Assembly (NCBI GenBank): GCA_016184005.1
Contig: JACPDL010000003.1
Span: forward strand, 380,974 to 444,973
Length of the DNA: 64,000 nt
Source of the DNA: Candidatus Aenigmatarchaeota archaeon
GTDB lineage: Archaea; Aenigmatarchaeota; Aenigmatarchaeia; GW2011-AR5
Reading direction: 5' to 3'
The number at the start of each line of letters is the position of its first letter. Positions within the stretch are counted from its first letter, which is position 1. Positions 1-64,000 of the stretch are shown in pieces. Made by a program: the position numbers and the translations under genes. The notes beneath the pieces are model-generated. The model ran no database searches and was not told the origin of the DNA. It saw nothing but the letters and a program-made list of their open reading frames with translations.

Positions 1-1143
1 AACAGTTAAAACGTTACCGGGCTCTAGTGCACAGCCACCTCCGGTTTGAGATATAGTATATCCTGTTTTAATAATTCCAACAATTCTTTTAGCAAAAATG
101 TATCCATTTTCAACTGCACAATGTTGGGCTTGAGCTATACAGCAGGAAGAATTACATTTAACTGTACATTTTCCTGCAGGAATATAAGCGGTTTTAAAAT
201 TACATTGTTGACCAGTAATTTTTTCAAAATACATTAAATTGCTGTTGGCAACAGAAATGAAATCCATATCGTCTCCAGTATTATAATTCAACGGAACAAA
301 TACTATATCTGCAGAAGGTGTGTATTTGTTGATACATATCTTAGATTCTGTTTCGCAGAAATAGTCTTGCCCAAAAGTTTTTTTGCAATAATAATTTCCA
401 TAGAATATTGAATTTGGAAAACAATTGTATTTGCCTGTTTTTACATAAATATCGTTTCTACATTTATTGTTTTGGCATATCCATCCATATATATATTTAT
501 TTACACATTCGTCGTCTGAACTACAAAAAGATTTTTCATCAACACCAATAAAACTTTTACAGAAAGACTTTTGAGTGTCACATATACTATGTAAACCAAA
601 TTTTTCTCCACATTCTTTATTTGTGCATGATAGCTTTCTAAGAGTTTCACTTGTGGGAATATAGTCTGCTACAATCACTTGATTTTCTGTGGTCGTTTCA
701 CTCCCAGTTAGCGTTTGCCCAATTTGCTCTCCTTGAGAATAATCAAGTGGTGAAGTCCCATCGCTATAACACCTATTGCTCGCTAAATCACATTTCCAAC
801 CCTCGCCTTTCACATACTGGCAGTAATCATCATCGTAACAAACAGCTTCTGGTTCAGGATAATTTGCTTCGTATGGTTGCTGTGTTGGTTGTTGATTTGT
901 TTGCGTTTCACGGTACTCAGTGCAAATAGTTTCGCCCAAGTATCCATTATATTGCTCGTGAAGGCCCGAGCAGCATGTTTTGTCAGCAATTTCTCCTTCA
1001 TGGGCACAGTTGGGCCTGCCAAAGTCTGAGAAGAAATCATCGAATCTTTCTGATAGATCTTCAGCCCATTCGAACTGGGCATGTGTTATACTGACAAATA
1101 ATGATGCAATAATCAGTAAAGAATATAGAACTGACTTTGTCAT
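1..1143 (-). CDS. Partial gene for a Cys-rich secreted protein. The N-terminal signal peptide is MTKSVLYSLLIIASLFVSITHAQ. The C-terminus runs off the window start.
   Basis: An open minus-strand frame runs from the ATG (reverse complement of 1141-1143) to position 1 with no stops. It has a signal-peptide-like N-terminus and many Cys. It is absent from the ORF track only because it is truncated by the window edge. The region is AT-rich. Confidence 0.45.
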   Translation of the reverse strand, partial: MTKSVLYSLLIIASLFVSITHAQFEWAEDLSERFDDFFSDFGRPNCAHEGEIADKTCCSGLHEQYNGYLGETICTEYRETQTNQQPTQQPYEANYPEPEAVCYDDDYCQYVKGEGWKCDLASNRCYSDGTSPLDYSQGEQIGQTLTGSETTTENQVIVADYIPTSETLRKLSCTNKECGEKFGLHSICDTQKSFCKSFIGVDEKSFCSSDDECVNKYIYGWICQNNKCRNDIYVKTGKYNCFPNSIFYGNYYCKKTFGQDYFCETESKICINKYTPSADIVFVPLNYNTGDDMDFISVANSNLMYFEKITGQQCNFKTAYIPAGKCTVKCNSSCCIAQAQHCAVENGYIFAKRIVGIIKTGYTISQTGGGCALEPGNVLTV

Positions 1144-1175
1144 TTTATATATTTTCCCAGCGCTGTATAAATAAT

Positions 1176-3467
1176 TTATTCGATAAACGGATAATAAACT
1201 TGCTGTTCTACTGGCAACTTGATGCTTGCTATTTCTTTTAAACTGTCCAAGCTGTTCGCCTTTATCATTGCTTCGGAAACCGTGTAGAGAACATTGCCTA
1301 TATACAACGACCTTCTGACAGGAAATCTAGGATAAAAAGATTCAGGTTTCTCTGTATAGTTTTCTGGATCATGTGATATTCTCCCTTTCAATGTGAAGCC
1401 GTCTTGCAGTGTAAGATCAAAGACATAAGCGCCTTGCCATGTGTACTGGTAGTCTTTTTCTGCTAAGAGAACAGGCAGTACCAGCAAGTTCCTGTCTTTG
1501 CTGAAGAGGAATGCTTTATGGTCGTATAAAGCATCTGAGCTTGTGCCTCTGTCGCCGATCTCGTATTTTGCAAGCTCTCTGGGATTTGAGACGTCGCTAA
1601 CATCGAATAGTGATAACTTTAGTCCGCTGAAAGTTACCCTGCCGTATACTTCTTCCGTAGCCTGACCAACCCCTATGATATGGTTCTCGTCGTAAGGGTG
1701 CAGATAATCAGAGACGCCAGGTATCTTGAGCTCGCCAAGGACCTTCGGGTTTCTAGGATCGCTTAGGTCTACAACAAAGAGCGGGTCTATGCGCACGAAA
1801 GTGACAAGGTAAGCGCGGTCGCCGATAAACCGTGCCGAGAAAATCCTTTCCCCGGGAGCAAGATCTTCGACCTTACCGATGATGTTCATGTCGCTGTCAA
1901 GGACATAGAGATGGTTTGCCGACGAAACCCCTGACCTGACAGGAGGTGGAGGATCAATCGCTATCATTGTTTGCCTAGGCTTCTCTGGTTCTGGAGTCGC
2001 TATATTTGTTTGCTCAGGCTTATCTGGTTCCGTCTGTGGTTCTGGTTCTGATGGAGCGGCCTGTGAAACGGCTGCGCCTGCTTCGCTGACAGGGCTACTA
2101 CTACTTACAGCAACGCCAACTGTAACTCCAAAGCCCCCGGAACCGCCTGTCGTTGTCGCAATCCTGAAGTAACCGTTGTACTCGTCCATCGAGAACTGAT
2201 TAAGAGGCTGTCCCGGGACTTCGCCGCGCGTTTTGTATATTATCTCGCCGCTGCTGATGGATATCTTGTGTATAACGCTCTTGTCTGTTTCTTTGGCAAT
2301 TCCGGCGCGTATTTCTGAAGCTTTTTCTTCCCAAGCCTTGGCAACTTCTGCGGCTTTTTCAGGTCCCAGCGACTCGAACCAGCCCTGCACGGCTTCTGCA
2401 AGCTCGCTCTCTTTTTCGTAGTAAGGCCTGACAGACTGCATGATCTGCCTTATCTTGTCCGCCACATCTTCCGGCACTAACGGCAGGATTACTTCTTCAA
2501 TAATCCTGTCCTGAAGAATCGAAGGCTTGACTCTTTTCTGATATGTCAGGAATATGTTGTCCTTTGAGACAAACATGGCATTAGAATAGCCAAGCAGAAA
2601 CACTTTGCTTTGCGGTTCCTTGCTGTCGTCATTGACGTTTACAGAAATTATGGTTGTTAGCTGGTAAGAATAATCAGGAAAATCGAAATAGTAGACATCA
2701 GGCGAGCCTGAGAGCGGAACTACTATATCATCACCATAATACTGAATAGGTGCATTTACAACTGCGTAAACATAGTCGCCGACCATGCGAGAATTGTAGT
2801 AGCTGCCGTTCATTGAGAGTTCTCTTTTCAGGGCAGGACTGGATCTGTCTGAAATATCATAAACCTTTATCATGGTGTTTGGAAAAGAAGGCCTGATTAA
2901 CATCTTGGATTCAACAGGCATGTCTTCAGCAACCAGAGGCTGTATGTAATAGTTATTGTAGATGTTCGTGAAGACGACAAGCCTGTTGCCATTTACATAG
3001 AGTCCGTCTATGTTGCTTCCGCTTAGGTTGATTGTCGATATAATCGCTGCGTTTTCTGCAGGGTAAGCATCAGTTATTACAACGTTGCTTCCTGCAACCG
3101 TGTAAATGTACTTGCCGTCGTTCTTTACCGTATCAGCCTCATCAACTCCGGCAACTTGGATGTTTGTGGTTGAATAATCATCAGCTGCAGCTTTACTTTC
3201 TGCGCCCGCTTGCATCGGGGCTCCTGCGTCCATTGTTGCAAGAGCCCGGCCTGCATAGATGCCGCCTGCCTGCTGGTTGGACTTTATGAAATCCTTCAGC
3301 TCCGCGAGTGAAGAGAATTTCTTCAGCTCGTCCCCGGATGAAAGCGATGGCTGCTGATAATTGTTGAGAAAGAGGAACGCAAAGCCCGCAACTATGATAA
3401 CAAACAAAGCAGCGTATACTGCTGTCGGGGGTTGTTCAGAACTTCCCTTAGCGTTCTTCCTGGCCAT
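1176..3467 (-). CDS. Secreted or membrane-anchored beta-propeller domain protein (PF09826-like) with an N-terminal TM helix.
   Basis: 763 aa. The N-terminal hydrophobic segment is AVYAALFVIIVAGFAFLF. The C-terminal region has repeated motifs (YVLDSDMNIIGKV, RAYLVTFVRIDPLFVVDLSDPRNPKVLGELKIPGVSDYLHPYDENHIIGVG) typical of the archaeal/bacterial Beta_propel family. A Pro/Glu/Thr-rich linker is present. Confidence 0.55.
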   Translation of the reverse strand: MARKNAKGSSEQPPTAVYAALFVIIVAGFAFLFLNNYQQPSLSSGDELKKFSSLAELKDFIKSNQQAGGIYAGRALATMDAGAPMQAGAESKAAADDYSTTNIQVAGVDEADTVKNDGKYIYTVAGSNVVITDAYPAENAAIISTINLSGSNIDGLYVNGNRLVVFTNIYNNYYIQPLVAEDMPVESKMLIRPSFPNTMIKVYDISDRSSPALKRELSMNGSYYNSRMVGDYVYAVVNAPIQYYGDDIVVPLSGSPDVYYFDFPDYSYQLTTIISVNVNDDSKEPQSKVFLLGYSNAMFVSKDNIFLTYQKRVKPSILQDRIIEEVILPLVPEDVADKIRQIMQSVRPYYEKESELAEAVQGWFESLGPEKAAEVAKAWEEKASEIRAGIAKETDKSVIHKISISSGEIIYKTRGEVPGQPLNQFSMDEYNGYFRIATTTGGSGGFGVTVGVAVSSSSPVSEAGAAVSQAAPSEPEPQTEPDKPEQTNIATPEPEKPRQTMIAIDPPPPVRSGVSSANHLYVLDSDMNIIGKVEDLAPGERIFSARFIGDRAYLVTFVRIDPLFVVDLSDPRNPKVLGELKIPGVSDYLHPYDENHIIGVGQATEEVYGRVTFSGLKLSLFDVSDVSNPRELAKYEIGDRGTSSDALYDHKAFLFSKDRNLLVLPVLLAEKDYQYTWQGAYVFDLTLQDGFTLKGRISHDPENYTEKPESFYPRFPVRRSLYIGNVLYTVSEAMIKANSLDSLKEIASIKLPVEQQVYYPFIE

Positions 3468-3483
3468 GCAGCTAATATTGGCT

Positions 3484-4011
3484 TTATTCTATATATAAAC
3501 TTCTTTTTGTTAGGGTCCTCGCCCTAAGATATTTTATCGCGAAAAATGCAAAGCCAAGTAAGGCTATAATGATCAATGCAATACCAAAAATTAAATCAAT
3601 ACTCATGATATTTTCTGCAGCTGCAGTTATTGCAGGAGCATCAGCAGCTGTTGTAGTTTCTGCTATTTTCAATGACTGAGCTGCATATTGTGGTTGACTA
3701 ATTGTATACAGATAGCCTCCTGCAATCAAGCTTATGATTGATGAAAATAGTATTGACCAGGAGTATTGCGGCTTGCTAAGATCCTGGGCTTTAGGTGTAA
3801 GACTATAGTATATCCATTTGCTTCCTTCTTTTCTCTGAACAAGGCTGGATTTTTCTAAGACATTCAGGTGCTCTGAGACTGTTGTTACATGTTTTCCAAG
3901 CAATTTTGAAAGTTCTGAGGCAGTGTAAGGCCTATTTGAAAGGAGTTTGATTATTTCTTGACGTGTTTTGGTGTTCAAAGCTTTCAACGTAGGAGAATCA
4001 AGAACGTTCAT
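3484..4011 (-). CDS. ArsR-family winged-helix transcriptional regulator with a C-terminal membrane anchor.
   Basis: 175 aa. The N-terminal HTH (ELSKLLGKHVTTVSEHLNVLEKSSLVQRK) resembles ArsR/SmtB. The C-terminus contains two hydrophobic helices. Confidence 0.55.
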   Translation of the reverse strand: MNVLDSPTLKALNTKTRQEIIKLLSNRPYTASELSKLLGKHVTTVSEHLNVLEKSSLVQRKEGSKWIYYSLTPKAQDLSKPQYSWSILFSSIISLIAGGYLYTISQPQYAAQSLKIAETTTAADAPAITAAAENIMSIDLIFGIALIIIALLGFAFFAIKYLRARTLTKRSLYIE

Positions 4012-4110
4012 TAGAACATTTGAGGAAAAAAGACTTATTAAGGTTGCGGTTTGTTAGGGCGCCGCCGGGATTGTAAACTAACTAGATGCCAACTAGGCAA
4101 GGCGGCCCGT

Positions 4111-5043
4111 TTAATCTACGCACGCATTTATTTCTTCGTTTCTTATCATCTGGCCGTTCACGGCTTTTTCAAACTCTGCCAGGGATTTCGGGCCGATGAT
4201 TGTGGCGTTTCCTATGAAGAACGTCGGAGTGCCGTAAACGCCCGCGGCCTGTCCGTCCATGAAATCTTTCTTGACCTCTTCCAGATATTTCTGCGAATCA
4301 ATGCACTCGTCAAACCTTGCGGCATCAAGCCCTGCGGCCTTTGCCAGCGCCTTGAATGCATTGATGCTGTCAAGCTCCTTCTGCTTCTCAAACATCATGT
4401 CATGATACTTCCAGTAAAGCGCGTTCCCCTGTTCATGCGCGCATTCAGAAGCTTCTGCAGCCTCTGTGCTGAGCCTGTGCCTTTTGACAGGAAAGTTCCT
4501 GAAGACAAGCCTGATTTTGCCCTCATATTTTTTCAGCAGCTCTTTCATCACGGGCTCTGCCTTTTTCGTGTAAGGGCAGAGGTGGCAGCCGAATTCCACG
4601 ATTGTTATGTTGCCGCTTCCGGTGGACGGGTCGTCGTCTTCCGTGACAAGTTCCGGCCTCAGCGCTGCCGAGGACCCGACTATCGATGCGCCTTCCGGGT
4701 TTAAAATGCATATGTCTGTTGATTCGGGGCCGTTGCAGTTGCCGTAAACAGCGAGGTTATAGCCTCCCAGGCCGGCAAGGAAAAGGCTCGCAATCATTGA
4801 GGCAAGGAAAAGCCATGACAGCAGTTCAAATCTCCTGTATACAAGTCTTCCGAGTTTCTCCGATCTCTTCATCAGGCTTGCTGTTATCTTTGCCTTCATC
4901 TTCCGGTTGAATTCCGTGTCGCACGGCCTGAATGTCACCGTTCTGGAGACGCACCGGAACGCCTCCTTTGCATAAGCCCTGTACTTTGCCGAGAATATGC
5001 CAAGGATGCCGAATACAACAGCAGCTATTATGCAGAAAACCAT
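4111..5043 (-). CDS. Membrane-anchored DsbA-like thiol:disulfide oxidoreductase.
   Basis: 310 aa. It has N-terminal TM segments followed by a thioredoxin-fold domain. The CxxC active site is FGCHLCPYT. DsbA-family motifs include GTPTFFIGN. This fits the many Cys-rich exported proteins encoded nearby. Confidence 0.6.
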   Translation of the reverse strand: MVFCIIAAVVFGILGIFSAKYRAYAKEAFRCVSRTVTFRPCDTEFNRKMKAKITASLMKRSEKLGRLVYRRFELLSWLFLASMIASLFLAGLGGYNLAVYGNCNGPESTDICILNPEGASIVGSSAALRPELVTEDDDPSTGSGNITIVEFGCHLCPYTKKAEPVMKELLKKYEGKIRLVFRNFPVKRHRLSTEAAEASECAHEQGNALYWKYHDMMFEKQKELDSINAFKALAKAAGLDAARFDECIDSQKYLEEVKKDFMDGQAAGVYGTPTFFIGNATIIGPKSLAEFEKAVNGQMIRNEEINACVD

Positions 5044-5049
5044 GTTGCA

Positions 5050-6264
5050 TTACCCCAGTTTCATGATCTTTCTCAGTGCGCCCAGAAAAATTTCGCATTC
5101 TTCCTGCGTGTTGTAGAAATAGAGCGAAGCGCGCACAGACCCGCCGATCCCGTGCGCGTTGAACCAGGAATGGACGCAATGCATTCCGGAACGCACCTCT
5201 ATGTTTCCGAGCTCGTCAAGCATAAGGGCGATGTCATGGTGGTTCATCTTCTCCGAAAAAAATGATATTATGCCCCCCCGAAGCTCCGGGTTTTCCGGGC
5301 CTATCACGCTCAGCCCCGGCATTTCCTGCAGCCCTTCTGTGATTGCCTTGTTCAGGCTGGTTTCGTGCTTCTCCACGCTTTCAAGGGGGATTCCTTCCAG
5401 ATAATTTACAGCTGCGGCAAGGCCTATCGCGCCGGCATAGTTCTGCAGACCCGCCTCGAACATTTCTGGAGGAGCTTCAAGCTCATATGTTTCATAGGTC
5501 GAGTTCACCACGGTTTCGCCGCCTAGCATGAATGGCTGGAGTTTCTCCAGTGCGTCTTCCCTTGCATACAACACGCCGGTTCCGGTGGGGCCCAGCATCT
5601 TGTGTCCGCTGAATGAAATAAAGTCGGCTCCAAGATCCCTGACGCTGATCCTTCTATGCGGCGCCGACTGTGCGCAGTCAAGCATGACGGCAATTTCATG
5701 CTCATGGGCAATCTTTGCTATCTCCCTTGCAGGTATTGTATAGCCGTCAAGGTTTGATGTGTGTACCATTGAAACAAGCCTGATATTCCTGTTGGTTCCG
5801 ACAGTCTGCGAGAAAGCTTCCAGATCAAATGTATTGTCCTGACTGGAACGCAGTACAAGGTGCTTCAGCCCTTTCCTGTTTTTCAATAAAAGCCACGGCA
5901 AAAGATTGGAGTTGTGCTCTTTGTCTGTTGTAAGCACAGCGTCGTCCTTCCCGAACAGAAACGAGTTCGCAACAAGGTTTATTCCTTCCGTGGTGTTCTT
6001 TGTGAATATGACCTCTTCCGGCCTCGCCCCTATGAATTCCGCAACAGTTTCCCTTGATTTATGGTACTCTTCTGTTGCCTTTGCCCCAAGCCTGTGGCTG
6101 CTTCTGCCGGCGCACGCTGGATACTCATAATAATACTGGTCCATCGACTCGATCACCTGCTTCGGACGCAGGGTCATGCACGCATTGTCGAAGTACACTA
6201 TCGGCTTGCCATTTATTGTTTTTTGCAGTATCGGGAAGTCGTCTCTCAGTTTTTCCATGTTCAT
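5050..6264 (-). CDS. sufS: Cysteine desulfurase (class V aminotransferase, SufS/NifS-like).
   Basis: 404 aa. The PLP-lysine motif SFSGHKMLGPTGTGVLY is present, with class-V aminotransferase architecture and a C-terminal SufS-like region (RSGMHCVHSW). Confidence 0.8.
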   Translation of the reverse strand: MNMEKLRDDFPILQKTINGKPIVYFDNACMTLRPKQVIESMDQYYYEYPACAGRSSHRLGAKATEEYHKSRETVAEFIGARPEEVIFTKNTTEGINLVANSFLFGKDDAVLTTDKEHNSNLLPWLLLKNRKGLKHLVLRSSQDNTFDLEAFSQTVGTNRNIRLVSMVHTSNLDGYTIPAREIAKIAHEHEIAVMLDCAQSAPHRRISVRDLGADFISFSGHKMLGPTGTGVLYAREDALEKLQPFMLGGETVVNSTYETYELEAPPEMFEAGLQNYAGAIGLAAAVNYLEGIPLESVEKHETSLNKAITEGLQEMPGLSVIGPENPELRGGIISFFSEKMNHHDIALMLDELGNIEVRSGMHCVHSWFNAHGIGGSVRASLYFYNTQEECEIFLGALRKIMKLG

Positions 6265-6453
6265 TCTAATCAGCTTCGTGGTCTGACATTTAATACCACA
6301 TTCGGTACGGAACTGGCGGCATCTTTCTTTGTTTTACTGTTGCTTAAGACTCTTATTGCTTACGGTTGACGGTTCATTAATATGTCGTTGACATGGCATT
6401 TGTTGAGATTGATAGAAATGTTGGTATATAAAACTCTCTGAATAAAAATATTC

Positions 6454-6765
6454 ATGCATTTGTTCAAGGACAAATTTGGCAGGAATATGAGATTGACGGA
6501 AGAACGACTGCAGCATATTATTACAGACCATTCGGAACTGCTTAAGCCAATAGGTAAAATAGAAGAAACCTTGATGTTTCCATCTATTGTGATAAAGAGT
6601 GAGGACGACCCGTATGTTTGGCTTTACTACAGACCTTATAAAGTATTTACACGGCAGAAAAGCTTTTTATTGGTTATAGTCAAAATAAGCAACGGAGAGG
6701 GTTTTGCAATAACCGCGTTTTATGTTAAGAATCTCCAAAAAGGTGAAGTAGTATGGAAGGCATAA
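6454..6765 (+). CDS. Small DUF4258-like protein, the putative toxin partner of the downstream DUF2283 gene.
   Basis: 103 aa. It overlaps the next gene by 13 bp. It sits in an AT-rich segment. The family assignment is by resemblance only. Confidence 0.35.
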   Translation: MHLFKDKFGRNMRLTEERLQHIITDHSELLKPIGKIEETLMFPSIVIKSEDDPYVWLYYRPYKVFTRQKSFLLVIVKISNGEGFAITAFYVKNLQKGEVVWKA

Positions 6766-6968
6766 AAGTATGGTATGATGAAGATGGAGATTACTTGGAA
6801 TTCTCCATGACCAAGAAAAAAGGCATCTTTGAGGATGATGGCCGTGGAATATTCAGGCGTATCGACCCGAAAACAAAAGATGTTATCGGCTTTGGCGTGA
6901 TAAATTTCAAGAAAAAGCTCAGAAAAAACAAGCACATAGACCTGCCGATTAAGATAAAGGTTGTGTGA
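6753..6968 (+). CDS. DUF2283-family small protein (putative antitoxin-like partner).
   Basis: 71 aa. The sequence MEGIKVWYDEDGDYLEFS...GIFRRIDPKTKDVIGFGVINF matches the DUF2283 pattern (Y-D-x-E-x-D-x-L-Y-I ... G-I-E-I-L). Confidence 0.5.
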   Translation: MEGIKVWYDEDGDYLEFSMTKKKGIFEDDGRGIFRRIDPKTKDVIGFGVINFKKKLRKNKHIDLPIKIKVV

Positions 6969-7151
6969 TACAACGTTTATTATCACATCCTCTTTCTGGA
7001 AGGGTTAAGGAAGTCTAAAGTCCTTTTATCAATTTATCTATTTCTTCTTTGTAAACCTTAAGGTAAGAAACTATAAAATCGATATCCCTTTGCTGGGCTT
7101 TCTTGTCTGTTATTGTTTCCTAAAATGCCCTGCAAAACTGGTGAAATAAAC

Positions 7152-7544
7152 CTACTTTTGAGTAGGTTTCTCTTCCACTATGACTGCGTTAATAACACCA
7201 TCTTGACCCGGCCGCGACGTGACGCGTGCCTTGCCGAGTTCTGTCTGTATTATTGCCCCTTTTGTTATTATGTTTCTCCTAACGAACTGCGCGTCGGCCT
7301 TGTTTTCCACGACGCTGAGTATCTTTGCCTTCTGCGCCTTGCCGCCGGCAAGCACGTTTGCTATGTTTGAAGAAAGCAGCATGAATTTGCTGTTGCCCCC
7401 GCGCGATCTCAGGATCTTTACTTTTACTGTGCCTATGTGGGCTGGCAGGAAGTCTCTTCCGCGCTGATGCCTCTTTTTCTTGCTTGCACGCTTAAGCAGA
7501 CCGCCCGTTATCTTCCTCTTCGACCTTAGATGCCATTGGGCCAT
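7152..7544 (-). CDS. rps8e: 30S ribosomal protein S8e.
   Basis: 130 aa. It is basic, with an N-terminus (MAQWHLRSKRKITGG...KKKRHQRG) typical of S8e. It ends with a TAG stop. Confidence 0.85.
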   Translation of the reverse strand: MAQWHLRSKRKITGGLLKRASKKKRHQRGRDFLPAHIGTVKVKILRSRGGNSKFMLLSSNIANVLAGGKAQKAKILSVVENKADAQFVRRNIITKGAIIQTELGKARVTSRPGQDGVINAVIVEEKPTQK

Positions 7545-7546
7545 AG

Positions 7547-7843
7547 TTACATCTTCCCGTGTTGAGGGACAAATTCTACGCCTTTAGCTTGGGACATGGG
7601 TTTTGAAGTAAATGTATAGATACCACAATTCCTCTCCAGTCCCGTCATTTGCCAATAACTCTGTAAATCCATATCGCGGACAAATGCAAAGGCTACTCTT
7701 TGTTGGTCCAGAACCTGTCTGACATTGTCTTGCCCGCAAATATGTATAGGACTCTGTAGCCCAGTCTCTTCGAGATATGCCTTCGCAAGTTCGCCAATCG
7801 CTCTGTCCGCAGCATATACTAATACACAATTTCCATCTTTCAT
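7547..7843 (-). CDS. Hypothetical protein.
   Basis: 98-aa ORF tightly linked to rps8e (2-bp gap). No motif was recognised. Confidence 0.3.
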   Translation of the reverse strand: MKDGNCVLVYAADRAIGELAKAYLEETGLQSPIHICGQDNVRQVLDQQRVAFAFVRDMDLQSYWQMTGLERNCGIYTFTSKPMSQAKGVEFVPQHGKM

Positions 7844-7932
7844 GCTTCTCTGTTATCTCACAAAATTGAATCTATTTAAGTGTATGTATGCTATTCATAA
7901 TATTTTAACAAATTTGATAGGTAAGATTTTTT

Positions 7933-8157
7933 ATGGAAAGACCGATAGATGTATTGAACAATGCAAAAGGCAAGCGTGTTCTGATAAAGCTCAAGAAAGG
8001 CACTGAGATTTCAGGCATACTGCACGCGATGGACTTGCACCTCAACATGTGGCTGGAAGGCGCGGAGCAGATAACTGAAGAGAAAAAGATAAAACTTGGA
8101 ACAATACTCGTTAGAGGCGACAACATCCTCTACGTCTCGCCTGAAAAAAGCGAATAA
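7933..8157 (+). CDS. Sm-like (LSm) archaeal protein.
   Basis: 74 aa. It carries Sm1/Sm2 motifs (VLIKLKKGTEISGILHAMDLHLNMWL...ILVRGDNILYV). It is adjacent to L37e, the classic archaeal Sm-L37e pairing. Confidence 0.8.
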   Translation: MERPIDVLNNAKGKRVLIKLKKGTEISGILHAMDLHLNMWLEGAEQITEEKKIKLGTILVRGDNILYVSPEKSE

Positions 8158-8177
8158 AGCCTTTTCTTAAACGAAAT

Positions 8178-8195
8178 GACGCACTTTAGTGCGTC
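8178..8195 (+). terminator. Perfect 7-bp hairpin (GACGCAC-TTTA-GTGCGTC) downstream of the Sm gene.
   Basis: Inverted repeat seen directly, 20 nt after the Sm stop. A T-rich tract lies nearby. Confidence 0.3.
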
Positions 8196-8264
8196 TAGTC
8201 ACTTGAAGAAAACCCCCGGGAAAAGAAAACTAAAAAGCTAAGAGAAAGAATGTTGAGATGACTT

Positions 8265-8510
8265 ATGTCGAAGGGAACACCGTCATTCGGACGCCATCAG
8301 AGAATAACGCACATAAGATGCCGACGCTGTGGTAGGCATAGTTATCATATACAGAAGAAACAATGCAGTGCATGTGCTTATCCAAGGCCGAAGATGCGCA
8401 AGGAAAGCTGGAAATGGAAGCCTGTAAACCGCGCAAAGAGAAAGTATCTAAGGCCAAAACACCAGAAGGTCAAGACAGCACGACAGGGCAGATGGGTCAA
8501 GAATAAGTAG
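8265..8510 (+). CDS. rpl37e: 50S ribosomal protein L37e.
   Basis: 81 aa. A C4 zinc ribbon (CRRCGRHSYH...CSACAY) is present, with the characteristic MSKGTPSFG N-terminus. Confidence 0.85.
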   Translation: MSKGTPSFGRHQRITHIRCRRCGRHSYHIQKKQCSACAYPRPKMRKESWKWKPVNRAKRKYLRPKHQKVKTARQGRWVKNK

Positions 8511-8560
8511 AGAACCTAGGTTCTCTTCCTTATCAACCTTCTCTCCTAATTAAAAATATT

Positions 8561-8761
8561 ATGCCAAAGATCTCAAAGGTTGACAAGCTGATTCTCGGGG
8601 CTAAAGAAAAAGCCAGGAAGAAGAAATGGATCCGCTATTGCCCGCAATGCAGGAGCACTGATGTAATTTTATGGGGCCAGCTGGTTGAGAATGGGTACTG
8701 GTACAAATGCAGGAAATGTGACTATCATGCCCCTTCTTTCCCGGAAAAGGCGAAAAATTAA
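8561..8761 (+). CDS. Small zinc-ribbon protein.
   Basis: 66 aa. Two CxxC pairs are present (CPQCRS...CRKCDY). Confidence 0.4.
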   Translation: MPKISKVDKLILGAKEKARKKKWIRYCPQCRSTDVILWGQLVENGYWYKCRKCDYHAPSFPEKAKN

Positions 8762-8803
8762 GCTTCAAAAGCATTTTAAACCGGGGAACACAAGATAGAA
8801 TTA

Positions 8804-8995
8804 ATGGAACCCCAGAACATCGAAAGGATGACTGCCATTTCTTTGCTGCTTATTGGGCTGACGCTGCTCTTTTTCGGTTTGAGCCTTTCAGGTTTATTTC
8901 AATTCCCGTTCTTCGGCATTCTTGTTCTTGTTACAGGAATTGTATCGCTGATAACCGCAGTTCTTCTCTTCTCGGACAGCGGCAAGCAAATGTGA
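8804..8995 (+). CDS. Small membrane protein.
   Basis: 63 aa with two predicted TM helices. Confidence 0.3.
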   Translation: MEPQNIERMTAISLLLIGLTLLFFGLSLSGLFQFPFFGILVLVTGIVSLITAVLLFSDSGKQM

Positions 8996-9036
8996 TTGTT
9001 AAGCTTTTTATCTGATGTAGTTAGTTAAAATTAATT

Positions 9037-9250
9037 GGGCCTGTAGCTCAGAGCAAATCCCTTTTCTTGGAAGAAAATGTCTTTGCATGTCCCAAAAGAA
9101 CGTGCAGGGATATTACAAGAAGATTTGGGATTGCGAGCAACCTGGTAGTTGCTTTTGATGCAACAGCAAGCACTCGCCTCTATTTCTAGTTGAAAAAGAC
9201 TGGAAAGGGCAATAAGCGAGGAGTCGCGGGTTCGAATCCCGTCGGGCCCA
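9037..9250 (+). tRNA. tRNA, probably Lys (anticodon CUU), interrupted by three introns. Exons are about 9037-9051, 9141-9148, 9169-9181 and 9213-9250.
   Basis: The acceptor stem GGGCCTG/CGGGCCC and T arm GCGGG-TTCGAAT-CCCGT are seen directly. Joining the four exons gives a canonical 74-nt tRNA: GGGCCUG UA GCUC AGCCUGGUA GAGC A CUCGC CUCUUAA GCGAG GAGUC GCGGG UUCGAAU CCCGU CGGGCCC A. Intron 1 (9052-9140) has a perfect BHB central helix GCTC/GAGC. Intron 3 (9182-9212) has the central helix GCCT/GGGC plus a 9-bp distal helix, which places the 5' cut after 9181 and gives anticodon CUU. If the junction is shifted, CAU or CUA become possible. The intron 2 motif is weak. Confidence 0.7.
9054..9110 (+). 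repeat. 57-nt two-hairpin element (copy A), nested inside tRNA-Lys intron 1.
   Basis: The sequence is caaatccc-TTTTCTT-gg-AAGAAAA-...-stem-cccaaaagaac-stem'. It is about 85% identical to copies at 9685-9741 (+) and 43591-43651 (-). Stem positions differ in compensating ways, while the loop cccaaaagaac is conserved. Confidence 0.6.
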
Positions 9251-9255
9251 TACTT

Positions 9256-9687
9256 TCAATCTTCGCATATCCCGCACTTTGTCGGTGACTGTGAGCAGGA
9301 AGTCTTGTATTGCTCGCAGCACTGCTCGAGTGTCGTGCCGAGGTTTTCGTTGCCTGAGCAGAGTTCGCACAAGCCGTCGCATTTCACGTCCTCGGATGTT
9401 GCGCAGCACAGCTTGTAGAGGCATGTGAACTTGCCGATATCAGGATTATTGAGGTATTTGCATGCCGAGTAGAAATCATTGAAGTCTTTCTGGTACGTGA
9501 CCCTCCAGTCGCATTGCTGCTTCTTGTAAGCGTCGCATTTGCTGAAGAATATCTCGTTGGCTTTTGCTGCCGTCATGCTGCCGCTGGACTGCGAAAGAAA
9601 GAATGCTGAAAGAATAATGAGGACAAGTACAAGAACCACGACTAAAACTATCATGCGCATCGGCAGTTCAAGACCTTTCATAAACAA
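9256..9687 (-). CDS. Small Cys-rich membrane protein (P1), paralogous to the 31362..31712 gene.
   Basis: The likely start is the internal MKGLELP (about 9681). It has an N-terminal TM helix followed by an extracellular Cys-rich domain. The motif DFNDFYSACKYL matches NYQKFYSSCKYVL in its paralog, and the N-termini align (MKGLELP versus MKGIDLP). It ends with a TGA stop. Confidence 0.5.
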   Translation of the reverse strand: MFMKGLELPMRMIVLVVVLVLVLIILSAFFLSQSSGSMTAAKANEIFFSKCDAYKKQQCDWRVTYQKDFNDFYSACKYLNNPDIGKFTCLYKLCCATSEDVKCDGLCELCSGNENLGTTLEQCCEQYKTSCSQSPTKCGICED

Positions 9688-9741
9688 ATCCCTTTTCTTG
9701 TAAGAAAAGGTCTTTGTAAACCCTAAAAGAACTTACAAAGA
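9685..9741 (+). repeat. 57-nt two-hairpin element (copy B).
   Basis: Intergenic, abutting the start of the 9256..9687 gene. Same architecture as copy A in the tRNA intron. Confidence 0.55.
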
Positions 9742-9763
9742 CTTTTTATTTTATGATTCCTTA

Positions 9764-12700
9764 CTAAATACCTAATCGATCGAGTATAGCGTTTCTCTTG
9801 GCCCAGATGACTACGACGGCCGCGATGATTATTGCGATGACCAACGCAGCGAGTAGAGGGCTGTCACCTTCTGTTTTTCCCGGCGTGGTTAATACTGGTT
9901 CTTGGGCGTCTGCCAGCGATTTGCCCACTCTGAACAATCTTGCATCTGACGTGGCGCTGGCATCCCTGCTGTCTCTTGCAAATACAAAATATTCCTGCAG
10001 TCCGCTGCTGATAGTTGAGTATGTGCATGTAAACTCGCTGCCGCTGCCGAGCAGCCTGCACAATACGTTCCTGCATTCTATGTCGGGGCAAACGAATGCA
10101 TCGCTTATTGCATCACCGTTTGGATCTGTTAATTCTGTATAGAACCTAACGCTCTGACCTTCCTCCATTTCAGCAGGTTCATTTCTCACGCTTCGTATCT
10201 GGGGAGGGCGGTTGGCTATGTCGCTTATTATTGTCGTAAAGAGAGCGGATTTCTTTTGGCTCGTTTTCTGGCTTTCTATCGAAATGTTAAGCGTGTTCAC
10301 ATCTCCGGGCTTTCTTTCGATCGGCGTGACCTTGAGTATGATCCCTGCGCTTCCATTCGGCAGCAACTCTACGGTGTTTTTTGCAGCATTATCAATCATT
10401 ATTGCCGCGTTACCTGACTCAATGCGGAATGTGAACGTATCGGTTTCATCCCCGGTGTTGCGCAATATTCCTGAGTAATCAACTGCAGTGCCGGGGTTTG
10501 CTGTTCCGCTGGCGCGTATCGGGTCGAATTGCATAACTGTTTTGAATACACTCTCTCCTGTAAGAGGGTCCTTTATATATCCCGGAGCTGTGCATTCGCC
10601 CCATGTGCATGAAGAAGTGCAGCGCTGTATGCAGGTGACTACGCTGCCGTCTTTCTCTATTTCCTGTGTCTGTGTCTCGGCGTCACTGCATTGTGCTTCA
10701 CATTGGTCTTTCACACATGAAAATGTCATTTGCTGCTGCTGGCACGTGCATGATGCAGTGCATAAGCCGGTGCTGGGCCTTGAGCCGTATTTCTTGCCGC
10801 TGCACTCAAAGCCTGTCTGTGTGCATTGTTCGCCTCTGTACGCAGGATCGCATGTTTCTGTACGGTCAAGCATCCCGTCGCCGCAGCCCGGAACGCGCGC
10901 GGAAATATATTTGGCTTTCGGCTCAATAGCGATGCACGCCGGACTGTCAAAAACAAACCCTGTCACGTTATGCGCCCCGCCTTTCGTCGGGCACTTGAAT
11001 CCCGTCACGCCCTGCTGGCTTCCTATCTTTGTGCAGCTTTCTCCGTCTATGCTGCAGCCTATGCAATTAGCGTCCCTGCTGGCAGTGACGCTGCATATGA
11101 CGCTGTTGCTTATTATTTCTGCGCGCACGCTGGAAACATAAATGTCTTTTGAATAGACGTCAAAGAATCCCGGCTCTGTCTCGTCATGAACCTCTGAAGA
11201 GCAGTCGGATTGCAGCGAGCCGACTATCCTGCACTGGAACTGCCATCTTCCTTCCGCACTTGCATTGCTGCGCACTGCGAAGTTGCGCTGTTCTCCTGTT
11301 TTTATCGGAACGCACGCTCCCCTTGCTTTTGTGATCGCCTGCTCGGGGTTTGTGAAGTCGCATTCAGCATAACCATAGTAATCGATGTTGCCCGCGTTCT
11401 TTGTCTGCACAACTGCGTCTATGAAAGTTCCAAGCTCAACGCTTCGGGAAATTGTCACATTCTCTATCTGCAACGCACCGGAAAGGGATTTCCTGCAGTA
11501 ATTATTGAACATGCCGCTTGCAAGGTTCTTTGTTATCGTGAGCTGCCTTCTTGCTTCTGTCGTATTCTTTTTCCCTGGAAAATCTACGACAGCGTCAAGA
11601 TAATTCCCATACTTCGTGAGGTTCCTTATTATAGTTCCCAATGCGTCTGCGCAGGCGAGAAACTGCCCGCGTTCTTCAGCAGTCGAGGCAATTCTTATCC
11701 TTTCGTCAAGCACGTCCTTGCCTTTCTCGAAGTTTATCCTTGATTCAGTTATGTTCTCCCGCGTTTGTACAATGCCAGGCAGGTTTACAAACGGGCAGGA
11801 AAAGCTGTAGTTTGCAGATCTGATAAAGCCGGATGCCGTTTGCGCTGCAAGATAGTACACGCCTTTTGTGTCGACGCATCTTGTCTGGCAGGATGTTTGC
11901 CTGATATCACCGCATATGCAGGGTTTGTCGACGCCGCAGTCTCTTGTTTCAAAACCCTGGGTGCAGTCGCTTACTGTAGCGTTACGCGAGCAGACGTAGT
12001 AGCCTGTGAATGGCTGTGCGAGGGTTGCGTTGAAGTCCACGCCATAATCTATTTCTATTTCGCATCTTTTGTTGGGTCCTGTGCAGCGGAACGGAGACGA
12101 AGGGCAGTCGCTGCTGCACGCCGTTTCCTCGCCTATTTGGCAAACGTTGTCGCCGCACAGCGTTATTGTGTGCGTTATGAAAAATGGTATGTCGGCTGTC
12201 TGGGATCTCACCGACAAGACTACTGGGTTCGCGCCCTCGCTTGCAGTAAGGTTGGGCACTACCGTGAGCGTGACTGTTGACGTCTGGTCCGCATCAACAA
12301 CCACTGTCGGATCGCTTAATGACGCCTTCCAGCCGAACGGCGTCAACGCTGAAAGCACGAAAAGCGTCGGCGGGAAGCCGATAATATCCTTGTTCTTTAT
12401 GACTATCTCAAATATCTGCGTTCTTCCAGGAGGGCCTGTAGACATTAATGGCGTTACAGAAACATCAGGGAAGTTTCCGGGAAGTATCTCGTACTGGGCG
12501 CTTGCAATGCCGATTACCCTGAATCTCGGCTCGAACAAGCCTACGCTGATATTGAACAGCCCCGTTGTGTTCTGCACAAGGAATGTTGCCGTTGTGCCGT
12601 TGTTGAGCCTGATTGTTTGCGTGACAAAAGTCAGGTTAACATTCGGCGTCACGACCATGTTGAACTTTCTTGTTTCTCCTCCACGCAATGCTACCTGCGA

Positions 12701-13231
12701 AGGCACAACGATCCTCCAGCCCGGCGGCCCGATTACGCTTGTTGTGAAGGTGAGATCAAAGCTGTTTGGGTTCCTTGTAGTCACTTCGTATGTTTTTTCT
12801 TCCGGCGCAGGAACGCTGATCTTTGCCGGCGTAATGTTTATCTCGATGTTCCTTTTCAGGAATGTAGCAAAAAGAAGTATGACCGTTGGTTTTGTCTTCT
12901 GGTTTGTCTTGCAGTTCTGGTTGACATTGCACTGCTTTGTCATTGCTCCGCCTACGCCTTCCTCGCATGTGTTCTGGCAGCTCACCGGCGTGCCGTCAGG
13001 GCAGACCGCAGTCGTGAGCCCTGTAGGCTTACAGTTCAGGAAACTTGTTTCTGTCCTGCCGGAAGCGTCTATGCACGTTTGTGTGTCGCATATCTCGCTG
13101 GTGCCGCGGCATCCTGTGCCCGGGAAGCAGGCTCCCTGTGCAAATCCCAGGGCGGTGAAAACGCTGAGTGAAAGCGCAAGCATGATGAATGCTGCAAATA
13201 TAATATTTGTTTTGTTTTTTTCTTTATTCAT
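9764..13231 (-). CDS. Large Cys-rich surface protein (B1) with a signal peptide and a C-terminal TM anchor.
   Basis: 1155 aa. The N-terminus is MNKEKNKTNIIFAAFIMLALSLSVFTALGFAQG. The C-terminus (LLAALVIAIIIAAVVVIWAKRNA) is a TM anchor. Many Cys and N-x-S/T sequons are present. A ~230-aa domain (C-x-G-x-DKPC-x-CG...SC...C-x-D...YYL...F-x-CP) is shared with the 31709..36463 protein. It ends TAG followed by TAA. Confidence 0.6.
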   Translation of the reverse strand: MNKEKNKTNIIFAAFIMLALSLSVFTALGFAQGACFPGTGCRGTSEICDTQTCIDASGRTETSFLNCKPTGLTTAVCPDGTPVSCQNTCEEGVGGAMTKQCNVNQNCKTNQKTKPTVILLFATFLKRNIEINITPAKISVPAPEEKTYEVTTRNPNSFDLTFTTSVIGPPGWRIVVPSQVALRGGETRKFNMVVTPNVNLTFVTQTIRLNNGTTATFLVQNTTGLFNISVGLFEPRFRVIGIASAQYEILPGNFPDVSVTPLMSTGPPGRTQIFEIVIKNKDIIGFPPTLFVLSALTPFGWKASLSDPTVVVDADQTSTVTLTVVPNLTASEGANPVVLSVRSQTADIPFFITHTITLCGDNVCQIGEETACSSDCPSSPFRCTGPNKRCEIEIDYGVDFNATLAQPFTGYYVCSRNATVSDCTQGFETRDCGVDKPCICGDIRQTSCQTRCVDTKGVYYLAAQTASGFIRSANYSFSCPFVNLPGIVQTRENITESRINFEKGKDVLDERIRIASTAEERGQFLACADALGTIIRNLTKYGNYLDAVVDFPGKKNTTEARRQLTITKNLASGMFNNYCRKSLSGALQIENVTISRSVELGTFIDAVVQTKNAGNIDYYGYAECDFTNPEQAITKARGACVPIKTGEQRNFAVRSNASAEGRWQFQCRIVGSLQSDCSSEVHDETEPGFFDVYSKDIYVSSVRAEIISNSVICSVTASRDANCIGCSIDGESCTKIGSQQGVTGFKCPTKGGAHNVTGFVFDSPACIAIEPKAKYISARVPGCGDGMLDRTETCDPAYRGEQCTQTGFECSGKKYGSRPSTGLCTASCTCQQQQMTFSCVKDQCEAQCSDAETQTQEIEKDGSVVTCIQRCTSSCTWGECTAPGYIKDPLTGESVFKTVMQFDPIRASGTANPGTAVDYSGILRNTGDETDTFTFRIESGNAAIMIDNAAKNTVELLPNGSAGIILKVTPIERKPGDVNTLNISIESQKTSQKKSALFTTIISDIANRPPQIRSVRNEPAEMEEGQSVRFYTELTDPNGDAISDAFVCPDIECRNVLCRLLGSGSEFTCTYSTISSGLQEYFVFARDSRDASATSDARLFRVGKSLADAQEPVLTTPGKTEGDSPLLAALVIAIIIAAVVVIWAKRNAILDRLGI

Positions 13232-13235
13232 TTTA

Positions 13236-15812
13236 TCACGGTGTTCCTGCTGTTGTTGCCACTGTTGAAGCTGAACCTTCTGTTGTGACGACTGCTATGA
13301 ATACAGCTTCAGTGGAAGGCGCTGTGAACGTGTAGCTAAATGCGCCGTTCGCATCTGTGGTTACTGTCGCTACATTCAGCACGCGGCCTTCCTGCGTCTT
13401 TATCTGTATGCTGACATCTTTCCCCTCGAAGCCGCCGCATGACTGCTCGCCGCACCTGAACGTTTTTTCTACCGATGCCACAGGATATCCCGGGCACACA
13501 GGCGATGCAGCTACAGGCGTCCTGCCAATATTCTTTCCGCATATGCTGTAGCAGCCGCCCTGCGGCAGCGGCGTGCTCTGAGCGAACATAGCTGCCCCAA
13601 CTTGCGCGCCTATGAGGCCTGCTGTCTTAAGTGCTGATTCCGAAGTGATACCTGTTTTCGGGTTGCATGAAATAATCGGGCAGTTCTCGCCATTTATTTG
13701 TTTAATTGTTTGGCTAGGAACAGTGTTATCAGGGCACACTTGCTGGACAGGACAAGGTCCAGATTGTGTTTCTGGTATTTCTACTTCTGATCCTGTATAT
13801 GGTCCTGGTGTTTGTCCTGATTGCCTGTTTCTTGCTTCATCAGAAAGCTTAGACGGGTCTGTCACTTCTCCACTTGCTCCAGAGTCGGGTAAATCAGGAA
13901 AATCTTGTGCATAAGCAAGAGGGAAATATGCGCTGCCGAATGGCGATGCAGCAGCTGTGCCTGATTGTTGGAACGGTGAAGTGTCTACAGGCAGATAAGT
14001 TGCATCTCCTTGCTGTATAGCATATTCAACAAACGTATCATGGCGGGTAGGGAGAAGATAATCTTCTTCATCGCTTCCGACTAAATGCCAAAAGCTATCG
14101 TCTGCTCTTTCATAAGTTTTACCGAAAAGAACGATCCTGTCGCCAACATCAAAAGGTCTTGTTCGGGCACCTGCTGCCTGCCCGGTAGTTTCGCTAGATG
14201 CCATTGTTCGGGCACCTGCTACTTCTGCTATTGTTTCGCTAATTGCATTAGCAACAACTGTTTGGTCATTAATGTCTTTGCCTTCTAGTTTTGTTCTAAG
14301 AATTGTTTTTGCGCGCTGGCATTCTTGAGCTTGTACTTCTGGCGTCGTGATATCAAGAGCCAAAGCTGCGCACACACCTTCTTGCAGCTTTTCCAAACTT
14401 AATGTTTGAGTAGTTCCTCCACTGCCTTGATAATTAGTTCCTATAATGACAACTTCACCGGTTCCAGGATCACGATAAGATCTTACTTCTCCTGTGCCGG
14501 GATCACGCTGCACATCTAATGCGCTGCTTGTACTCTCCAGGAAAGGATATCTTGTTCCTTCAGTGCCTGCTGTGCCGCCGCCCGGTGTAGGAACATCCTT
14601 TGCAATAAGTCCACCAGCTGCAGTCGCTGTAGAAAGACCTGATAATGCTACAGCGCCTTGACTCACTGTACCAAAGGTTGCACTCAGTGCGGCTGCTATT
14701 GCAGCTGAGAAGACTATGGTCGCAACAGCGACAACCATGAGGGCAATGCCGATGATTCTCATCCAGTTCGTGGTGCAGATGGGGCCTTTCTTGCCGCCGG
14801 GGATTTGAACATCCGGGCTGCAGTCATTCGGGATAACGCAGGTTTTGAAAAAGCCCTGGTCAACATGGCAGCCGGCGTTGTATTGCATGCGGCATTCGTA
14901 CTGGGCGCCGTTGCATATATTGGAGAATTTAGTCACAGTGCCTGTGATTGTCAACTGGGTGCCTGTCGGAACAAGCTTGGGATTTATGTCGGCTTCCAAA
15001 GTCACTCTACTGACTTCCGAGCACACGACATCGTTTGCAGGCTTTTTGGATGCGGTATCTGTTACGTCAGCGGGATCCAGAAGAAAGCCGCGCGTGCCGG
15101 GAACCGAGGCTGTGTTAAATCCCTGAAGGCCTGTTGTGCCTTGCTGATTATTCTGCTGGTTGTTTACATTGAACGCAACCCCGAAGCGCTGGCAGGTGCA
15201 CCACTCGTTGACTTGGCAGCCGTACTGCAGGCCTTTGCCGAGGGTAAATGTCTGGCCTGCAACACCAACGCCGACATTGCTTCCTGCACCATACACGGCT
15301 GATGTAGCGAGGGCGAGTTCTTGCGTGGAGCAGATGCCTATCGGAACAGAGCCTCCAATGTTGCCGCCGGCTGTGCCGCTTACGCTGGTTCTTGCGAAGC
15401 ACTGGTCGTTGCATGTCTGAGCTGAAGTGCCAAGCGGCGACCTGCTTCTATCAACAGTAACGCTTGAACCGCCCGAACTTGTGAAAATATTTCTGCTCTG
15501 GATTTCTGTAAGGAAGGTTCTCAGCGCCGCCACGCATTGATCCCTGCTGTCGTATTGGCCTTGCAAAGGACTCGGTGGATTGCCGTTAAAATAAGTGTTA
15601 AGCTGGCCGGCAAATGTATCGTATGTTTGGATGCATGAAGATTCCAGGCATGAAACCGAAAGAATAGGCTCGCTCAGTGTTGCGCAGGCATATGCAGGCC
15701 TTTGCGTTTGTGCGCTTGCTGTTCCGATGCGCGCGAAAGGGTAAGGGAGAATTGAGATTACAAGAATAAAGGAAAGAAATACGGCTATGAATTTGAGTTC
15801 TTTGTGTTTCAT
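13236..15812 (-). CDS. Secreted, membrane-associated surface protein with an internal TM segment and a C-terminal beta-sandwich-like domain.
   Basis: 858 aa. A signal peptide is present. It is Cys-, Thr- and Gly-rich, with an internal hydrophobic helix (IIGIALMVVAVATIVFSAAIAAAL). It lies 4 bp upstream of B1, so co-transcription is likely. Confidence 0.5.
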   Translation of the reverse strand: MKHKELKFIAVFLSFILVISILPYPFARIGTASAQTQRPAYACATLSEPILSVSCLESSCIQTYDTFAGQLNTYFNGNPPSPLQGQYDSRDQCVAALRTFLTEIQSRNIFTSSGGSSVTVDRSRSPLGTSAQTCNDQCFARTSVSGTAGGNIGGSVPIGICSTQELALATSAVYGAGSNVGVGVAGQTFTLGKGLQYGCQVNEWCTCQRFGVAFNVNNQQNNQQGTTGLQGFNTASVPGTRGFLLDPADVTDTASKKPANDVVCSEVSRVTLEADINPKLVPTGTQLTITGTVTKFSNICNGAQYECRMQYNAGCHVDQGFFKTCVIPNDCSPDVQIPGGKKGPICTTNWMRIIGIALMVVAVATIVFSAAIAAALSATFGTVSQGAVALSGLSTATAAGGLIAKDVPTPGGGTAGTEGTRYPFLESTSSALDVQRDPGTGEVRSYRDPGTGEVVIIGTNYQGSGGTTQTLSLEKLQEGVCAALALDITTPEVQAQECQRAKTILRTKLEGKDINDQTVVANAISETIAEVAGARTMASSETTGQAAGARTRPFDVGDRIVLFGKTYERADDSFWHLVGSDEEDYLLPTRHDTFVEYAIQQGDATYLPVDTSPFQQSGTAAASPFGSAYFPLAYAQDFPDLPDSGASGEVTDPSKLSDEARNRQSGQTPGPYTGSEVEIPETQSGPCPVQQVCPDNTVPSQTIKQINGENCPIISCNPKTGITSESALKTAGLIGAQVGAAMFAQSTPLPQGGCYSICGKNIGRTPVAASPVCPGYPVASVEKTFRCGEQSCGGFEGKDVSIQIKTQEGRVLNVATVTTDANGAFSYTFTAPSTEAVFIAVVTTEGSASTVATTAGTP

Positions 15813-16086
15813 GGCTCTCTGATTTATTATGAAGTTTCCCGTATATTAAGATTAACCTGAAGAAGAAATATACAGATAATTGTAAAGAAAGACTATTGAC
15901 AAAAATATTTAATAGAAATCACTAGTCAAAGTCACTAAATTTTTCATGCTTATATGATTTTATGCCTTTGAGAACTCCAAAATAACTTTTCTTAAGCTTC
16001 CTTGCCCTGATAACTGCATTTATTTTCATTTATATCACCACTTATTATATTCGCTAGAATACATATTCAATTTGTGTGTAAAAACA

Positions 16087-16095
16087 TTTAAATAT
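16087..16095 (+). promoter_or_regulatory. Putative TATA box (TTTAAATAT), about 25 nt upstream of the vapB-like start.
   Basis: AT-rich box at the archaeal promoter distance from the ATG at 16116. Leaderless-type spacing. Confidence 0.3.
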
Positions 16096-16115
16096 GTGGT
16101 ATAACAAGTATAACC

Positions 16116-16364
16116 ATGTCTGCCGTAATAAAGAATGTTAACAAGGAAAGTTGGAAAATCCTGAGGGCAGAAGCAATAAAGCATGGCGTCACTACAGGGA
16201 AAATGCTTGAAGTACTTGTGAAAGAACATGTGGAAAAAGAAAAAAGTAAGAAACATGCATGGGATTTAATATTGACGAAAAGACCATTACTGACCAAAAA
16301 GGAAGCAGAAGCTATTAAGAAAAGAACCGAAGAATTTAGAAAAAGCTTCAAGATGAGAATATGA
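16116..16364 (+). CDS. Type II antitoxin (VapB-like) paired with the downstream PIN toxin.
   Basis: 82 aa. It overlaps the following PIN gene in an ATGA arrangement. It sits in an AT-rich segment. Confidence 0.5.
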   Translation: MSAVIKNVNKESWKILRAEAIKHGVTTGKMLEVLVKEHVEKEKSKKHAWDLILTKRPLLTKKEAEAIKKRTEEFRKSFKMRI

Positions 16365-16753
16365 ATCTTGCGCTTGACACCAATATCCTCATTGAAATCG
16401 ACCGCTTGAATAAGAAAATAATAGAAAAACTTGAATCTTTGAGAAAAGAAGAACAACTAGATCCTACACTTCCCGCATTAGTAGTTCTGGAATATTATTA
16501 TGGATTTTTAGACTCAAGAAAAAAAGAAAGTGCGTTAAAAAATATTAACAAATATACAATACTTAATACATCGAAAGGTTCTTCTTTACTGTCTGCTGAA
16601 ATTAAACATAAGCTTGAAAGAGCAGGCCAGATAATTCCTGACATTGATATCATTATTGCAGCTATTTGCATAGATAACAATGCCATATTAGTTACTTCAG
16701 ATAAGCAGTTTGAGAAAATAAAAGAATTAAACAAAATCATTCTTGATGTTTAA
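16361..16753 (+). CDS. vapC: PIN-domain ribonuclease toxin (VapC family).
   Basis: 130 aa. The N-terminus LALDTNILIE carries the PIN acidic residue, and a C-terminal D (LVTSDKQF) follows. Confidence 0.7.
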   Translation: MNLALDTNILIEIDRLNKKIIEKLESLRKEEQLDPTLPALVVLEYYYGFLDSRKKESALKNINKYTILNTSKGSSLLSAEIKHKLERAGQIIPDIDIIIAAICIDNNAILVTSDKQFEKIKELNKIILDV

Positions 16754-16756
16754 TTT

Positions 16757-18961
16757 TTATCTTATCTTCATGCCGTTTGGCAGCTTCTTTGCCGGCGATA
16801 TCAGGGTGCCGTCGTCTGCAGCAAGCAGCATGCCCTCGCTTTTCTGCCCGCGCAGCACAGCAGGCTCCAGATTGGCTATAATAACTGCCTGCCTGCCGAG
16901 GAGTTCTTCTTTCTTGTATATGCCTTTCAGCCCCGCGACAAGCTGCCGCTGCTCACCGCCGAGATCGATTTTCAGTAGAAATAGCTTGTCCGCATCAGGA
17001 TGATCCTTGACATCTACAATAGTAGCAATCCTGAGATCGAGTTTCTTGAAATCTTCAAGCTTCACATAAGCACCTTTATTGATGTTTTCATTTTCTTTTT
17101 TCTTTTCTCCTATAATATTTTTATTAGGAGAGGAGGTTGATAGGTTCAGAGGACCAGAGGTCTCTGACCTGCCAGAAACCAGCGGGTTTCTGAGCAAGGA
17201 TGAGAACCTAGGTTCTCGACTTATTTTTGAATACTTTGTGCGGTATTTTTTTGCAGCTTCCAGCTCCTTGTCTTCTATTTTCCTGAAAAGGATTAAAGCG
17301 CGAATCCTTGTGCCCGCCTTGACGGCGAATTTTGTGTTGTCTTTCCACGCTGTAGTCTTTGTTCCCAGGCATTCCAGCGCCTTTTTGCTTGATTCGGGAA
17401 TATAAGGCGAGAGCAGCAGCGAGATGGTTCTCAGCGCATTGATCGCTGTGTAGACTGTCGTGGCAGTGTCCAGTTTGTTTTTGAATGTCCAGGGCTCTTT
17501 TTCCTGGAAATATTTGTTGACGAATGCCGACAGGGCAAGTGTTTTTTTCAAAGCTTCTCTAAGTTTAACGTTATCTACATCTTTTTCGACGGCTTTTACA
17601 GTATTACCGATCTTCTTGATGACTTCTTTTTCTTTTTTCCCGGGCTTTCCGGGTTTCGGTAGTTTGCCATTATAGTTCTTTTCCACGAAATGGGTTGCGC
17701 GATGCAGAAGATTGCCGTAGTTGCCGATAAGCTCGCTGTTTATCCTGTCGCGAAAATCGTCCCAGTCAAAATTGCTGTCCTTGCTTTCGGGCAGGAGCAG
17801 CGACAGGTAGAACCTCCAGTAATCAACGGGGAACAAGTCTAGCGCCTCATCGCTGAAAAGCCCTATGCCCCTGCTTGTGGAGAACTTCTGGCCTTCCCAG
17901 TTGAGATACTCATAACCGGCGACGTAGTGAGGCAGTGTGAATTTCTTTGAGGCAAGTAATATAGCCGGCCAGAATACCGTGTGGAAGGGTATGTTGTCCT
18001 TGCCGATGAAATGATAGACCTTTGCGGGCCCAGACCACCATTGCTGCCATTTCTTTATTTGCCTGCGGCCCTGGCCTTCCTTGGTTATAGATACATAGCC
18101 GATGGGCGCATCAAACCATACATAGAAAACAAGATGTTCGTAGCCTTTCATAGGAACTGGTATTCCCCATTTCAAATTCCGTGTTATGCAGCGCGGCTTG
18201 AGGCCTTCTTTCAGCCATCCGAGCGCGAAGTTCCTTACATTATCGGGCCAGTGGTCGTTTGATAAAATCCATTTCTTCAGCTGCGGCTGGAGTTTTGACA
18301 GGTCGAGGAAAAGGTGCTTCTCCTCGCGGAACTCAATGTCTGTCTTGCCGCAGACGGTGCAGCGCGGCTTTATCAAGTCAGTCGGGTCAAGAAGCGTGCT
18401 GCATTTCTCGCACTGGTCGCCGCGCGCGGAATCATAGCTGCATTTTGGGCACACGCCTGTAATAAACCTGTCAGGAAGAAATCTTTCGTCGTTCCTGCAG
18501 AAAGGCAGTGTAAGCGCCTGCTCCTTTATGTAGCCGTTCTTCCTGATTGCGAGGAAAACATCTTTTGTGATGGCATGATGCACCTGTGACGAAGTGCGGC
18601 CAAAGAAGCTGAAATCAAAGTTCCATTTTTCATATATTGCTTTCTGCAGTTTGTAGTATTTGTCAGAGTATTGCTGCGGCGACAGGCCTTCCTCAAGCGC
18701 GGCCACTTCGGTCGGCGTGCCGTGCTCGTCGGTGCCGCATATGTATATATTCTCAATACCCCTCAAATCAAGAAACCTGTGAAATACGTCAGACGGAAGG
18801 AAAGATCCAATTAGATTTCCGAGGTGCTTGACGCCGTTGACATAAGGCAAAGCAGACGTGATAGTAACCTTGAAATCAATCACCTCAATGAATATCATAT
18901 CGTTCTTTTTATATAACACACAACTAAAGTTGTGGGTTGAACGATGTGATCCCAGAGACAT
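16757..18961 (-). CDS. metG: Methionyl-tRNA synthetase with a C-terminal EMAP-like tRNA-binding domain.
   Basis: The HxGH-type motif PYVNGVKHLGNLIGS is present. A zinc knuckle (CPKCSYDSARGDQCEKCS...CTVCGK) and a KMSKS variant (KFSTSRG) are present. The C-terminal OB-fold domain is LDLRIATIVDVKDHPDADKLFLLKIDLGGE. The true start is probably the internal Met at about 18898. Confidence 0.9.
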   Translation of the reverse strand: MSLGSHRSTHNFSCVLYKKNDMIFIEVIDFKVTITSALPYVNGVKHLGNLIGSFLPSDVFHRFLDLRGIENIYICGTDEHGTPTEVAALEEGLSPQQYSDKYYKLQKAIYEKWNFDFSFFGRTSSQVHHAITKDVFLAIRKNGYIKEQALTLPFCRNDERFLPDRFITGVCPKCSYDSARGDQCEKCSTLLDPTDLIKPRCTVCGKTDIEFREEKHLFLDLSKLQPQLKKWILSNDHWPDNVRNFALGWLKEGLKPRCITRNLKWGIPVPMKGYEHLVFYVWFDAPIGYVSITKEGQGRRQIKKWQQWWSGPAKVYHFIGKDNIPFHTVFWPAILLASKKFTLPHYVAGYEYLNWEGQKFSTSRGIGLFSDEALDLFPVDYWRFYLSLLLPESKDSNFDWDDFRDRINSELIGNYGNLLHRATHFVEKNYNGKLPKPGKPGKKEKEVIKKIGNTVKAVEKDVDNVKLREALKKTLALSAFVNKYFQEKEPWTFKNKLDTATTVYTAINALRTISLLLSPYIPESSKKALECLGTKTTAWKDNTKFAVKAGTRIRALILFRKIEDKELEAAKKYRTKYSKISREPRFSSLLRNPLVSGRSETSGPLNLSTSSPNKNIIGEKKKENENINKGAYVKLEDFKKLDLRIATIVDVKDHPDADKLFLLKIDLGGEQRQLVAGLKGIYKKEELLGRQAVIIANLEPAVLRGQKSEGMLLAADDGTLISPAKKLPNGMKIR

Positions 18962-19042
18962 TATATTTCATATTGCCAATGTCTCTGAGGATGATAGCTA
19001 AATGTTAAATTCTTTGTATTTGACAAATAAACCCTAGAAAGC

Positions 19043-20512
19043 TTATTTAGATTTAGACTTGAAAGAATATCCTTTGCCCTTCTTAATAACCATAAAGTAT
19101 ACTGCACCAGCAACAACTGCCAGCGCGACAATTATTATTACTGCAAGGGTTGCAACATCCATTCCTGCTGATGGCTGCTGTCCTGTCTGGTTCGTTTGTT
19201 GTTCCTGCTGTGACTGATTCTGTTGTTGCTGTTCTTGTTGCGCCTGCTCAGCCTGCCCTTCAGGTGTCTTCTCGCCGCCGATTGCAAAAAGGCTCAGGCC
19301 CGGCAGCGCTGCAGAATAATAAACATAAGTGTCGTCAGAACTCAATTTTGTTGTATCCATTTTCGCCCATGCATTAGTATACCTGTACAGCGAAACCTTG
19401 CTGTCATCTATCTTGTTGCCCGTGATCCATGATTTTTCCAGCCGGAATTCCAGCTTCCCGCTTGCTATATTTTCGTCAGAAACGTTGGTCTTGGTGATAC
19501 TGATATAATGTGAAATAGTCCCGGGCGCAACTGGTACGCCAAGAGGCAGCTTTGATCTTTCTATTATTACTGTAATGCTCCTTGCTATGCCCTTGACTGT
19601 TATTTCAATTTTTCTTACAGTTGTCTCGCCTGCATCGAGGTCCACTATTTCCGTGGCGCCGCCTTGTATGACAGGTATGCTTACCGTGGCCTTGCCTGTG
19701 CTGTAAGCCTTTGTTGTTTTGATCGCTGCTCCTCCGCCGCCTGAGCCACTACCGGAAGAGCTGCTGCTGGAGCTTGCGTTGGCGGTACTGCACGTTCCGC
19801 TTGCGTTGCCGGTGACAGAAACGGAAGCGACGCCGGTGCTGCCGCCCAGGTCGAACGTTATCAGCTTGATCCCCTCGAAGCATGTGCTGTGCTTTATGTT
19901 GAGTGAAAGCGTTTTTGTGCTCGATGCGCTGACTGTCGTGCCGGAAGAGCTTGTCGGGTCGCCGCTCTGCCTTGTAAGGCCAGAGGGAAGGTTCAGTGTG
20001 TAAGACGTTGTTACGTCGCTTGACTGCGCGTTCTGGATGCCTATGCTAAGGTCAAACGAATTGCCGTTTGTGACGCTTGCTGAAGAAGGCGAAGTGCTGA
20101 CAGTCATATCGGACGGCGACACGAAGTCCAGTACCGCTGCAGTTGACGACACAGAACCTGATGAAGTAGTTCCCTGGGCATAATAATTATAAGCGCCGGC
20201 AGTGCCGGCAGTGATGGTAAATGTTTTTGTCGTGCCTGCTGAAAAGCCGCTGTACTGCCCGGATGCAGGGTCGTTGACAGTCAGCGAAGGCGAGGAAACC
20301 ATCACGAGCGTGCTGACCGTGCAGGATGTTCCTGTTGTTGTGACGGTTACCGTCACGCTTGTCCCTGTCGTGGCACGCGAAGCGGAAGTTGATGTGTCAA
20401 CGGTTTGCAGGCATTGCGATTGCGCGAAAACCGGCGCCGCAAAAGCCATGACCATCAGCGCAAAGACGGCTGCAAAAACCATGTTTTTTCCATCGGTTCC
20501 TTTATCCATCAT
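19043..20512 (-). CDS. Surface glycoprotein with a PGF-pre-PGF-like domain, a Q-rich linker and a C-terminal TM anchor.
   Basis: 489 aa. It has a signal peptide and Thr/Ser-rich repeats. The motif YRYTNAWAKMD...YVYYSAALPGLSLFAIGGEK resembles PGF-pre-PGF. The C-terminus is QQEQQQQNQSQQEQQ followed by a TM helix. Confidence 0.55.
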   Translation of the reverse strand: MMDKGTDGKNMVFAAVFALMVMAFAAPVFAQSQCLQTVDTSTSASRATTGTSVTVTVTTTGTSCTVSTLVMVSSPSLTVNDPASGQYSGFSAGTTKTFTITAGTAGAYNYYAQGTTSSGSVSSTAAVLDFVSPSDMTVSTSPSSASVTNGNSFDLSIGIQNAQSSDVTTSYTLNLPSGLTRQSGDPTSSSGTTVSASSTKTLSLNIKHSTCFEGIKLITFDLGGSTGVASVSVTGNASGTCSTANASSSSSSSGSGSGGGGAAIKTTKAYSTGKATVSIPVIQGGATEIVDLDAGETTVRKIEITVKGIARSITVIIERSKLPLGVPVAPGTISHYISITKTNVSDENIASGKLEFRLEKSWITGNKIDDSKVSLYRYTNAWAKMDTTKLSSDDTYVYYSAALPGLSLFAIGGEKTPEGQAEQAQQEQQQQNQSQQEQQTNQTGQQPSAGMDVATLAVIIIVALAVVAGAVYFMVIKKGKGYSFKSKSK

Positions 20513-20543
20513 TTTTCACTTTCCATGATTTTTTCTTTCTAAT

Positions 20544-23500
20544 TCAGACGCAGCCTTGGCAGACGAAAACGCCCCCCAGGAAAGCCTGTTCTGTTGAGCT
20601 GCCGGATGTTATGACGCCTTTTATCTCGTTGGGCGCTCCTGCTCTCCATCCGCCTGACCGCGACACGTTGAATGCCGCGCAACCGCTCGGTCCTGTAAGC
20701 ACGCTGAGCGTTACATTATTTGTGAACGGGTCGTACATCGTGATGTTCTCCGTTGTTGGCGGGCCGCTGAAGCTGAAGCTTTGTGTGGTCACGTTCGTTA
20801 CGTTCGCGCCTATGAGCGGCGTTTCGGGCCTCGAGTATGTGAAGGCGCATGCCCTGATCGTAATATTCCTGTTCACTGTAGACGAACTGCTTGTTATCAT
20901 CGTTGTAGGAGAACCTTCGTTGCGCTTTCCTAAAAGGATTTTGATGACCGTACTGTTGACTGTCTGGTTGCCGTCTACCTTGTATGTGTCTGTAGGCGAG
21001 AAACTCAATTGCCCGGTCCAGTTGTTAAACGCGGGCGTTGTAGAGCCTGTGTCTTGGAGGGTGGTGTTTGTGTTAAGCACAGCGTCGTCGTCTATGACCA
21101 GCTCTGTGAAATGGCCGCCCAGTATGAATGTAAGAGGCCCCCCGAAAGCGAAAGACCCGCTCTGCGTTGCGTTTCTCAGCGCGAAATAGTAAAATTCGCT
21201 GCCGGAACTGCTGTTTATGATATCGCCTTGTGCTGATTCGTTCCATGTCCCAATGTAGAATTCCGCGCCGGTGATTGTCGCATTATAAGCTCCGTTATCT
21301 GTTGTTCTCGTAAGCGTGATTGCGCGCGGGCTGTAGCCGCTCGTTCCGCTGTCCAGATCCGTCCTGAACGATTTTATCCCTATGGGCACGCCTTCCGAAA
21401 AGTCTGCAATGTCGGAATCGCCGCTAATAGCGTCGGTGAAATTCCACATGATGCTGTACAGTCCGCTCTTTGATATGTTCAGCTGCAGGAATGCCACGCC
21501 GTTCGAGTCCGTTGTTGCAGGAGTTTTTGTGTAATTGCTGGAAGGCAGGAAATCCTTGAACCCGAAGCCGCCCCTTCCGCCCCCGAAGTCTTCCTGCTGT
21601 ATCATCTGGTAAACATCCAATATAACGCTTGCTTGCGCGGTTGTTCCTTTTTTCACTATAAACGGTATCGTTGCTATTGTATTCACGGCGTGCTGCCCGC
21701 CGAAGCCCGCGCCGCGGTCGCTCTCGGTTATCGTGCTGTTCAGAAGCTTGACATAGCCGCAGTCTTCCACTTTTACAAGATAAAGCCCGCCGAAGCCCGC
21801 TGACTGCAATGAGCGGCGTGCCGTTGCATTGCCTATTGTTCCACTGTTATTAATTACAAGCGTGTCGTACACGCCTGCTGTTGCATTGTCAAGAGCCACA
21901 AGCGTTACGTTCGCTTTATACGTGATGGGCTGGTCGCCTCCCATACCGAAGCGCGTCACGTTGAAATCTTTTATTATGCATACCATGTCGGAACGCGAAC
22001 TCACATTATGCGTGCTTCTTATAGCAGTAAGGTTGATGTTGAATCTCGCGATGGTGTCCGTTGAATTCGAAGCGTTCACGCCGAAGCTGTCGAACAGGAT
22101 GCCTTCCGTGTCCGGGACCGATATGGACAGTTTAGAAGCTGTCCCGAACATCATCACGTCCGTCGATTCGCCGAGGTAATTGTTCACCTTGATGACTATC
22201 ATGTTGCCTCCTTTCCTTATGCCAGCGGGAACGGTGAACGTCACGTTCCAGCGCTCGAAGTTGTCAAAGCCTGTTTGCGCGGAATTATTCCATCCATCAG
22301 CTTTCAGGCTGTAGTTAACCACGACCGCGTCAAGCACAGAGCCTTCCCATGGGAATCCGACCTGCACCGTGACGTTTGTCACGTTTGTCCGTGCCATGAT
22401 GTTGTACGTTATATTCTGCCCTGCCACCAGCGCCTGCGGCGGGCCGCCGAATGCGAAGTCAGGAAACGCGTCGAACGCCACGACCATGAAGCCGCCAAAG
22501 GATGTGTCGCACAAGTCGTCGGCGGCATTCGTGTTGTTGATGTTGTCGCACACGCGTATTACAAAATCATTGAAGCCGTTGAACCATTTGCCGCCCAGCC
22601 CGGAGAAGTTTCCGGGGACTAGTGTAATATTCGCAACGCCGTTTATTATAGGGAAGTTGTTTGTCAGGCCTGCGATGAATTTCGGCCCTTTCCCGGGGTC
22701 AAAGCTCTCGACCCTTAAGATGTTCACGGTCCCGTTGACGGTAGCGTTCCTCGTGTTGAGGTTCTTTATGCCTGTTATCAGCATGTTTATCCCGGATGTC
22801 GGCGCCACGAAAAAGCCGCCGCTTCCCGTCGAGCCTATCGCCTGTATCTGCGGGAAGAATGACAGCTGGCGGCACTCGAATCCGCCCGGCAGCGAATCAG
22901 ACTTGCCGTCTGCCGTGGTGATGTTTACCAGCATGAAATAGAATCCTGAGAACTGGCCTGAAAAGTTTATGGTAAGGTTGCCGAGGCCGTTGCTGTTTGT
23001 TGACGAAGAGGATGTTATTGACATGGAGCTCTTGACATTCCTGCCTGTAAGCTCCTCTCTGGCCTCTAATATGGAATTGAAGACAACGTTCTTTGCCGCC
23101 TGGCGCGTGCGGACATCGAACACCTTTGCGGAGAAGCTCTGCGCGCCGCTGCAGCGGAAGTCTCCGCCCTCGCCGAATTCGCCTTCGTCTTCTCCCCCGC
23201 CTGTCCCGAAGCCGCCGCCAAAGCTGCCGGGGAACGCGAAGCCTTCAACATAACGGGCAAAATAAAAGGCATTGCCACGGATAATGGAACCTGCAACAGT
23301 TGCCTGAAATTCAATCTGGAAAGGCCCTGTACTGTTCTCGGGTATTTTTATCACGGCCCTCGGATTTGATGATGCCGTTCCGGCAGTGAACGCGCCGGTC
23401 AGCCCGGTGAAACTGGTTATTTCCGACGTTGTTTCGCCTGTGAACGACATCGGCGTTATCTTGGTTACATTGAAACTTGTTATGTTTGCTCCGTCAACAG

Positions 23501-25088
23501 CTGTGCCGTTTGATGAAAGATTCCTTGCCGATATCTCGAACGTCGCGTTGTCGCCGGGCATCAGGAAGCTCAGGAACTCTTTCCCGCCTCCAAGCGATGA
23601 TACGGGGCTGACCTTCAGTATATAGCTCTGCACCGCAAAGTAGCCTGTTGCAAGCACGCTCACGTTGTTCGTCTGGTTTGAGCCCACAGTAGCGTTCACT
23701 GTAAGTGCGTAGACGCCGTCGGTATCAGGGGCTGTGAAGCGCAGCTTGCAGACTGTCTGGCCCGCGAAAAGATTTGTTGTCTTTGTCAGGGCAGGCAGCG
23801 AAAGCAGACTTCCATTCAACATGCTTTTCAGTTCTGTAGCCCGCGTTGCTGTGCAGTTGACATCTGCTCCTGAATTTGTTGTTGTGCTGCCGTTCAGCAG
23901 TATATCATTGCTCAGGTTGTACACAAGGACATTGAACTCGACATTGCCGCCTCGCTGGAAAGCCGAAGACGAGCCGAAGTCGAAGAAGAAATCCTTTACG
24001 ATATCAAGCTTTCCTTCAAGGGCCTGCACCGCTGCTGTTGTCGTTGCTTTTACAATCTTCCCCGAAACATTCGCAATCGCCTCTATGCTGTAGCTTCCGG
24101 CGGCACTCGTGTTTGTGAATGTGCCGCTGTATGTGCCGTTGGTTATCGAAGAATGTGTCAGCGTAACGGTGCTTGCAGCCCCGCCGGGCAGCGTAACGGC
24201 TGCAGTGACGGTTGCGGTGGTTATCGGGCCGTTGTCATCCCTCACCTTTGCCTCGATCTTTATGCTTTCTCCCTGCCCGAAGCTTGTTGTTGTCGAATTT
24301 GCGGAATCCTGCGTGTTGACAACAACCACGAGGCTTGTCTTTACGAGGAATATCGTGACGCCTGCGCCCTCGTCAAACACGATGACATACCTGCCGTCTG
24401 CGTTTGTCGGCACTGTTATGTTGTAAAGTATGCTGTTTGTGTTTGTCGTTCCTGAAACAGCGCTTATCACCCATCCGGAAGAGTTCATGCCGTTGGGGTT
24501 GAAAATTTCCAGTCTTGGCACCGCGCTTGATGTCCCGCTGAATGATACATTAAGTTCAAAATAAGACCCGTTGGCGAAGGGCGGCCTTCTGTTGGTGAAA
24601 TTGAACAGGACGCTGGAGAAATTGCCTACCCTTATTTCAATGTTCTCCCTTACCACGGTGCCGTTGGTCAGGGTGGCGTTCATGCTGACATTGAACCTTC
24701 CCGTTGAATTCGGCGCCGTCAGGTTGAGCTCGAAGTAGCCGTGCGTCCAGTTGAATGACGTGTTCGTGAAAATAGTGAAGTTTGAGTTCCCAAGAAAGCC
24801 CGTGATGTTTGTGTTGTTCACGCCGGAAGTGTTGTCCATGCGTATGTATCCTTTTATCGTCACGTTAGTGCTGTTCCGCACGTACAGGCTTGCATCGGCG
24901 TCAAAGTAATCGGCAAAAGAGATGGAGATGCTTAATGAAAGAACGAGGAGAAACGCCGAAAGTAATCCTTTGTTCATGATATTCTGATTAACCATGGTTG
25001 GTGGTAGTATATAAAATTTTTGAAAGCTTGGAAAGCATATTTTATAGTGAAGCAAATAAATAAACAGGATATAATTTATTTGCTTCAC
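20544..25088 (-). CDS. Giant secreted glycoprotein (1514 aa).
   Basis: A signal peptide is present. N-x-T/S sequons are dense throughout. Gly-rich segments occur, and no C-terminal TM helix is seen. It lies directly upstream of the PGF-pre-PGF protein gene. Confidence 0.55.
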   Translation of the reverse strand: MKQINYILFIYLLHYKICFPSFQKFYILPPTMVNQNIMNKGLLSAFLLVLSLSISISFADYFDADASLYVRNSTNVTIKGYIRMDNTSGVNNTNITGFLGNSNFTIFTNTSFNWTHGYFELNLTAPNSTGRFNVSMNATLTNGTVVRENIEIRVGNFSSVLFNFTNRRPPFANGSYFELNVSFSGTSSAVPRLEIFNPNGMNSSGWVISAVSGTTNTNSILYNITVPTNADGRYVIVFDEGAGVTIFLVKTSLVVVVNTQDSANSTTTSFGQGESIKIEAKVRDDNGPITTATVTAAVTLPGGAASTVTLTHSSITNGTYSGTFTNTSAAGSYSIEAIANVSGKIVKATTTAAVQALEGKLDIVKDFFFDFGSSSAFQRGGNVEFNVLVYNLSNDILLNGSTTTNSGADVNCTATRATELKSMLNGSLLSLPALTKTTNLFAGQTVCKLRFTAPDTDGVYALTVNATVGSNQTNNVSVLATGYFAVQSYILKVSPVSSLGGGKEFLSFLMPGDNATFEISARNLSSNGTAVDGANITSFNVTKITPMSFTGETTSEITSFTGLTGAFTAGTASSNPRAVIKIPENSTGPFQIEFQATVAGSIIRGNAFYFARYVEGFAFPGSFGGGFGTGGGEDEGEFGEGGDFRCSGAQSFSAKVFDVRTRQAAKNVVFNSILEAREELTGRNVKSSMSITSSSSTNSNGLGNLTINFSGQFSGFYFMLVNITTADGKSDSLPGGFECRQLSFFPQIQAIGSTGSGGFFVAPTSGINMLITGIKNLNTRNATVNGTVNILRVESFDPGKGPKFIAGLTNNFPIINGVANITLVPGNFSGLGGKWFNGFNDFVIRVCDNINNTNAADDLCDTSFGGFMVVAFDAFPDFAFGGPPQALVAGQNITYNIMARTNVTNVTVQVGFPWEGSVLDAVVVNYSLKADGWNNSAQTGFDNFERWNVTFTVPAGIRKGGNMIVIKVNNYLGESTDVMMFGTASKLSISVPDTEGILFDSFGVNASNSTDTIARFNINLTAIRSTHNVSSRSDMVCIIKDFNVTRFGMGGDQPITYKANVTLVALDNATAGVYDTLVINNSGTIGNATARRSLQSAGFGGLYLVKVEDCGYVKLLNSTITESDRGAGFGGQHAVNTIATIPFIVKKGTTAQASVILDVYQMIQQEDFGGGRGGFGFKDFLPSSNYTKTPATTDSNGVAFLQLNISKSGLYSIMWNFTDAISGDSDIADFSEGVPIGIKSFRTDLDSGTSGYSPRAITLTRTTDNGAYNATITGAEFYIGTWNESAQGDIINSSSGSEFYYFALRNATQSGSFAFGGPLTFILGGHFTELVIDDDAVLNTNTTLQDTGSTTPAFNNWTGQLSFSPTDTYKVDGNQTVNSTVIKILLGKRNEGSPTTMITSSSSTVNRNITIRACAFTYSRPETPLIGANVTNVTTQSFSFSGPPTTENITMYDPFTNNVTLSVLTGPSGCAAFNVSRSGGWRAGAPNEIKGVITSGSSTEQAFLGGVFVCQGCV

Positions 25089-25092
25089 ATAT

Positions 25093-25141
25093 AGTCAGCA
25101 AAGAAAGTATATATCGATTCTTTCTTTGCATGACTATAACA
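25093..25141. repeat. 17-bp near-perfect inverted repeat (TAGTCAGCAAAGAAAG...CTTTCTTTGCATGACTA) between the giant glycoprotein gene start and the trpS end.
   Basis: Seen directly. It may act as a trpS terminator or as an operator for the glycoprotein gene. Confidence 0.4.
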
Positions 25142-25181
25142 GGAGGAAGTGTAGTATGATTTATTGCGTAATTGATTTGCA

Positions 25182-26270
25182 TTACTTGAGCATAAAACTG
25201 GCGATGCGTTTTTTTGCCTTTTCGCGTTTCTTCTGGTGGTCCTTAAGGAATTTCTCGACAGTTTTCGCAAGGTAGCTCTTAACATCGCCGGAATGCAGCG
25301 ATCCAGAACGGTAGCCGGCGAATATTTCTTTGATCTTCCTGTCGCTTTCCTCGAACAGTGAAAACAGATACTGGCATGCAACGTCTATATCAGGATTGCC
25401 GCCGTGCTTCTTGTGATCTTCAAGCGTGGCGCCGCCTCCCGAGAAGGCGCGCATGATCTTTTTTCTCGCCTCTTCCGGCTTGTCTGTAAGGAATATGCAT
25501 GTCTCAGGCTTGCTGCCTGACATTTTCCCTCCCTGCAATCCCGGCAGGAATTTATGATAGGTTGACGAAGGCTTGAGCATGCCGATCTTTTCAGCAAGAT
25601 CACGGGAAAGGCGCATGTAAGGATCCTGATCGATGCCTATGGGCACCACCGTTGGCTTGGGCCCGCCGAAGTCCTCGAGCTGTGGCAACAGTATGTGCGC
25701 GCTCTGAACCATGCTGTAAAATATTGCGCCTGGATTCGTCTCGTTGCCGAAGCCGAATATAGCCTTTATCGTCGAGAATGTTGTCTTTGTCGACAGCTTT
25801 ACTGCAAGCTCGTAGATTCTTGGATCCTTGGTGGAAATGAAAATGTGCGTTTTGCTTTTCTTGAACCCTAGTGCGATGATGTCAGGCAGCACATGCTCGT
25901 ATGCGTTTTTTGTGGCTTTTTCCAGGCTCTCCGATTTGCGGAAGACGTATGTCTCGTCGTTGCTGATCGGGATGAAGACTTCTGCGCCGCATGACTGGAA
26001 AAAGAGAGCCTGCTTCAAAAAAAGCAGGTTGCCTAAATGAGGAGGCCCGGAAGGATTGAAGCCGGTAAGCACCGCAAAACGTTTTTTGTGCCTGATGGCA
26101 TTGAATATCTGCTGGAAATCACGATGGGCAAAAACAACATGCCTGCGATAAATAAGCGGGAGCTTATCCATGTTTTTCAGGTAACCGCTGATGTCTTCTA
26201 TGCCAAATTCCTTCATTGCCTCTTCGTAATTAACTTCTCCCTTCACTTCGCTTACGTTTATTTCAGCCAT
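25182..26270 (-). CDS. trpS: Tryptophanyl-tRNA synthetase (archaeal/eukaryotic type).
   Basis: 362 aa. The HLGN motif is present, with IPISNDETYVF (compare human IQMTDDEKYLW), IDQDPY and KMSGS. The AFSGG...EEH...GGNPDIDV block is conserved in archaeal/eukaryotic TrpRS. Confidence 0.85.
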   Translation of the reverse strand: MAEINVSEVKGEVNYEEAMKEFGIEDISGYLKNMDKLPLIYRRHVVFAHRDFQQIFNAIRHKKRFAVLTGFNPSGPPHLGNLLFLKQALFFQSCGAEVFIPISNDETYVFRKSESLEKATKNAYEHVLPDIIALGFKKSKTHIFISTKDPRIYELAVKLSTKTTFSTIKAIFGFGNETNPGAIFYSMVQSAHILLPQLEDFGGPKPTVVPIGIDQDPYMRLSRDLAEKIGMLKPSSTYHKFLPGLQGGKMSGSKPETCIFLTDKPEEARKKIMRAFSGGGATLEDHKKHGGNPDIDVACQYLFSLFEESDRKIKEIFAGYRSGSLHSGDVKSYLAKTVEKFLKDHQKKREKAKKRIASFMLK

Positions 26271-26300
26271 ACATCATCACATTGCTTCACTTCATTATTT

Positions 26301-28973
26301 CTACTCAGCCCATTTAAGATTATTATCTGTTTCTATTTTTCTTGTGAGTATGATTTTCCTTGCTTCAAGGGCTGCGAAAACCAGCAAAGAAACGGCAAGT
26401 ATGCCCGCCCACTCTTCCACTGTGATTGGCACTGTGTCGAATATCGGGTTCAGGAAAGGCACGTAAAGAACAGCAAGCTGCAGTGCAAAAGATACAAGAA
26501 CTGCAACAAGCAGCTTCTTGTTCGAGAATATTCCGATCTTGTGCAGCGGCATGTGGCTTCTGACGCTCAGCGCTATGAATAATTCTGTCAGTACAATTGT
26601 CGTGAATGCAACCGCGCGGGCTTTTTCAAGGCCTTCGGTAGAGAATTCTATGTAAAACTGCAGAAGGGTTGCAGCGGCCATGAGCAGGCTTGCGAAGATG
26701 ATGAGATTCATGGATTCCCTGTTCATGACTTTTTCCTTCGGGTTCCTTGGCTTTCTTTTCATCACGTCTCTTTCTATTGGTTCCACGCCCAAAGCCAGTG
26801 CCGGGAGCGTGTCTGTGACAAGATTCACCCATAATAATTGCAGCGGCAGCAGCGGCAGGACAAAAAGCCCTGCAGAATCCTTGAACAGGAGAATAGCCAG
26901 GAGCATTATCAAGACTTCCCCGATGTTTGCGGCGAGCAGATAATTTATGAACTTCTTTATGTTGTCAAATATGCCCCGCCCTTCTTCCACGGCAGCAACA
27001 ATGCTGGCAAAATTATCGTCTGTCAGAACCATGGAGCTTGCTTCCTTTGTAACGTCCGTGCCGGTTATGCCCATGGCTATCCCGATGTCTGCTTTCTTCA
27101 AGGCTGGGGCATCGTTAACCCCGTCGCCCGTCATTGCGACTATATGCCCTTTCTTCTTGAGTGCTTCTGTTATGCGCACCTTGTGTTCCGGCGAAACGCG
27201 CGCGTAAACAGCTATATCATTAACAATCTTGAGATACTCTGCATCGCTGAGCTTGTCAAGTTCGGAGCCTGTAAGAACTTTCCTGTCCTTCAGCATGTCA
27301 AGCTCGTTGGCAACTGCTATTGCTGTTTCTTTGTGGTCGCCTGTGATCATCAAGACCTTGATACCGGCCTGATCGCATTTTTCCAGCGCATCCTTGACCT
27401 CAGACCGTGGCGGATCTATCATTGCCTGCATCCCTGCGAAAATGAGGCCTTCCTCAACAACCTTCGTCCCTTCGCTGACTATTTTTGTGGCGAATCCAAG
27501 CACGCGGAGCGCCTGTTTTGCAAACTGCTCGTTGATACTTAATATGCGCTTCTTGTCTTCCTCGGTCAGCCTTTCAACCTTTCCACGATGGTAGAAACCA
27601 CTGCACCTCTTCAGAACTTCCTCAACGGCCCCTTTCGTGTACATGACCCTGCCACTGTCTGTGCTGCACACAACAGACATCATCTTCCTTTGGGAATCAA
27701 AAGGCGCTTCGGCAATCCGTTTGTTGGTCTCGCGCAAATCAGGAATCTTCGCTTTCCTGGCAGAAACGACAAGCGCAGCTTCTGTAGGATCGCCAATGAC
27801 TTCTTTCTCGATTTTTGCGTCATTGCATAATAAACCTATAGAAAGCAAGCGTTTCATGTCTTCATTGGCGCTTATTTCTTTTCCTGATTCAATGAATTTT
27901 CCTGATGGGTCATAACCCTGGCCAGTGACATCGAAAATCTCGTCATTTGCATATAGTTTTCTCACAGTCATCTGGTTCATTGTCAGTGTCCCTGTCTTGT
28001 CGCTTGCGATGACTGTTGTAGAGCCCAATGTCTCGACAGATGCCAGCTTGCGGACAATGACGTTCCGCTTTGCCATCCGCAAAAGTCCTATTGCCAGTGT
28101 TATTGTCACTACGGCCGGCAGGCCTTCGGGTATTGCTGCAACGGCAAGGGATACAGCAGTAAGAAACATGTCGACAATATCCTTTCCCTGCCAGATGCCG
28201 AGGGCAAAGATTATTACGCATATCCCGAGTATGATTAAACTCAGCTGCTTCCCAAAAACTTCAAGCTTCTGCTTCAGAGGCGTTTTTGCCTGGTCTTCCT
28301 GCTGGAGGATGCTCGCAATCTTCCCGAATTCCGTGAGCATCCCGGTTTCAACCGCAACGGCTATGCAGCGGCCATACACGATTGCCGTCCCGGAAAAAAG
28401 CATGTTACGCCTTTCAGCAACGGGTGCGTCAGTCTTAATAGTATCGATATTCTTCGATACAGGAACGCTTTCGCCTGTAAGAACAGATTCATCAACCTTC
28501 AAATTGAATTCTTCAATTACACGGCAGTCAGCAGGAACCTTGTCGCCAACATTCAGAATTATGATGTCTCCGGGCACAAGTTCTTTCGAATCGATAATTT
28601 CTGTCTTGCCGTCGCGGAAAACCTGGGCTTTCTGTGAAGAAAGTTTCTTCAAAGCTTCCAGGGCATTCTCGGCGCGGCGCTCCTGAACGAAGCCGAATAT
28701 TGCATTGAGGACGATGACGATGAGTATAACGAAAGCATCGAGAAATTCACGAAGCACTGCTGAAATAATTGCAGCTGCTATAAGGATTATGACTAGAATG
28801 TCCCTGAACTGATTGAGAAAAAGCACCCATGAAGGCGTCTTTTTTGCTTCCTGCAGCTCATTCAACCCGTATTTCTGCAGCCTTGATGCGGCTTCGGTTG
28901 CCCTTAATCCTTTTGCATTCGTTTCAAGGGCCTTCAAAGCATCTGCTGCGCTCATCTTATACCATTCGCGCAT
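26301..28973 (-). CDS. Cation-transporting P-type ATPase (type II, Ca2+/Mg2+-ATPase-like).
   Basis: 890 aa. The phosphorylation motif DKTGTLT is present, as are TGES and the hinge MTGDGVNDAPALKKADIGIAMG. About 10 TM helices are predicted. It ends TAG. Confidence 0.85.
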   Translation of the reverse strand: MREWYKMSAADALKALETNAKGLRATEAASRLQKYGLNELQEAKKTPSWVLFLNQFRDILVIILIAAAIISAVLREFLDAFVILIVIVLNAIFGFVQERRAENALEALKKLSSQKAQVFRDGKTEIIDSKELVPGDIIILNVGDKVPADCRVIEEFNLKVDESVLTGESVPVSKNIDTIKTDAPVAERRNMLFSGTAIVYGRCIAVAVETGMLTEFGKIASILQQEDQAKTPLKQKLEVFGKQLSLIILGICVIIFALGIWQGKDIVDMFLTAVSLAVAAIPEGLPAVVTITLAIGLLRMAKRNVIVRKLASVETLGSTTVIASDKTGTLTMNQMTVRKLYANDEIFDVTGQGYDPSGKFIESGKEISANEDMKRLLSIGLLCNDAKIEKEVIGDPTEAALVVSARKAKIPDLRETNKRIAEAPFDSQRKMMSVVCSTDSGRVMYTKGAVEEVLKRCSGFYHRGKVERLTEEDKKRILSINEQFAKQALRVLGFATKIVSEGTKVVEEGLIFAGMQAMIDPPRSEVKDALEKCDQAGIKVLMITGDHKETAIAVANELDMLKDRKVLTGSELDKLSDAEYLKIVNDIAVYARVSPEHKVRITEALKKKGHIVAMTGDGVNDAPALKKADIGIAMGITGTDVTKEASSMVLTDDNFASIVAAVEEGRGIFDNIKKFINYLLAANIGEVLIMLLAILLFKDSAGLFVLPLLPLQLLWVNLVTDTLPALALGVEPIERDVMKRKPRNPKEKVMNRESMNLIIFASLLMAAATLLQFYIEFSTEGLEKARAVAFTTIVLTELFIALSVRSHMPLHKIGIFSNKKLLVAVLVSFALQLAVLYVPFLNPIFDTVPITVEEWAGILAVSLLVFAALEARKIILTRKIETDNNLKWAE

Positions 28974-29120
28974 TTTTGCACCTAGGCTAAACTATGGGGA
29001 GGGAAAGGATAAAAACAGGGATAAGTGTCAAGAAGAAGCTAATCGGTTATAGTTATTGTATTATCAGTTTCATTTGATTCACTTCATTTCTTCAACTCAA
29101 TTAGCCCATTAATACACAAT

Positions 29121-29585
29121 CTAATAACCTACTAATCCTTTTGTATCGTCCGATATCTTTACTTTGTCGATATACCATTTTTTACTCAAAGTTTCAATAA
29201 CATATTCTGTTAAGTTGCCCAGTTGGTCACTTGAAAGTCTACTATCGTACAGTAACATAATAATCGCATAATTTGTTGCATGTACCCAATAAGTAGCTCT
29301 AACTTCATAAAGTCCCTTTTCCTTGTCAACAAGTCTGTTAAGATCTTCGTAGAAATACTTCTGAAACTCAGAATTCTCAATAAAATTTGTATCGGGTGAT
29401 CTGTTAAGTACAGTGACAGCTATTACATTACCATATTGTTTACCATTAAATGATATTAATAATTCTCGAGATTCTGATAATGTAATGTTTTCTGATTGTG
29501 ACGAAACTTGATAATTAATTCCAAGAATTACGGGTATTAACATAATTACTCCTATAACATAAACCCAATATTTCTTAATTTTCAT
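29121..29585 (-). CDS. Small N-terminally anchored membrane protein, paralogous to the 29851..30255 gene.
   Basis: 154 aa. The N-terminal TM segment is MKIKKYWVYVIGVIMLIPVILG, which matches MKLKKGYWVYVGVLFVLLLSFIG in the paralog. AT-rich. Confidence 0.4.
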   Translation of the reverse strand: MKIKKYWVYVIGVIMLIPVILGINYQVSSQSENITLSESRELLISFNGKQYGNVIAVTVLNRSPDTNFIENSEFQKYFYEDLNRLVDKEKGLYEVRATYWVHATNYAIIMLLYDSRLSSDQLGNLTEYVIETLSKKWYIDKVKISDDTKGLVGY

Positions 29586-29854
29586 TCTATCACCTTTTGT
29601 ACAGCTTCGAACTCGTTGTTCGGTATTGTTAATAAGAAGTCCGAAAGTTGCTTTGTTCCTGCCGTCACTCTATATTTCAAATAATTATCAGAGTAATTAT
29701 TTGCAAATGTATGTTTAAGCACTATCGTTACATATACTTCCGAATTATTGTTAAGTTTTTCTAATATCTTGGAATCAATCTCAGGAATAGCAGTTACAAT
29801 ATTGGAGAGCATTGATATACAAATTAAACTAAGTAGTATAGATATACTTCTCAT
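29582..29854 (-). CDS. Small secreted or membrane protein, the middle gene of a three-gene operon.
   Basis: 90 aa with an N-terminal hydrophobic segment. Its stop and start overlap the neighbouring genes (ATGA). Confidence 0.35.
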   Translation of the reverse strand: MRSISILLSLICISMLSNIVTAIPEIDSKILEKLNNNSEVYVTIVLKHTFANNYSDNYLKYRVTAGTKQLSDFLLTIPNNEFEAVQKVIE

Positions 29855-30255
29855 AACAACACACCTTTACCAGGTATGTGAGCACCAAGCGTGTACCATC
29901 TTGATTTCAAGATTTCAATCAGTTCTTTTATTAGTTGGTCACTGGAACCAGAATATTCTACATCCAATACAACCCATCCATTACTTAATGTTCCCCACTG
30001 AAAAATCCCAATTTCTTTCAACATTGAGTGCTTGATTGATTTTATGTCCCGAGAAAAGTACTCTTGAAATTTTAGATTAGTTGCGGACGCCACCATATCA
30101 TCCTGAGTCATTCCATTGAAAGTAACTGTAATTCTTTGGACTTGTGTGATACTTTGAAACTTATTACTAGAAGGGGTCAAATAAAATCCTATAAAACTCA
30201 ACAACAAAACAAATAATACTCCAACATAAACCCAGTATCCTTTCTTCAGTTTCAT
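29851..30255 (-). CDS. Small N-terminally anchored membrane protein, paralogous to the 29121..29585 gene.
   Basis: 134 aa. It shares the N-terminal pattern and a W-Y motif with the 29121 gene. Confidence 0.4.
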   Translation of the reverse strand: MKLKKGYWVYVGVLFVLLLSFIGFYLTPSSNKFQSITQVQRITVTFNGMTQDDMVASATNLKFQEYFSRDIKSIKHSMLKEIGIFQWGTLSNGWVVLDVEYSGSSDQLIKELIEILKSRWYTLGAHIPGKGVLL

Positions 30256-30336
30256 CTTCTCACCTTAATAATCAGTCATGACGCTTCTGTAAGCATCTAT
30301 GCGCGGAAAGGTAAGCTTGGTCGTACTTAAGGTATC

Positions 30337-31257
30337 TTACAGAACGACTTTCATGAAGTCCTTCGCAATTCTTACGTTCTTTCTGTCCGCTATCTTTTCC
30401 TTCAGCTCGCTCGTGTCCTGATAGCGCCTGCTTATGTGCGTAAGAATAACTTCCTTGACATTCGCTTCTTCAGCAATCTTCAGGACATCCGCAAAATTGG
30501 CGTGTTTGTAGCCTTCATCTTCGCTGAAGTCCTCGCTGAAGAACGTCGAGTCGTGTATGAGCAGATCGGCGCCTTCCGCAAGCTTTATCATATTCTTTGT
30601 CGGGAGCGTGTCGCCGGAGTACACGACTTTTTTTCCTTTCTCAACAGCTGATATCTCTTCAAGCAGTATTTTTCTGCCGCGAAAAGTAAGATGGCCTTTT
30701 TCCTTTGCATCCTTGTAGATCTTTCCGCGCGGGGGCAATCCAAGATTGGTAATTTTGTCTTTGTCTATCTTTACACGGTCTTTTTCGACAAAGGCAAAAG
30801 CAGCGGCTGGTATCGAGTGCTTTGCAGGAATAGATTGCACAATGAATTCATTTTCCTCGAGCAACGTGGAGATTTCCTTGGATTCGAAATCCACATCATG
30901 CGTGTGCACATGATAGTTAAGCCTGGAGTATCCGAGGCTTCGCAGGATGTTGACGAATTTCGTGGCTTCCGGGCCAAAAATGTTTAATGGTTTTTCACGA
31001 TGCTCAAGATTCATCGTCTGCATGAGCCCGAGCAATCCCGCAAAATGATCTGCATGCCAATGAGATATGAATATGTCGCTTATGCGCATGAAGTTCAGGC
31101 CTGCGCTGAATATCTGCCGCTGCGTTCCTTCACCGCAGTCGAACAAATAGAAGAATTCGTTCTCGCTCTGGTAGCGCAGGTAAACAGACGCATGATTCCT
31201 GTATTTCGTGGGCACGCCTGCCGTTGTGCCAAGAAACGTGATCTCTATTTGTGTCAT
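30337..31257 (-). CDS. rnz: Ribonuclease Z (tRNA 3'-processing endonuclease, metallo-beta-lactamase fold).
   Basis: 306 aa. The HxHxDH motif is ISHWHADH. The length and layout are typical of short-form tRNase Z. Confidence 0.8.
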   Translation of the reverse strand: MTQIEITFLGTTAGVPTKYRNHASVYLRYQSENEFFYLFDCGEGTQRQIFSAGLNFMRISDIFISHWHADHFAGLLGLMQTMNLEHREKPLNIFGPEATKFVNILRSLGYSRLNYHVHTHDVDFESKEISTLLEENEFIVQSIPAKHSIPAAAFAFVEKDRVKIDKDKITNLGLPPRGKIYKDAKEKGHLTFRGRKILLEEISAVEKGKKVVYSGDTLPTKNMIKLAEGADLLIHDSTFFSEDFSEDEGYKHANFADVLKIAEEANVKEVILTHISRRYQDTSELKEKIADRKNVRIAKDFMKVVL

Positions 31258-31361
31258 GAGAAATACATCCTTGATTATGTTTTAATAACTTCAAAGAATC
31301 TGAAAGCATGAAAAATACGTTTGTGTAAATCTTGGGAGAAGCTGCGCTTTTTGGGAATATT

Positions 31362-31712
31362 TTATTTTTTCAAGAGCTCAACAAAGTCTCTGATGTTCTG
31401 CTGAACCTCTTCCTCTGTGACTTCAGCTGAGCAGCCGCATTGCTCTAAACACTGATAGGGCTTTTCTTCTACCTGGTCGCCAAGAACATACTTGCAGGAA
31501 CTATAAAATTTCTGGTAATTGTCTTTCAGCTCAGCGCTTGTATCATAGCCGCATCTGAGAAGCCTGCATGTGGATGCAAAGTATGTCTGGGCTTCAGCGT
31601 CAGAGCCGAATTGGGTTACTGACGACGAGAAAAAGAAAGAAACAGAAACAAGCAGCATAACGCCTACTAAAGCTACAACAATGAAATTAAACGGCAGGTC
31701 TATGCCTTTCAT
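31362..31712 (-). CDS. Small Cys-rich membrane protein (P2), paralogous to the 9256..9687 gene.
   Basis: 116 aa. N-terminal TM helix. The motif NYQKFYSSCKYVLGD matches its paralog. Its start ATG overlaps the stop of the upstream giant gene (ATGA). Confidence 0.5.
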   Translation of the reverse strand: MKGIDLPFNFIVVALVGVMLLVSVSFFFSSSVTQFGSDAEAQTYFASTCRLLRCGYDTSAELKDNYQKFYSSCKYVLGDQVEEKPYQCLEQCGCSAEVTEEEVQQNIRDFVELLKK

Positions 31713-34700
31713 GATTCAACCCTCACGCGTGCGCGGAAATATATGTACAAACCGGCAGGCACTCCAACAAGTACGGCAAGAAAGAGTATTACATTAAGCG
31801 GTAAAGGTATTGGATTCAGGGACGGCGGAGGGTTCGGGACCGGTTCAAGCCCGACTGATGACGCCACGCATTTATTTTCATCCGAGCATACCTGCCCGGA
31901 AGCGCACTGTACGTCGATGGTGCATTCTATTGCCGCACACTGATAATTTATGCACTTCGTGCCGAGCGAGCATGCCTGGCAGGAACTGCCGCCGCAGAAG
32001 CACCTGATATCTGTTCCAGGACAGTTTGTACTAACAGAACATTCAGGAACAGGCGCTTCAGAGACTACGAATGCTTCATTTACAACCCTGCTCGATTCGA
32101 TAAATGGGACATCAGCTGCGTTATAAACACTGCAGGATCTTACAGTCCATGTACCGGCTGTTCTTGTTTCAACAGTAGCGAAGAATGTCCTGGTTTCCTG
32201 AGCCAGCAGGCTTTGCGGCTCGGATGCCCCGTAGAACATATCGCCGCGCGGATTAGAGAATGTGCAATTGATATAGGCGCTTTGATCCTTTGTGTCCGTG
32301 TTCCTCACGTCGGCCTGGAGTATTGCTTCCTCGCCCGCAACTATGTCAGCAGGCTTGTTTATCGAGACGAACGAAAGAACAGGGCCGCGTATCTGCAAGA
32401 TTCCCAATGAAAGAAGATCAGACAGAACAGGCGAAGAGCACTGGTTGTTTGTTGATGAGAGCACGGAGCAGGTAACATTAGCTGATCTTGGTGTTTGCGT
32501 GTCTATAGGAACGGAAAATCCTTTTGTCCTGTTCGCTGATATGAACTGGCAGGAAGATGCTCGCACCGTCGTAGTTGAATTTCCTCTGAACTCGCACTCT
32601 ACACGTGCATATATATCCCTGCCCCTGTTGTTGACATTAACGACGAAAGAAGAATTGCTGCCCACTATTATGTCTACTGGCATCTGCGTGCTGTTTATCG
32701 AGACAGCCGAGACAACTGGCGTGAAAATAAGCTCAAGCACGCGTCCCTTGATTTCCCTGCCCCTTGTAATTATTTCATTCGCCTTGCTGACAGACAGCGA
32801 TCGCATGCTGTCATTTACATAATTCAGATAGTCCCTGATCACTGAAAGGCCTATCACCACCCTCTGGCGCAGGTTATCATATTCCAGTTTCTTTTCCCCC
32901 TCGCTGCGCTCGATAAGGTATATCAGCTGCTGCCTGATTACTTCGCCCTTTATTGCAAGCTCCCTGAATTCCGCAGTGAGGTTATCGATCTCGCCGAGGC
33001 GGAAGCTTGGGCATGCGAAATCCCTGCCGTTGCTTACTATCACCTTCTCTTCGAAGGCCGAGAAGCCTTTGACAACGAGATAGAACGTGCTGTTCAAATC
33101 ATTGCATTTCAGGTCGCATGAAAGTGACGACAGCGAGCCGCACAGGCAAGGCTTGTCAAGCCCGCAATTCTGGCTGCCTACGCTGTAAGAATCCTTGCAA
33201 TCGGCAATCCTTGTGTTGCCGTTGCATGCTATGAAAGTAGGGAATGTTATGGCTGACAACATGCTTCCGGAGAAGTTCACTCCCGTATCTGTCTGGTCGT
33301 ATCTCACTGTGCCGAAGCTTGTGAAGTCATACCTGTTTCCCGAAAGGTCTATGCTGAACGATCTCTCAGCTGTGCCAATTGGTCCTGTAGAACCAACTGC
33401 GCGCGCTTCTATTTTGCACGTGTTCGCACCCTCAGTCCTGCAGTCCATTGACGGTCCTACGCTGATTGTTACTGCGCCGTTGCACGATCTGTTTTTGAGC
33501 ATTACAGTCTCCGTTACGCCGCTGATGATGCGATAGTCGCACCTGTCTATGCCGTATTTGAATGAATCGCCTATCGTGACGGTGAAGTTGCTTACCTGCC
33601 AGATGCCTGGCTGCGGAGACAAGATTGAAACTGCGGGCTGCGCCATGTCTATTACATATTCACCTCTTGCCGGAGCGCCGTCTCTTGAGAGCACATCTAT
33701 GGCGCGCGCTTCTACGACACATGATCCTGTGTTGCAGACACTTGGCACAGGAATGATGACTTCCATATTGCAGTCGCGGAATGACCAGTTTCTTTTTACC
33801 TCGCCGTTGCTAATGACGCGGTAATCGCATGTAAGCAGATTTCCTGTATCGTTTATACTGACTGAAAAGTTCGCCCCTCTCAGGCTGCCGTTAGCAGGCG
33901 AGATTATCTGTGTAGATGGCAGATTGATGCCTGCGACATTGAATTCAACCGGCTCTGAAAATCCTTCGTTGTTTGCCAAATCTTTCGCGACTGCACAAAC
34001 AAAAGCGCGGCGTGTTACATTTCTTGGAGCTCCTGTGTCATACAGCGAGTAGTTTTGCGGGCAATCAGCGGTCTCTGAGAGCACGACTCTTATTGATTCG
34101 TTTCTGCATCCTACATTGTCTGTACACAAAACAGTTGCAATCGCACTTTCCTGCGGTTGTGCCGGAGCGCCTTCTACTATAACGGTTGGTACAGTGTTGT
34201 CGCTGGTTACTGTTAATGGGAAGACGCCGATTGTGCTGTTAACTGGTACATCTTCTCTTAGGGTGCACGAGATTGATTTTGCTCCGTTGTCTGTCCATGT
34301 GCTGTTGAAAGAGCATGAAGGATTGCTTCTCCTGAAGCCGCTGTTGCAAAGCACAGAACTTTCTGATGTACATTCAAGTGAAATGTTTTTCTGCGCAATT
34401 GCTGTGCTGCTGAATAATATTTCTGTTCCTGTTTTTACAACGTTTGGTGAAACACGCACTGAGGCTGTGCCATTGCATGGTCCGCTAACTGAAACATTCT
34501 CGGTTCTTCTGTCCCTGACAACAAACTGGCAGGCAGCGCTGCTGCATCCATAATCCCTTTGCTCCTGCTCGATACGAACTGACAATTCATTGCTGTCGCA
34601 TGTAACAACTGTTGTTGTCGTGTTGTACCAGCCGTCTTTCGAATTGCAGCTCTCGCAGGTTCTGGTGCCGCAGCTTGTGTCTGTGTTGGAGCAGAAACTG

Positions 34701-36463
34701 AAGACGCTTCCTGCAACGCAGTACTGCGTTTCTGCATTGATCTTCCTGTTGCGCAGCTCAAATATTGCTGAAACCCCTCTGCTGTAGTCTCCATGATCTC
34801 TGGCAATGAGATTTATGAAATTGCTGTCGTTGTGAACTATAAAGCCTGTGATGTCGCTGTTTAGGGTTTGTGATGTCCTGCAGCTGGCGGTTTTTCCGGG
34901 GTTGCTGTAATCCGTGCAGACATGCGGGCAGCTGCTTGCGTCTTCTGCAATTGTTTCTGTCTGAAGGGTATTGCGCAGGATTACGCCGCCGGTATCATCT
35001 GTTGCAAATTCCTTTAGTGCAGCCTGATATGTGCACTGGCTGACAGGCAGCGTGTCCATGGCGCTGCATGCGGTGCCGTTGTCGACGCAGTTCTTTGCGC
35101 CAAAGGGCCCGCCTTCAGCAATCACAACATCCCCGCCGCAGCCGCTGCAGGCATCAGACCTGACACAGTTTGCTTTCCAGATCTTGTACGTGTATTTGTC
35201 GGTGGTCGGCAAGCTGAAGGTTTCGGACGCCGGACCGCTGAAACATACGTTTGGTGGGTAATCAAGTCTTGTACCGGCGGAATCGTAGACCTTGACATGG
35301 TTCACAGATCCTCCGCCGCCTGTTGCTGTCCACTTTATGGTCGCCTTAAGTGTGGGGCCGTCAGTGTATTCGACGCATACCTCCGAATCTCCGGTGCCTT
35401 TTTTGCACCCTACCTCCACGCCCGGGATCGGATACGAGTCGCACGCGGTCATGTTCACGGTAAGGATGACGTCAGTCGCAGTCTCGTTTGTCGTTACGGT
35501 TTTCTTCACCGTCTCGTTGACAGCGTCGCTTCCGGGGGGATTTTTTATGCAGGCAGCCAGCTCCTCTGTCTGCGTCCATCCGCATTGTCCGCTTGCCTGC
35601 CTTTCACACATGCCAAACTCCTTGTAGCATGCGTATTCAGGTTTGGATTCGCATGTCGTGGCTATACTGTCTATGAAAGAAGCCTCCCCGCACAGCTCGC
35701 CTGAGCATCCGCCGATCTTGCAGCCTGAAGGGGTGCTTACCGACCAGTAAACGATCACGCGGCCGGCTGCGCCGAAGCCGCCATGATATCCGGTGTCGCC
35801 GCCGCCACCGCCTCCGGGTGTCCCGCCTGCTCTGCCTGCAAAGCCGCCGAAGCCGCCGTTCGGGGAGGAGCCGCCTTGTCCGCCAACATCCCGTCCGTTC
35901 TGCCCGGCTCCGCCGGTGATGCTTAGCGTCCCGTTGCTTGTGCCGCCGGCTCCGCCTATGCTGCCGCCTCCGCCAACAGCAGCACTTGTTGGCAAGCCTC
36001 CCATCCTGCCGCCTGAAGCGTAGATGAGACCTCCGAAGCTGCTGTTGTAACCATGATAATAACCGTCATAAGTCCCGTTCTTGCCTACTATAACCGTGTA
36101 AGCGGTGCCCGGCCTGACAGTGTATATGCCTTTTCCATAGCCTCCTCCTCCGCCTCCGCCGCCTGCACACGGAACATACGTGTATGTACCCGGAGAAAAT
36201 TCGGTTGGAGCAATAATTTCTACATTTCCGCAAAGCGTCCCTACTGCTCCGGGCCCTCCCATTCCGCCCGCGCCCCAGATTTCGATCATGACGCTTGTTA
36301 CATTCGGCGGGGCAGTCCATGAAAAGGTGCCCGGGGTGTCGAAGACCTTCATGTTTGTGTATCCGCCCCCGGCCTGCGCAAAGCTTATGCTGGATGCCGT
36401 AAGAAACAATCCGGAAATGGCAAGAATCGTGAAAAACAGGGCTGTGCGGAATGCTTTGCGCAT
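31709..36463 (-). CDS. Giant Cys-rich surface protein (B2) with a Gly-rich N-terminal region and a C-terminal TM anchor.
   Basis: 1584 aa. It has a signal peptide and poly-Gly stretches. The shared domain ADCKDSYSVGSQNCGLDKPCLCGSLSSLSCDLKCNDLNSTFYLV...FACPSF aligns with B1. The C-terminus is PLPLNVILFLAVLVGVPAGLYIYFRAR. Confidence 0.6.
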   Translation of the reverse strand: MRKAFRTALFFTILAISGLFLTASSISFAQAGGGYTNMKVFDTPGTFSWTAPPNVTSVMIEIWGAGGMGGPGAVGTLCGNVEIIAPTEFSPGTYTYVPCAGGGGGGGGYGKGIYTVRPGTAYTVIVGKNGTYDGYYHGYNSSFGGLIYASGGRMGGLPTSAAVGGGGSIGGAGGTSNGTLSITGGAGQNGRDVGGQGGSSPNGGFGGFAGRAGGTPGGGGGGDTGYHGGFGAAGRVIVYWSVSTPSGCKIGGCSGELCGEASFIDSIATTCESKPEYACYKEFGMCERQASGQCGWTQTEELAACIKNPPGSDAVNETVKKTVTTNETATDVILTVNMTACDSYPIPGVEVGCKKGTGDSEVCVEYTDGPTLKATIKWTATGGGGSVNHVKVYDSAGTRLDYPPNVCFSGPASETFSLPTTDKYTYKIWKANCVRSDACSGCGGDVVIAEGGPFGAKNCVDNGTACSAMDTLPVSQCTYQAALKEFATDDTGGVILRNTLQTETIAEDASSCPHVCTDYSNPGKTASCRTSQTLNSDITGFIVHNDSNFINLIARDHGDYSRGVSAIFELRNRKINAETQYCVAGSVFSFCSNTDTSCGTRTCESCNSKDGWYNTTTTVVTCDSNELSVRIEQEQRDYGCSSAACQFVVRDRRTENVSVSGPCNGTASVRVSPNVVKTGTEILFSSTAIAQKNISLECTSESSVLCNSGFRRSNPSCSFNSTWTDNGAKSISCTLREDVPVNSTIGVFPLTVTSDNTVPTVIVEGAPAQPQESAIATVLCTDNVGCRNESIRVVLSETADCPQNYSLYDTGAPRNVTRRAFVCAVAKDLANNEGFSEPVEFNVAGINLPSTQIISPANGSLRGANFSVSINDTGNLLTCDYRVISNGEVKRNWSFRDCNMEVIIPVPSVCNTGSCVVEARAIDVLSRDGAPARGEYVIDMAQPAVSILSPQPGIWQVSNFTVTIGDSFKYGIDRCDYRIISGVTETVMLKNRSCNGAVTISVGPSMDCRTEGANTCKIEARAVGSTGPIGTAERSFSIDLSGNRYDFTSFGTVRYDQTDTGVNFSGSMLSAITFPTFIACNGNTRIADCKDSYSVGSQNCGLDKPCLCGSLSSLSCDLKCNDLNSTFYLVVKGFSAFEEKVIVSNGRDFACPSFRLGEIDNLTAEFRELAIKGEVIRQQLIYLIERSEGEKKLEYDNLRQRVVIGLSVIRDYLNYVNDSMRSLSVSKANEIITRGREIKGRVLELIFTPVVSAVSINSTQMPVDIIVGSNSSFVVNVNNRGRDIYARVECEFRGNSTTTVRASSCQFISANRTKGFSVPIDTQTPRSANVTCSVLSSTNNQCSSPVLSDLLSLGILQIRGPVLSFVSINKPADIVAGEEAILQADVRNTDTKDQSAYINCTFSNPRGDMFYGASEPQSLLAQETRTFFATVETRTAGTWTVRSCSVYNAADVPFIESSRVVNEAFVVSEAPVPECSVSTNCPGTDIRCFCGGSSCQACSLGTKCINYQCAAIECTIDVQCASGQVCSDENKCVASSVGLEPVPNPPPSLNPIPLPLNVILFLAVLVGVPAGLYIYFRARVRVES

Positions 36464-36494
36464 TTTATTAATTTGTCAAAGGCGGTATATATAA

Positions 36495-36722
36495 TTATTT
36501 TTGTTGCCGCGCCTCGATGAATGCCAGAACCAGGCCAATGATTATCAATGTCAACCCTGTGAATACCGTTTCGCCCTGCATAAGATACGTCGAAACGCCA
36601 ACGCCGAAAACAATTCCTGCCGTGAAGAGAAGAACCTTTTCCTCATCATGGGTGTTGAGATAAAGATCTCTGGTTATCAAACCTTTGTTGTTTTTCCTCG
36701 TTGCTTTTCTTCTTGCAGCCAT
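36495..36722 (-). CDS. Small membrane protein.
   Basis: 75 aa, two TM helices, basic N-terminus. Confidence 0.3.
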   Translation of the reverse strand: MAARRKATRKNNKGLITRDLYLNTHDEEKVLLFTAGIVFGVGVSTYLMQGETVFTGLTLIIIGLVLAFIEARQQK

Positions 36723-36769
36723 CTAACTCACCGTAATTATTTTGTAATGCGTGGTATATAAAGATTAAG

Positions 36770-37112
36770 AAGGAGAAAACCTAGGTTTCCTGCAGAGAAC
36801 CTAAGTTCTCTGAGGTCTCAACTCGAGGAAAGCAAAGCTTTCCTGAGTCTTCAGAAACCTTTGGTTTCTGCAAGAAGAGCGAAGCTCTTTGCAGATCTCC
36901 TTTCTAATCCTCATTCCTAATCAAGAATATTATTTTTCTCGCTCAGAAAACAAAGTTTTCTGGCGTCTCAAAGAGCATGGCTCTTTGCAGATTTCCCAAG
37001 GATTTTCTTTTCTCTAAAGGAAGAGGGGTTATCTGCAGAAAGCAAAGCTTTCTGAGATGTCAGAATTGCTTTGCAATTCTGCACATAGGGGAGAAAACGC
37101 AGTTTCTCCCTA
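36770..37112. repeat. Tandem array of about ten different perfect hairpins (6-9-bp AG-rich stems, 3-6-nt loops) filling the aspS-downstream spacer.
   Basis: The hairpins read directly are AAACCTAGGTTT, CAGAGAAC-CTAA-GTTCTCTG, AGGAAAGC-AAA-GCTTTCCT, CAGAAACC-TTT-GGTTTCTG, AAGAGC-GAA-GCTCTT, CAGAAAAC-AAA-GTTTTCTG, CAAAGAGC-ATG-GCTCTTTG, CAGAAAGC-AAA-GCTTTCTG, CAGAATTGC-TTT-GCAATTCTG and GGGAGAAA-ACGCAG-TTTCTCCC. Confidence 0.7.
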
Positions 37113-38420
37113 TTATGGGGTTAGTCTGTCGACGTCCCGAGGGAAGAGGACAGCCTCCCTGACATTAGGCAGGTTGAGTATTTGCATCGTAAGCCTCTCG
37201 ATGCCTATAGAAAATCCGCCATGCGGCGGCACGCCGAACTTGAAGAAATCTGTGAACCATCTTATTGAATCCATGGACATCTTCTTCTCGCGAAGCTGCT
37301 GGACCAGCTTGTCATGCCTGTGCTCGCGCTGGCCGCCGGAGCTCATCTCCATGCCTTTGTAAATGAGGTCTATGCTGCGCGCCCATGTGGGATCTTTGTC
37401 CACGCGCATGACATAAAACGGCTTCTCTGCAAAAGGAAACCGGTTCACGAAAAAGAAATCAGAGCCGAACTCGTTCTTCACATACTCTCCGAGCTTCTTT
37501 TCTCCGTCTGAGCCGTAAGAAGCCTTCCCGTATTCAACTTTTTCGCCTAGTGTCTTCAGTACATCGTAAAGATCAGGAAATTCCAGCACGGGGAATTTCT
37601 TTTTCGGCACATCCAGTTTTATGCCAAGAATATCCAGCTCGTCCCTGCAGTCTTTCACAAGCCTCTCGATTGCAAATCTTATCATTTCTTCCTCGAGGCT
37701 GATGACGTCGTATTCGTCTGTTATGAAAGCCATCTCGGCAGCAATAGTCCTGTGCTCTGATAAATGCCTTGTGGTATGCGACAATTCTGCGCGCCAGCTC
37801 GGGCCAACGTCGTAAACACGCTCCAGGCCTGCAGCAACAGAGAGTTGCCTGTGAAGCTGGGGGTCCTGGCGCAAGAAAGCTTCCTTGTCGTAATAGACTA
37901 CGGAAAAAAGTTCGGCGCCGCTTTCTGATGCAGAGCCCATCAGCGACGGCGTAAATACCTGGACAAAGCCCTCTTTCTTCAGGAAAAGCTGCATTTCCTG
38001 GACGAGCGTTGACTGCACACGAAAGACGGCGTTGTGCTCAGGTTTCCTGAGGTCTATGCTTCTCCAGTCCAGCCTTTTGTCAAGCGTAGTCTTTATGCCG
38101 GGAGAGATATCAATAGGCAGGTTTTCAGCAAGTGAGATGACGTTGATATTTTTCGGCAGTATTTCGAGCTTGTTTGGCGCCTGCTTGTTGTCTACAACAT
38201 CGCCTGTAACAGAAATCACGGATTCCCTTTTCAGGTCCTTCAGCAATTCCATTATACTGTCGTCTGTTACGCCTTTCTTTGCTGTTATCTGCACGAGTCC
38301 GGTAAAATCGCGAACAACAGCAAACACAATGGAGCCGAGGACCCTTTTCTCGTGCAGCCATCCGGCTACAGTGATGTTCTTGCACGCTTTCAGTTCTTTT
38401 GCATAATGCGTTCGGAGCAT
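37113..38420 (-). CDS. aspS: Aspartyl-tRNA synthetase (archaeal class IIb).
   Basis: 435 aa. It has an N-terminal OB anticodon-binding domain, class II motif 2 (FFFVNRFPFAEKPFYVMR) and motif 3 (GGFSIGIERLTMQILNLPNVREAVLFPRD). Confidence 0.9.
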   Translation of the reverse strand: MLRTHYAKELKACKNITVAGWLHEKRVLGSIVFAVVRDFTGLVQITAKKGVTDDSIMELLKDLKRESVISVTGDVVDNKQAPNKLEILPKNINVISLAENLPIDISPGIKTTLDKRLDWRSIDLRKPEHNAVFRVQSTLVQEMQLFLKKEGFVQVFTPSLMGSASESGAELFSVVYYDKEAFLRQDPQLHRQLSVAAGLERVYDVGPSWRAELSHTTRHLSEHRTIAAEMAFITDEYDVISLEEEMIRFAIERLVKDCRDELDILGIKLDVPKKKFPVLEFPDLYDVLKTLGEKVEYGKASYGSDGEKKLGEYVKNEFGSDFFFVNRFPFAEKPFYVMRVDKDPTWARSIDLIYKGMEMSSGGQREHRHDKLVQQLREKKMSMDSIRWFTDFFKFGVPPHGGFSIGIERLTMQILNLPNVREAVLFPRDVDRLTP

Positions 38421-38461
38421 ACGGTATCAATTTTTATTTTATATCGTTCGGTTTCTCCTCA

Positions 38462-38722
38462 TCACATGTTATAAAAAAGAGTCCAGGAGACTATCCAAGC
38501 AAGGAAGAACGTGGTTACCGGGCTCAGCCACCACTTCTTTTCCTTTTTCACGCTGAAAGCCTTTTTTGCAAGTAATGAAAGGCAAATGAATGCCACGACT
38601 GCGACCGCCAGACTTACAAGCGGCCGGTTCAGCAGAAAGGACACATAACCGGTGACGATACCTGCGAGAACATTCGCAATAGTTACCTTGATTTCTTCGT
38701 CAAAATATTTCATATTCTTCAC
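38462..38722 (-). CDS. Small membrane protein.
   Basis: 86 aa with two or three TM helices. Its start overlaps the rnhB stop (ATGA). Confidence 0.3.
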   Translation of the reverse strand: MKNMKYFDEEIKVTIANVLAGIVTGYVSFLLNRPLVSLAVAVVAFICLSLLAKKAFSVKKEKKWWLSPVTTFFLAWIVSWTLFYNM

Positions 38723-39418
38723 TCAGTCCTGCTTATGAAGCTCATTACATTGCTTTGCTCTTTTTCTTTTTTCATCAATGTGGCCGTTATCCAGGACTTC
38801 CTTACAATGTCCGGGAAGTCTTTGTTATCTTGTAGCCAATTCTTTAAAAACGCTATAGTGCGTTCGTCGGAAGTGTAACCGGAGCCGAAGAAGCCGTATT
38901 TATGATGAAGCTTGCTTATTTCCGCGTCGCGATGAACCTTGGCAATTATCGAGGCTGCGCCGACCTCGGGGTATTTCTTGTCGGCAAAATTCTCCGCTAC
39001 CAGTTCAAACCGGGTGTGCTTGAGCCTGCAAAGGACCTTTTCCCTGAACCTTTTTGTATTTGCTTCTGGCGCATCGATCACCGCTTTTCCGGGGCAAAGC
39101 AGGTCTATCATCTGCTGCATGCGCTCTATCTCAATCCTGTTAAGATTGGTTTCCGTTCTTAATTTGTCTATTTCCTGCGGCGATATGGACAGCACAACAA
39201 GATCTTCAGCCATCTTCTTCAGCCTGGGCACGAGGCTTTCCCTTTTCTCAGGCGTAAGTTGCTTTGAGTCTTTGACGCCCAGTTCCCTTAGCTCTCCAAT
39301 CTTGCCTTCCTTCACAAGATAGCCGCACATCACAAGCGGGCCGATGACAGGTCCTAACGGCAAGTGAAACTAAATTTCACTTTCTACCGGCTTCATCGAT
39401 ACCCAAAACATTTCTCAA
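38719..39418 (-). CDS. rnhB: Ribonuclease HII interrupted by a 28-nt BHB intron. Exon 1 runs from about 39384 to a TTG start (39404-39406 or 39416-39418). The intron is 39356..39383. Exon 2 is 38719..39355.
   Basis: The ORF-track ORF starts with TTG at LPLGPVIGPLV and lacks the catalytic DEAGRG motif. Immediately upstream, in another frame, lies GGT ATC GAT GAA GCC GGT AGA (GIDEAGR). Removing 28 nt (A-AAGTGAAA-TTTAG-TTTCACTT-GCCG-TT) joins the two pieces as GIDEAGR-GPVIGPLV, the canonical RNase HII N-terminus. The downstream motifs IDAPE, ADKKYPEVGAASIIAK and GSGYTSD are intact. Confidence 0.7.
39356..39383 (-). ncRNA. 28-nt bulge-helix-bulge intron inside the rnhB coding region.
   Basis: The central 4-bp helix is CGGT (exon 1 end) paired with GCCG (intron). 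Each side has a 3-nt bulge (AG|A and TT|A), with cuts after the second bulge nucleotide. The distal helix is 8 bp, AAGTGAAA/TTTCACTT, with loop TTTAG. The architecture matches the tRNA-Lys intron 1 and tRNA-iMet T-loop intron in this window. Confidence 0.65.
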
Positions 39419-40431
39419 ATCACTATCACCTCTTTATCTATAGGTAACTTGTTCCATAAGTATTGTTTTTGTTGTATTAATTTCAATCTCTGCATTTCGT
39501 CGAGTCTCTTTTTTGCAGCTTTCCAGTTTACATCTAATAGTTTAGCAATTTCGCTTGTTTTACATGGGATTTCAAGAAGTTGTAGTATTTCTGACTTTCT
39601 TTGGGAAATAATAATCATATTCAAGTCTGATCTAATCCAGTAATCTCTACTAAGACATCTATAATTTGTAATTTTACCTTCTCTTTTTAATGCTGTTAAG
39701 TGATCTTGCAGAGTAGCTTGTTTTCGATTAAAAATTATAGAAAGTTCTTTGCTAGTTACAGGCTTTGAAAGGTATTGTAAAATATTATTTCTGATATAAT
39801 TTGACGGATAGTGAATTTCTTTGAAAGATTTCCAAGTAGCTAAGAACTTAGCTCTTTTATCTGGATGCAAAACAAATAAATTATATTTATAAAATTTTTC
39901 CCAATTACTCCAACCAGTAATTACATAGGCACGTTCACGTGTGGAAAAGGTGGATTTTATATCAAGATATTTTAGTATTTTATCTATCAACTCTATCTTT
40001 TCTTTTTGAGCAATTCTTATTGTTCTGTTAGAATGAACTCCTGATTTTATATTGCCTTCTCCTGCAAAAAATCCTTTCAGTACGGGAACAAAATATTTTT
40101 CCTGTGATGTAATTTTAGATACTATTTTTCTCCATTTTATTACATCTTTAGTATTCGCATAACGCAAAATGTGATATGGTTTTCTAGCTCTAATATCTTT
40201 ATAGAGTTGGGCTCTGCAATTTCTTAACTTCAATGATTGACCACCATTAGGTGAATAAGTATAAAGTCTGAATTTATTTTTAGGAAATATTTTTGAAAGT
40301 GTTTGATAGAATAGCTTGACAAGTAATTCACAATTATTTGTAAAAGTTATTTCTCTAATTGTTTTATCATCTCCTTCAGCAATCCAAAGTCCGACACATT
40401 CTGCTAATCTATTGGACCAATTATCTGTCAT
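39415..40431 (-). CDS. Free-standing double-motif LAGLIDADG homing endonuclease with a C-terminal winged-helix domain.
   Basis: 338 aa. The two LAGLIDADG-like motifs are ECVGLWIAEGD and LKGFFAGEGNI. A C-terminal HTH (SEIAKLLDVNWKAAKKRLDEM) follows. The gene is AT-rich (about 30% GC), unlike its neighbours. Confidence 0.6.
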   Translation of the reverse strand: MTDNWSNRLAECVGLWIAEGDDKTIREITFTNNCELLVKLFYQTLSKIFPKNKFRLYTYSPNGGQSLKLRNCRAQLYKDIRARKPYHILRYANTKDVIKWRKIVSKITSQEKYFVPVLKGFFAGEGNIKSGVHSNRTIRIAQKEKIELIDKILKYLDIKSTFSTRERAYVITGWSNWEKFYKYNLFVLHPDKRAKFLATWKSFKEIHYPSNYIRNNILQYLSKPVTSKELSIIFNRKQATLQDHLTALKREGKITNYRCLSRDYWIRSDLNMIIISQRKSEILQLLEIPCKTSEIAKLLDVNWKAAKKRLDEMQRLKLIQQKQYLWNKLPIDKEVIVI

Positions 40432-40540
40432 CAGTCTATAATTCTATATTTAGAGCTATAAAATTATCTGTAGTAAAGAAACTAGAACTTTACTGAAGTA
40501 ACTCATCAATTAGAATAAATACAGCGTTTTAAAAGAAGAG

Positions 40541-40798
40541 CTATCTTCCGTCGCGTGTAATGATTCGTCCCCTATAGGAATTGTTTACTGGAACAGGAAC
40601 CGGTACGGGCGAGAGTGCATATCCCATGCGTTCCAATATTGAACCAAGATATCCGCCTTTCTTGAAGGCGTGATGCAGTTGTAATGCAAGTCTTGGATCA
40701 GAAGTAAGTTCCTGCAAGCTATGTGGCTGTGGATAATGCCTCATTACTATTCTATTAATGAAATAACTATTTATTTCTACGATTAAAATTCCTGCCAT
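40541..40798 (-). CDS. Hypothetical protein.
   Basis: 85-aa ORF between the LAGLIDADG genes. It has a Pro-Val repeat (PVPVPVPV). Low confidence that it is real. Confidence 0.25.
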   Translation of the reverse strand: MAGILIVEINSYFINRIVMRHYPQPHSLQELTSDPRLALQLHHAFKKGGYLGSILERMGYALSPVPVPVPVNNSYRGRIITRDGR

Positions 40799-40831
40799 TT
40801 ATAAACATTTGCTCCCATTTGTTATTGCTAT

Positions 40832-40968
40832 AGCGGAGTGGAGCATTGATTTTAGAAATTTCTATAATCACTCGAAGCCTGGAGTGCTCGTCGGGCCCAT
40901 AACCCGAAGGCCAGAGGTTCAAAAACAAGTCACAAAAATGGGACTTGTGGAATTTCCTCTCTCCGCTA
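40832..40968 (+). tRNA. Initiator tRNA-Met (anticodon CAU) with two non-canonical introns, one in the D arm (about 31-34 nt) and one in the T loop (40924-40954).
   Basis: It has an A1:U72 acceptor pair (AGCGGAG/CTCCGCT, discriminator A). The anticodon stem TCGGG/CCCGA has three consecutive G:C pairs. The anticodon loop is CCCATAA (CAU). The T stem AGAGG/CCTCT is split by a 31-nt insert with the BHB layout A-ACAAGTC-loop-GACTTGT-GGAA-TT (central helix TTCA/GGAA, 3 of 4 pairs). The D stem GAGC/GCTC is separated by about 41 nt that includes the hairpin GATT-T-TAGAAATTTCTA-TA-ATC. The exact D-arm junction is ambiguous. Confidence 0.7.
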
Positions 40969-41733
40969 TTTACTATTTAATTCTTGTAAAGCAGAAAATG
41001 CTCTTTTATTATTCTTATTCCTTTCCTTCCAAAGTTGGAATTTTTTAAGATGTTTTGGATGACGAAAACCTATAAGCTGCATCCATTTCACAAGTTGTAA
41101 ATGGCCATAAATAGCGATTTCGTACTTGAGTATTTTCTTTTTTACTCTTGGATCATAATAATTATGTGTAAATCTACTTACACTAAAACCTTCTGATTCC
41201 AAGAAGTCAGCTATTTCATCTCTTAATATTCTTGACTTTGATACTCCATTTATTACAGGATAATATTGATAATTCTTGTATCTTCTTTTTAACGAGATGC
41301 ATAAATCTGTATCTGCAAATCCTTGTATAAAAGATTTCATCATTTCTTTACTATCTAAGAAAATTGTTGGTATTTTAATATTGTCTTTTCGCCCACTTGG
41401 AAGACCTATAATTTTCGTTAAAAATAAAACCAACGATTTAGATCGTAGTGTAAATCCATAAGTATTATCCCTTTCATGTAGTTTATTCTTAATCTTGGAG
41501 TTAAATAATTTGTAGAACAAATCTAACAAAACTTTATCATAAAATTCTCTTTCATCAAGCTGATTGCCGAGACACGTTACAGAATATTCATGTTTATCAA
41601 ATCTCGTATGTATATTTCCATCTCCTGCTAGAACACCACAAACATAGGCAAGATCTTTTGTAGATTCAATTGGAAGAAAGAAATCTTTTGATTTTTCCTG
41701 TCTAGTCAATTCTATAGTAGAAATATCTAACAT
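40966..41733 (-). CDS. Free-standing double-motif LAGLIDADG homing endonuclease.
   Basis: 255 aa. The motifs are LAYVCGVLAGDGNI and FIQGFADTDLCI. AT-rich. Its TAG stop overlaps the 3' end of tRNA-iMet by 3 nt. Confidence 0.65.
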   Translation of the reverse strand: MLDISTIELTRQEKSKDFFLPIESTKDLAYVCGVLAGDGNIHTRFDKHEYSVTCLGNQLDEREFYDKVLLDLFYKLFNSKIKNKLHERDNTYGFTLRSKSLVLFLTKIIGLPSGRKDNIKIPTIFLDSKEMMKSFIQGFADTDLCISLKRRYKNYQYYPVINGVSKSRILRDEIADFLESEGFSVSRFTHNYYDPRVKKKILKYEIAIYGHLQLVKWMQLIGFRHPKHLKKFQLWKERNKNNKRAFSALQELNSK

Positions 41734-41834
41734 AACACCAAAATATTTTATAGGAGTTATCCTCTATATACTTTTTGCTTTTGCAAAACAGCTTTTTCGA
41801 AAGTTTGAGAATATCCAACCTCCTATTCTCTTTG

Positions 41835-41840
41835 CTTTAA
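41835..41840 (+). promoter_or_regulatory. Putative TATA box (TTTAAA), about 26-31 nt upstream of the Pus10 ATG.
   Basis: AT-rich hexamer at the archaeal promoter distance for a leaderless transcript. Confidence 0.3.
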
Positions 41841-41865
41841 AGGTTATTTCTGGAATGATATATCC

Positions 41866-43083
41866 ATGAACCTCCTCGAAAAAACGTTGCGGATTCTTGA
41901 GCAGCCGGCATGCGATAACTGCCTTGGTCGGCAATTTGGGCAGCTGCTTTCAGGTTTTACAAATAATGAAAGAGGGAAGCTGCTAAGAACAATTGCTGCA
42001 ATGTCCATAGACAACGAAGACTACAAAGGGGCTGCAGACATGTCGAATTTTCATGACTACGCCTTCCATAATCTCGAGATCAAAGCCAAAACAGCAGGAA
42101 AGCAGTGCTCTGTTTGCGGCGATATTTTCGCCCGCCTGGAAAAATACGCCGAGAAGATTGCAAAAAACAGGCAATATGGGTACAAAACATTTCTCATAGG
42201 CACGAGGCTTTCTTCCGGCCTCATTGAAAAGGAAGAAGCGCTATGGGAACGCGTTGGAATAGACTATTGCGAGCCGTTAAAGGCCGAGATAAACCGCGAA
42301 ATTGGAAAACTTGCAGAAGCAGCAACAAAGGCGCGGTTCAGCAGGAAGAACCCTGATGTGAACATGATTGTCAACTTTGGAAGCGGAAGGATAGAAATCA
42401 CTCCAAATCCTATTTTCATTTATGGCGAGTACCAGAAACTCAAGCGCGGCATACCCCAGACAAGATGGCCATCAAAGAAATACAGGACCAGCGTAGAGGA
42501 GATAATTGCAAAGCCGTTCATGCTGGCTACTCGCGGAAGAGGGCACAAACTTCATGGAATGGGCCGCGAAGATATAGATGCAAGATGCCTCGCATGGCGG
42601 CCGTTTGTTCTTGAAATTATAGGTCCGAAAAAGCGTGAAACTGCAATGAAAAAACTTGCCGGAAAAATAGGAAAAGAAGTCAAGGTCAGGAATTTGCGGC
42701 CGTCAAACATTGAAGAAGTCAGGCGAATAAAAGAAGCGCGCACCGACAAGACATACAGGGCTGTTGTGAAATGCAATAAACCAGCCAGCAAAGAGGATCT
42801 TGAGAAAATAAAGAGTATTGTGGGGGAAATAAGCCAAAGAACGCCCAAGCGGGTTTTGCACCGGCGCGCTGATCTGCGCCGCAAAAGGCACGTAAAACAA
42901 ATAAAATACAAGTACATGGACAAAAAGACATTCCTGCTTGAAATTCGTGGTGAAGCAGGCCTCTATATTAAAGAGCTCATAAGCGGCGACGGGGGAAGGA
43001 CACGGCCAAGCATATCCGAGCTGCTGAAGAATGAATGCACGTGCAAGGAACTGGACGTGATGAAAATACATGTCAAAGGCTGA
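41866..43083 (+). CDS. pus10: tRNA pseudouridine(54/55) synthase Pus10.
   Basis: 405 aa. An N-terminal Zn-ribbon (CDNC...CSVCGD) is present. The C-terminal catalytic region carries GREDIDARCLAWRPFVLEI and RTPKRVLHRRADLRRKRHV, blocks typical of archaeal Pus10. Confidence 0.65.
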   Translation: MNLLEKTLRILEQPACDNCLGRQFGQLLSGFTNNERGKLLRTIAAMSIDNEDYKGAADMSNFHDYAFHNLEIKAKTAGKQCSVCGDIFARLEKYAEKIAKNRQYGYKTFLIGTRLSSGLIEKEEALWERVGIDYCEPLKAEINREIGKLAEAATKARFSRKNPDVNMIVNFGSGRIEITPNPIFIYGEYQKLKRGIPQTRWPSKKYRTSVEEIIAKPFMLATRGRGHKLHGMGREDIDARCLAWRPFVLEIIGPKKRETAMKKLAGKIGKEVKVRNLRPSNIEEVRRIKEARTDKTYRAVVKCNKPASKEDLEKIKSIVGEISQRTPKRVLHRRADLRRKRHVKQIKYKYMDKKTFLLEIRGEAGLYIKELISGDGGRTRPSISELLKNECTCKELDVMKIHVKG

Positions 43084-43276
43084 AGCTGCAGACGTTCCTT
43101 ATTTTATTCAGGTTCGTGGCTGCATAAACTGCAGTGCGTCGAAAGAACATAAGAAGAGATTTGGGGAATTTTATCAGGAAATAGGCGTGCCTGTTGACAG
43201 CTTTATAGGTCAGATGGCAGCCGGAAAGTAGACTTTTAAACTTTTGTTTGAATGATGGTAAAGGCTTGTTGATAAT

Positions 43277-43561
43277 ATGGTGCGAAAATCTTACGGAAAG
43301 ATGAGAAAATCAAGGAACAGGCTGTCAGGCAAGAAAGCAAGCGGCATAGGGTCTTACATAAGAAAGTTCTCTCCTGGCGATGCAGTACATGTGGATTTCC
43401 TGCCAAGCTCAAAGCTCCCGCACACGCGTTTCCAGGGAGCAACAGGAAAGATAATCGAGAAAAGAGGCAGGAGCTACATGGTTCAGATCACAGACCATGA
43501 TGCGACGAAGACTCTTTTCCTGAGGCCAGAGCATCTCAAGCCGCAAAAAAATAAAAACTGA
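43277..43561 (+). CDS. rpl21e: 50S ribosomal protein L21e.
   Basis: 94 aa. The sequence MVRKSYGKMRKSRNRLS...FSPGDAVHVDFLPS...RFQGATGKIIEKRGRSYMVQI is typical L21e. Confidence 0.85.
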   Translation: MVRKSYGKMRKSRNRLSGKKASGIGSYIRKFSPGDAVHVDFLPSSKLPHTRFQGATGKIIEKRGRSYMVQITDHDATKTLFLRPEHLKPQKNKN

Positions 43562-43590
43562 GAGAGGATTATAATGATAAATAAAGAGAA

Positions 43591-43651
43591 GAGGTCTTTG
43601 TTTTCTTTGGGACATACAAAGACCTTTCTTTTCTGAAAAGAAAGGGATTTG
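43591..43651 (-). repeat. 57-nt two-hairpin element (copy C), between rpl21e and rpoF.
   Basis: The reverse complement reads caaatccc-TTTCTTTT-cag-AAAAGAAA-gGTCTTTGT-atgtcccaaagaaa-ACAAAGACc. It has the same architecture as copies A and B, with compensating stem changes. Confidence 0.55.
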
Positions 43652-43984
43652 TTTATGGAACTGATCGAAGAAGAGGACATAACTGTGCCGGAAGCGAAAA
43701 GGATACTTGAGGAAAGGAAGGGAGAAAGGGATCTTGTTTACGAGCAGAAGATATGCCTGGAATACCTGGAAAAGGTGCCAAAGCTCACACAGGCTCAGCT
43801 GAAAAACATAATTGAAGATCTGGGCAAAATAGCAATCCTGAAGCCGCGATACATAGCCCTGATAATCAACATACTTCCTGACACAGATGAGGAAGTCGAG
43901 ATGCTTTTTTCCAAGGAAAGAACAAACCTGAAGAAAGAGGAAATCAAGCAGATTGTAGAGATCGTCAAGAAATACAAGAAATAA
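43649..43984 (+). CDS. rpoF: DNA-directed RNA polymerase subunit F (Rpo4).
   Basis: 111 aa with a TTG start. The pattern V-x-EA...YEQ...L-x-YL-x-K...ILP...IV-x-KY matches archaeal RpoF. The rpl21e-rpoF-DUF655 order is conserved in archaea. Confidence 0.7.
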   Translation: MFMELIEEEDITVPEAKRILEERKGERDLVYEQKICLEYLEKVPKLTQAQLKNIIEDLGKIAILKPRYIALIINILPDTDEEVEMLFSKERTNLKKEEIKQIVEIVKKYKK

Positions 43985-44330
43985 ATCAGTTTACCTTCTT
44001 TTTCTGATCGAATTCCAGTTCAACGCCGCCCACGCGTTTTGCCATAACGTTGTACAGGAATGCAGAAACTGCACCCATAATGAACATTGCGTGCTCTAAT
44101 CAAATTTCATATCCCGGTTCTTAAATAGCTATTAACAATCTGATTTTTTACTAAGGGAAAAGAGGTTACATGGTGAAGCAAAGCTCCACCTGTACAGGTG
44201 GAATCAAAGATTCCACCATGTAGAAGGAGAAAAACCGTAGGTTTGTTCTCCTCTTTTAAAGTTGATTATCCATATTCAAGAAAAGCAGGAAAACATCTAT
44301 GAGTGATAAGAGTGTTTGAGGTAATGACAA

Positions 44331-44882
44331 ATGAAAGAAGAGACATGCATAATCCTAGATTTTTTGCCAACAGGATATCCGGACAGAAGACACGCGGAAC
44401 CAGTAGCCCAAGCCATAGGCAGCTCCTTCTTCTCGCTGCTTGAGCTTGTACCGCGGGAAGACGTTACATTGCGCCCCGAGGAAGAAGTCTACATAGGCGA
44501 AGGCAAGCGCGACAAGATAAGGTTCATAAAAGGCCAGATTGAGTACAGAAACCTTACAAACCATTCACAAAGAACGCTGGAAGAAATAATAGAAAAGCTG
44601 GTAAAGAAGAACGAAGCGCGTTTTGTGGATTTCTTCAACAAGGGCTACTCTATCACGCCCAGAATGCACCAGTTCCAGTTGCTGCCAGGCGTCGGCAAGA
44701 AGCACCTGATAGACATACTTGACGAGAAGAGAAAGAAACCGTTTGAAAGTTTCAAGGACATCAGCGAAAGGGTAAAACTTTTCCCTGATCCTGCGAAAAT
44801 CATAGTGAGACGCATAATCGAAGAGCTCACCGGGGATGAAAAATACTATCTTTTTGTGGCACAGCCCAGAAAAAGGATGTGA
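44331..44882 (+). CDS. DUF655-family RNA-binding protein (conserved partner of archaeal rpoF).
   Basis: 183 aa. A helix-hairpin-helix-like C-terminal part is present (LLPGVGKKHLIDILDEKRKK). The gene position is conserved. Confidence 0.65.
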   Translation: MKEETCIILDFLPTGYPDRRHAEPVAQAIGSSFFSLLELVPREDVTLRPEEEVYIGEGKRDKIRFIKGQIEYRNLTNHSQRTLEEIIEKLVKKNEARFVDFFNKGYSITPRMHQFQLLPGVGKKHLIDILDEKRKKPFESFKDISERVKLFPDPAKIIVRRIIEELTGDEKYYLFVAQPRKRM

Positions 44883-44891
44883 TTGTTTCCT

Positions 44892-46127
44892 TCATAATAA
44901 AATCGGGCCGAGTATGCTGAAAGCAATAAGCAAGAACATCAACAGGCTCATGCCCGTGACTATTGGCTTGTGGTGCCTCGTGAATTTTTTCACTATTTCT
45001 TCGAAGAGGAAGCCGCCGTCCAGGGGCTTCAACGGCAGTATATTCACCAGCCCTACAAAAAAGCTGATTGCAAACAGCCAGAAAAGCAGCGTATAAAATA
45101 CAAGCATCCCAGAACCGAGCAGGAAAATATAGGAAGTGCCAATAACTGCGATACCCAGAACAGGCCTGCTGTCACCAGTGCCCTGCAAAACAAGCGTATG
45201 GGATTCTACGTTTTTGTCGTTTATCACAAGCCCCGAGCTAGGCAGGGGTGAAAAGATAGGCGCACCCGAATCAAGTTCTGCCGTTTTGACTTCAATAGCA
45301 TCTCCAGGTTCATGCTTTGCCAGCTCATTGCGCAGCTGATCTATGCTGTTTATGCGCTGCCCGCTGATCTCAGTTATCGAGGCTGTGACGTTTTTTCCGA
45401 AAGAAGAGTTGTCAGGCGCATAAAAAGCGACGCCGGAAGGGACGAAAAACGCACTTGAAATCAGGACCAGCAGCAATAAAATAATTCCAGCGAGGAAAAT
45501 ATTTATGAAAGACCCGGCTGCATAAACGCGCATCTTGGTCTTGCGGCTCTGCTTTTCCAGCTGCTTTTCATCGGGTTCCACAAAGGCTCCGGGCAGAACC
45601 AGCAGCAATATCCAGCCGACTGATTTTATCCTCACCTTGTCAATCCTGCACATGATGCCGTGCATGGTTTCGTGCGGTACTATCACAAATGCGACGGCGA
45701 TGATCCATATCCACCAAGGCACGAACAGCACGCCGGGCACATCCAGCGACGCTGCAGGGCCCGGAAGTATGAGCCTGGCTCCGTCCTTTAACACGCCGGT
45801 TGCTATCTTGATTGACTGGTCTATAAGCAGAAAGGAGCCAAGAAGCATCACAATAATGGCAACAGCAACACCAATCATGCCGAAAGCGCTCCAGAATGTT
45901 TTGTGCCTTTGCGCTATGCTGTCTATGGTGTCGCGGAAGCGCTTGGTGCGGCGCATCAGCAGGATGCCTGCGGTAAATTTGATGTTCTTCCTGTCCTTGA
46001 AGATTATTGACGCTACTATGGAAATGAAAGCCGAAAACGAAAAAACGTTAAGATCGATGAAGCCGGCAGTGAACAGCAAAAAGAGGCTGAATAGTATGAA
46101 ACCTAGTATGAAGTAAACTATGCGCAT
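44892..46127 (-). CDS. Site-2 protease (M50 family membrane metalloprotease) with a PDZ domain.
   Basis: 411 aa. The HExxH motif is HETMHGIMC. Multiple TM helices are predicted. A PDZ-like segment (GDAIEVKTAELDSG) is present. Confidence 0.75.
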   Translation of the reverse strand: MRIVYFILGFILFSLFLLFTAGFIDLNVFSFSAFISIVASIIFKDRKNIKFTAGILLMRRTKRFRDTIDSIAQRHKTFWSAFGMIGVAVAIIVMLLGSFLLIDQSIKIATGVLKDGARLILPGPAASLDVPGVLFVPWWIWIIAVAFVIVPHETMHGIMCRIDKVRIKSVGWILLLVLPGAFVEPDEKQLEKQSRKTKMRVYAAGSFINIFLAGIILLLLVLISSAFFVPSGVAFYAPDNSSFGKNVTASITEISGQRINSIDQLRNELAKHEPGDAIEVKTAELDSGAPIFSPLPSSGLVINDKNVESHTLVLQGTGDSRPVLGIAVIGTSYIFLLGSGMLVFYTLLFWLFAISFFVGLVNILPLKPLDGGFLFEEIVKKFTRHHKPIVTGMSLLMFLLIAFSILGPILL

Positions 46128-46170
46128 CCTAACTTTATGACCAGCGAATATTAATAAAAGTTCCGCTGCG

Positions 46171-46327
46171 TGTCAAGGACCACCGTCTGAAGACGGTGGC
46201 TTGCTGAAATTTCTGAATCCTTGAGCACATGGTAAACCAAAGGTTTACCTGTGTCGCAAAGCCCAAAGCTTTGCAACAATTCGCATTCCCTGAACCACTG
46301 CTTAAAAACAATGGAATGCGAAGTATA
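46171..46327 (+). repeat. About 105-bp two-hairpin repeat element (copy 1) with a nested 51-bp two-hairpin insertion at 46228-46278, immediately upstream of the lysK start.
   Basis: The sequence TGTCAAGGACCACCGTCTGAAGACGGTGGC...CGCATTCCCTGAACCACTG-CTTAAAAACA-ATGGAATGCGAAGT matches copies at 53432-53539 and 55118-55225. The insert CATGGTAAACC-AAA-GGTTTACC...GCAAAGC-CCAA-AGCTTTGC is flanked by a CA duplication. Confidence 0.65.
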
Positions 46328-46331
46328 AATC

Positions 46332-47948
46332 ATGATGGACGCGCAGATAGAGTTCTACACATGGGCTGACAGGATAGCCGGGGAGATGCAAAAAAGAAAA
46401 GTCAAGAAGCAGGTAGTTCACGGGATGTGGACGCCTTCCGGTTATTTCCATATCGGAAATGCAAGAACTGAACTGCTCATACCGGGGCTTGTTTTCCAGG
46501 CACTGGAAGACGCCGGAACACACGCTAAATTCAATTTTTTCGTGGACGATGCAGACGATCTGGATGCAGTGCCCGCCGGACTGAATCTTAATGCTGAAGA
46601 TTTCAAGGAGCATCTTGGCAAGCCCATATACGAAGCGCCTTCTCCTGATTATAGCCATGAAACGTGGGCGGACTATTTCACCGCTGAAATAAAAGACGTG
46701 ATGCACGAATACGGATTGAAGCCAAAATGGCACTCTTCTTATGAAAATTACCACAAAGGGCTTTATGATGATTCAATAACAACCGCCCTGAACAGCGCAA
46801 GGAAGATAAGGGATATCTGGGTAAAGATAACAAGGTCTGACAAGCCTGAAAACTGGCTGCCCGTCATTGTGAAATGCGAAAACTGCGGCAGGTCAGGCAC
46901 AACAAATGCAACCGGCTGGGACGGCAAGCACCTGTCTTATTCGTGCACGCAAGACCGCGAATATGCCAAAGGCTGCAGGCATGAAGGGCAGGTTATGCCA
47001 AAGAAGGGCAATGTAAAACTGCCATGGAGGCTGCACTGGCCGGCGACATGGAACATATTCAAAACGACATTTGAATCGGCCGGCAAAGATCATTTTGCCG
47101 CCAGCGGATCGGTAGACACAGGAAAGGTTTTTTCGGAAGAGATCTTCAAGTATGCCCCGCCTCTTCTCGTAGGCGGGGAATTCGTACAGATAAAAGGGAA
47201 AAAAATATCCGGATCAAAAGGAAATGCAATATCGCTGAAGCAGTGGCTGGAATTTGCAGAGCCTGAACTGCTGCGGTTCATGATGATTTCCTACCAGCCG
47301 CAGACAGTCATTGAATTTGACCTGGAATCAAACAAGCTTTTCCTGCTTGCCGACCGCTATGACGAGGCAGAAAGCGTTTATTTCCGTGAAAAGTCTCTAA
47401 ATGAAAAGAGGGACAACCAGCTGAAAAGGGAATACACACTTTCTCAGACAGGGAAGCCCGCCAAGATGCCGCAAATCAGCTATTCAATCGCTTCCATGAT
47501 TTCCCAGGTATACGCAGGAAGAAGCACGGAAGAGATAATAAATCTACTGGAGTCAATGGGTGCCATAAAGAACCCTGGCAAAAAAGACGCTGAAAAAATA
47601 ATTCACAGGCTGAAACTGGCAAAAACATGGGTTGAAAAATACGCTCCTGAGGAAATGAGAATCAATGTCAGGGAAACAGCAAGCAAGGAATTTGTTTCCT
47701 CTTTGAATGAAAACGAAAAGAAAGCGCTGGATCAGCTGGCAGGCGAACTTGACGCATACAAGAAAGAAGGGGAACTGCAGTCGCGCATATATGAAATTGC
47801 CAGGGAAAACAACGTCGAGCCCAAGAGGCTCTTTACCATCTGCTACCAGCTTCTCATCGGCCGTGACTCGGGCCCGCGTCTCGGGCCTTTTATCATGACA
47901 ATAGGAAAAGAAAAAGTTAAAGGGCTTTTTGGCCGGGCAATAGATTAA
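46332..47948 (+). CDS. lysK: Class I lysyl-tRNA synthetase.
   Basis: 538 aa. The HIGN motif is PSGYFHIGNARTELLIPG. The KMSKS variant is KISGSKGN. A zinc-binding Cys cluster is present (CENCGRSG...CTQD...C). The architecture is archaeal LysRS-I. Confidence 0.85.
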   Translation: MMDAQIEFYTWADRIAGEMQKRKVKKQVVHGMWTPSGYFHIGNARTELLIPGLVFQALEDAGTHAKFNFFVDDADDLDAVPAGLNLNAEDFKEHLGKPIYEAPSPDYSHETWADYFTAEIKDVMHEYGLKPKWHSSYENYHKGLYDDSITTALNSARKIRDIWVKITRSDKPENWLPVIVKCENCGRSGTTNATGWDGKHLSYSCTQDREYAKGCRHEGQVMPKKGNVKLPWRLHWPATWNIFKTTFESAGKDHFAASGSVDTGKVFSEEIFKYAPPLLVGGEFVQIKGKKISGSKGNAISLKQWLEFAEPELLRFMMISYQPQTVIEFDLESNKLFLLADRYDEAESVYFREKSLNEKRDNQLKREYTLSQTGKPAKMPQISYSIASMISQVYAGRSTEEIINLLESMGAIKNPGKKDAEKIIHRLKLAKTWVEKYAPEEMRINVRETASKEFVSSLNENEKKALDQLAGELDAYKKEGELQSRIYEIARENNVEPKRLFTICYQLLIGRDSGPRLGPFIMTIGKEKVKGLFGRAID

Positions 47949-49303
47949 GCGCCTTCTTCGTAAGCAACATCGTCGCGGTAATATTTGTTAGGATATCTTA
48001 CCTTCTCAGCGTTTGCAAGAACTTTTGCCTTGGCTTTCTTTGGATTTTTATCAGAAGCAACCAGCATCATGACCCTTCCACCGCTTGTAATGCGCGTTTT
48101 TCCGCCGTCAGGGGACATTACTCCGCCTAAAAGAACGTCCACGTCGTCGTCAATCTCATCCAAGCCTTCAACCGGATAGCCCTTTTTGTAATTGGGGTCA
48201 GGATAACCCGGACGGCCATCAATGGGGCCTGAAGCAAGAACAATGCCAACAGTAAACTTTTTAACAAGGCCTGCGTCTTCCGGTCCGGTTTTTCCGTCAA
48301 TAACGCCGTTCATGACCTCATAAACATCCTTTCCGTCATCCGAGACTTCTGATTCAGGGCTGCCTGGCCTGACATTTATCTCTACGACCCGCGGATTGCC
48401 CCTGTTATCTATCATCAGCGCTGTATACATGACACCGCAGTATTCTATGCCCCTGTCCATCAAGCCGCTGAATATCGGCAATAGAATCCTGTCATGAACG
48501 TTCCGGGAAACTTCTTCCGTGCAGAAAGAAGGCACAGAATATGCAGCCATCCCGCCTGTCTGGTCGCCGACGTCACCCTTAGCTACCATGCCGCCTGCAG
48601 CATCTTTCCTGTATATCTCGCCAATACGCTTGTAGTCTTTTGCAGGCTTCTGCCGCAGAAGAACCGGGTTTCTTCCTTCAGGCGGGCGCGTGTTCATAAA
48701 AACATGATCGCTGGCTTCTGTCCCATGCATAGTATCTTCTATGACAAGAAGCTTTGCAGAATTCATGAATTCGCTTTTTGCCCTGTAAATCGCTCTAAAT
48801 GCAGACGCACGATCCTTTCCATGCAGCGCACCTTTGCCCAACGCCGGACCGGAAACCTTTACATATTTATCAGGAGGCTCGGAAAAAACATGGGTGCGCG
48901 CTTTCTCTGCACTTGCAAAAATCCCGAAATCTGCCGTGGGCACTCCCCATTCAGTCAAGTAACATTTTGCGATTGCTTTCTGGCGCTCCAATTCAGCGCC
49001 AATGATGCCGGGCCCGAAGAATCTTATTCCGTTGTCGCGAAACGTATCCGCCATGCCCTGAAACAGATACTGCTCCATGCCCGTAGTTGCAAACTGAACG
49101 CCGGTTTCTTTTGCAAGTGCCAGATAATCTCCTGGGTTTTTAAGCTGGTTGTAGTCCAGGCCTTTCACGACCTTATCAAGCGAATAAGCGCCTGCATTGC
49201 CGGGAGCCCAGACAATTTTTCCAACATGAGATGAGGCATCAAGTGCCTTAGCCATCTTGTGTTCCCTTGTGCCAGAACCAATAAGCATGACTGTGTCAGA
49301 CAT
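47945..49303 (-). CDS. purD: Phosphoribosylamine--glycine ligase (GAR synthetase).
   Basis: 452 aa. Motifs present are LIGSGTREH, APGNAG, the ATP-grasp region GDQTGGMAAYS, and LMIDNRGNPRVVEINVRPGSPE. Confidence 0.75.
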   Translation of the reverse strand: MSDTVMLIGSGTREHKMAKALDASSHVGKIVWAPGNAGAYSLDKVVKGLDYNQLKNPGDYLALAKETGVQFATTGMEQYLFQGMADTFRDNGIRFFGPGIIGAELERQKAIAKCYLTEWGVPTADFGIFASAEKARTHVFSEPPDKYVKVSGPALGKGALHGKDRASAFRAIYRAKSEFMNSAKLLVIEDTMHGTEASDHVFMNTRPPEGRNPVLLRQKPAKDYKRIGEIYRKDAAGGMVAKGDVGDQTGGMAAYSVPSFCTEEVSRNVHDRILLPIFSGLMDRGIEYCGVMYTALMIDNRGNPRVVEINVRPGSPESEVSDDGKDVYEVMNGVIDGKTGPEDAGLVKKFTVGIVLASGPIDGRPGYPDPNYKKGYPVEGLDEIDDDVDVLLGGVMSPDGGKTRITSGGRVMMLVASDKNPKKAKAKVLANAEKVRYPNKYYRDDVAYEEGA

Positions 49304-49426
49304 TGGACTTTTCTATAACACTAAAACATTTAAGCGCAAAACTGGTTCAATCTTCTCAACGCGTTCAGCTTGTCGCTGTCGCCTGTTTTTGCTTCACTAA
49401 TCACAGAACGAAGTTCAAATCTGCTA

Positions 49427-49637
49427 TGCGAGGGGTCGGATTTGAACCGACGAACGGACTAACCGACAAGGTTTCTTACAAAGCGTATGACACACTTTGT
49501 GTGTCTGTCGGCTTCTCTGAGCTACGCCTTAGTCCTAAGCTTCGCCTTAGTTAATCTTGCGCCTTTTTCTGTAATCCTTTCCGTTAACGCTTTTCGCGTG
49601 AGCCGGAAAGGGTTAGACCATGCTTGGCTACCCTCGC
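49427..49637 (-). tRNA. tRNA with a long variable arm, probably Leu (anticodon UAG). It carries a 61-nt canonical anticodon intron (about 49473-49533) and at least one further intron in the D-arm region.
   Basis: The acceptor stem is GCGAGGG/CCCTCGC with discriminator A. The T arm is GTCGG-TTCAAAT-CCGAC. The D loop AAGCATGGTCTAA is Leu/Ser-like. The anticodon loop is CTTAGGA. The canonical 37/38 intron has a perfect central helix CTTA/TAAG. A Leu-type variable arm TCGGTTAGTCCGTTC is present. How the D arm joins the anticodon stem could not be resolved; the intervening 'CTAAGGCG' is tandemly duplicated. Confidence 0.6.
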
Positions 49638-49684
49638 TTTACCATTAATCTGCGCCATAAATGACTTAAATAGATTATACTCTT

Positions 49685-50011
49685 ATGAAAATTATGGGTA
49701 GAAATTTCGACAGAGAAGTTGAAAGAGGTCTGAAAGTATTTAAGAGAAGAAAGATTCATGTCAATGGTAAACACAGATCGGCTTTTGCAGTGTCAAAAGC
49801 TGCACAATATGTTGTTGATAATTACAGATTAAAAGATTATTTGGAAATGTTAGAACTAGGTGTTCAAAGAGGTTTGATTAAAGAGAGCGATGTAATTTAT
49901 GAAGACCTTGGTGTCTATACACTAGTTACTAGAGCTATTGAGGAAAGACTAAAGGAAAATCCATTTATTGAGAAAGAAGAAAAAGCTCGTATTGCGAAAT
50001 ATGGATTGTGA
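49685..50011 (+). CDS. Hypothetical protein.
   Basis: 108-aa AT-rich ORF. No motif recognised. Confidence 0.3.
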   Translation: MKIMGRNFDREVERGLKVFKRRKIHVNGKHRSAFAVSKAAQYVVDNYRLKDYLEMLELGVQRGLIKESDVIYEDLGVYTLVTRAIEERLKENPFIEKEEKARIAKYGL

Positions 50012-50015
50012 AAAA

Positions 50016-50651
50016 TTATTTTTTCCGTACAAGAGCAATGATATTCTTGGAGAACAGGTTGAAAGCCTTGGCTTCGCTTCCGTGGAGTTCCATGATTTCG
50101 AAGCCTGCGGACTCAAGCAGTTTCTGCAGTTCTTTCTGGCCAAAGAGGTAGTAATAACGCATCAGCTTCTTGCCTTCGACGCTCCACGGAATAGAATCTT
50201 CCCTCTTGCCGCGGAACCTCGGCTGATCGCGATTCCAGCATGTAAGCAATAATTCACTGTTCTTTCTCAGCACCCTGTGCAGTTCTTTCAGCGCTTTCTT
50301 TCTGTTTTGCTTTCCTTCGATGCACTGCAATGTAGAAATGTATATAGCTGCATCAAACGTTTCATCTTCAAAAGGCAGGCTTGTTAAATTACCGCATACA
50401 AGTCCTGCATCAATGTTTCTTTCCTTCTTACATTGCTTTGCGAATTTCAACATATTCTCGGAAAAATCCAGGCCTACTATTTTCCCGTTAACACGCTCGA
50501 AATTCCTGCCGCTGCCGCAGCCAAGGTCAAGGATTAACCCGGAACGCGATCCTAGAAATTGTTTTGTTTCCGGCCACACGCGCCTGCGATACGCTTTCCA
50601 GGGCGATGCAAGAACATTCCATACATGCCGCTGGTTCATGGATAAGTTCAT
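50016..50651 (-). CDS. Class I SAM-dependent methyltransferase.
   Basis: 211 aa. The motif I LDLGCGSGRN and the Methyltransf_11-like fold point to a small-molecule methyltransferase. Confidence 0.6.
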   Translation of the reverse strand: MNLSMNQRHVWNVLASPWKAYRRRVWPETKQFLGSRSGLILDLGCGSGRNFERVNGKIVGLDFSENMLKFAKQCKKERNIDAGLVCGNLTSLPFEDETFDAAIYISTLQCIEGKQNRKKALKELHRVLRKNSELLLTCWNRDQPRFRGKREDSIPWSVEGKKLMRYYYLFGQKELQKLLESAGFEIMELHGSEAKAFNLFSKNIIALVRKK

Positions 50652-50661
50652 TCAATTATCT

Positions 50662-52515
50662 TTAAGATGCTTTCCCAGATAATTTTATTTCTTCGATATT
50701 GTTCTGCCTGCAGTAATCGGCTATCTTCTCCAGGAATTCATGGCCGTATCTCTCAAGTTTTATATTCCCCACGCCCTTTATTTTCGACAGGCTTTGTGCG
50801 CTGCGCGGGAAGAATGTAGCCATTTCCCTGAGCGTGAAGTCGGGGAATATCATATAGGGGGGCACATTTTCTGCATCGGCCAGGGTTTTTCTCAGTACTC
50901 TCAGGATTTCAAACAGCCTGTCGTCTGCCGCTGCGCTCACTTGTTTGCCGTCCTGAAGATTCATCTGGACTTCTTTTGTTTTTTCTCTGGGCTTCGTGAG
51001 GTTCACGCTTCCGCTGCCGGCCAGAACACCAGAACATTTCTGATTCAGCCTTAAAACAGGGTACTTGTCGCCCGCTACGCCAATGAAGCCGAGCTGGACA
51101 AGCTCTCTTATGAAAACCTGCAGCTGCTTGGGGCTGTATTCACTTCCTGCCCCGTGAGAACCGAGTTTGTCATGGCCATAAATGCGCATCCTGTCCCCCT
51201 TTCCTTTGCCCACCAATACCGATATTATGTAATTCATGCCGAACCGCTGGTTTGTATCCCTGATGCACGCAAAAATCTTTTTTGCAATTTCTGTTCCGTC
51301 GAAGGTTTCTCTTGGCGCAAGGCATGCATCGCACTTTTCACACCGGTCAGCGTGCATTTCCCCGAAATACCCAAGAAGGAATTTTCTTCTGCACTGCATA
51401 CTCTCGCAAAATCTTGTCATTTCGCCAAGCTTTTTGTAGGCTATTGCTTTCTTCTGCCGGTTCTTTGATTTTTCTATAAGCGCTTCAATCTTTTTCCTGT
51501 CGCCGTAACTGAAGAAAAGAATACAGTCGCTGTCCAGCCTGTCCCTTCCGGCCCTTCCTGTTTCCTGGTAATAGCTTTCGATGTTTTTTGGCAGGTCATA
51601 ATGTATTACATAGCGCACATTCGGCTTGTTTATGCCCATGCCAAACGCTATTGTCGCCACTATTATTTCTGCATCGTCTTTTATGAACATCTCCTGGTTT
51701 TTAGATCTTGTTTCTTTTGGCAGCCCGGCATGGTAGGGGAGCGCACGAAAACCCTCTTCCTGCAGTTTCCTGGCAACGTTTTCCGCGGAGTTGCGGCTTT
51801 GGCAGTATATTATACCAGAGTCTTTCCGGTGCTTGCTTAGATAAGACAATGTCTGGCCGTATGCGTCTTCTTTCGGCCGCACATAATAAAAAAGATTCGG
51901 CCTGTTGAAGCTGGCTTTGTATATCCTTGGCGCAGAAAGTTTCAGCGCCTGTATTATGTCGTTCTGAACGTCCGGCACGGCTGTCGCAGTAAGGGCGACT
52001 ATAGGCACGTGCGGGAGCGTTTCCCTGAGTATTCTGAGTTTTCTGTATTCCGGCCTGAAGTCATGGCCCCATTCTGATATGCAATGCGCCTCGTCAACAG
52101 CAAACAAGACTATCTTCAGCGTTTTTAGAAAACCGAGAAAATCAGGCGATGTGAGCCTTTCCGGGGCAATGTACAGCATTTTATCCCTGTTTTCAAGGAG
52201 CCTGGTTTTTATGTGCTCTATCTCCTTCATGCCCAGGGAGCTGTTTATGCAGGACGCCCCAATGCCGTTGACCCTCAGGCTGTCGACCTGGTCTTTCATC
52301 AATGCAATAAGCGGCGATATGACAACAGTTATCCCGTCTTTCATGACAGCAGGAAGCTGGTAGCACAGGGATTTTCCGCTTCCTGTGGGCATGAGGACAA
52401 AAACGTCTCTCCCGGCAAGAACGTCATTCACTATGCTCTCCTGCATGGGCTGAAAGTCAGAATAGCCAAAATGTTTCTTCAGGGCTTCCGTTGAATTCTG
52501 CATAAGTAAATTCAA
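50662..52515 (-). CDS. recQ: ATP-dependent DNA helicase RecQ.
   Basis: 617 aa. Walker A is LMPTGSGKSLCYQLPA. The DEAH box is FAVDEAHCISEWGHDFRPEY. The RecQ zinc-binding motif (CRRKFLLGYFGE...CEKCDAC) is present, with winged-helix and HRDC-like C-terminal domains. Confidence 0.85.
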   Translation of the reverse strand: MNLLMQNSTEALKKHFGYSDFQPMQESIVNDVLAGRDVFVLMPTGSGKSLCYQLPAVMKDGITVVISPLIALMKDQVDSLRVNGIGASCINSSLGMKEIEHIKTRLLENRDKMLYIAPERLTSPDFLGFLKTLKIVLFAVDEAHCISEWGHDFRPEYRKLRILRETLPHVPIVALTATAVPDVQNDIIQALKLSAPRIYKASFNRPNLFYYVRPKEDAYGQTLSYLSKHRKDSGIIYCQSRNSAENVARKLQEEGFRALPYHAGLPKETRSKNQEMFIKDDAEIIVATIAFGMGINKPNVRYVIHYDLPKNIESYYQETGRAGRDRLDSDCILFFSYGDRKKIEALIEKSKNRQKKAIAYKKLGEMTRFCESMQCRRKFLLGYFGEMHADRCEKCDACLAPRETFDGTEIAKKIFACIRDTNQRFGMNYIISVLVGKGKGDRMRIYGHDKLGSHGAGSEYSPKQLQVFIRELVQLGFIGVAGDKYPVLRLNQKCSGVLAGSGSVNLTKPREKTKEVQMNLQDGKQVSAAADDRLFEILRVLRKTLADAENVPPYMIFPDFTLREMATFFPRSAQSLSKIKGVGNIKLERYGHEFLEKIADYCRQNNIEEIKLSGKAS

Positions 52516-52639
52516 ATCATGAAATATTTATACAAGACATATATCCAGATACAGAGTATATAATTTGGAAGGACATAACTTTTATCATCACCGATACCTA
52601 TTTAAGTAAGAAAGTAAAATAATCTTATTAGGTGATGTT

Positions 52640-52888
52640 ATGACTGAGAAAGAAGTGCAATTGACAACGGCATCTGCAAGGGGTCAGGTTGTTATACCCC
52701 AAGAGATCAGAGAAGAACTAGGCATAGGATCAGGTACGAAATTCGCTGTCTATGGTAAGGGCGATACAATTATTTTCAAGCGCGTGGAAGTGCCGACAGC
52801 AAAGGATTTTGAGAAACTTGCTTCATTTGGACGCAAATTCGCAAAAAAGAAAGGCATAAGGGAAAAAGACGTGCTCGAAGATGACTAG
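52640..52888 (+). CDS. AbrB/SpoVT-family antitoxin (VapB/MazE-like).
   Basis: 82 aa. The swapped-hairpin motif is QVVIPQEIREELGIGSGTKFAVYGKGDTIIFKRVE. It overlaps the downstream PIN gene by 8 bp. Confidence 0.6.
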   Translation: MTEKEVQLTTASARGQVVIPQEIREELGIGSGTKFAVYGKGDTIIFKRVEVPTAKDFEKLASFGRKFAKKKGIREKDVLEDD

Positions 52889-53285
52889 AGTAGTAGCCGA
52901 TACCAATATCATTATTTCTGCAATTTTCTGGAATGGCAAGCCCTACAGGGTTATATCCAAGGGCATGCAAGGAGAATATCAGCTCGTGACGTCTCCGGAA
53001 ATCATAGATGAAGTCCTGACCAAATTACGCAATAAATTCCAGTTTCCGGAAGACAAAATTGAGGAGCAGGCAAACATATTGATGTCTTTGTTCCACATGA
53101 TTATACCAACCACGAAAATAGACGTAGTGCGTGACAAAAGCGATAACAAGATAATCGAATGCGCCATTGATGGCAAAGCTGATTTCATAGTTACAGGAGA
53201 TCCGGACCTTCTGAACCTGAAAGAGTACAATGGAATAAGAATTGTTACAGCTAATGAGCTCTTGCACGACTATAAAGTTCGTTAG
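52881..53285 (+). CDS. vapC: PIN-domain toxin (VapC family).
   Basis: 134 aa. It has the VVADTNIIISA N-terminus and later acidic residues (TGDPDL). Confidence 0.7.
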   Translation: MTRVVADTNIIISAIFWNGKPYRVISKGMQGEYQLVTSPEIIDEVLTKLRNKFQFPEDKIEEQANILMSLFHMIIPTTKIDVVRDKSDNKIIECAIDGKADFIVTGDPDLLNLKEYNGIRIVTANELLHDYKVR

Positions 53286-53431
53286 CCATCTCAAACTATA
53301 ATACTATGGTTTTGAATCATAATGGATCGTCTTTAGCAGTTTATCTTTTGCATCATTTGGCAAAGTAGCTATTTCGCCGCTACTCTTATTTTCTCTTCTA
53401 TGAAATGTTACTTGGAAGTTTTTCAAGAATA

Positions 53432-53539
53432 TGTCAAGGACCACCGTCTAAAGACGGTGGCATGCTGAAATTTATGAATCCTTGAGCAATTCGCATTCCC
53501 TGAACCACTGTTTAAAAACAGTGGAATGCGAAGTTTCAA
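53432..53539 (+). repeat. About 105-bp two-hairpin repeat element (copy 2), intergenic.
   Basis: Identical to copy 3 over about 100 nt. Hairpins are CCACCGTCT-AA-AGACGGTGG and CGCATTCC[ctgaa]CCACTG-tttaaaaa-CAGTGGAATGCG. Flanked by TCAA on both sides. Confidence 0.65.
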
Positions 53540-53543
53540 TCAA

Positions 53544-53861
53544 TTAATATCTCCCCATACTCCCGTCAATTTTCAGTGCCCAGTCTTCTACGCCGCCTTT
53601 CATGGACACGGCATTGAAACCCATTTGCTTCAAGAAATTTGCCGCCTTCAGGCTTCTGTTTCCTGTGTGGCAGTAAACGATGATTTTCTTTTTCTTCGGC
53701 AATTCATCCAGGCGCGATTGTATTTCTCTCATTGGTATATGCACGTCGTTTTTGATAGCGCATATATCCCGTTCCCAGCCCTCGCGAACATCGAGTAAGA
53801 CAACACTATCTCTGGAAATCATCTCTGAAGTTTCTTCTACAGTTACTTCCATATCGTTCAT
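53544..53861 (-). CDS. Rhodanese-domain sulfurtransferase.
   Basis: 105 aa. The active-site loop is IVYCHTGNRS. Single rhodanese domain. Confidence 0.75.
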   Translation of the reverse strand: MNDMEVTVEETSEMISRDSVVLLDVREGWERDICAIKNDVHIPMREIQSRLDELPKKKKIIVYCHTGNRSLKAANFLKQMGFNAVSMKGGVEDWALKIDGSMGRY

Positions 53862-53873
53862 ATAGTCACCAAA

Positions 53874-54113
53874 TGCTCTCGGCGGGATTGCTGCAAAGAG
53901 CGAAGCTGTTTGAGCCCTCGATGAGCTACGCTCAACTCGAAGAAGCCCAAAGGCCTTCTTGAGTTTACAGAAAGTTTCACTTTCTGATAAATCGAAGGTG
54001 AACCCAGGGGTTCAAATCTTATGCTCTCGGCGGGATTGCTTCAGAAACCAAAGGTTTCTGAGCTCTCGGCGAGCTGCGCTCAGCCGCAGATGAACCCAGG
54101 GGTTCAAATCTTA
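53874..54113 (-). repeat. Tandem partial duplications of the tRNA-Glu 3' end, interspersed with mini-hairpins.
   Basis: The 17-nt tRNA 3' terminus (reverse complement AATCCCGCCGAGAGCAT) recurs at 53874-53890 and 54022-54038, in addition to the real tRNA at 54113-54129. A 40-nt unit (tgaacccaggggttcaaatcttatgctctcggcgggatt) occurs twice. Between the copies lie diverged 45-nt repeats and the hairpins AGAAACC-AAA-GGTTTCT, CAGAAAG-TTTCA-CTTTCTG and GAAGCCC-AAA-GGCCTTC. Confidence 0.6.
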
Positions 54114-54237
54114 TGCTCTCGGCGGGATTTGAACCCGCGTCCGCGGCGATCTCCAGTTTTTCCCCGAGGGCTTTTGCGCCTCAGCGGAAAAGGGCTCTGA
54201 GAGGCCACTATCCTTGACCGGGCTAGACTACGAGAGC
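54114..54237 (-). tRNA. tRNA-Glu (anticodon CUC) with a 49-nt canonical 37/38 intron (54149-54197).
   Basis: The acceptor stem is GCTCTCG/CGAGAGC with discriminator A. The D arm is GTCT-AGCCCGGTCAA-GGAT. The anticodon stem is GTGGC/GCCGC and the loop is CUCUCA|C. The T arm is GCGGG-TTCAAAT-CCCGC. The intron's BHB central helix is CTCT/GGAG with bulges CA|G and AT|C. Confidence 0.75.
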
Positions 54238-54283
54238 TGCTGAAGCATATACAGCTTTTTAGCACATTTAAATGCTACCTTAA

Positions 54284-54907
54284 ATGTTATTTTTATTAAT
54301 GAATAAACAATCGAAAGTTGTTCAAGAAGGTTATAACAAATTAGCAAAAAAATACAACAAGGAAAGGCATCGTTATGTTAATGATGCTCTCTTGAAACGA
54401 TTTGCAAAGCACCTAAAGAAAGGCTCAAAAGTTCTTGATTTAGGCTGTGGCGCTGGTATACCTATTGACAGGTTTCTAGTAAAGAATGGTTACAAAGTAA
54501 CTGGCATAGATTTCGCAAGAAATATGCTAAAAGCCGCGAAGAAAAATGTCCCCCGAGCCAAATACATTCAGATGGACATGACAAAGATGAAGTTTAAGCC
54601 TGACTCATTTGATGCTGCAGTCTCTTTCTATGCCATCATTCATGTTCCGAAAGAAAAGCATACAAAGTTATACAAAGATCTGCACAAAATCTTAAAGTCC
54701 GATGGAATTATTTTCGTGAACGCAAGCGGCCATAAAAAATGGGAAGGCTATGGAAATTTCATGGGCACTAGAATGTTCTGGAGCCATTATGCTCCTGCCA
54801 AGACATTAGGAATAATAAGAAAGTCTGGTTTCAAGATTCTATGGCGTAAAGTTCTGAAACTTGGTGGAGAAAAGCAGTTCTGGGTACTTGCTAGGAATAT
54901 GAAATAA
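54284..54907 (+). CDS. Class I SAM-dependent methyltransferase.
   Basis: 207 aa. The motif I is VLDLGCGAGIP. Methyltransf_11/25-like. Confidence 0.6.
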   Translation: MLFLLMNKQSKVVQEGYNKLAKKYNKERHRYVNDALLKRFAKHLKKGSKVLDLGCGAGIPIDRFLVKNGYKVTGIDFARNMLKAAKKNVPRAKYIQMDMTKMKFKPDSFDAAVSFYAIIHVPKEKHTKLYKDLHKILKSDGIIFVNASGHKKWEGYGNFMGTRMFWSHYAPAKTLGIIRKSGFKILWRKVLKLGGEKQFWVLARNMK

Positions 54908-55058
54908 GATGAGCTTTTCTCTAATTAACTTTAAATAGAAATTAAGACAAAGGGTTGAATGGCAATAATCACATAAAGTCATGTTCTAAACGGTTATCGT
55001 ATCGCTTGCTTTGATGAAGGAATATGATGGTAAAGTTCTAAGATTGGAGCGATACGAA

Positions 55059-55484
55059 ATGTATAAAATTTACCATTCCCAGAAGTTTGATAAAGAATTA
55101 GATAAATTTGGCAAAGATGTCAAGGACCACCGTCTAAAGACGGTGGCATGCTGAAATTTATGAATCCTTGAGCAATTCGCATTCCCTGAACCACTGTTTA
55201 AAAACAGTGGAATGCGAAGTTTCAAAGAGCGAGTCAATAAAATTGAAGATCAGCTAGTAAAGAATCCTAATGTTGGATCTCCTTTAGGAATTTCATGGTT
55301 AAGAGAAAAGAGATATGGTAAATATAGAATTTATTACATTATTTATGAAGACTTGAAATCTGTTTTTATGGTAGCTATTAGTGAGAAAAAAGATCAGCAG
55401 AAAGTTATCAATACAGTTAAAATTCTTTTAGAATACTTCAAAGAAGAAATAAAAGAATTAGTGGATAAGAATAAAATTACTTAA
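55059..55484 (+). pseudogene. RelE/ParE-family toxin gene split in frame by a 102-bp insertion of the 105-bp repeat element (55122-55223).
   Basis: The N-terminal piece MYKIYHSQKFDKELDKFGKDV (55059-55121) and the ORF 55212-55484 (..KERVNKIEDQLVKNPNVGSPLGISWLREKRYGKYRIYYIIYEDLKSVFMVAISEKKD) share one frame and together form a canonical RelE/ParE sequence. The insert carries an in-frame TGA. The flanks are TCAA/TCAA. No BHB fit is found at this junction. Confidence 0.55.
55118..55225 (+). repeat. About 105-bp two-hairpin repeat element (copy 3), inserted into the relE-like gene.
   Basis: Same sequence as copy 2. Confidence 0.65.
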
Positions 55485-55611
55485 CTCGTCTAATTCTTCC
55501 AGCCCTTATATCTTTGAAACTTTCCATAAATTGCTTCAATAGTTCAACGTCTATATTTGCTTGCGTTTTCAGCTTTTCATATTCTTTTTTTGGAATTGTT
55601 ATCATTTCCAT
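55481..55611 (-). CDS. Small antitoxin-like ORF (43 aa), convergent with and overlapping the relE stop.
   Basis: It encodes MEMITIPKKEYEKLKTQANIDVELLKQFMESFKDIRAGRIRRV. It is not in the ORF track (shorter than 60 aa). Weak. Confidence 0.2.
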
Positions 55612-55651
55612 AATAATACTGCCTTGCTAGAGTTTATATTTATTACTTTAT

Positions 55652-55939
55652 TCAAAATCTGCCGCCGAAGCGCTCGAGGAAGGCATCGTGCCACTGCGGA
55701 TACTCGCCTGCTATGTAAACCATCAGCACCCTGTGTTCTGAGGGTTCGCGAAGTATGAAAGCCGTGTCCGTGATTATCCATTGCAGTAATTCCCTGAACC
55801 GTCCTTCTGGAATGCGCATTATCTCGTTCTTGCCCATGTTCTTCAGGGCTTCGCGGAAGATCTGCTTTTCCTTCGTATCCGAGGCCAGGTCAATGACAGG
55901 CCCTTCTGATTCTACAGGCATTTCATTGTTTTCAGGCAT
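55652..55939 (-). CDS. Hypothetical protein.
   Basis: 95-aa ORF with no recognised motif. Confidence 0.3.
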   Translation of the reverse strand: MPENNEMPVESEGPVIDLASDTKEKQIFREALKNMGKNEIMRIPEGRFRELLQWIITDTAFILREPSEHRVLMVYIAGEYPQWHDAFLERFGGRF

Positions 55940-55985
55940 AGCTATTACTATTACCGGAAGATTTTAAAACGGATTCAGGAAAGCG

Positions 55986-56804
55986 CTATACTATTTTGTG
56001 TTTGCTTCTTCGCCTGCTGTACATGCGCCATCCAACAAAACCGACGCCAAGAATTGCCACAATAATTGCTCCTGCGGCTGTCGGGTTGGCTGTAACAAAA
56101 GCCGTCAGGAAATTCGGCTGCGTCTGCTGCGCAGGCGCCCCTGATTCCTGCCCCTGCGACTGGGATGTTCCGGCAGCAGAACAGGGCCGGGATTCAAAAG
56201 GCTTGCTGCTTTCCGTGCCGCACTTGTTCACGTCCTCACATGTCCTTCTCTCAAAACCATCCTGGCATTCAGACCAGTCCGTACAGAGCCATCTCTCCGT
56301 GCAAGGCCCTGTTGATTGCGAGGTTGGCGTCTGGGTTGTTGTGCCTGCTTTCGGCGCTGCTACGCCTCCGCTGCCTCCGCCGCCCGAAGAGCTGCTACCT
56401 GAACCGCCCCCTCCACCGCCACCAGGGCTTGGAGGAGCCGCGATAGTTACTGATAAATCAACTTCGTCCGAATCTCCGTTAGCAAATATCGCAGTTGCTC
56501 CTGAATCAACGCCGTTCACAAAGAATCTTACAATCCGGCCGGAAAAGCTGCCGTCGTCGCTCCGGACCCTGAACTCTGGTGCAGGAGGTTTTCCATAGAC
56601 ACCGCCCACTGTTGCCGTGCTTAAAACTTCAGTGCCGTCCACTCTTGCGGAAACAATTGTGCCGTCCGTTGCAGGCGCGCCGTTTACAAGAACATCGCCA
56701 AAAAATGTGTGCGGCGGGAAAGCCGGCTGCGATTGCGCAAAAACAAGCATACTAAAAGTAAGAACGATCAAGATAGGAGCGAATATTTTCAGATCCATTT
56801 TCAC
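55986..56804 (-). CDS. Secreted Cys-containing protein with a Gly/Ser-rich linker and a C-terminal TM anchor.
   Basis: 272 aa. Signal peptide. Poly-Gly/Ser stretch. A Cys cluster follows (CTERWLCTDWSECQDGFERRTCEDVNKC). The C-terminal TM helix is followed by RRRSKHK. Confidence 0.5.
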   Translation of the reverse strand: MKMDLKIFAPILIVLTFSMLVFAQSQPAFPPHTFFGDVLVNGAPATDGTIVSARVDGTEVLSTATVGGVYGKPPAPEFRVRSDDGSFSGRIVRFFVNGVDSGATAIFANGDSDEVDLSVTIAAPPSPGGGGGGGSGSSSSGGGGSGGVAAPKAGTTTQTPTSQSTGPCTERWLCTDWSECQDGFERRTCEDVNKCGTESSKPFESRPCSAAGTSQSQGQESGAPAQQTQPNFLTAFVTANPTAAGAIIVAILGVGFVGWRMYSRRRSKHKIV

Positions 56805-57031
56805 ACCAAAAAATTTCTAAGACGGACTCAAACTTTCTTTCCGCTTTAGTTCTTTCATCATTTGTGAATAGCTATCCCAGGAAAGATTATAAGCCTATTC
56901 CTTATGTTAGCCCTTTTACAGAAGTAATGGGCGCGTGGTTGGGAAAGCATGCAATTCTTCTGCATCCACTTCAATCCACTAGTGTAAGCAGGCGAAATTT
57001 TAGTTGGACTTGAGGAAAAAAGAAAAAATAA

Positions 57032-60000
57032 TTAGTCTCCGAAGATTATCGGGCATGTTGTCGAATAGCTGTACAGCTCGTCCTCGTCTATATCAAGCCA
57101 GTATCCTGCTCCAGGATCCATGTGGGACGTGAAGTTTAATTCCGGCCACTTCTTATCAGCAGGGTTGAAAAGCTCCCAGTACGTGAGCAGAGAATCCCAC
57201 TTAGGATGGCCCAATGCCGTGTTCACCAATGTGCCTAAAGCGCATGTGGACTTCCTTCCGTCTCCGTCAGGGCCGTCGTACACAGGCGGCTCTATAGGCT
57301 CTTTGTCCTCATTGGCGTTTAATCCGTAGTAGCCTATTAGGTTCCATCCTTCTTTCAGCGCCTTGCTCGGCGGCGTCACTACAGGGCTGAACAGGCTGCC
57401 GCCTATCAGGAGCGTGTTATCATCATTCATCAATACCCAGTAGCCCCAGCCAGGCACCATGGTATGCAGCGTGTCCGTTGCATCGTCAGGCGTCCATACA
57501 AGCCACTGGCCTGCTACAGGATCATATGTGGATACGGATGTGACGTTCTCTTCTATGTCCTCAAACACCCTGTCCATCGAATCGTTCAACAATACCAACG
57601 GCGTGGATATCAGGTTCCATTTCTTGTTCAGCTGTATCTCGAACCCTCTTCCCTCAACCTTGAACTTCTCCTCGTCCACAGGTCCCTTGTTGCCCAATGC
57701 GTCCTGGCAGTAGAACTTCAGATTATGTTCAGATTCTTCTGTGAAGTGGAACTGGACAGGCGCCCTGTCTTCAATCACGCAGCAGAACCCGTCTTCCTTG
57801 TTGAATTCGCCGTATGCCCTGCTGCAATAGCCTTCTGTCGCGTCGTCGCCGTCCAGATCAACCTTGAAGCATGCGTTTGAATTGTCTACCGGATGCGGCT
57901 CGGGGTCGCTGCAGTCAAGCGTTATCGGCGTCATTGTCGTGACTTTCCAGCAGTCCAAGCTGTCCGGATCGGTTTCGTTGAAACATAGTCCGTTCACTTC
58001 CGGATAAAATATAAACTTGTAATCATTTGTTGTATTTGTATGATTTATAACGGACTTAGGCTTTTCAACCGTCTTGATAGGAACAGGCGGCGTGTCGTCG
58101 ACGAATGCGCACTGTCTCCGAGGCGTTTCGTTCTTCTCCACATTGTCAATGCTGTAGAACTCTATCAGGTGGCATGACTCTTCATTGATTGTGAACGGGT
58201 TTGTGTAGGTGTTCCACGCTGTCGTGCCGTTTGGCGCGTCCTCGCAGCCCAACAGGTCGTCGTTGGTCTCGTCATCGTCGTCTATGAAATTTTCGCCGTT
58301 GCAGTATGTGTCATCCACAGGCGTGCTCCTCCAGAACGTTGCATCCACGCCGGAATCATGAGGCCCGTAATCGTCGGTTGCGCTCAATGTAACGTCTGTT
58401 TTGATTGTTATCCATTCAATTCCGTCATCCGAGAAGAATGGCTTGCCGTATGTCTTCTCCGTCACTGGCGGCGTCTTGTCAACTAAAAATGTTTCAACAT
58501 CAGTCACTTCATTGCCCAAGGCATCGTGGCATGTTATTGTTAATTCGTGCTCCGATTCCTCAGGGAAGTTTATATCGAACGTTGGCGTCACGTCATTTTC
58601 TCCGCCCCTAGCACCATCATCATCCACAACCTCATAAGACCAGTCGCATGTCACATGATTGGAAGGATGCGGCTGTGGATCTTCCGCCTCGACATGTATC
58701 TTCGTCACGCCATCAATTATGCACTCGTCGCCTTCTTCTTCAGGCGGACATGTTCCTACCTGCGGGCCTACCACAGTCTTTGTTATCACAGGCGGCTGGG
58801 TATCTACTGCAAAGAACTCCAGGTCAGGCTTGTTTACATTGCCAAGCGCGTCCTCGCAGTAGTATTCAAGGTCGTGCATCGTATCTTCCTGGAAGTTGAA
58901 TTGTAGCCTTGGCCTGTCAACGCAGCAGTAGCCGTTATCCTGAATTTCTCCTTCAACATCTTCACAATACTCTTCTGTCAGGAACGGTTGTTGTGGGTCG
59001 TCAAACGAAACAAGGAAGCACACACTTTCGTGGTCGACAGGGTGAGGATCTTGGTCTTCACAGCTTAGGGTTATAGGTGTTTCCTGACTCACAAGCCAGT
59101 CGCATTGAGGCGCAAGCTGGCAGTTTGCAGGGCAACTGTCGCCGTCTTCAGTATTTCCGTCGTCACAGTCTTCGCCCACTTCAAGTTCTCCGTTTCCGCA
59201 AATATAAGCTGACTGTCCGCCAGTACCGCATGTTCCGGGCTCAATCTCGAAAGCAGTAATCAAATCCTTTTCAGCAAAACTCTGAGGCGTAGTTCTTACC
59301 CACATTACTTCCTTGAATCCGTCCGCTTCATTATTGAAAGTTACAGGGTCGCATTCCATATCCTCTTGTCTGTCGTCTTCACTAACAAACTGGTCTACAA
59401 GATCAAGGGTATCTTTATCAGCCCTGAATACCTTGCCTCCGCCATCGTTGCCCATGTATAGGTTTGCGCCGCCTATCGCCAGTCCGCTTAATGATGAAAG
59501 GTCTTCGTCCGTGTCTGTAGCATCGTATCCTGTAACAAGCGTGCCGTCAGGCCTGAAAACACCCAGATTCTTGTTTACATCGTCGCTGAACCACAGCTCG
59601 TCGTCTGCATCACTCTCTGGGTCATTCTCGTTGTAAGCCAGACCGTCTAGGAAACAATAACCAAGGAATGATCCTCCTGTAGCCGGGTTGATCAATGAGC
59701 TTGGAACGGTGAACACCAAAGCTACTGAATCGTCACCAAAGTCCCAGAAGTATATCGGCATTCCTTCTCCGCAATCGCCTGGGGCAGAACCACCAAATCC
59801 TCTCTGCGTACCAAACCAGATTCCATTTCTTTTGGCATCAAACGCCATTGCGTTCGGGTATGACGATACTCCAGTATCAAATGTATCCTGAAGGGCTCCT
59901 GTTACAGGATGAACCTTGTATATGTTCTTGTCGACGCACCTGTTGTAGTAAAGCGATGCGCCATCGAACGCCAAGCCTATGCTGCAGAAGTTCGTGTAGC

Positions 60001-63000
60001 CGGGATTGTCAAATTCACTCGCATCAAGCTGATGAACGACGTCACCGACAGATGCAGGCCCGAATCCTTCAGGTCCGAATCCTTCAGGTTCGAGATTGTC
60101 TTCACAAGCCAGTTTCGGCTCGCCAACTTCCTTGGTGCCATCAGGCGGCGTGTTCTCAACAAAGACGCACTGGCGCTTTGGCTCTTCGGTATTGCCTAGT
60201 TTGTCAGAGCTGTAGTATTCTATCACGTGGCAGGATTCCTCGTCCTTGGTGAAAGGTCCTGTATAAACATTCCATCCCACAACGACTTTCTGCGTCCACT
60301 CGCCCAGCACTTCATCGGTAGCTGTGTTGACAAGCTGCCTCTTTACTGTATACTTTCCTGCGGGCGCGCCGCTTGCAAACATGACCCTGTCAACGTTGTT
60401 GAAATCTTCTCCAGATGCGACGCTCCAGCCTGAGCCGCCGGAAGCAGCCAGTCCGCCGCTTCCATCAGACGCGAAAACGTATGTCTCGCTTCCAAGATTA
60501 GGGCATCCGCCGGGCGGGCTTATTATTGAGCACTCGAACGGGTCGTACCAGCCGACTTCCTCAAGCTGAACGTCTCCGGGAGCCAGGCTTCCGCCGTCAG
60601 ACGTAACAGTTATTTCCCAGTGAACATCGGCGGCAACAGCATCCGATTCTGCATGAACGCCGTAATAATAATCAGTATCAAAATCAGCAGGACCTGTCAA
60701 TGCAGGCGAGAACGCATACACGGAACCGCCGCCGTTCTTTTCAAGGATTTCCGGAGCGGCACTTCCCACGTCAACGTCGTCATTCGTTCCTGAAGCAGAA
60801 TAATAATCGAAGAATTCAGGGTTGCAGTACCCGGACTGCTGGCAGGGCTGGTCGTTTCCAGCCAGAAAGTTCCTCCAGTACGTCTTGTCAACGCCGACCT
60901 TGTTGTCCCCCGCTTCCAGAGTCACAGGCGTGCTTGAGTTTATCCATACAGGCATCCAATGACCCGCAGGGTCCTGACCGCCTCCATAATCCAAACACTC
61001 ATACACATATTCATCAAGGCAGTTTTCGTAGTCGCCGTTTTCCCACTCATACTCATCACAATAATCTTCGGCTTCTGCCACGCACCAGTCTTCATACGTG
61101 AACAGAGGCTTGCCGTATGTCTTTGTCGTCACAGGCGGCGTTGAGTCTACGAGGAACGTTTCCGTGTCGTAGAATGTGTTTCCAAGCATGTCCTGGCAGA
61201 ATATTTCAAGATCATGCGTCGAATCCTTGACAAACACTATGTCGACAGGCTCGCTGAATCCTCCGGAGCCTACAAGATCGGGCAATCTGCATCTTCCGCC
61301 ATCGTAATAACCATTATTCAATTCTTTACAGGTATATTCATCAGTGTGCCACCATACTTCGTATTGACAAGATACGCTGTTCTTGTGCAGCCCGGCATCA
61401 ACCGGGGTGACAGTCACTCCGCTATGCCCGTTGTCCGCGACGTAGCAGTCGCCGTGTTCAATGTCGCTTCCTGAAGGGCAGTCGCCGAGCCACGAGCCGA
61501 ACATGTCCTTCTCTATCGTTGGCGGCGTGTCGTCGACCTTGTACCACTGCAGGAATGTCTCTGATTTCTTTTCTACGGCGTCCTTGCAGTAATATTCCAG
61601 ATCATGCAGGGAATCTTCTCCGGGGTTGAAATTGAATATAAATTGATTGTATTTATCAACAGGGACTTTATCAACAGGGACGCAGGCAAAACCGTCTTGT
61701 CCTATTGTTGTTTCGTATTTAGCAGCATAAAGGCTTGTCAGGTCGAAAGGCGACTGGTCGAAAGAAACCTTGAAGCATAGCTGCTCGTCGCCTGAAGGAT
61801 GAGGCTGCGGATCTGTACATGTGAATGTTATTGGCGTGGCAGGGGTTACCCATGTAAACCTGTCTTGTGTTATGTCGTCCAGAATAACACCGCCGTTAAG
61901 GCTCAGTTCATCAACAAGCGCCGTCTCGTCGTTCCAGCTTCCAGAGCCGCCTATTTGCAATTTTATTAGCTTAACATGGTCTGTCGGATCTAGGTCAGCT
62001 GGTTTATCTACACAACCAAGAGAGAAAATATTTGGCAAAGTTTCATAACAATCTGAGCTTAGCCCATCTTTATCTTCATTGGGTGACCACCATTGCGGCG
62101 TATTGTACGCATCTGTCTGTGACCATACGTCAGTTACTGGATTTGCTGAGGGTCCGTCCATCTCTATGAATGTATCATCACCGAGAGCGGCTGGATTATG
62201 CTGCAAGCCGCCTATGTGCCATGCATCCAGGTCTGATTCGAAAACGCCGTCGCCGTCTGCATCAACACCCAGAACTACATTAACATCATAACCGTTTGGA
62301 TTATACGACTCTATAAGTTGCCAGAATGACAATGAAGTAATGTCCTGAAGCGCTATATCCACAGGCACGTCAACGCCTGCCCAGTCCTGCGTGCCGTCAA
62401 GAACATATAATTTGGCTGCCGAAGTTCCGCTGTGCTTGTCTGAAGTTGACCACATTACCCAGCCGTTGTTGACTTCTTCCTCGTTGGTTTTGTCAACGCT
62501 TGGCTCGCCGACTTCTTTCTCGACAACAGGCGGCGTCTTGTCGACGAAGAAGCAGTTCGTGTTTACGCCCCTTTGCTCGCTTTCATTGTTTCCTACATTG
62601 TCGACGCTGTAGAATTCAAGCAGGTGGCAGGATTCTTCGGTTTTGTAGAAGGGGCCTGTATAAAGATTAAAGTTTCCGGGATGAAAGTCTCCGGCGTCAT
62701 TGGCTAGTTCGCATATCGCTGTATTCCTGCAGTATTCATCATCAACAAGCGTGTTTCTCCAGTATGTCCTGTTCACGCCCGAGTTATGCTCGGCGTCGTC
62801 GGCAGCGCTTAGATTTACCTGTGTTACGCCGTCGATCCATTCATTACGACAGCCCACAGGAGGAACAACGGGAGGACTGGCAGTTGAGTAACATGCACCT
62901 TCAACGAAAGGGCCGATGAATGTTTTGTTCGTCACGGGCGCTGTGCAGTCGACTGTTATGCTGAGGTTGATCGGCTGCCACGTTTCGCCGTTGTTGTAGA

Positions 63001-63457
63001 CTTCAACGCTCCAGGCATAGTTGCTTTGTGTTGTTGTGTTGGCAATGAACGTGAAGTTCAGCGAACCTCCGGGCTGTATCATCGACTCTGGGTGGCCTAC
63101 ATTAACTATATACTGGCAGAAAGGATTGCCTCCTGGATGGTCAATAAGTGTCCAGTTTTCCGGAGCTCCACCGCAGTCAAATCTGTTGTGAGGCGTTATA
63201 TTTAGGTAACGTCCGGGAAGATAAGTGCCGTTGAAAAGCCATACGCTTCTGATCGGCGCAGAATCAGACAATGTCCTCACTTCTACCGTGTAATTATTTG
63301 TTGCGCCGCAGAATGTTAAGTCAGGAGACAATTTTAATTCAGCAACAATTCCCTGCACAGGAATCTGCGCGCTTGCTGGAAGAACATAAGCGGCGGCGAA
63401 AACTGCGACGAGCAGCAGGGCGAATATTGCAGAAACAACGGTAAGTCCTTTTATCAT
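57032..63457 (-). CDS. Giant acidic secreted protein (2141 aa) with at least eight repeated Ig-like modules and a Myxococcus-type Cys-rich repeat.
   Basis: Signal peptide. The recurring module boundary is C/H-x-L/I-E-Y/F-Y-C/S-x-D-x-x-G-N...F-x-VD-x-TPP, for example CHLLEFYSVDNVGNNES..FFVDKTPPV and MHDLEYYCEDALGNVNKPDLEFFAVDTQPPV. The segment CGNGELEVGEDCDDGNTEDGDSCPANC fits the Myxococcus cysteine-rich repeat consensus. The protein is very D/E-rich. Confidence 0.6.
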   Translation of the reverse strand: MIKGLTVVSAIFALLLVAVFAAAYVLPASAQIPVQGIVAELKLSPDLTFCGATNNYTVEVRTLSDSAPIRSVWLFNGTYLPGRYLNITPHNRFDCGGAPENWTLIDHPGGNPFCQYIVNVGHPESMIQPGGSLNFTFIANTTTQSNYAWSVEVYNNGETWQPINLSITVDCTAPVTNKTFIGPFVEGACYSTASPPVVPPVGCRNEWIDGVTQVNLSAADDAEHNSGVNRTYWRNTLVDDEYCRNTAICELANDAGDFHPGNFNLYTGPFYKTEESCHLLEFYSVDNVGNNESEQRGVNTNCFFVDKTPPVVEKEVGEPSVDKTNEEEVNNGWVMWSTSDKHSGTSAAKLYVLDGTQDWAGVDVPVDIALQDITSLSFWQLIESYNPNGYDVNVVLGVDADGDGVFESDLDAWHIGGLQHNPAALGDDTFIEMDGPSANPVTDVWSQTDAYNTPQWWSPNEDKDGLSSDCYETLPNIFSLGCVDKPADLDPTDHVKLIKLQIGGSGSWNDETALVDELSLNGGVILDDITQDRFTWVTPATPITFTCTDPQPHPSGDEQLCFKVSFDQSPFDLTSLYAAKYETTIGQDGFACVPVDKVPVDKYNQFIFNFNPGEDSLHDLEYYCKDAVEKKSETFLQWYKVDDTPPTIEKDMFGSWLGDCPSGSDIEHGDCYVADNGHSGVTVTPVDAGLHKNSVSCQYEVWWHTDEYTCKELNNGYYDGGRCRLPDLVGSGGFSEPVDIVFVKDSTHDLEIFCQDMLGNTFYDTETFLVDSTPPVTTKTYGKPLFTYEDWCVAEAEDYCDEYEWENGDYENCLDEYVYECLDYGGGQDPAGHWMPVWINSSTPVTLEAGDNKVGVDKTYWRNFLAGNDQPCQQSGYCNPEFFDYYSASGTNDDVDVGSAAPEILEKNGGGSVYAFSPALTGPADFDTDYYYGVHAESDAVAADVHWEITVTSDGGSLAPGDVQLEEVGWYDPFECSIISPPGGCPNLGSETYVFASDGSGGLAASGGSGWSVASGEDFNNVDRVMFASGAPAGKYTVKRQLVNTATDEVLGEWTQKVVVGWNVYTGPFTKDEESCHVIEYYSSDKLGNTEEPKRQCVFVENTPPDGTKEVGEPKLACEDNLEPEGFGPEGFGPASVGDVVHQLDASEFDNPGYTNFCSIGLAFDGASLYYNRCVDKNIYKVHPVTGALQDTFDTGVSSYPNAMAFDAKRNGIWFGTQRGFGGSAPGDCGEGMPIYFWDFGDDSVALVFTVPSSLINPATGGSFLGYCFLDGLAYNENDPESDADDELWFSDDVNKNLGVFRPDGTLVTGYDATDTDEDLSSLSGLAIGGANLYMGNDGGGKVFRADKDTLDLVDQFVSEDDRQEDMECDPVTFNNEADGFKEVMWVRTTPQSFAEKDLITAFEIEPGTCGTGGQSAYICGNGELEVGEDCDDGNTEDGDSCPANCQLAPQCDWLVSQETPITLSCEDQDPHPVDHESVCFLVSFDDPQQPFLTEEYCEDVEGEIQDNGYCCVDRPRLQFNFQEDTMHDLEYYCEDALGNVNKPDLEFFAVDTQPPVITKTVVGPQVGTCPPEEEGDECIIDGVTKIHVEAEDPQPHPSNHVTCDWSYEVVDDDGARGGENDVTPTFDINFPEESEHELTITCHDALGNEVTDVETFLVDKTPPVTEKTYGKPFFSDDGIEWITIKTDVTLSATDDYGPHDSGVDATFWRSTPVDDTYCNGENFIDDDDETNDDLLGCEDAPNGTTAWNTYTNPFTINEESCHLIEFYSIDNVEKNETPRRQCAFVDDTPPVPIKTVEKPKSVINHTNTTNDYKFIFYPEVNGLCFNETDPDSLDCWKVTTMTPITLDCSDPEPHPVDNSNACFKVDLDGDDATEGYCSRAYGEFNKEDGFCCVIEDRAPVQFHFTEESEHNLKFYCQDALGNKGPVDEEKFKVEGRGFEIQLNKKWNLISTPLVLLNDSMDRVFEDIEENVTSVSTYDPVAGQWLVWTPDDATDTLHTMVPGWGYWVLMNDDNTLLIGGSLFSPVVTPPSKALKEGWNLIGYYGLNANEDKEPIEPPVYDGPDGDGRKSTCALGTLVNTALGHPKWDSLLTYWELFNPADKKWPELNFTSHMDPGAGYWLDIDEDELYSYSTTCPIIFGD

Positions 63458-63599
63458 GCCTTTGCTAAATTTTTTAGCTTCAGAAATAAACTAACACCCC
63501 GAATTTATTTTCATACAACTCTAATGTATTTAAAAGGTACCTACATTTCCTGTGGAATGTAATGTATATGTAATGTATAAGCATCCCTGTAGTAGGATA

Positions 63600-63680
63600 A
63601 TTGCTTTACAACTGAGGTGTAGTGACAATTTCAGAATTAATGCAACTGGAATATAGTGACAGTTTCAGAACTGGCGTTCC
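63600..63680. promoter_or_regulatory. Direct repeats (AGTGACA-A/G-TTTCAGAA-T/C-T, two copies) plus the inverted repeat GTTCCTG...CAGGAAC, upstream of the giant gene's start.
   Basis: Seen directly in the 270-bp spacer between the ZIP-like gene end and the giant-gene ATG (63457). Candidate transcription-factor binding sites. Confidence 0.3.
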
Positions 63681-63731
63681 TGCAGCGGATTCAGGAACAG
63701 GAACCCCCGGTGCGCCGGGTACTGCATGCTG

Positions 63732-64000
63732 TCACCCAAGAAGCAGGAGGCCGTACATCACAGCAATGCCCAGAACGATTGCTGTCATCTGCAGCACAGA
63801 GCCCTTCGCGGTGAATCTCTTGTGCAGCTCCGGTATCAGGTCGGAGCCTGCAATGTATATGAAACTCCCGGCTGCAAAAGATACGAGGAACGGCATTGAA
63901 TTTTCCACGTAAGAGCTGATTACAATCGCAGAAAGGGCGCCGAGAACTGCGATAATGGCGGAAAGAAAGTTAAGCGTCAATGCCCTCCTTTTTGTAAACC
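63732..64000 (-). CDS. C-terminal part of a ZIP-family metal transporter. The N-terminus lies beyond the window end.
   Basis: Hydrophobic helices end in the ZIP-like segment AGSFIYIAGSDLIPELH and a terminal GLLLLG. The open frame continues to the window edge. Confidence 0.4.
   Translation of the reverse strand, partial: FTKRRALTLNFLSAIIAVLGALSAIVISSYVENSMPFLVSFAAGSFIYIAGSDLIPELHKRFTAKGSVLQMTAIVLGIAVMYGLLLLG

Follow-up and report, generated by a model that had tools for sequence, protein, structure and literature searches.

A tRNA-Glu gene in the 64-kb stretch of aenigmatarchaeal DNA analyzed here (the window) is followed by two small, gene-free units in tandem, each of which closes with an exact copy of the 3' end of that tRNA. 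Units of the same anatomy stand behind many other archaeal tRNA genes, and most of them share a predicted four-way junction. We tentatively interpret these units as miniature non-autonomous integrative elements that are aimed at the T-loop and 3' end of archaeal tRNA genes and are stacked in tandem, a reading to which we assign a probability of roughly 45%.

The tRNA gene itself is well defined. The Rfam tRNA model (RF00005) matched it over its full length with 47.1 bits and with approximately 51 nt inserted in the anticodon loop, whereas ARAGORN called no tRNA anywhere in the 64-kb window. The anticodon, CUC (Glu), was assigned by hand reading. The minimum free energy (MFE) fold is a cloverleaf (z = -2.7) with an extended anticodon arm. 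The intron, at the canonical 37/38 position, shows the bulge-helix-bulge of archaeal tRNA introns, i.e., a 4-bp helix with bulges at the splice sites. These data agree with the first-pass annotation, which had described a tRNA-Glu (CUC) with a 49-nt canonical intron and a central helix. By reading of the sequence, no bulge-helix-bulge motif is present at the unit borders.

The duplicated segment, AATCCCGCCGAGAGCA (hereafter, the core), corresponds to tRNA positions 58-73 and occurs at three exact sites, the first of which lies inside the functional tRNA. Start-to-start distances between the copies are 92 and 148 nt, and no further match was found in the 64 kb with up to three mismatches allowed. 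The third copy ends 12 nt upstream of the start codon (53861) of a rhodanese gene. An exact look-up of the rhodanese protein gave no match, probably reflecting a different start codon call. The first-pass annotation had counted 17 nt repeated twice more, and this is correct in that 16 nt of the tRNA and one flanking T are exact in all three copies. A longer exact repeat of the tRNA end and its flank, for which 40 nt had been given, is also present and measures 39 nt (54091-54129 = 53999-54037). The inserts are flanked by a direct repeat of a tRNA 3' segment and the tRNA is itself intact, as in integrative elements.

The two intervals between the cores have an identical order of parts when read on the minus strand: a spacer TAA, the 20-mer GATTTGAACCCCTGGGTTCA, a hairpin (P3), and a second hairpin (P4) ending in AGC, after which comes AATCCCGCCGAGAGCA (Table 1). 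The 20-mer opens with the reverse complement of the T-arm (GGGTTCAAATCC) and closes with GGGTTCA, and it is therefore self-folding (P2). Its first part, designated a' (GGATTTGAACCC), corresponds to T-arm positions 51-62 in reverse complement and is followed by a 2-nt loop and GGGTTCA. Two exact copies of GATTTGAACCCCTGGGTTCA occur in the window and none in 100 shuffles. In general form, a unit consists of a short spacer, GATTTGAACCC-NN-GGGTTCA, two hairpins, and then positions 58-73 of the host tRNA.

Table 1. Features of the tRNA-Glu locus, in coordinates of the window
Feature	Position	Strand	Basis
tRNA-Glu(CUC) gene, 124 nt including intron	54114..54237	minus	Rfam RF00005 47.1 bits, cloverleaf fold
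Intron, 49 nt, canonical 37/38	54149..54197	minus	Rfam insertion, fold, coordinates counted from sequence
Core copy 1 (AATCCCGCCGAGAGCA), tRNA positions 58-73, inside the functional tRNA	54114..54129	minus	exact match
Unit 1, 76 nt: spacer TAA, T-arm-complement motif, P3, P4	54038..54113	minus	sequence and fold
Unit 1 motif GATTTGAACCCCTGGGTTCA, forms P2	54091..54110	minus	two exact copies in window
Unit 1 P3: 3 bp, bulge, 4 bp, bulge, 4 bp, 3-nt loop	54064..54090	minus	fold
Unit 1 P4, contains TCAGAAACCTTTGGTTTCTGA	54038..54063	minus	fold, hairpin listing, covariation
Core copy 2, exact repeat of tRNA 58-73	54022..54037	minus	exact match
Unit 2, 132 nt: spacer and motif as in unit 1, expanded P3, diverged P4	53890..54021	minus	sequence and fold
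Unit 2 motif GATTTGAACCCCTGGGTTCA (P2)	53999..54018	minus	exact copy
Unit 2 P3: outer stem CCTTCGA/TCGAGGG, apical GAGCGTAGCTC	53916..53998	minus	MFE fold
Two mini-hairpins nested in unit 2 P3	53968-53986, 53940-53960	minus	fold, hairpin listing
Unit 2 P4 (GCTCAAACAGCTTCGCTCTTTGCAGC)	53890..53915	minus	within 62-nt repeat, 81% identical between units
Core copy 3, exact repeat of tRNA 58-73	53874..53889	minus	exact match

Several smaller repeats are contained within these units. The diverged 45-nt repeat that had been noticed upstream of core copies 2 and 3 extends to 62 nt at 81% identity when the core is included, and the three mini-hairpins reported in the spacers were recovered by a hairpin listing. 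The hairpin in unit 1 P4 has a counterpart at 36851-36870 of the window that is identical at 20 of 20 positions. The mini-hairpins nested in unit 2 P3 are likewise of a type that occurs elsewhere in the window. It had also been suggested that the repeats reflect target-site behavior of the mini-hairpins. The nesting of two window-type hairpins in unit 2 P3 fits this idea, which leaves the tRNA-end repeats unexplained.

When folded with ViennaRNA, most of 34 units gave the same predicted four-way junction, P1-P4. P1 is formed by (N)GGATT with AATCC(N) of the second core, and P2 by TGAACC/GGTTCA. The 244-nt trailer behind tRNA-Glu folds far better than its shuffles (z = -5.0). Covariation was assessed in ungapped subfamily alignments; with hairpins of varying length, a family-wide MAFFT/RNAalifold alignment was limited to P2 and the base of P3. 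In the alignment of the window with three related units (L068, L050 and L039), 95.5% of cells are paired, compared with 27-47% when the partner is slid, and four pairs are changed on both sides; three pairs of unit 1 P3 carry compensatory changes relative to L050 and L039. In a second subfamily (class II, represented by seven copies; the window belongs to class I), 97.6% of cells are paired and five pairs are compensated on both sides, a level reached by none of 500 shuffles. Slid-partner controls over both subfamily alignments gave 27-60%. In class II, bases 5' of GGATTT are in addition complementary to tRNA-specific positions, extending to approximately 13 bp in one copy (L062), and this host-specific complementarity needs either selection or templating.

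The geometry of the junction can be related to the tRNA. If P1 were stacked on P2, a continuous GGATTTGAACCC would pair with GGGTTCA and AATCC. The result would be the T-arm duplex of positions 51-62, interrupted in one strand precisely at 57|58, where P3 and P4 would emerge.

The family was defined by two scans. A search with the exact 20-mer against one genome per species gave five matches, and a search of metagenomes with any 2-nt loop allowed gave 64 more stretches, of which roughly half are modules; some motif matches are unrelated to the module and fall, e.g., in coding regions. Together, the window, genome and metagenome matches comprise 38 units with paired cores at 35 loci, representing 24 different 16-mers (tRNA 3' ends). 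The two cores are identical at 16 of 16 positions in 34 of the 38 units, and directly 5' of A58 identity drops to chance (1.3 of 6 bases). Unit length varies from 92 to 293 nt, except for one locus, L002, which is described below. The hosts belong to Aenigmatarchaeota, Methanosarcinales and, in the case of L002 (the fifth 20-mer match), Thermoplasmatales, where a single named metagenome-assembled genome (MAG) was found; others are unclassified metagenome contigs. Three Methanosarcinales MAGs have the 20-mer shortly after the end of a different tRNA (Arg, Asp and one unnamed), and there it precedes two hairpins, behind which positions 58-73 of the local tRNA are repeated. An Aenigmatarchaeota MAG (L003) has the gene order of the window, i.e., methyltransferase, tRNA-Glu and rhodanese.

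Further tandem arrays are found at L041, L055, L060 and L063, the last with two identical units. Homologous units also occur at different tRNAs: those of the window, L050 and L039 are approximately 70-80% identical, and a 33-nt P4 region is identical between L014 and L053. Even where the spacer (S), P3 and P4 are nearly alike at different tRNAs, the flanking repeats always match the local tRNA. Repeat length is variable, mostly 16-18 nt, approximately 22-23 nt in L014, L027 and L041, and approximately 98 nt in L002; the repeats sometimes run past position 73 and do not include CCA. Truncated or decayed copies are also present (L003, L039 and L067). No terminal inverted repeats could be read from the unit sequences. 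A scan against Rfam 15 at gathering and permissive thresholds scored only the tRNA, and the next best model reached 23 bits against a cut-off of 65.7 bits.

Comparison with close relatives, which the first-pass annotation had proposed, revealed that the locus is polymorphic, with two units, one unit or a partly deleted unit. A sister species shows 90-95% nucleotide identity in the flanking genes, and eight of its contigs, all independent, contain a single intact unit with two cores that differs from unit 1 at one base (1 of 92). Another sister-species contig (L117) has a 39-nt deletion between the CGCCGAGAGC copies of P3 and of the second core, and L003, which also belongs to the sister species, has a 90-nt deletion at its tRNA-Glu locus. 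These deletion variants coexist in near-identical populations, and the unit is therefore dispensable. No clean empty site was found among the relatives' contigs examined.

Unit 2 was seen only in the species of the window, where the two-unit form is represented only by the source assembly; a short contig of the same species (L119) breaks inside the repeat. An assembly artefact is unlikely, because the unit interiors are unique, because the junction P4(unit 1)-core-spacer-motif(unit 2) should not be derivable from a variant with a single unit, and because the one-unit form is present in eight independent sister-species assemblies. The apical part of unit 2 P3, GAGCGTAGCTC, matches L050 and not unit 1, which favors a separate insertion over a recent local duplication.

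A link to integration is provided by L002. This locus consists of a tRNA-Gly(CCC), 4.4 kb of cargo, a'-P2-P3-P4, and then a repeat of the tRNA-Gly that starts at A57, one base 5' of A58, and continues into the flank. The cargo encodes a tyrosine integrase (PF00589, E 6e-13), which is frameshifted into two overlapping frames, a DNA methylase and a BamHI-like endonuclease. L002 is an integrated element of the classical kind, in which the module forms the far end, and in the small copies the short spacer takes the place of the cargo. It is the only cargo-bearing example found. L067 was considered as a copy with cargo after P2 and was rejected, since it is only a truncated module, followed by what its translation suggests is a SOUL-type gene.

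Searches for the integrase and for a free form of the element covered both the window and external collections. Pfam scans of most long open reading frames (ORFs) of the 64 kb detected no integrase, transposase, Cas1 or PolB domains. A tyrosine integrase, for which the first-pass annotation had suggested a search, was found only in the relative L002. With a narrow HMM built from three sequences, no L002-like integrase ORF was detected in other module loci, and the L002 integrase has only two detectable relatives, at whose loci neither a tRNA nor the motif was found. Exact and degenerate motif scans of viral contigs gave at most coding-sequence coincidences and no matching attP, and BLAST searches of phage and plasmid records with the region also gave none; the provirus or plasmid with a matching attachment site that had been suggested as a search target was not found in the viral, phage and plasmid collections. 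The sole attP-like junction is inside the tandem array.

Based on these data, the units may have arisen as follows. A recombinase supplied in trans, for which the L002 tyrosine integrase is the sole candidate found, would join a small circular form to the tRNA gene at or just 3' of 57|58. The copy of 58-73 carried by the element would complete the tRNA, and the original 3' end would come to lie beyond the insert. Another such insertion would produce the array tRNA - unit 1 - core - unit 2 - core. The four-way junction might serve as the recognition architecture of the element's attachment site. Identity between cores is fixed from 57|58 to the discriminator, which points to a rebuilt tRNA and a displaced 3' end left behind. 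An integrase footprint had been proposed from the repeats alone, and this part of the proposal is retained in view of the att-like geometry, the limits of the identity block, the integrase of L002 and the polymorphism of the locus. The accompanying idea of insertion and later loss is not: the intervals are complete, conserved, structured units that are still in place behind many tRNAs.

The main difficulty for the integrative-element reading lies in the host-matched repeats, which would not be expected from a classical attP, whose core is fixed. They require that the elements are often retargeted, e.g., through gene conversion once inserted, or that the duplicate is copied from the target itself. 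Since the repeats always match the local tRNA, two other explanations are still in play. In one, an unknown transposase or casposase-like integrase recognizes the T-arm and introduces nicks about 16 nt apart, at 57|58 and 73|74; S-a'-P2-P3-P4 is inserted, and gap repair duplicates 58-73. Host-matched repeats at 24 tRNA ends with a near-constant insert are directly explained in this way, as is tandem stacking, and casposases are known to treat the T-loop segment as a leader and to duplicate the adjacent 14-15 bp (PMC5137440, PMC6977970). We nevertheless regard such staggered-cut transposition as unlikely, as the units lack inverted termini, the scanned window ORFs gave neither a Cas1 nor a transposase domain, known casposon duplications cover only the last 4-5 bp of the tRNA and not 58-73, repeat length is not fixed (16 to approximately 23, and approximately 98 in L002), and the arrangement of L002, integrase included, resembles a classical att duplication. 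The other explanation, which appears somewhat weaker still, is that the unit is a functional structured RNA of the pre-tRNA 3' trailer, acting as a processing or stability element or as an antisense-plus-decoy pair for the T-arm and the 3' strand, and that its spread among tRNAs is secondary. The units do occupy the stretch from the tRNA to the downstream flank, on the strand of the tRNA, their stems are held by compensatory changes, P1 co-varies with tRNA-specific bases in class II, and unit 1 has changed at 1 of 92 bases while the flanking genes are 90-95% identical. In all 11 class II copies compared, the sense strand also folds better, and class II has 17 sense versus 3 antisense G-U pairs. 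In class I, which includes the window, this bias is however opposite (8 sense versus 31 antisense), T-runs show no clear shift to after the last core, no Rfam family matched, and the coexisting deletion variants, which mark the unit as dispensable, as well as the truncated or decayed copies L003, L039 and L067, also argue against this reading.

Three further explanations are less likely than the integrative-element reading, staggered-cut transposition or a trailer RNA. Large elements could have integrated at tRNA-Glu and later been deleted, leaving arbitrary remnants and att repeats. The att-like repeats and the integrase-bearing L002 would be consistent with such a history, and archaeal integrated elements often lose their integrase (PMC8371274). 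It is improbable in light of approximately 37 independent small copies, all alike in their boundaries and four-part structure, compared with a single large copy; deletion at random would not produce one and the same unit of 75-150 nt time after time. The conservation of stems by compensation and the nearly identical small units at different tRNAs also speak against it. Retroposition, in which a processed trailer RNA (S to P4 and core) is copied into another tRNA gene, with the nicked bottom strand (...GGATT-3') priming on AAUCC next to P4 so as to yield host-specific repeats, could account for both borders, the left one at the tRNA 3' end and the right one at A58, as well as for cores that match their host. 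This scenario is purely speculative and highly improbable, given that no reverse transcriptase was seen and that the repeats have no CCA, sometimes pass position 73 and reach 98 nt in L002. Equally improbable is local tandem duplication or slippage of one ancestral unit, or an assembly artefact. Slippage does act at the locus, as the loss of 39 nt between CGCCGAGAGC copies in L117 illustrates, and the two identical units of L063 could be such a duplication. Units 1 and 2, however, differ strongly outside the constrained 39 nt, their 62-nt P4-core repeat is only 81% identical, P3 of unit 2 is rebuilt with an apical part matching L050 rather than unit 1, and the apparently unique junction sequences speak against an artefact.

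Among known systems, the closest kind is a tRNA-targeting integrative element with att repeats. Like elements with tyrosine integrases of the pNOB8 or lambda type, the units are associated with a rebuilt tRNA and with an identity block that has a fixed 5' limit in the T-loop; tandem integration also occurs, and the L002 integrase adjoins the rebuilt tRNA (for background, see PMC8371274 and PMC3293823). They differ from such elements in being gene-free and only 75-150 nt long, in having arms that form a conserved four-way junction with an inverted copy of the T-arm, and in combining one set of arms with many tRNA-specific cores; no free form with a matching attP was found in the collections searched. 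Casposons resemble the units in that a T-loop segment is located just upstream of the duplicated segment, in the position of a leader, about 15 bp are duplicated, and tandem insertion at the regenerated target is expected. The units, however, have neither terminal inverted repeats nor Cas1 or PolB, and the segment they duplicate, 58-73, lies wholly inside the tRNA, while the casposon duplication of 14-15 bp overlaps only the last 4-5 bp of the tRNA gene (PMC5137440, PMC6977970). With duplications placed differently and no inverted termini, a casposon identity was rejected. Like miniature inverted-repeat transposable elements (MITEs) and other non-autonomous derivatives, the units are small, gene-free and multi-copy, far outnumber one autonomous-looking relative, and contain nested mini-hairpins. 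Unlike MITEs, which derive from DDE transposons, they have no terminal inverted repeats and target one position in tRNA genes, and their flanking repeats are at least 16 nt long (16-23 nt) and always represent the same tRNA segment.

Folded single-strand recombination sites, such as the attC sites of integrons and the attP of CTX phage, offer another parallel. In the units, as in these sites, structure is conserved while sequence varies, P3 and P4 contain bulges or mismatches at fixed places, the fold would recreate the target duplex (P1 and P2), and cassette-like segments are bounded by a short repeat. In contrast to these sites, the units have no integron integrase, attI or Xer/dif context, and their strand asymmetry conflicts between the subfamilies. 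The parallel raises a further, doubtful reading, in which P1 and P2 of the folded strand, whether DNA or RNA, rebuild the T-arm duplex as a structural mimic of the element's own target. The element might then move among tRNA genes sharing GGGTTCAAATCC, with the repeats and the P1 extension of class II templated from the target. Rather than an ordinary attP, it would be an archaeal counterpart, directed at tRNA genes, of target-primed insertion or of the folded sites of attC or CTX type.

Full-text searches with the 20-mer in DNA and RNA spelling, as well as keyword searches, found no description of the module in the literature outside subscription journals, a scope in which absence is not proof. 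It is likewise absent from a review of archaeal tyrosine recombinases, from a paper on tRNA disruption in C. subterraneum and from a motif-discovery paper. The units are missed by Rfam scans and the intron-containing tRNA-Glu is missed by ARAGORN, which calls for caution in annotation. If the integrative-element reading is correct, tiny, structured, gene-free inserts that copy the tRNA's own 3' end have gone unnoticed behind many tRNA genes of archaea, in three or more distant lineages. Such inserts would account both for short orphan fragments of tRNA 3' ends and for contigs that break beside tRNA genes in archaeal MAGs. They would also add a strongly folded RNA to pre-tRNA trailers, which could affect processing. 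Overall, the family would provide a testable system for how integrative elements select and switch their tRNA targets.

Structures resembling the tRNA-end module, the short structured insert found behind tRNA 3' ends, occur at further sites in the window (see the table). The mini-hairpins of the nest are grouped in pairs like P3 and P4 of the module; AT(C/T)TCC comes after every pair, and GGATTT...GGGGTTATC stands ahead of one of them. Within this nest, positions 36851-36870 match 20/20 the hairpin P4 from unit 1, one of the two inserts behind tRNA-Glu(CUC). The nest resembles an array of such modules that has decayed and has no tRNA adjoining.

A tRNA-like stretch, interrupted by long insertions, has acceptor strands that read GCGAGGG/CCCTCGC, UAGCCAAGC..GGU at the D-arm position, GTCGGTTCAAATCCGAC as its T-arm and A as discriminator. 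Both ARAGORN and Rfam were run and neither gave a call for this stretch. Its counterpart in L003, a sister-species contig of the tRNA-Glu locus, is 99.5% identical, but is inverted in orientation with respect to the flanking genes. The GATTTGAAC just beyond its 3' end is likely a remnant of the module's T-arm-complement motif.

Features of interest in the window and in L002
Feature	Location	Strand	Remarks
Mini-hairpin nest	36780-37100	+	CAGAAAnC-NNN-GnTTTCTG type
GATTTGAAC	49413-49422		5 bases beyond 3' end of tRNA-like stretch
tRNA-like stretch, 211 nt	49427-49637	-	acceptor strands, D-arm position, T-arm, discriminator
Toxin-antitoxin genes	52640-53285; 55212-55484		MazE-like and PIN; ParE-like; on either side of tRNA-Glu locus
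Direct repeat, 112 nt, two copies	53428-53539; 55114-55225
Inverted copy of tRNA 3' end, GTGCGGGTGCCGGGA	L002 1131-1180; 5590-5640		downstream of tRNA-Gly and of tRNA-Gly repeat

In other genomes, the inverted copies in L002, a Thermoplasmatales locus carrying a tyrosine integrase, would pair with the 3' strand of the acceptor and T-stem, giving a long hairpin. A few of all the motif matches (L017, L024/L028 and L010) have a repeat extent unlike that of the archaeal module; among the repeat forms are, for instance, CCTGTTAACCGCACCA with encoded CCA at its end, a 20-nt repeat from position 62, and a 54-nt repeat. These loci may represent a separate variant, possibly a bacterial one. In a Methanosarcinales locus (L005 6965-7043, minus strand), a tRNA-Lys(UUU) appears to contain an insertion of approximately 27 nt in the T-loop, with AGTC on its flanks; the ARAGORN and Rfam calls for this gene are truncated or odd.

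The tRNA-Glu intron is 49 nt in the window (54149-54197) versus approximately 66 nt in the sister species (L003 1833-1973; L068), and its sequence also differs. In the exons, just a few bases are changed. The rhodanese, tRNA-Glu and methyltransferase genes are all enclosed by the copies of the 112-nt direct repeat, which are 99% identical and 1686 bp apart. This repeat contains two hairpins, CCACCGTCTAAAGACGGTGG and CCACTGTTTAAAAACAGTGG, and also the start of the ParE-like coding sequence (codons for MRSF). There is a related hairpin at 46180. The two toxin-antitoxin stretches do not align to the corresponding parts of L003 and L068, and on this evidence the tRNA-Glu neighborhood resembles a hot spot of small insertions.

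Follow-up and report, generated by a model that had tools for sequence, protein, structure and literature searches.

The window, by which we mean the whole 64-kb stretch of DNA that was analysed, contains three copies of a short repeat with two hairpins, one of which ends just before lysK, one follows a rhodanese gene and one lies inside a gene of the RelE/ParE toxin family (Table 1). Their strands are given in the tnpA-sense orientation of the parent insertion sequence (IS) described below; the preliminary description had read the + strand. Copies 2 and 3 consist of the same 102 nt and are 99% identical over 112 nt, the sole mismatch being located in the flank. Copy 1 is decayed, with two mismatches in hairpin 2 and its terminal TCAA lost. 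Each half of the element has exactly three matches in the window, compared with none expected from shuffled sequences, and a search with an nhmmer profile of the family found no further copies in the 64 kb. On the + strand, the element follows directly on (A)TG-TCAA and reads GGA-hairpin 1-CATGC...TCCTTGAGCA-ATTCGCATTCC-CTGAA-hairpin 2-AATGCGAAGTTTCAA, where it ends. In both hairpins, a perfect 8-bp stem closes a TAAA loop, and the folding of the RNA is stable on both strands (z = -3.9 and -4.4).

These observations agree largely with the preliminary description, which had placed three copies at nearly the same coordinates and had seen two hairpins per element, no terminal inverted repeats (confirmed in 13 aligned copies) and discrete mobile elements instead of segments of longer genes, a view that the kinship to an IS supports. 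Its size of about 105 bp has to be corrected to 102 nt for copies 2 and 3 and to 153 nt for copy 1. The flanking TCAA that it reported is present ahead of every copy and also forms the end of copies 2 and 3, but copy 1 ends in a degenerate TAAA. Furthermore, the supposed small non-coding hairpin element is indeed mobile and discrete, but it is no orphan and very probably represents an internal-deletion derivative of an IS200/IS605-family IS. The element matches no Rfam family at gathering thresholds or at E<=1, and no copies were found in viral contigs. In a tRNA-like region, Rfam reports one tRNA and ARAGORN none. A Logan contig with the 3' part of the toxin gene (L001) breaks off inside the element; repeats typically break assemblies.

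Table 1. Coordinates of the element copies, their parts and the interrupted toxin locus in the window.
Feature	Position	Strand	Remarks
51-nt module with two hairpins	46228-46278		between the two domains of copy 1; flanked by CA/CA
Element copy 1	46177-46329 (153 nt)	-	long subfamily, decayed; lysK start codon 2 nt beyond its end
Target TCAA of copy 1	46173-46176
Element copy 2	53438-53539 (102 nt)	-	intergenic; starts 5 nt past the stop codon of the rhodanese gene
Target TCAA of copy 2	53434-53437
Element copy 3	55124-55225 (102 nt)	-	inside relE; nhmmer score 121 bits
Target TCAA of copy 3	55120-55123	+	host-derived; TTGA in tnpA-sense; follows a conserved ATG at 55117-55119
Hairpin 1 of copy 3	55127-55146		CCACCGTC-TAAA-GACGGTGG; right-end hairpin of the IS in tnpA-sense
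Hairpin 2 of copy 3	55191-55210		CCACTGTT-TAAA-AACAGTGG; made by the core deletion that fused two IS ends
Toxin gene, 5' part	55059-55123	+	codons 1-21 plus 2 nt; alternative in-frame start at 55014
First in-frame TGA from the element	55152-55154	+	cuts the toxin off after 31 codons
Toxin gene, 3' part	55226-55484	+	annotated in the source MAG as a 90-aa ORF from an ATG at 55212 that the element supplies
44-aa convergent partner gene	55477-55611	-	intact; 8-nt overlap with the relE 3' end; putative antitoxin

The interrupted RelE/ParE toxin gene

When the 102 nt of copy 3 are excised and one TCAA is kept, the two parts of the toxin gene join to an uninterrupted ORF of 107 aa. The reconstructed protein is recognised by the Pfam family ParE_toxin (26 bits, cutoff 23) and has 168 homologues of approximately 105-112 aa with up to 74% identity, several of which are called RelE by JGI. 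In the alignment with 20 intact homologues, the junction KDV-KERV shows neither a gap nor a missing residue. An excision of 105 nt, in which the flanking ATG/CAT is counted as part of the element, was rejected, because one residue is then missing in comparison to all 20 homologues; hence, the flanking ATG belongs to the host sequence. The element entered at the codons GAT-GTC-AAA of the toxin gene in antisense orientation, and once it is removed, the host sequence reads GATGTCAA directly followed by AGAGCG. The closest database entry (P0001) is HYU56_03830, a 'hypothetical protein' of 90 aa from Candidatus Aenigmarchaeota archaeon, which corresponds to the 3' part of the toxin.

At locus L025, an intact homologue (P0002) is accompanied by the same 44-aa convergent partner, again with an overlap of 8 nt at the 3' end. 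The DNA of this locus is 76% identical to the window and is without exactly the block of approximately 102 nt, and the partner proteins of the two loci are 84% identical. Hence, the toxin gene of the window represents the disrupted state. The 44-aa partner matched no family in Pfam, and it lies convergent to the toxin gene; antitoxins of classical type II modules are located upstream in the same operon. An empty site for relE itself was not found, and an intact orthologue with >74% identity is absent from the database. Likewise, an exact-protein lookup for the empty site of copy 2 found the rhodanese protein not on record.

As read from these sequences, the RelE/ParE-family toxin gene is a pseudogene by way of the TGA stops of the element, and its partner gene is intact. 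The claim of the preliminary description that one copy has disarmed a toxin gene is therefore upheld by the in-frame TGA stops and by the ParE_toxin-positive ORF that the removal of 102 nt restores. The same ORF of 107 aa confirms that both halves of the gene stand in one frame. For the comparison of empty and filled sites, which it had suggested, L025 serves as an intact homologous locus, an exact empty site having been found for none of the window copies. The in-frame position as such is a by-product of an element length that is a multiple of three.

Parent insertion sequence, family conservation and proposed movement

A scan that used the left hairpin as query and covered one genome per species located copies in three further Aenigmatarchaeota MAGs, among them GW2011_AR5. 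One of the copies (L002) adjoins an ORF of 119 aa, which encodes an IS200-type Y1 transposase (Pfam Y1_Tnp, 101.7 bits). Directly aligned to this IS, the window element corresponds to its left 83 nt (3 mismatches) and its right 29 nt (identical), two ends that are separated in L002 by a 493-nt gap holding tnpA. The undamaged IS, which occurs in L007 and several other samples, comprises 649 nt and encodes a TnpA of 136 aa (P0121; Pfam Y1_Tnp, 111.4 bits). P0121 could be aligned over its full length to the solved TnpA structures of ISDra2 and IS608 (2XM3, 2A6M/2VHG), with conserved HUH (DHVHLL) and Y..Q (EEYVKNQ) motifs and an identity of about 30-35%, as estimated from the alignment. The full IS interrupts a HAD-hydrolase gene at the same TTGA↓CAT site as the short elements (the arrow marks the insertion point), and its removal with one TTGA kept results in an ORF that spans the whole Pfam Hydrolase profile, positions 1-191. 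Hairpin 2 is missing from the parent IS; it arose when the deletion joined the CCACTGT of one end and the ACAGTGG of the opposite end, and the product resembles the native hairpins in its CCAC...GTGG stem foot and, on the tnpA-sense strand, its TTTA loop.

Since the ends of the element are the ends of a Y1-encoding IS, we consider it very probable that the 102-nt element is a core-deleted, terminal-only derivative of the IS200/IS605 family, which belongs to the PATE type and would be moved in trans by TnpA. PATEs were defined by the lack of inverted repeats, near-terminal palindromes, no target duplication and their origin from IS605-type transposons through core deletion (PMC3119063). With the derivation from an IS200/IS605-type IS, the absence of inverted repeats, the subterminal position of the hairpins and the TCAA at the flanks are all accounted for. 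Many samples yielded the tnpA-bearing unit, but at a single locus; a search of the 64-kb window for tnpA found none, and the protein search returned no close TnpA from an NCBI source.

The genome and metagenome scans resulted in approximately 15 independent insertion loci in at least five Aenigmatarchaeota genomes or metagenomes. On the hairpin-1 side, TG-TCAA is present in all of these loci, preceded mostly by A and in a few by T, C or G, which corresponds to an insertion site TTGA↓CA(T) on the tnpA-sense strand and to ATGTCAA↓ on the + strand of the window. The element end is TTTCAA in nearly all copies, TTTCAT in L015 and L023 and TATAAA in copy 1 of the window, and the ends GGACCACC... and ...GAAGTTTCAA show no complementarity in any of the 13 aligned copies. 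The two hairpins have 8-bp stems of the form CCACYGYY/RRCRGTGG with a TRAA loop. For the 46 proposed base pairs in 13 non-redundant copies, 97.1% of the cells are paired, and double compensatory changes occur in 9 of the 46 pairs, which was matched by none of 500 shuffles, with 0-1 in controls with slid partners. Hairpin 1 has such changes in 3 of its 8 pairs, for example from CCACCGTC/GACGGTGG to CCACTGCA/TGCAGTGG, and the terminal helix changes from CAAGGA/TCCTTG to CAATGA/TCATTG. The hairpin is enclosed by a covarying 7-bp helix (TCAAGGA/TCCTTGA), within which the right-end cleavage site is situated. Both this helix with its terminal TTGA and the hairpins are under selection, as would fit a recognition of structured single-stranded DNA by TnpA.

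In the mechanism that we propose, a 493-nt core including tnpA would have been deleted from an IS200-like IS of ~650 nt, and the two remaining ends would have been fused. We infer that the resulting element is mobilised in trans by the 136-aa Y1/HUH TnpA in a single-strand 'peel-and-paste' manner, in which the hairpins would serve as recognition structures for the transposase. Insertion would take place at 5'-TTGA↓CA(T)-3' on the tnpA-sense strand and would create no true target duplication, because the element ends in a tetranucleotide identical to the target. The antisense insertion of copy 3 has brought TGA stops into the toxin gene and converted it to a pseudogene. Alternatively, the TCAA...TCAA flanks could represent a 4-bp duplication at a TCAA-specific site. 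The sequence fits both readings, which are formally indistinguishable by sequence alone, but in L015, L023 and copy 1 of the window the tetranucleotides on the two sides are not the same, which argues against a duplication.

Either strand may be the active one. Read in tnpA-sense, with tnpA on the top strand, the geometry is canonical: the first hairpin lies 36 nt from the left end (12 nt for the short element), and the last hairpin is followed by 7 nt up to the right end. This reading puts the conserved CA(T) 3' of the insertion point, for which we know of no requirement in IS608 or ISDra2; by inference only, the CAT of the flank could pair with the ATG contained in the CATG that stands directly 5' of the right-end hairpin. 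In the opposite-strand reading, the whole heptamer ATGTCAA is found 5' of the insertion point, as the family expects, and the hairpin-to-end distances of 3 nt and 36 nt are non-canonical. The orientation is uniform among the three window copies and the two on the AR5 contig, the minus strand carries about 24 of the 28 large genes, and the GC skew of the + strand is weakly negative. Orientation, skew and gene bias are weakly compatible with tnpA-sense insertion into the lagging-strand template, a relation that is confounded by the coding bias.

Several other explanations have to be weighed against an IS-derived element moved in trans. The insert of exactly 102 nt, which leaves both halves of relE in frame, and the stable fold of the element RNA (z = -3.9) could point to an intron-like or otherwise processed removal from the relE transcript, for example at a bulge-helix-bulge motif, with the toxin still being made. 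In archaeal bulge-helix-bulge motifs, both borders lie in 3-nt bulges with a 4-bp helix between them. In the predicted fold, by contrast, the 5' border is paired with an internal TCCTTGA, the 3' border is unpaired and a corresponding helix is absent; moreover, the start (GGAC/AAGG) and the end (GUUUCAA) of such an intron are without complementarity. Given that an identical copy sits in intergenic DNA, and that the kinship to the IS explains the sequence fully while no Rfam family matches at E<=1, we regard RNA removal as hardly conceivable. With the TGA stops and the lack of a bulge-helix-bulge at the borders, the in-frame position noted in the preliminary description, which had suggested a check for splicing, points neither to a function nor to splicing. 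A classical MITE was rejected as well, because inverted repeats are absent and the parent IS encodes a Y1 and not a DDE transposase.

Two further explanations assign the repeats to the host. They might be REP/BIME-like sequences kept by a domesticated, immobile RAYT-type Y1 transposase instead of transposon copies. This would agree with a Y1/HUH enzyme with flanking hairpins, with the occurrence of tnpA at one single locus in many samples and with the BIME-resembling clusters of mini-hairpins in intergenic DNA. We nevertheless judge it very improbable, because the tnpA unit is itself inserted in the HAD gene with the ends and the target of the short elements, so the whole unit has transposed. 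Furthermore, the ends of the short elements are defined, their target is fixed and their copy number is low, and the short TnpA (136 aa) is closest to the transposases of ISDra2 and IS608. Somewhat better placed, but still unlikely, is a structured small RNA or regulatory module acting as promoter or in RNA stability, which the host has spread and retained and which would be compatible with a transposon origin, possibly as a secondary role. Strong covariation speaks for it, as does the position of copy 2 just 3' of a gene and of the hairpin-2 loop of copy 1 (TTAAAAA, 46302-46308) 27 nt upstream of the lysK ATG (46332). At this distance the TATA box of a leaderless mRNA is expected, and a function of the loop as the lysK TATA box is speculative. 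However, the covariation is equally expected from the recognition of DNA hairpins by a transposase, copies also break genes (relE and the L005 gene), and Rfam gives no match. We therefore retain the core-deleted IS derivative as the preferred explanation.

Nested modules and the open reading frame

The preliminary description interpreted the 51-bp insert of copy 1 as a sign of active, layered mobility. The insert exists, with its two mini-hairpins and CA flanks, but it is no evidence of ongoing layered mobility in this genome, because L014/L020 (archaeon GW2011_AR5) and L015 have homologous modules at the corresponding position. The module stem shows a compensatory change from GGTAAACC/GGTTTACC to GATAAACC/GGTTTATC and a length difference of 3 nt. 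In view of the shared position in other genomes, the long form is an older subfamily, present at three loci in three genomes, that spread after the gain of the module. Different modules are found in other copies: L022 carries a two-hairpin module just 3' of hairpin 1 with CATG/CATG flanks, and in L018/L021 as well as in a fragment beside L003 the module lies within the hairpin-1 loop. The modules of these other copies comprise 51-57 nt at differing positions, and the short flanking repeats vary (CA, CATG, AA). At the level of the family, module accretion is thus a recurrent process. A BLAST search of all fetched loci found no free-standing copies of the nested modules beyond the PATE copies.

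Free-standing mini-hairpins of like style are present in the window, which contains 25 perfect 8-bp hairpins compared with about 4 expected. About 10 of the mini-hairpins are clustered at 36780-37110, with stems such as CAGAAAGC/GCTTTCTG; Tandem Repeats Finder returned nothing for this cluster at 36.8 kb, and related loci contain similar clusters. A genome-wide pool of such REP-like mini-hairpins may be the source of the modules.

The element lengths (102, 105, 108, 153, 156 and 159 nt) are multiples of three in 12 of 13 copies, L015 with 157 nt being the exception. In tnpA-sense, frame -1 (TTG AAA CTT ..., translated as LKLRIPLFLNSGSGNANCSRIHKFQHATVFRRWSL) is free of stops in 10 of the 13 copies, including three copies with independent modules of 51-57 nt, and the other five frames almost always contain 1-5 stops. 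Six of the seven independent indel events are multiples of three (p about 0.007), and the chance that all three modules are stop-free was estimated by shuffling at about 0.036; combined post hoc, the two give a chance of about 2.5e-4.

Three genic insertions lie in this open frame. In L017, the copy lies in frame two codons ahead of the stop (...TTG ACA TGA), in L023 the gene of a DUF998-like membrane protein has it directly behind the start codon, and in L024, an NCBI MAG, the peptide makes up residues 46-81 of a called protein of 136 aa (P0160). Three other insertions are disruptive, namely those in relE of the window (antisense), in a 170-aa gene of AR5 (L005, sense strand, other frame) and, as the full IS, in the HAD gene. 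A profile of the frame -1 peptide had no match among 5.8 billion proteins; hence, such protein fusions are rare in current data. Exhaustive phmmer searches with the frame peptide recovered one true case, P0160. Two other kinds of phmmer match were judged coincidental. The first are translated CRISPR-array-like repeats ('FNGATAFRRWK'), which derive from a GCCAC..GTGG hairpin of similar kind; the second is an ankyrin-repeat protein with a score added up from 13 weak repeat matches. From lengths and frames, one might tentatively suppose that the lineage has been shaped for translation compatibility, such that in-frame copies survive as peptide insertions and form, in a DPANN genome densely packed with genes, an archaeal, IS200/IS605-derived counterpart of the Rickettsia palindromic elements, an idea that we regard as possible but rather doubtful.

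Significance and comparison with known systems

By its assignment to a parent IS, together with transposase and target site, a previously unannotated repeat of DPANN archaea has obtained a mechanistic identity; our literature search found no report of mobile elements for Aenigmarchaeota. The element breaks short-read assemblies, and the recognition of the 'hypothetical protein' HYU56_03830 as the tail of a transposon-disrupted toxin gene is useful for annotation and for the calling of pseudogenes in MAGs. The knock-out of a toxin gene by the element is ordinary transposon biology, and what stands out is the unusually open frame. It is the frame preservation and the extended target that merit further work. 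If true, frame preservation would represent a second, independent case of selfish palindromic DNA adapting to life in genes, and with a known transposase family the phenomenon would become experimentally tractable.

Closely related systems are ISDra2 and IS608, which likewise have a Y1/HUH transposase with HUH and Y..Q motifs, subterminal hairpins on one strand and a fixed short target. Their targets are TTGAT (ISDra2) and TTAC (IS608), and IS608 ends in TCAA. The present IS differs from both in that it is without tnpB, its TnpA is only about 30-35% identical, and the right-end cleavage site lies inside a covarying 7-bp helix.

Among short elements, the haloarchaeal PATEs of Haloquadratum walsbyi, such as HqIRS46 and the terminal-only ISHwa23, are most alike, since they have no terminal inverted repeats and similar near-terminal palindromes at both ends (PMC3119063). 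They are also too short for a transposase, arose by core deletion of IS605-type transposons, and contain nested small repeats that insert into their palindromes (PMC3119063); they show no target duplication, which is probably true of the present element as well. In contrast, the present family occurs in a DPANN archaeon (Aenigmatarchaeota) and has as its parent a tnpA-only element of IS200 type (~650 nt) and not a tnpB (IS1341)-bearing one; its target conservation crosses the insertion point (TTGA↓CAT), and its lengths are multiples of three with one open frame.

REP/BIME sequences with their RAYTs resemble the present family as hairpin repeats tied to an IS200-like Y1 enzyme (PMC2817692), but the elements described here have two-hairpin ends, a fixed target, a mobile tnpA parent and a low copy number. 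Finally, Rickettsia palindromic elements and in-frame MITE fusions are short palindromic repeats that stand in frame in genes, are free of stops and add a peptide to the protein (reviewed in PMC10969869). The three copies in L017, L023 and L024 resemble them by their in-frame position inside ORFs, where they would add a peptide. The Rickettsia elements have no known transposase and insert mostly in frame (PMC10969869), whereas the present element is open in only one of the five frame-and-orientation combinations possible in a gene, and other copies, including the one in relE, are disruptive.

Mini-hairpins and tRNA 3'-end copies

Between aspS and a gene encoding 1584 aa, the intergenic spacer contains a row of approximately ten mini-hairpins with stems of 8-9 bp and loops of 3-4 nt, many of them following the pattern CAGAAAsC-NNN-GsTTTCTG. 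This cluster showed neither tandem periodicity nor an Rfam match. Across the whole window, 25 perfect 8-bp hairpins were observed vs. approximately 4 expected. The mini-hairpins of the cluster share the style of the modules nested inside the PATE copies, i.e. the IS200/IS605-derived hairpin elements without transposase, and they may be REP/BIME-like.

An intron-containing tRNA is followed by two additional copies of its 3' end, at spacings of 92 and 148 nt, and the sequence separating them is likewise rich in mini-hairpins. The copies comprise AATCCCGCCGAGAGCAT plus approximately 25 nt and are 96% identical; ARAGORN made no calls in this region. The arrangement resembles the outcome of small integrations, or of rearrangements, that recurred at the 3' end of the tRNA.

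Features of the window and of loci from other Aenigmatarchaeota genomes or metagenomes
Feature	Location	Coordinates	Strand	Source
Mini-hairpin cluster	window	36780-37110
PATE copy 1, hairpin-2 loop region	window	46302-46332
tRNA and 3'-end copies	window	53860-54265	minus
Intron-containing tRNA	window	54114-54237	minus	Rfam
Segment with in-frame ATG	window	55014-55058
RelE/ParE-like gene	window	55059-55484
44-aa ORF	window	55477-55611	minus
tnpA 3' end	L007	3370-3385
Sequence following tnpA	L009	3425-3620
Diverged hairpin pair	L018	1770-1880
Diverged hairpin pair	L016	190-320

PATE copy 1 and related sequences elsewhere

Only 2 nt separate the end of PATE copy 1 from the start codon of lysK, presumably an essential gene. 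The hairpin-2 loop TTAAAAA of this copy precedes the lysK ATG by 27 nt, the position expected for the TATA box of a leaderless archaeal transcript, and the element may supply the lysK promoter.

In the intact parent IS (L007), the codons GAA TAT GTC AAG AAT CAG encode the transposase's catalytic motif E-Y-V-K-N-Q. They include ATGTCAA, which is the target heptamer of the element in reverse complement; hence, judged from its sequence, tnpA itself could serve as a target for insertions of its own element family. On one metagenome contig (L009), unrelated sequence including a tRNA-like gene follows this tnpA in place of the usual right end of the IS and the HAD gene. Either the assembly is chimeric at the repeat, or this is a second insertion that lacks the right end.

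More diverged hairpin pairs of the CCAC...GTGG type, such as CCACCAT-TTTAG-ATGGTGG and CCACTGCC-TAAA-GGCAGTGG, occur in L018 and L016 and suggest that the genomes concerned contain further related subfamilies of PATEs or ISs. Database proteins P0161-P0167, ORFs resembling translated CRISPR arrays, were rejected as relatives of the element peptide: their repeat peptide FNGATAFRRWK matches its ATVFRRW because the CRISPR-like repeat holds a similar GCCAC..GTGG hairpin, and the match was judged coincidental.

The toxin gene and its neighbor

Compared with its intact homologue (MKEYKVYHS...), the RelE/ParE-like gene of the window shows an in-frame ATG farther upstream and 39 additional nt, reading MKEY-DGKVLRLERYEMY-KIYHS; therefore, its true start may lie at 55014, and the N-terminus would then contain an insertion of 13 residues. 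The adjacent 44-aa ORF, whose product has no Pfam family, overlaps the toxin gene by 8 nt in convergent orientation. This layout is also kept beside the intact homologue (L025) and is unusual among type II toxin-antitoxin pairs.
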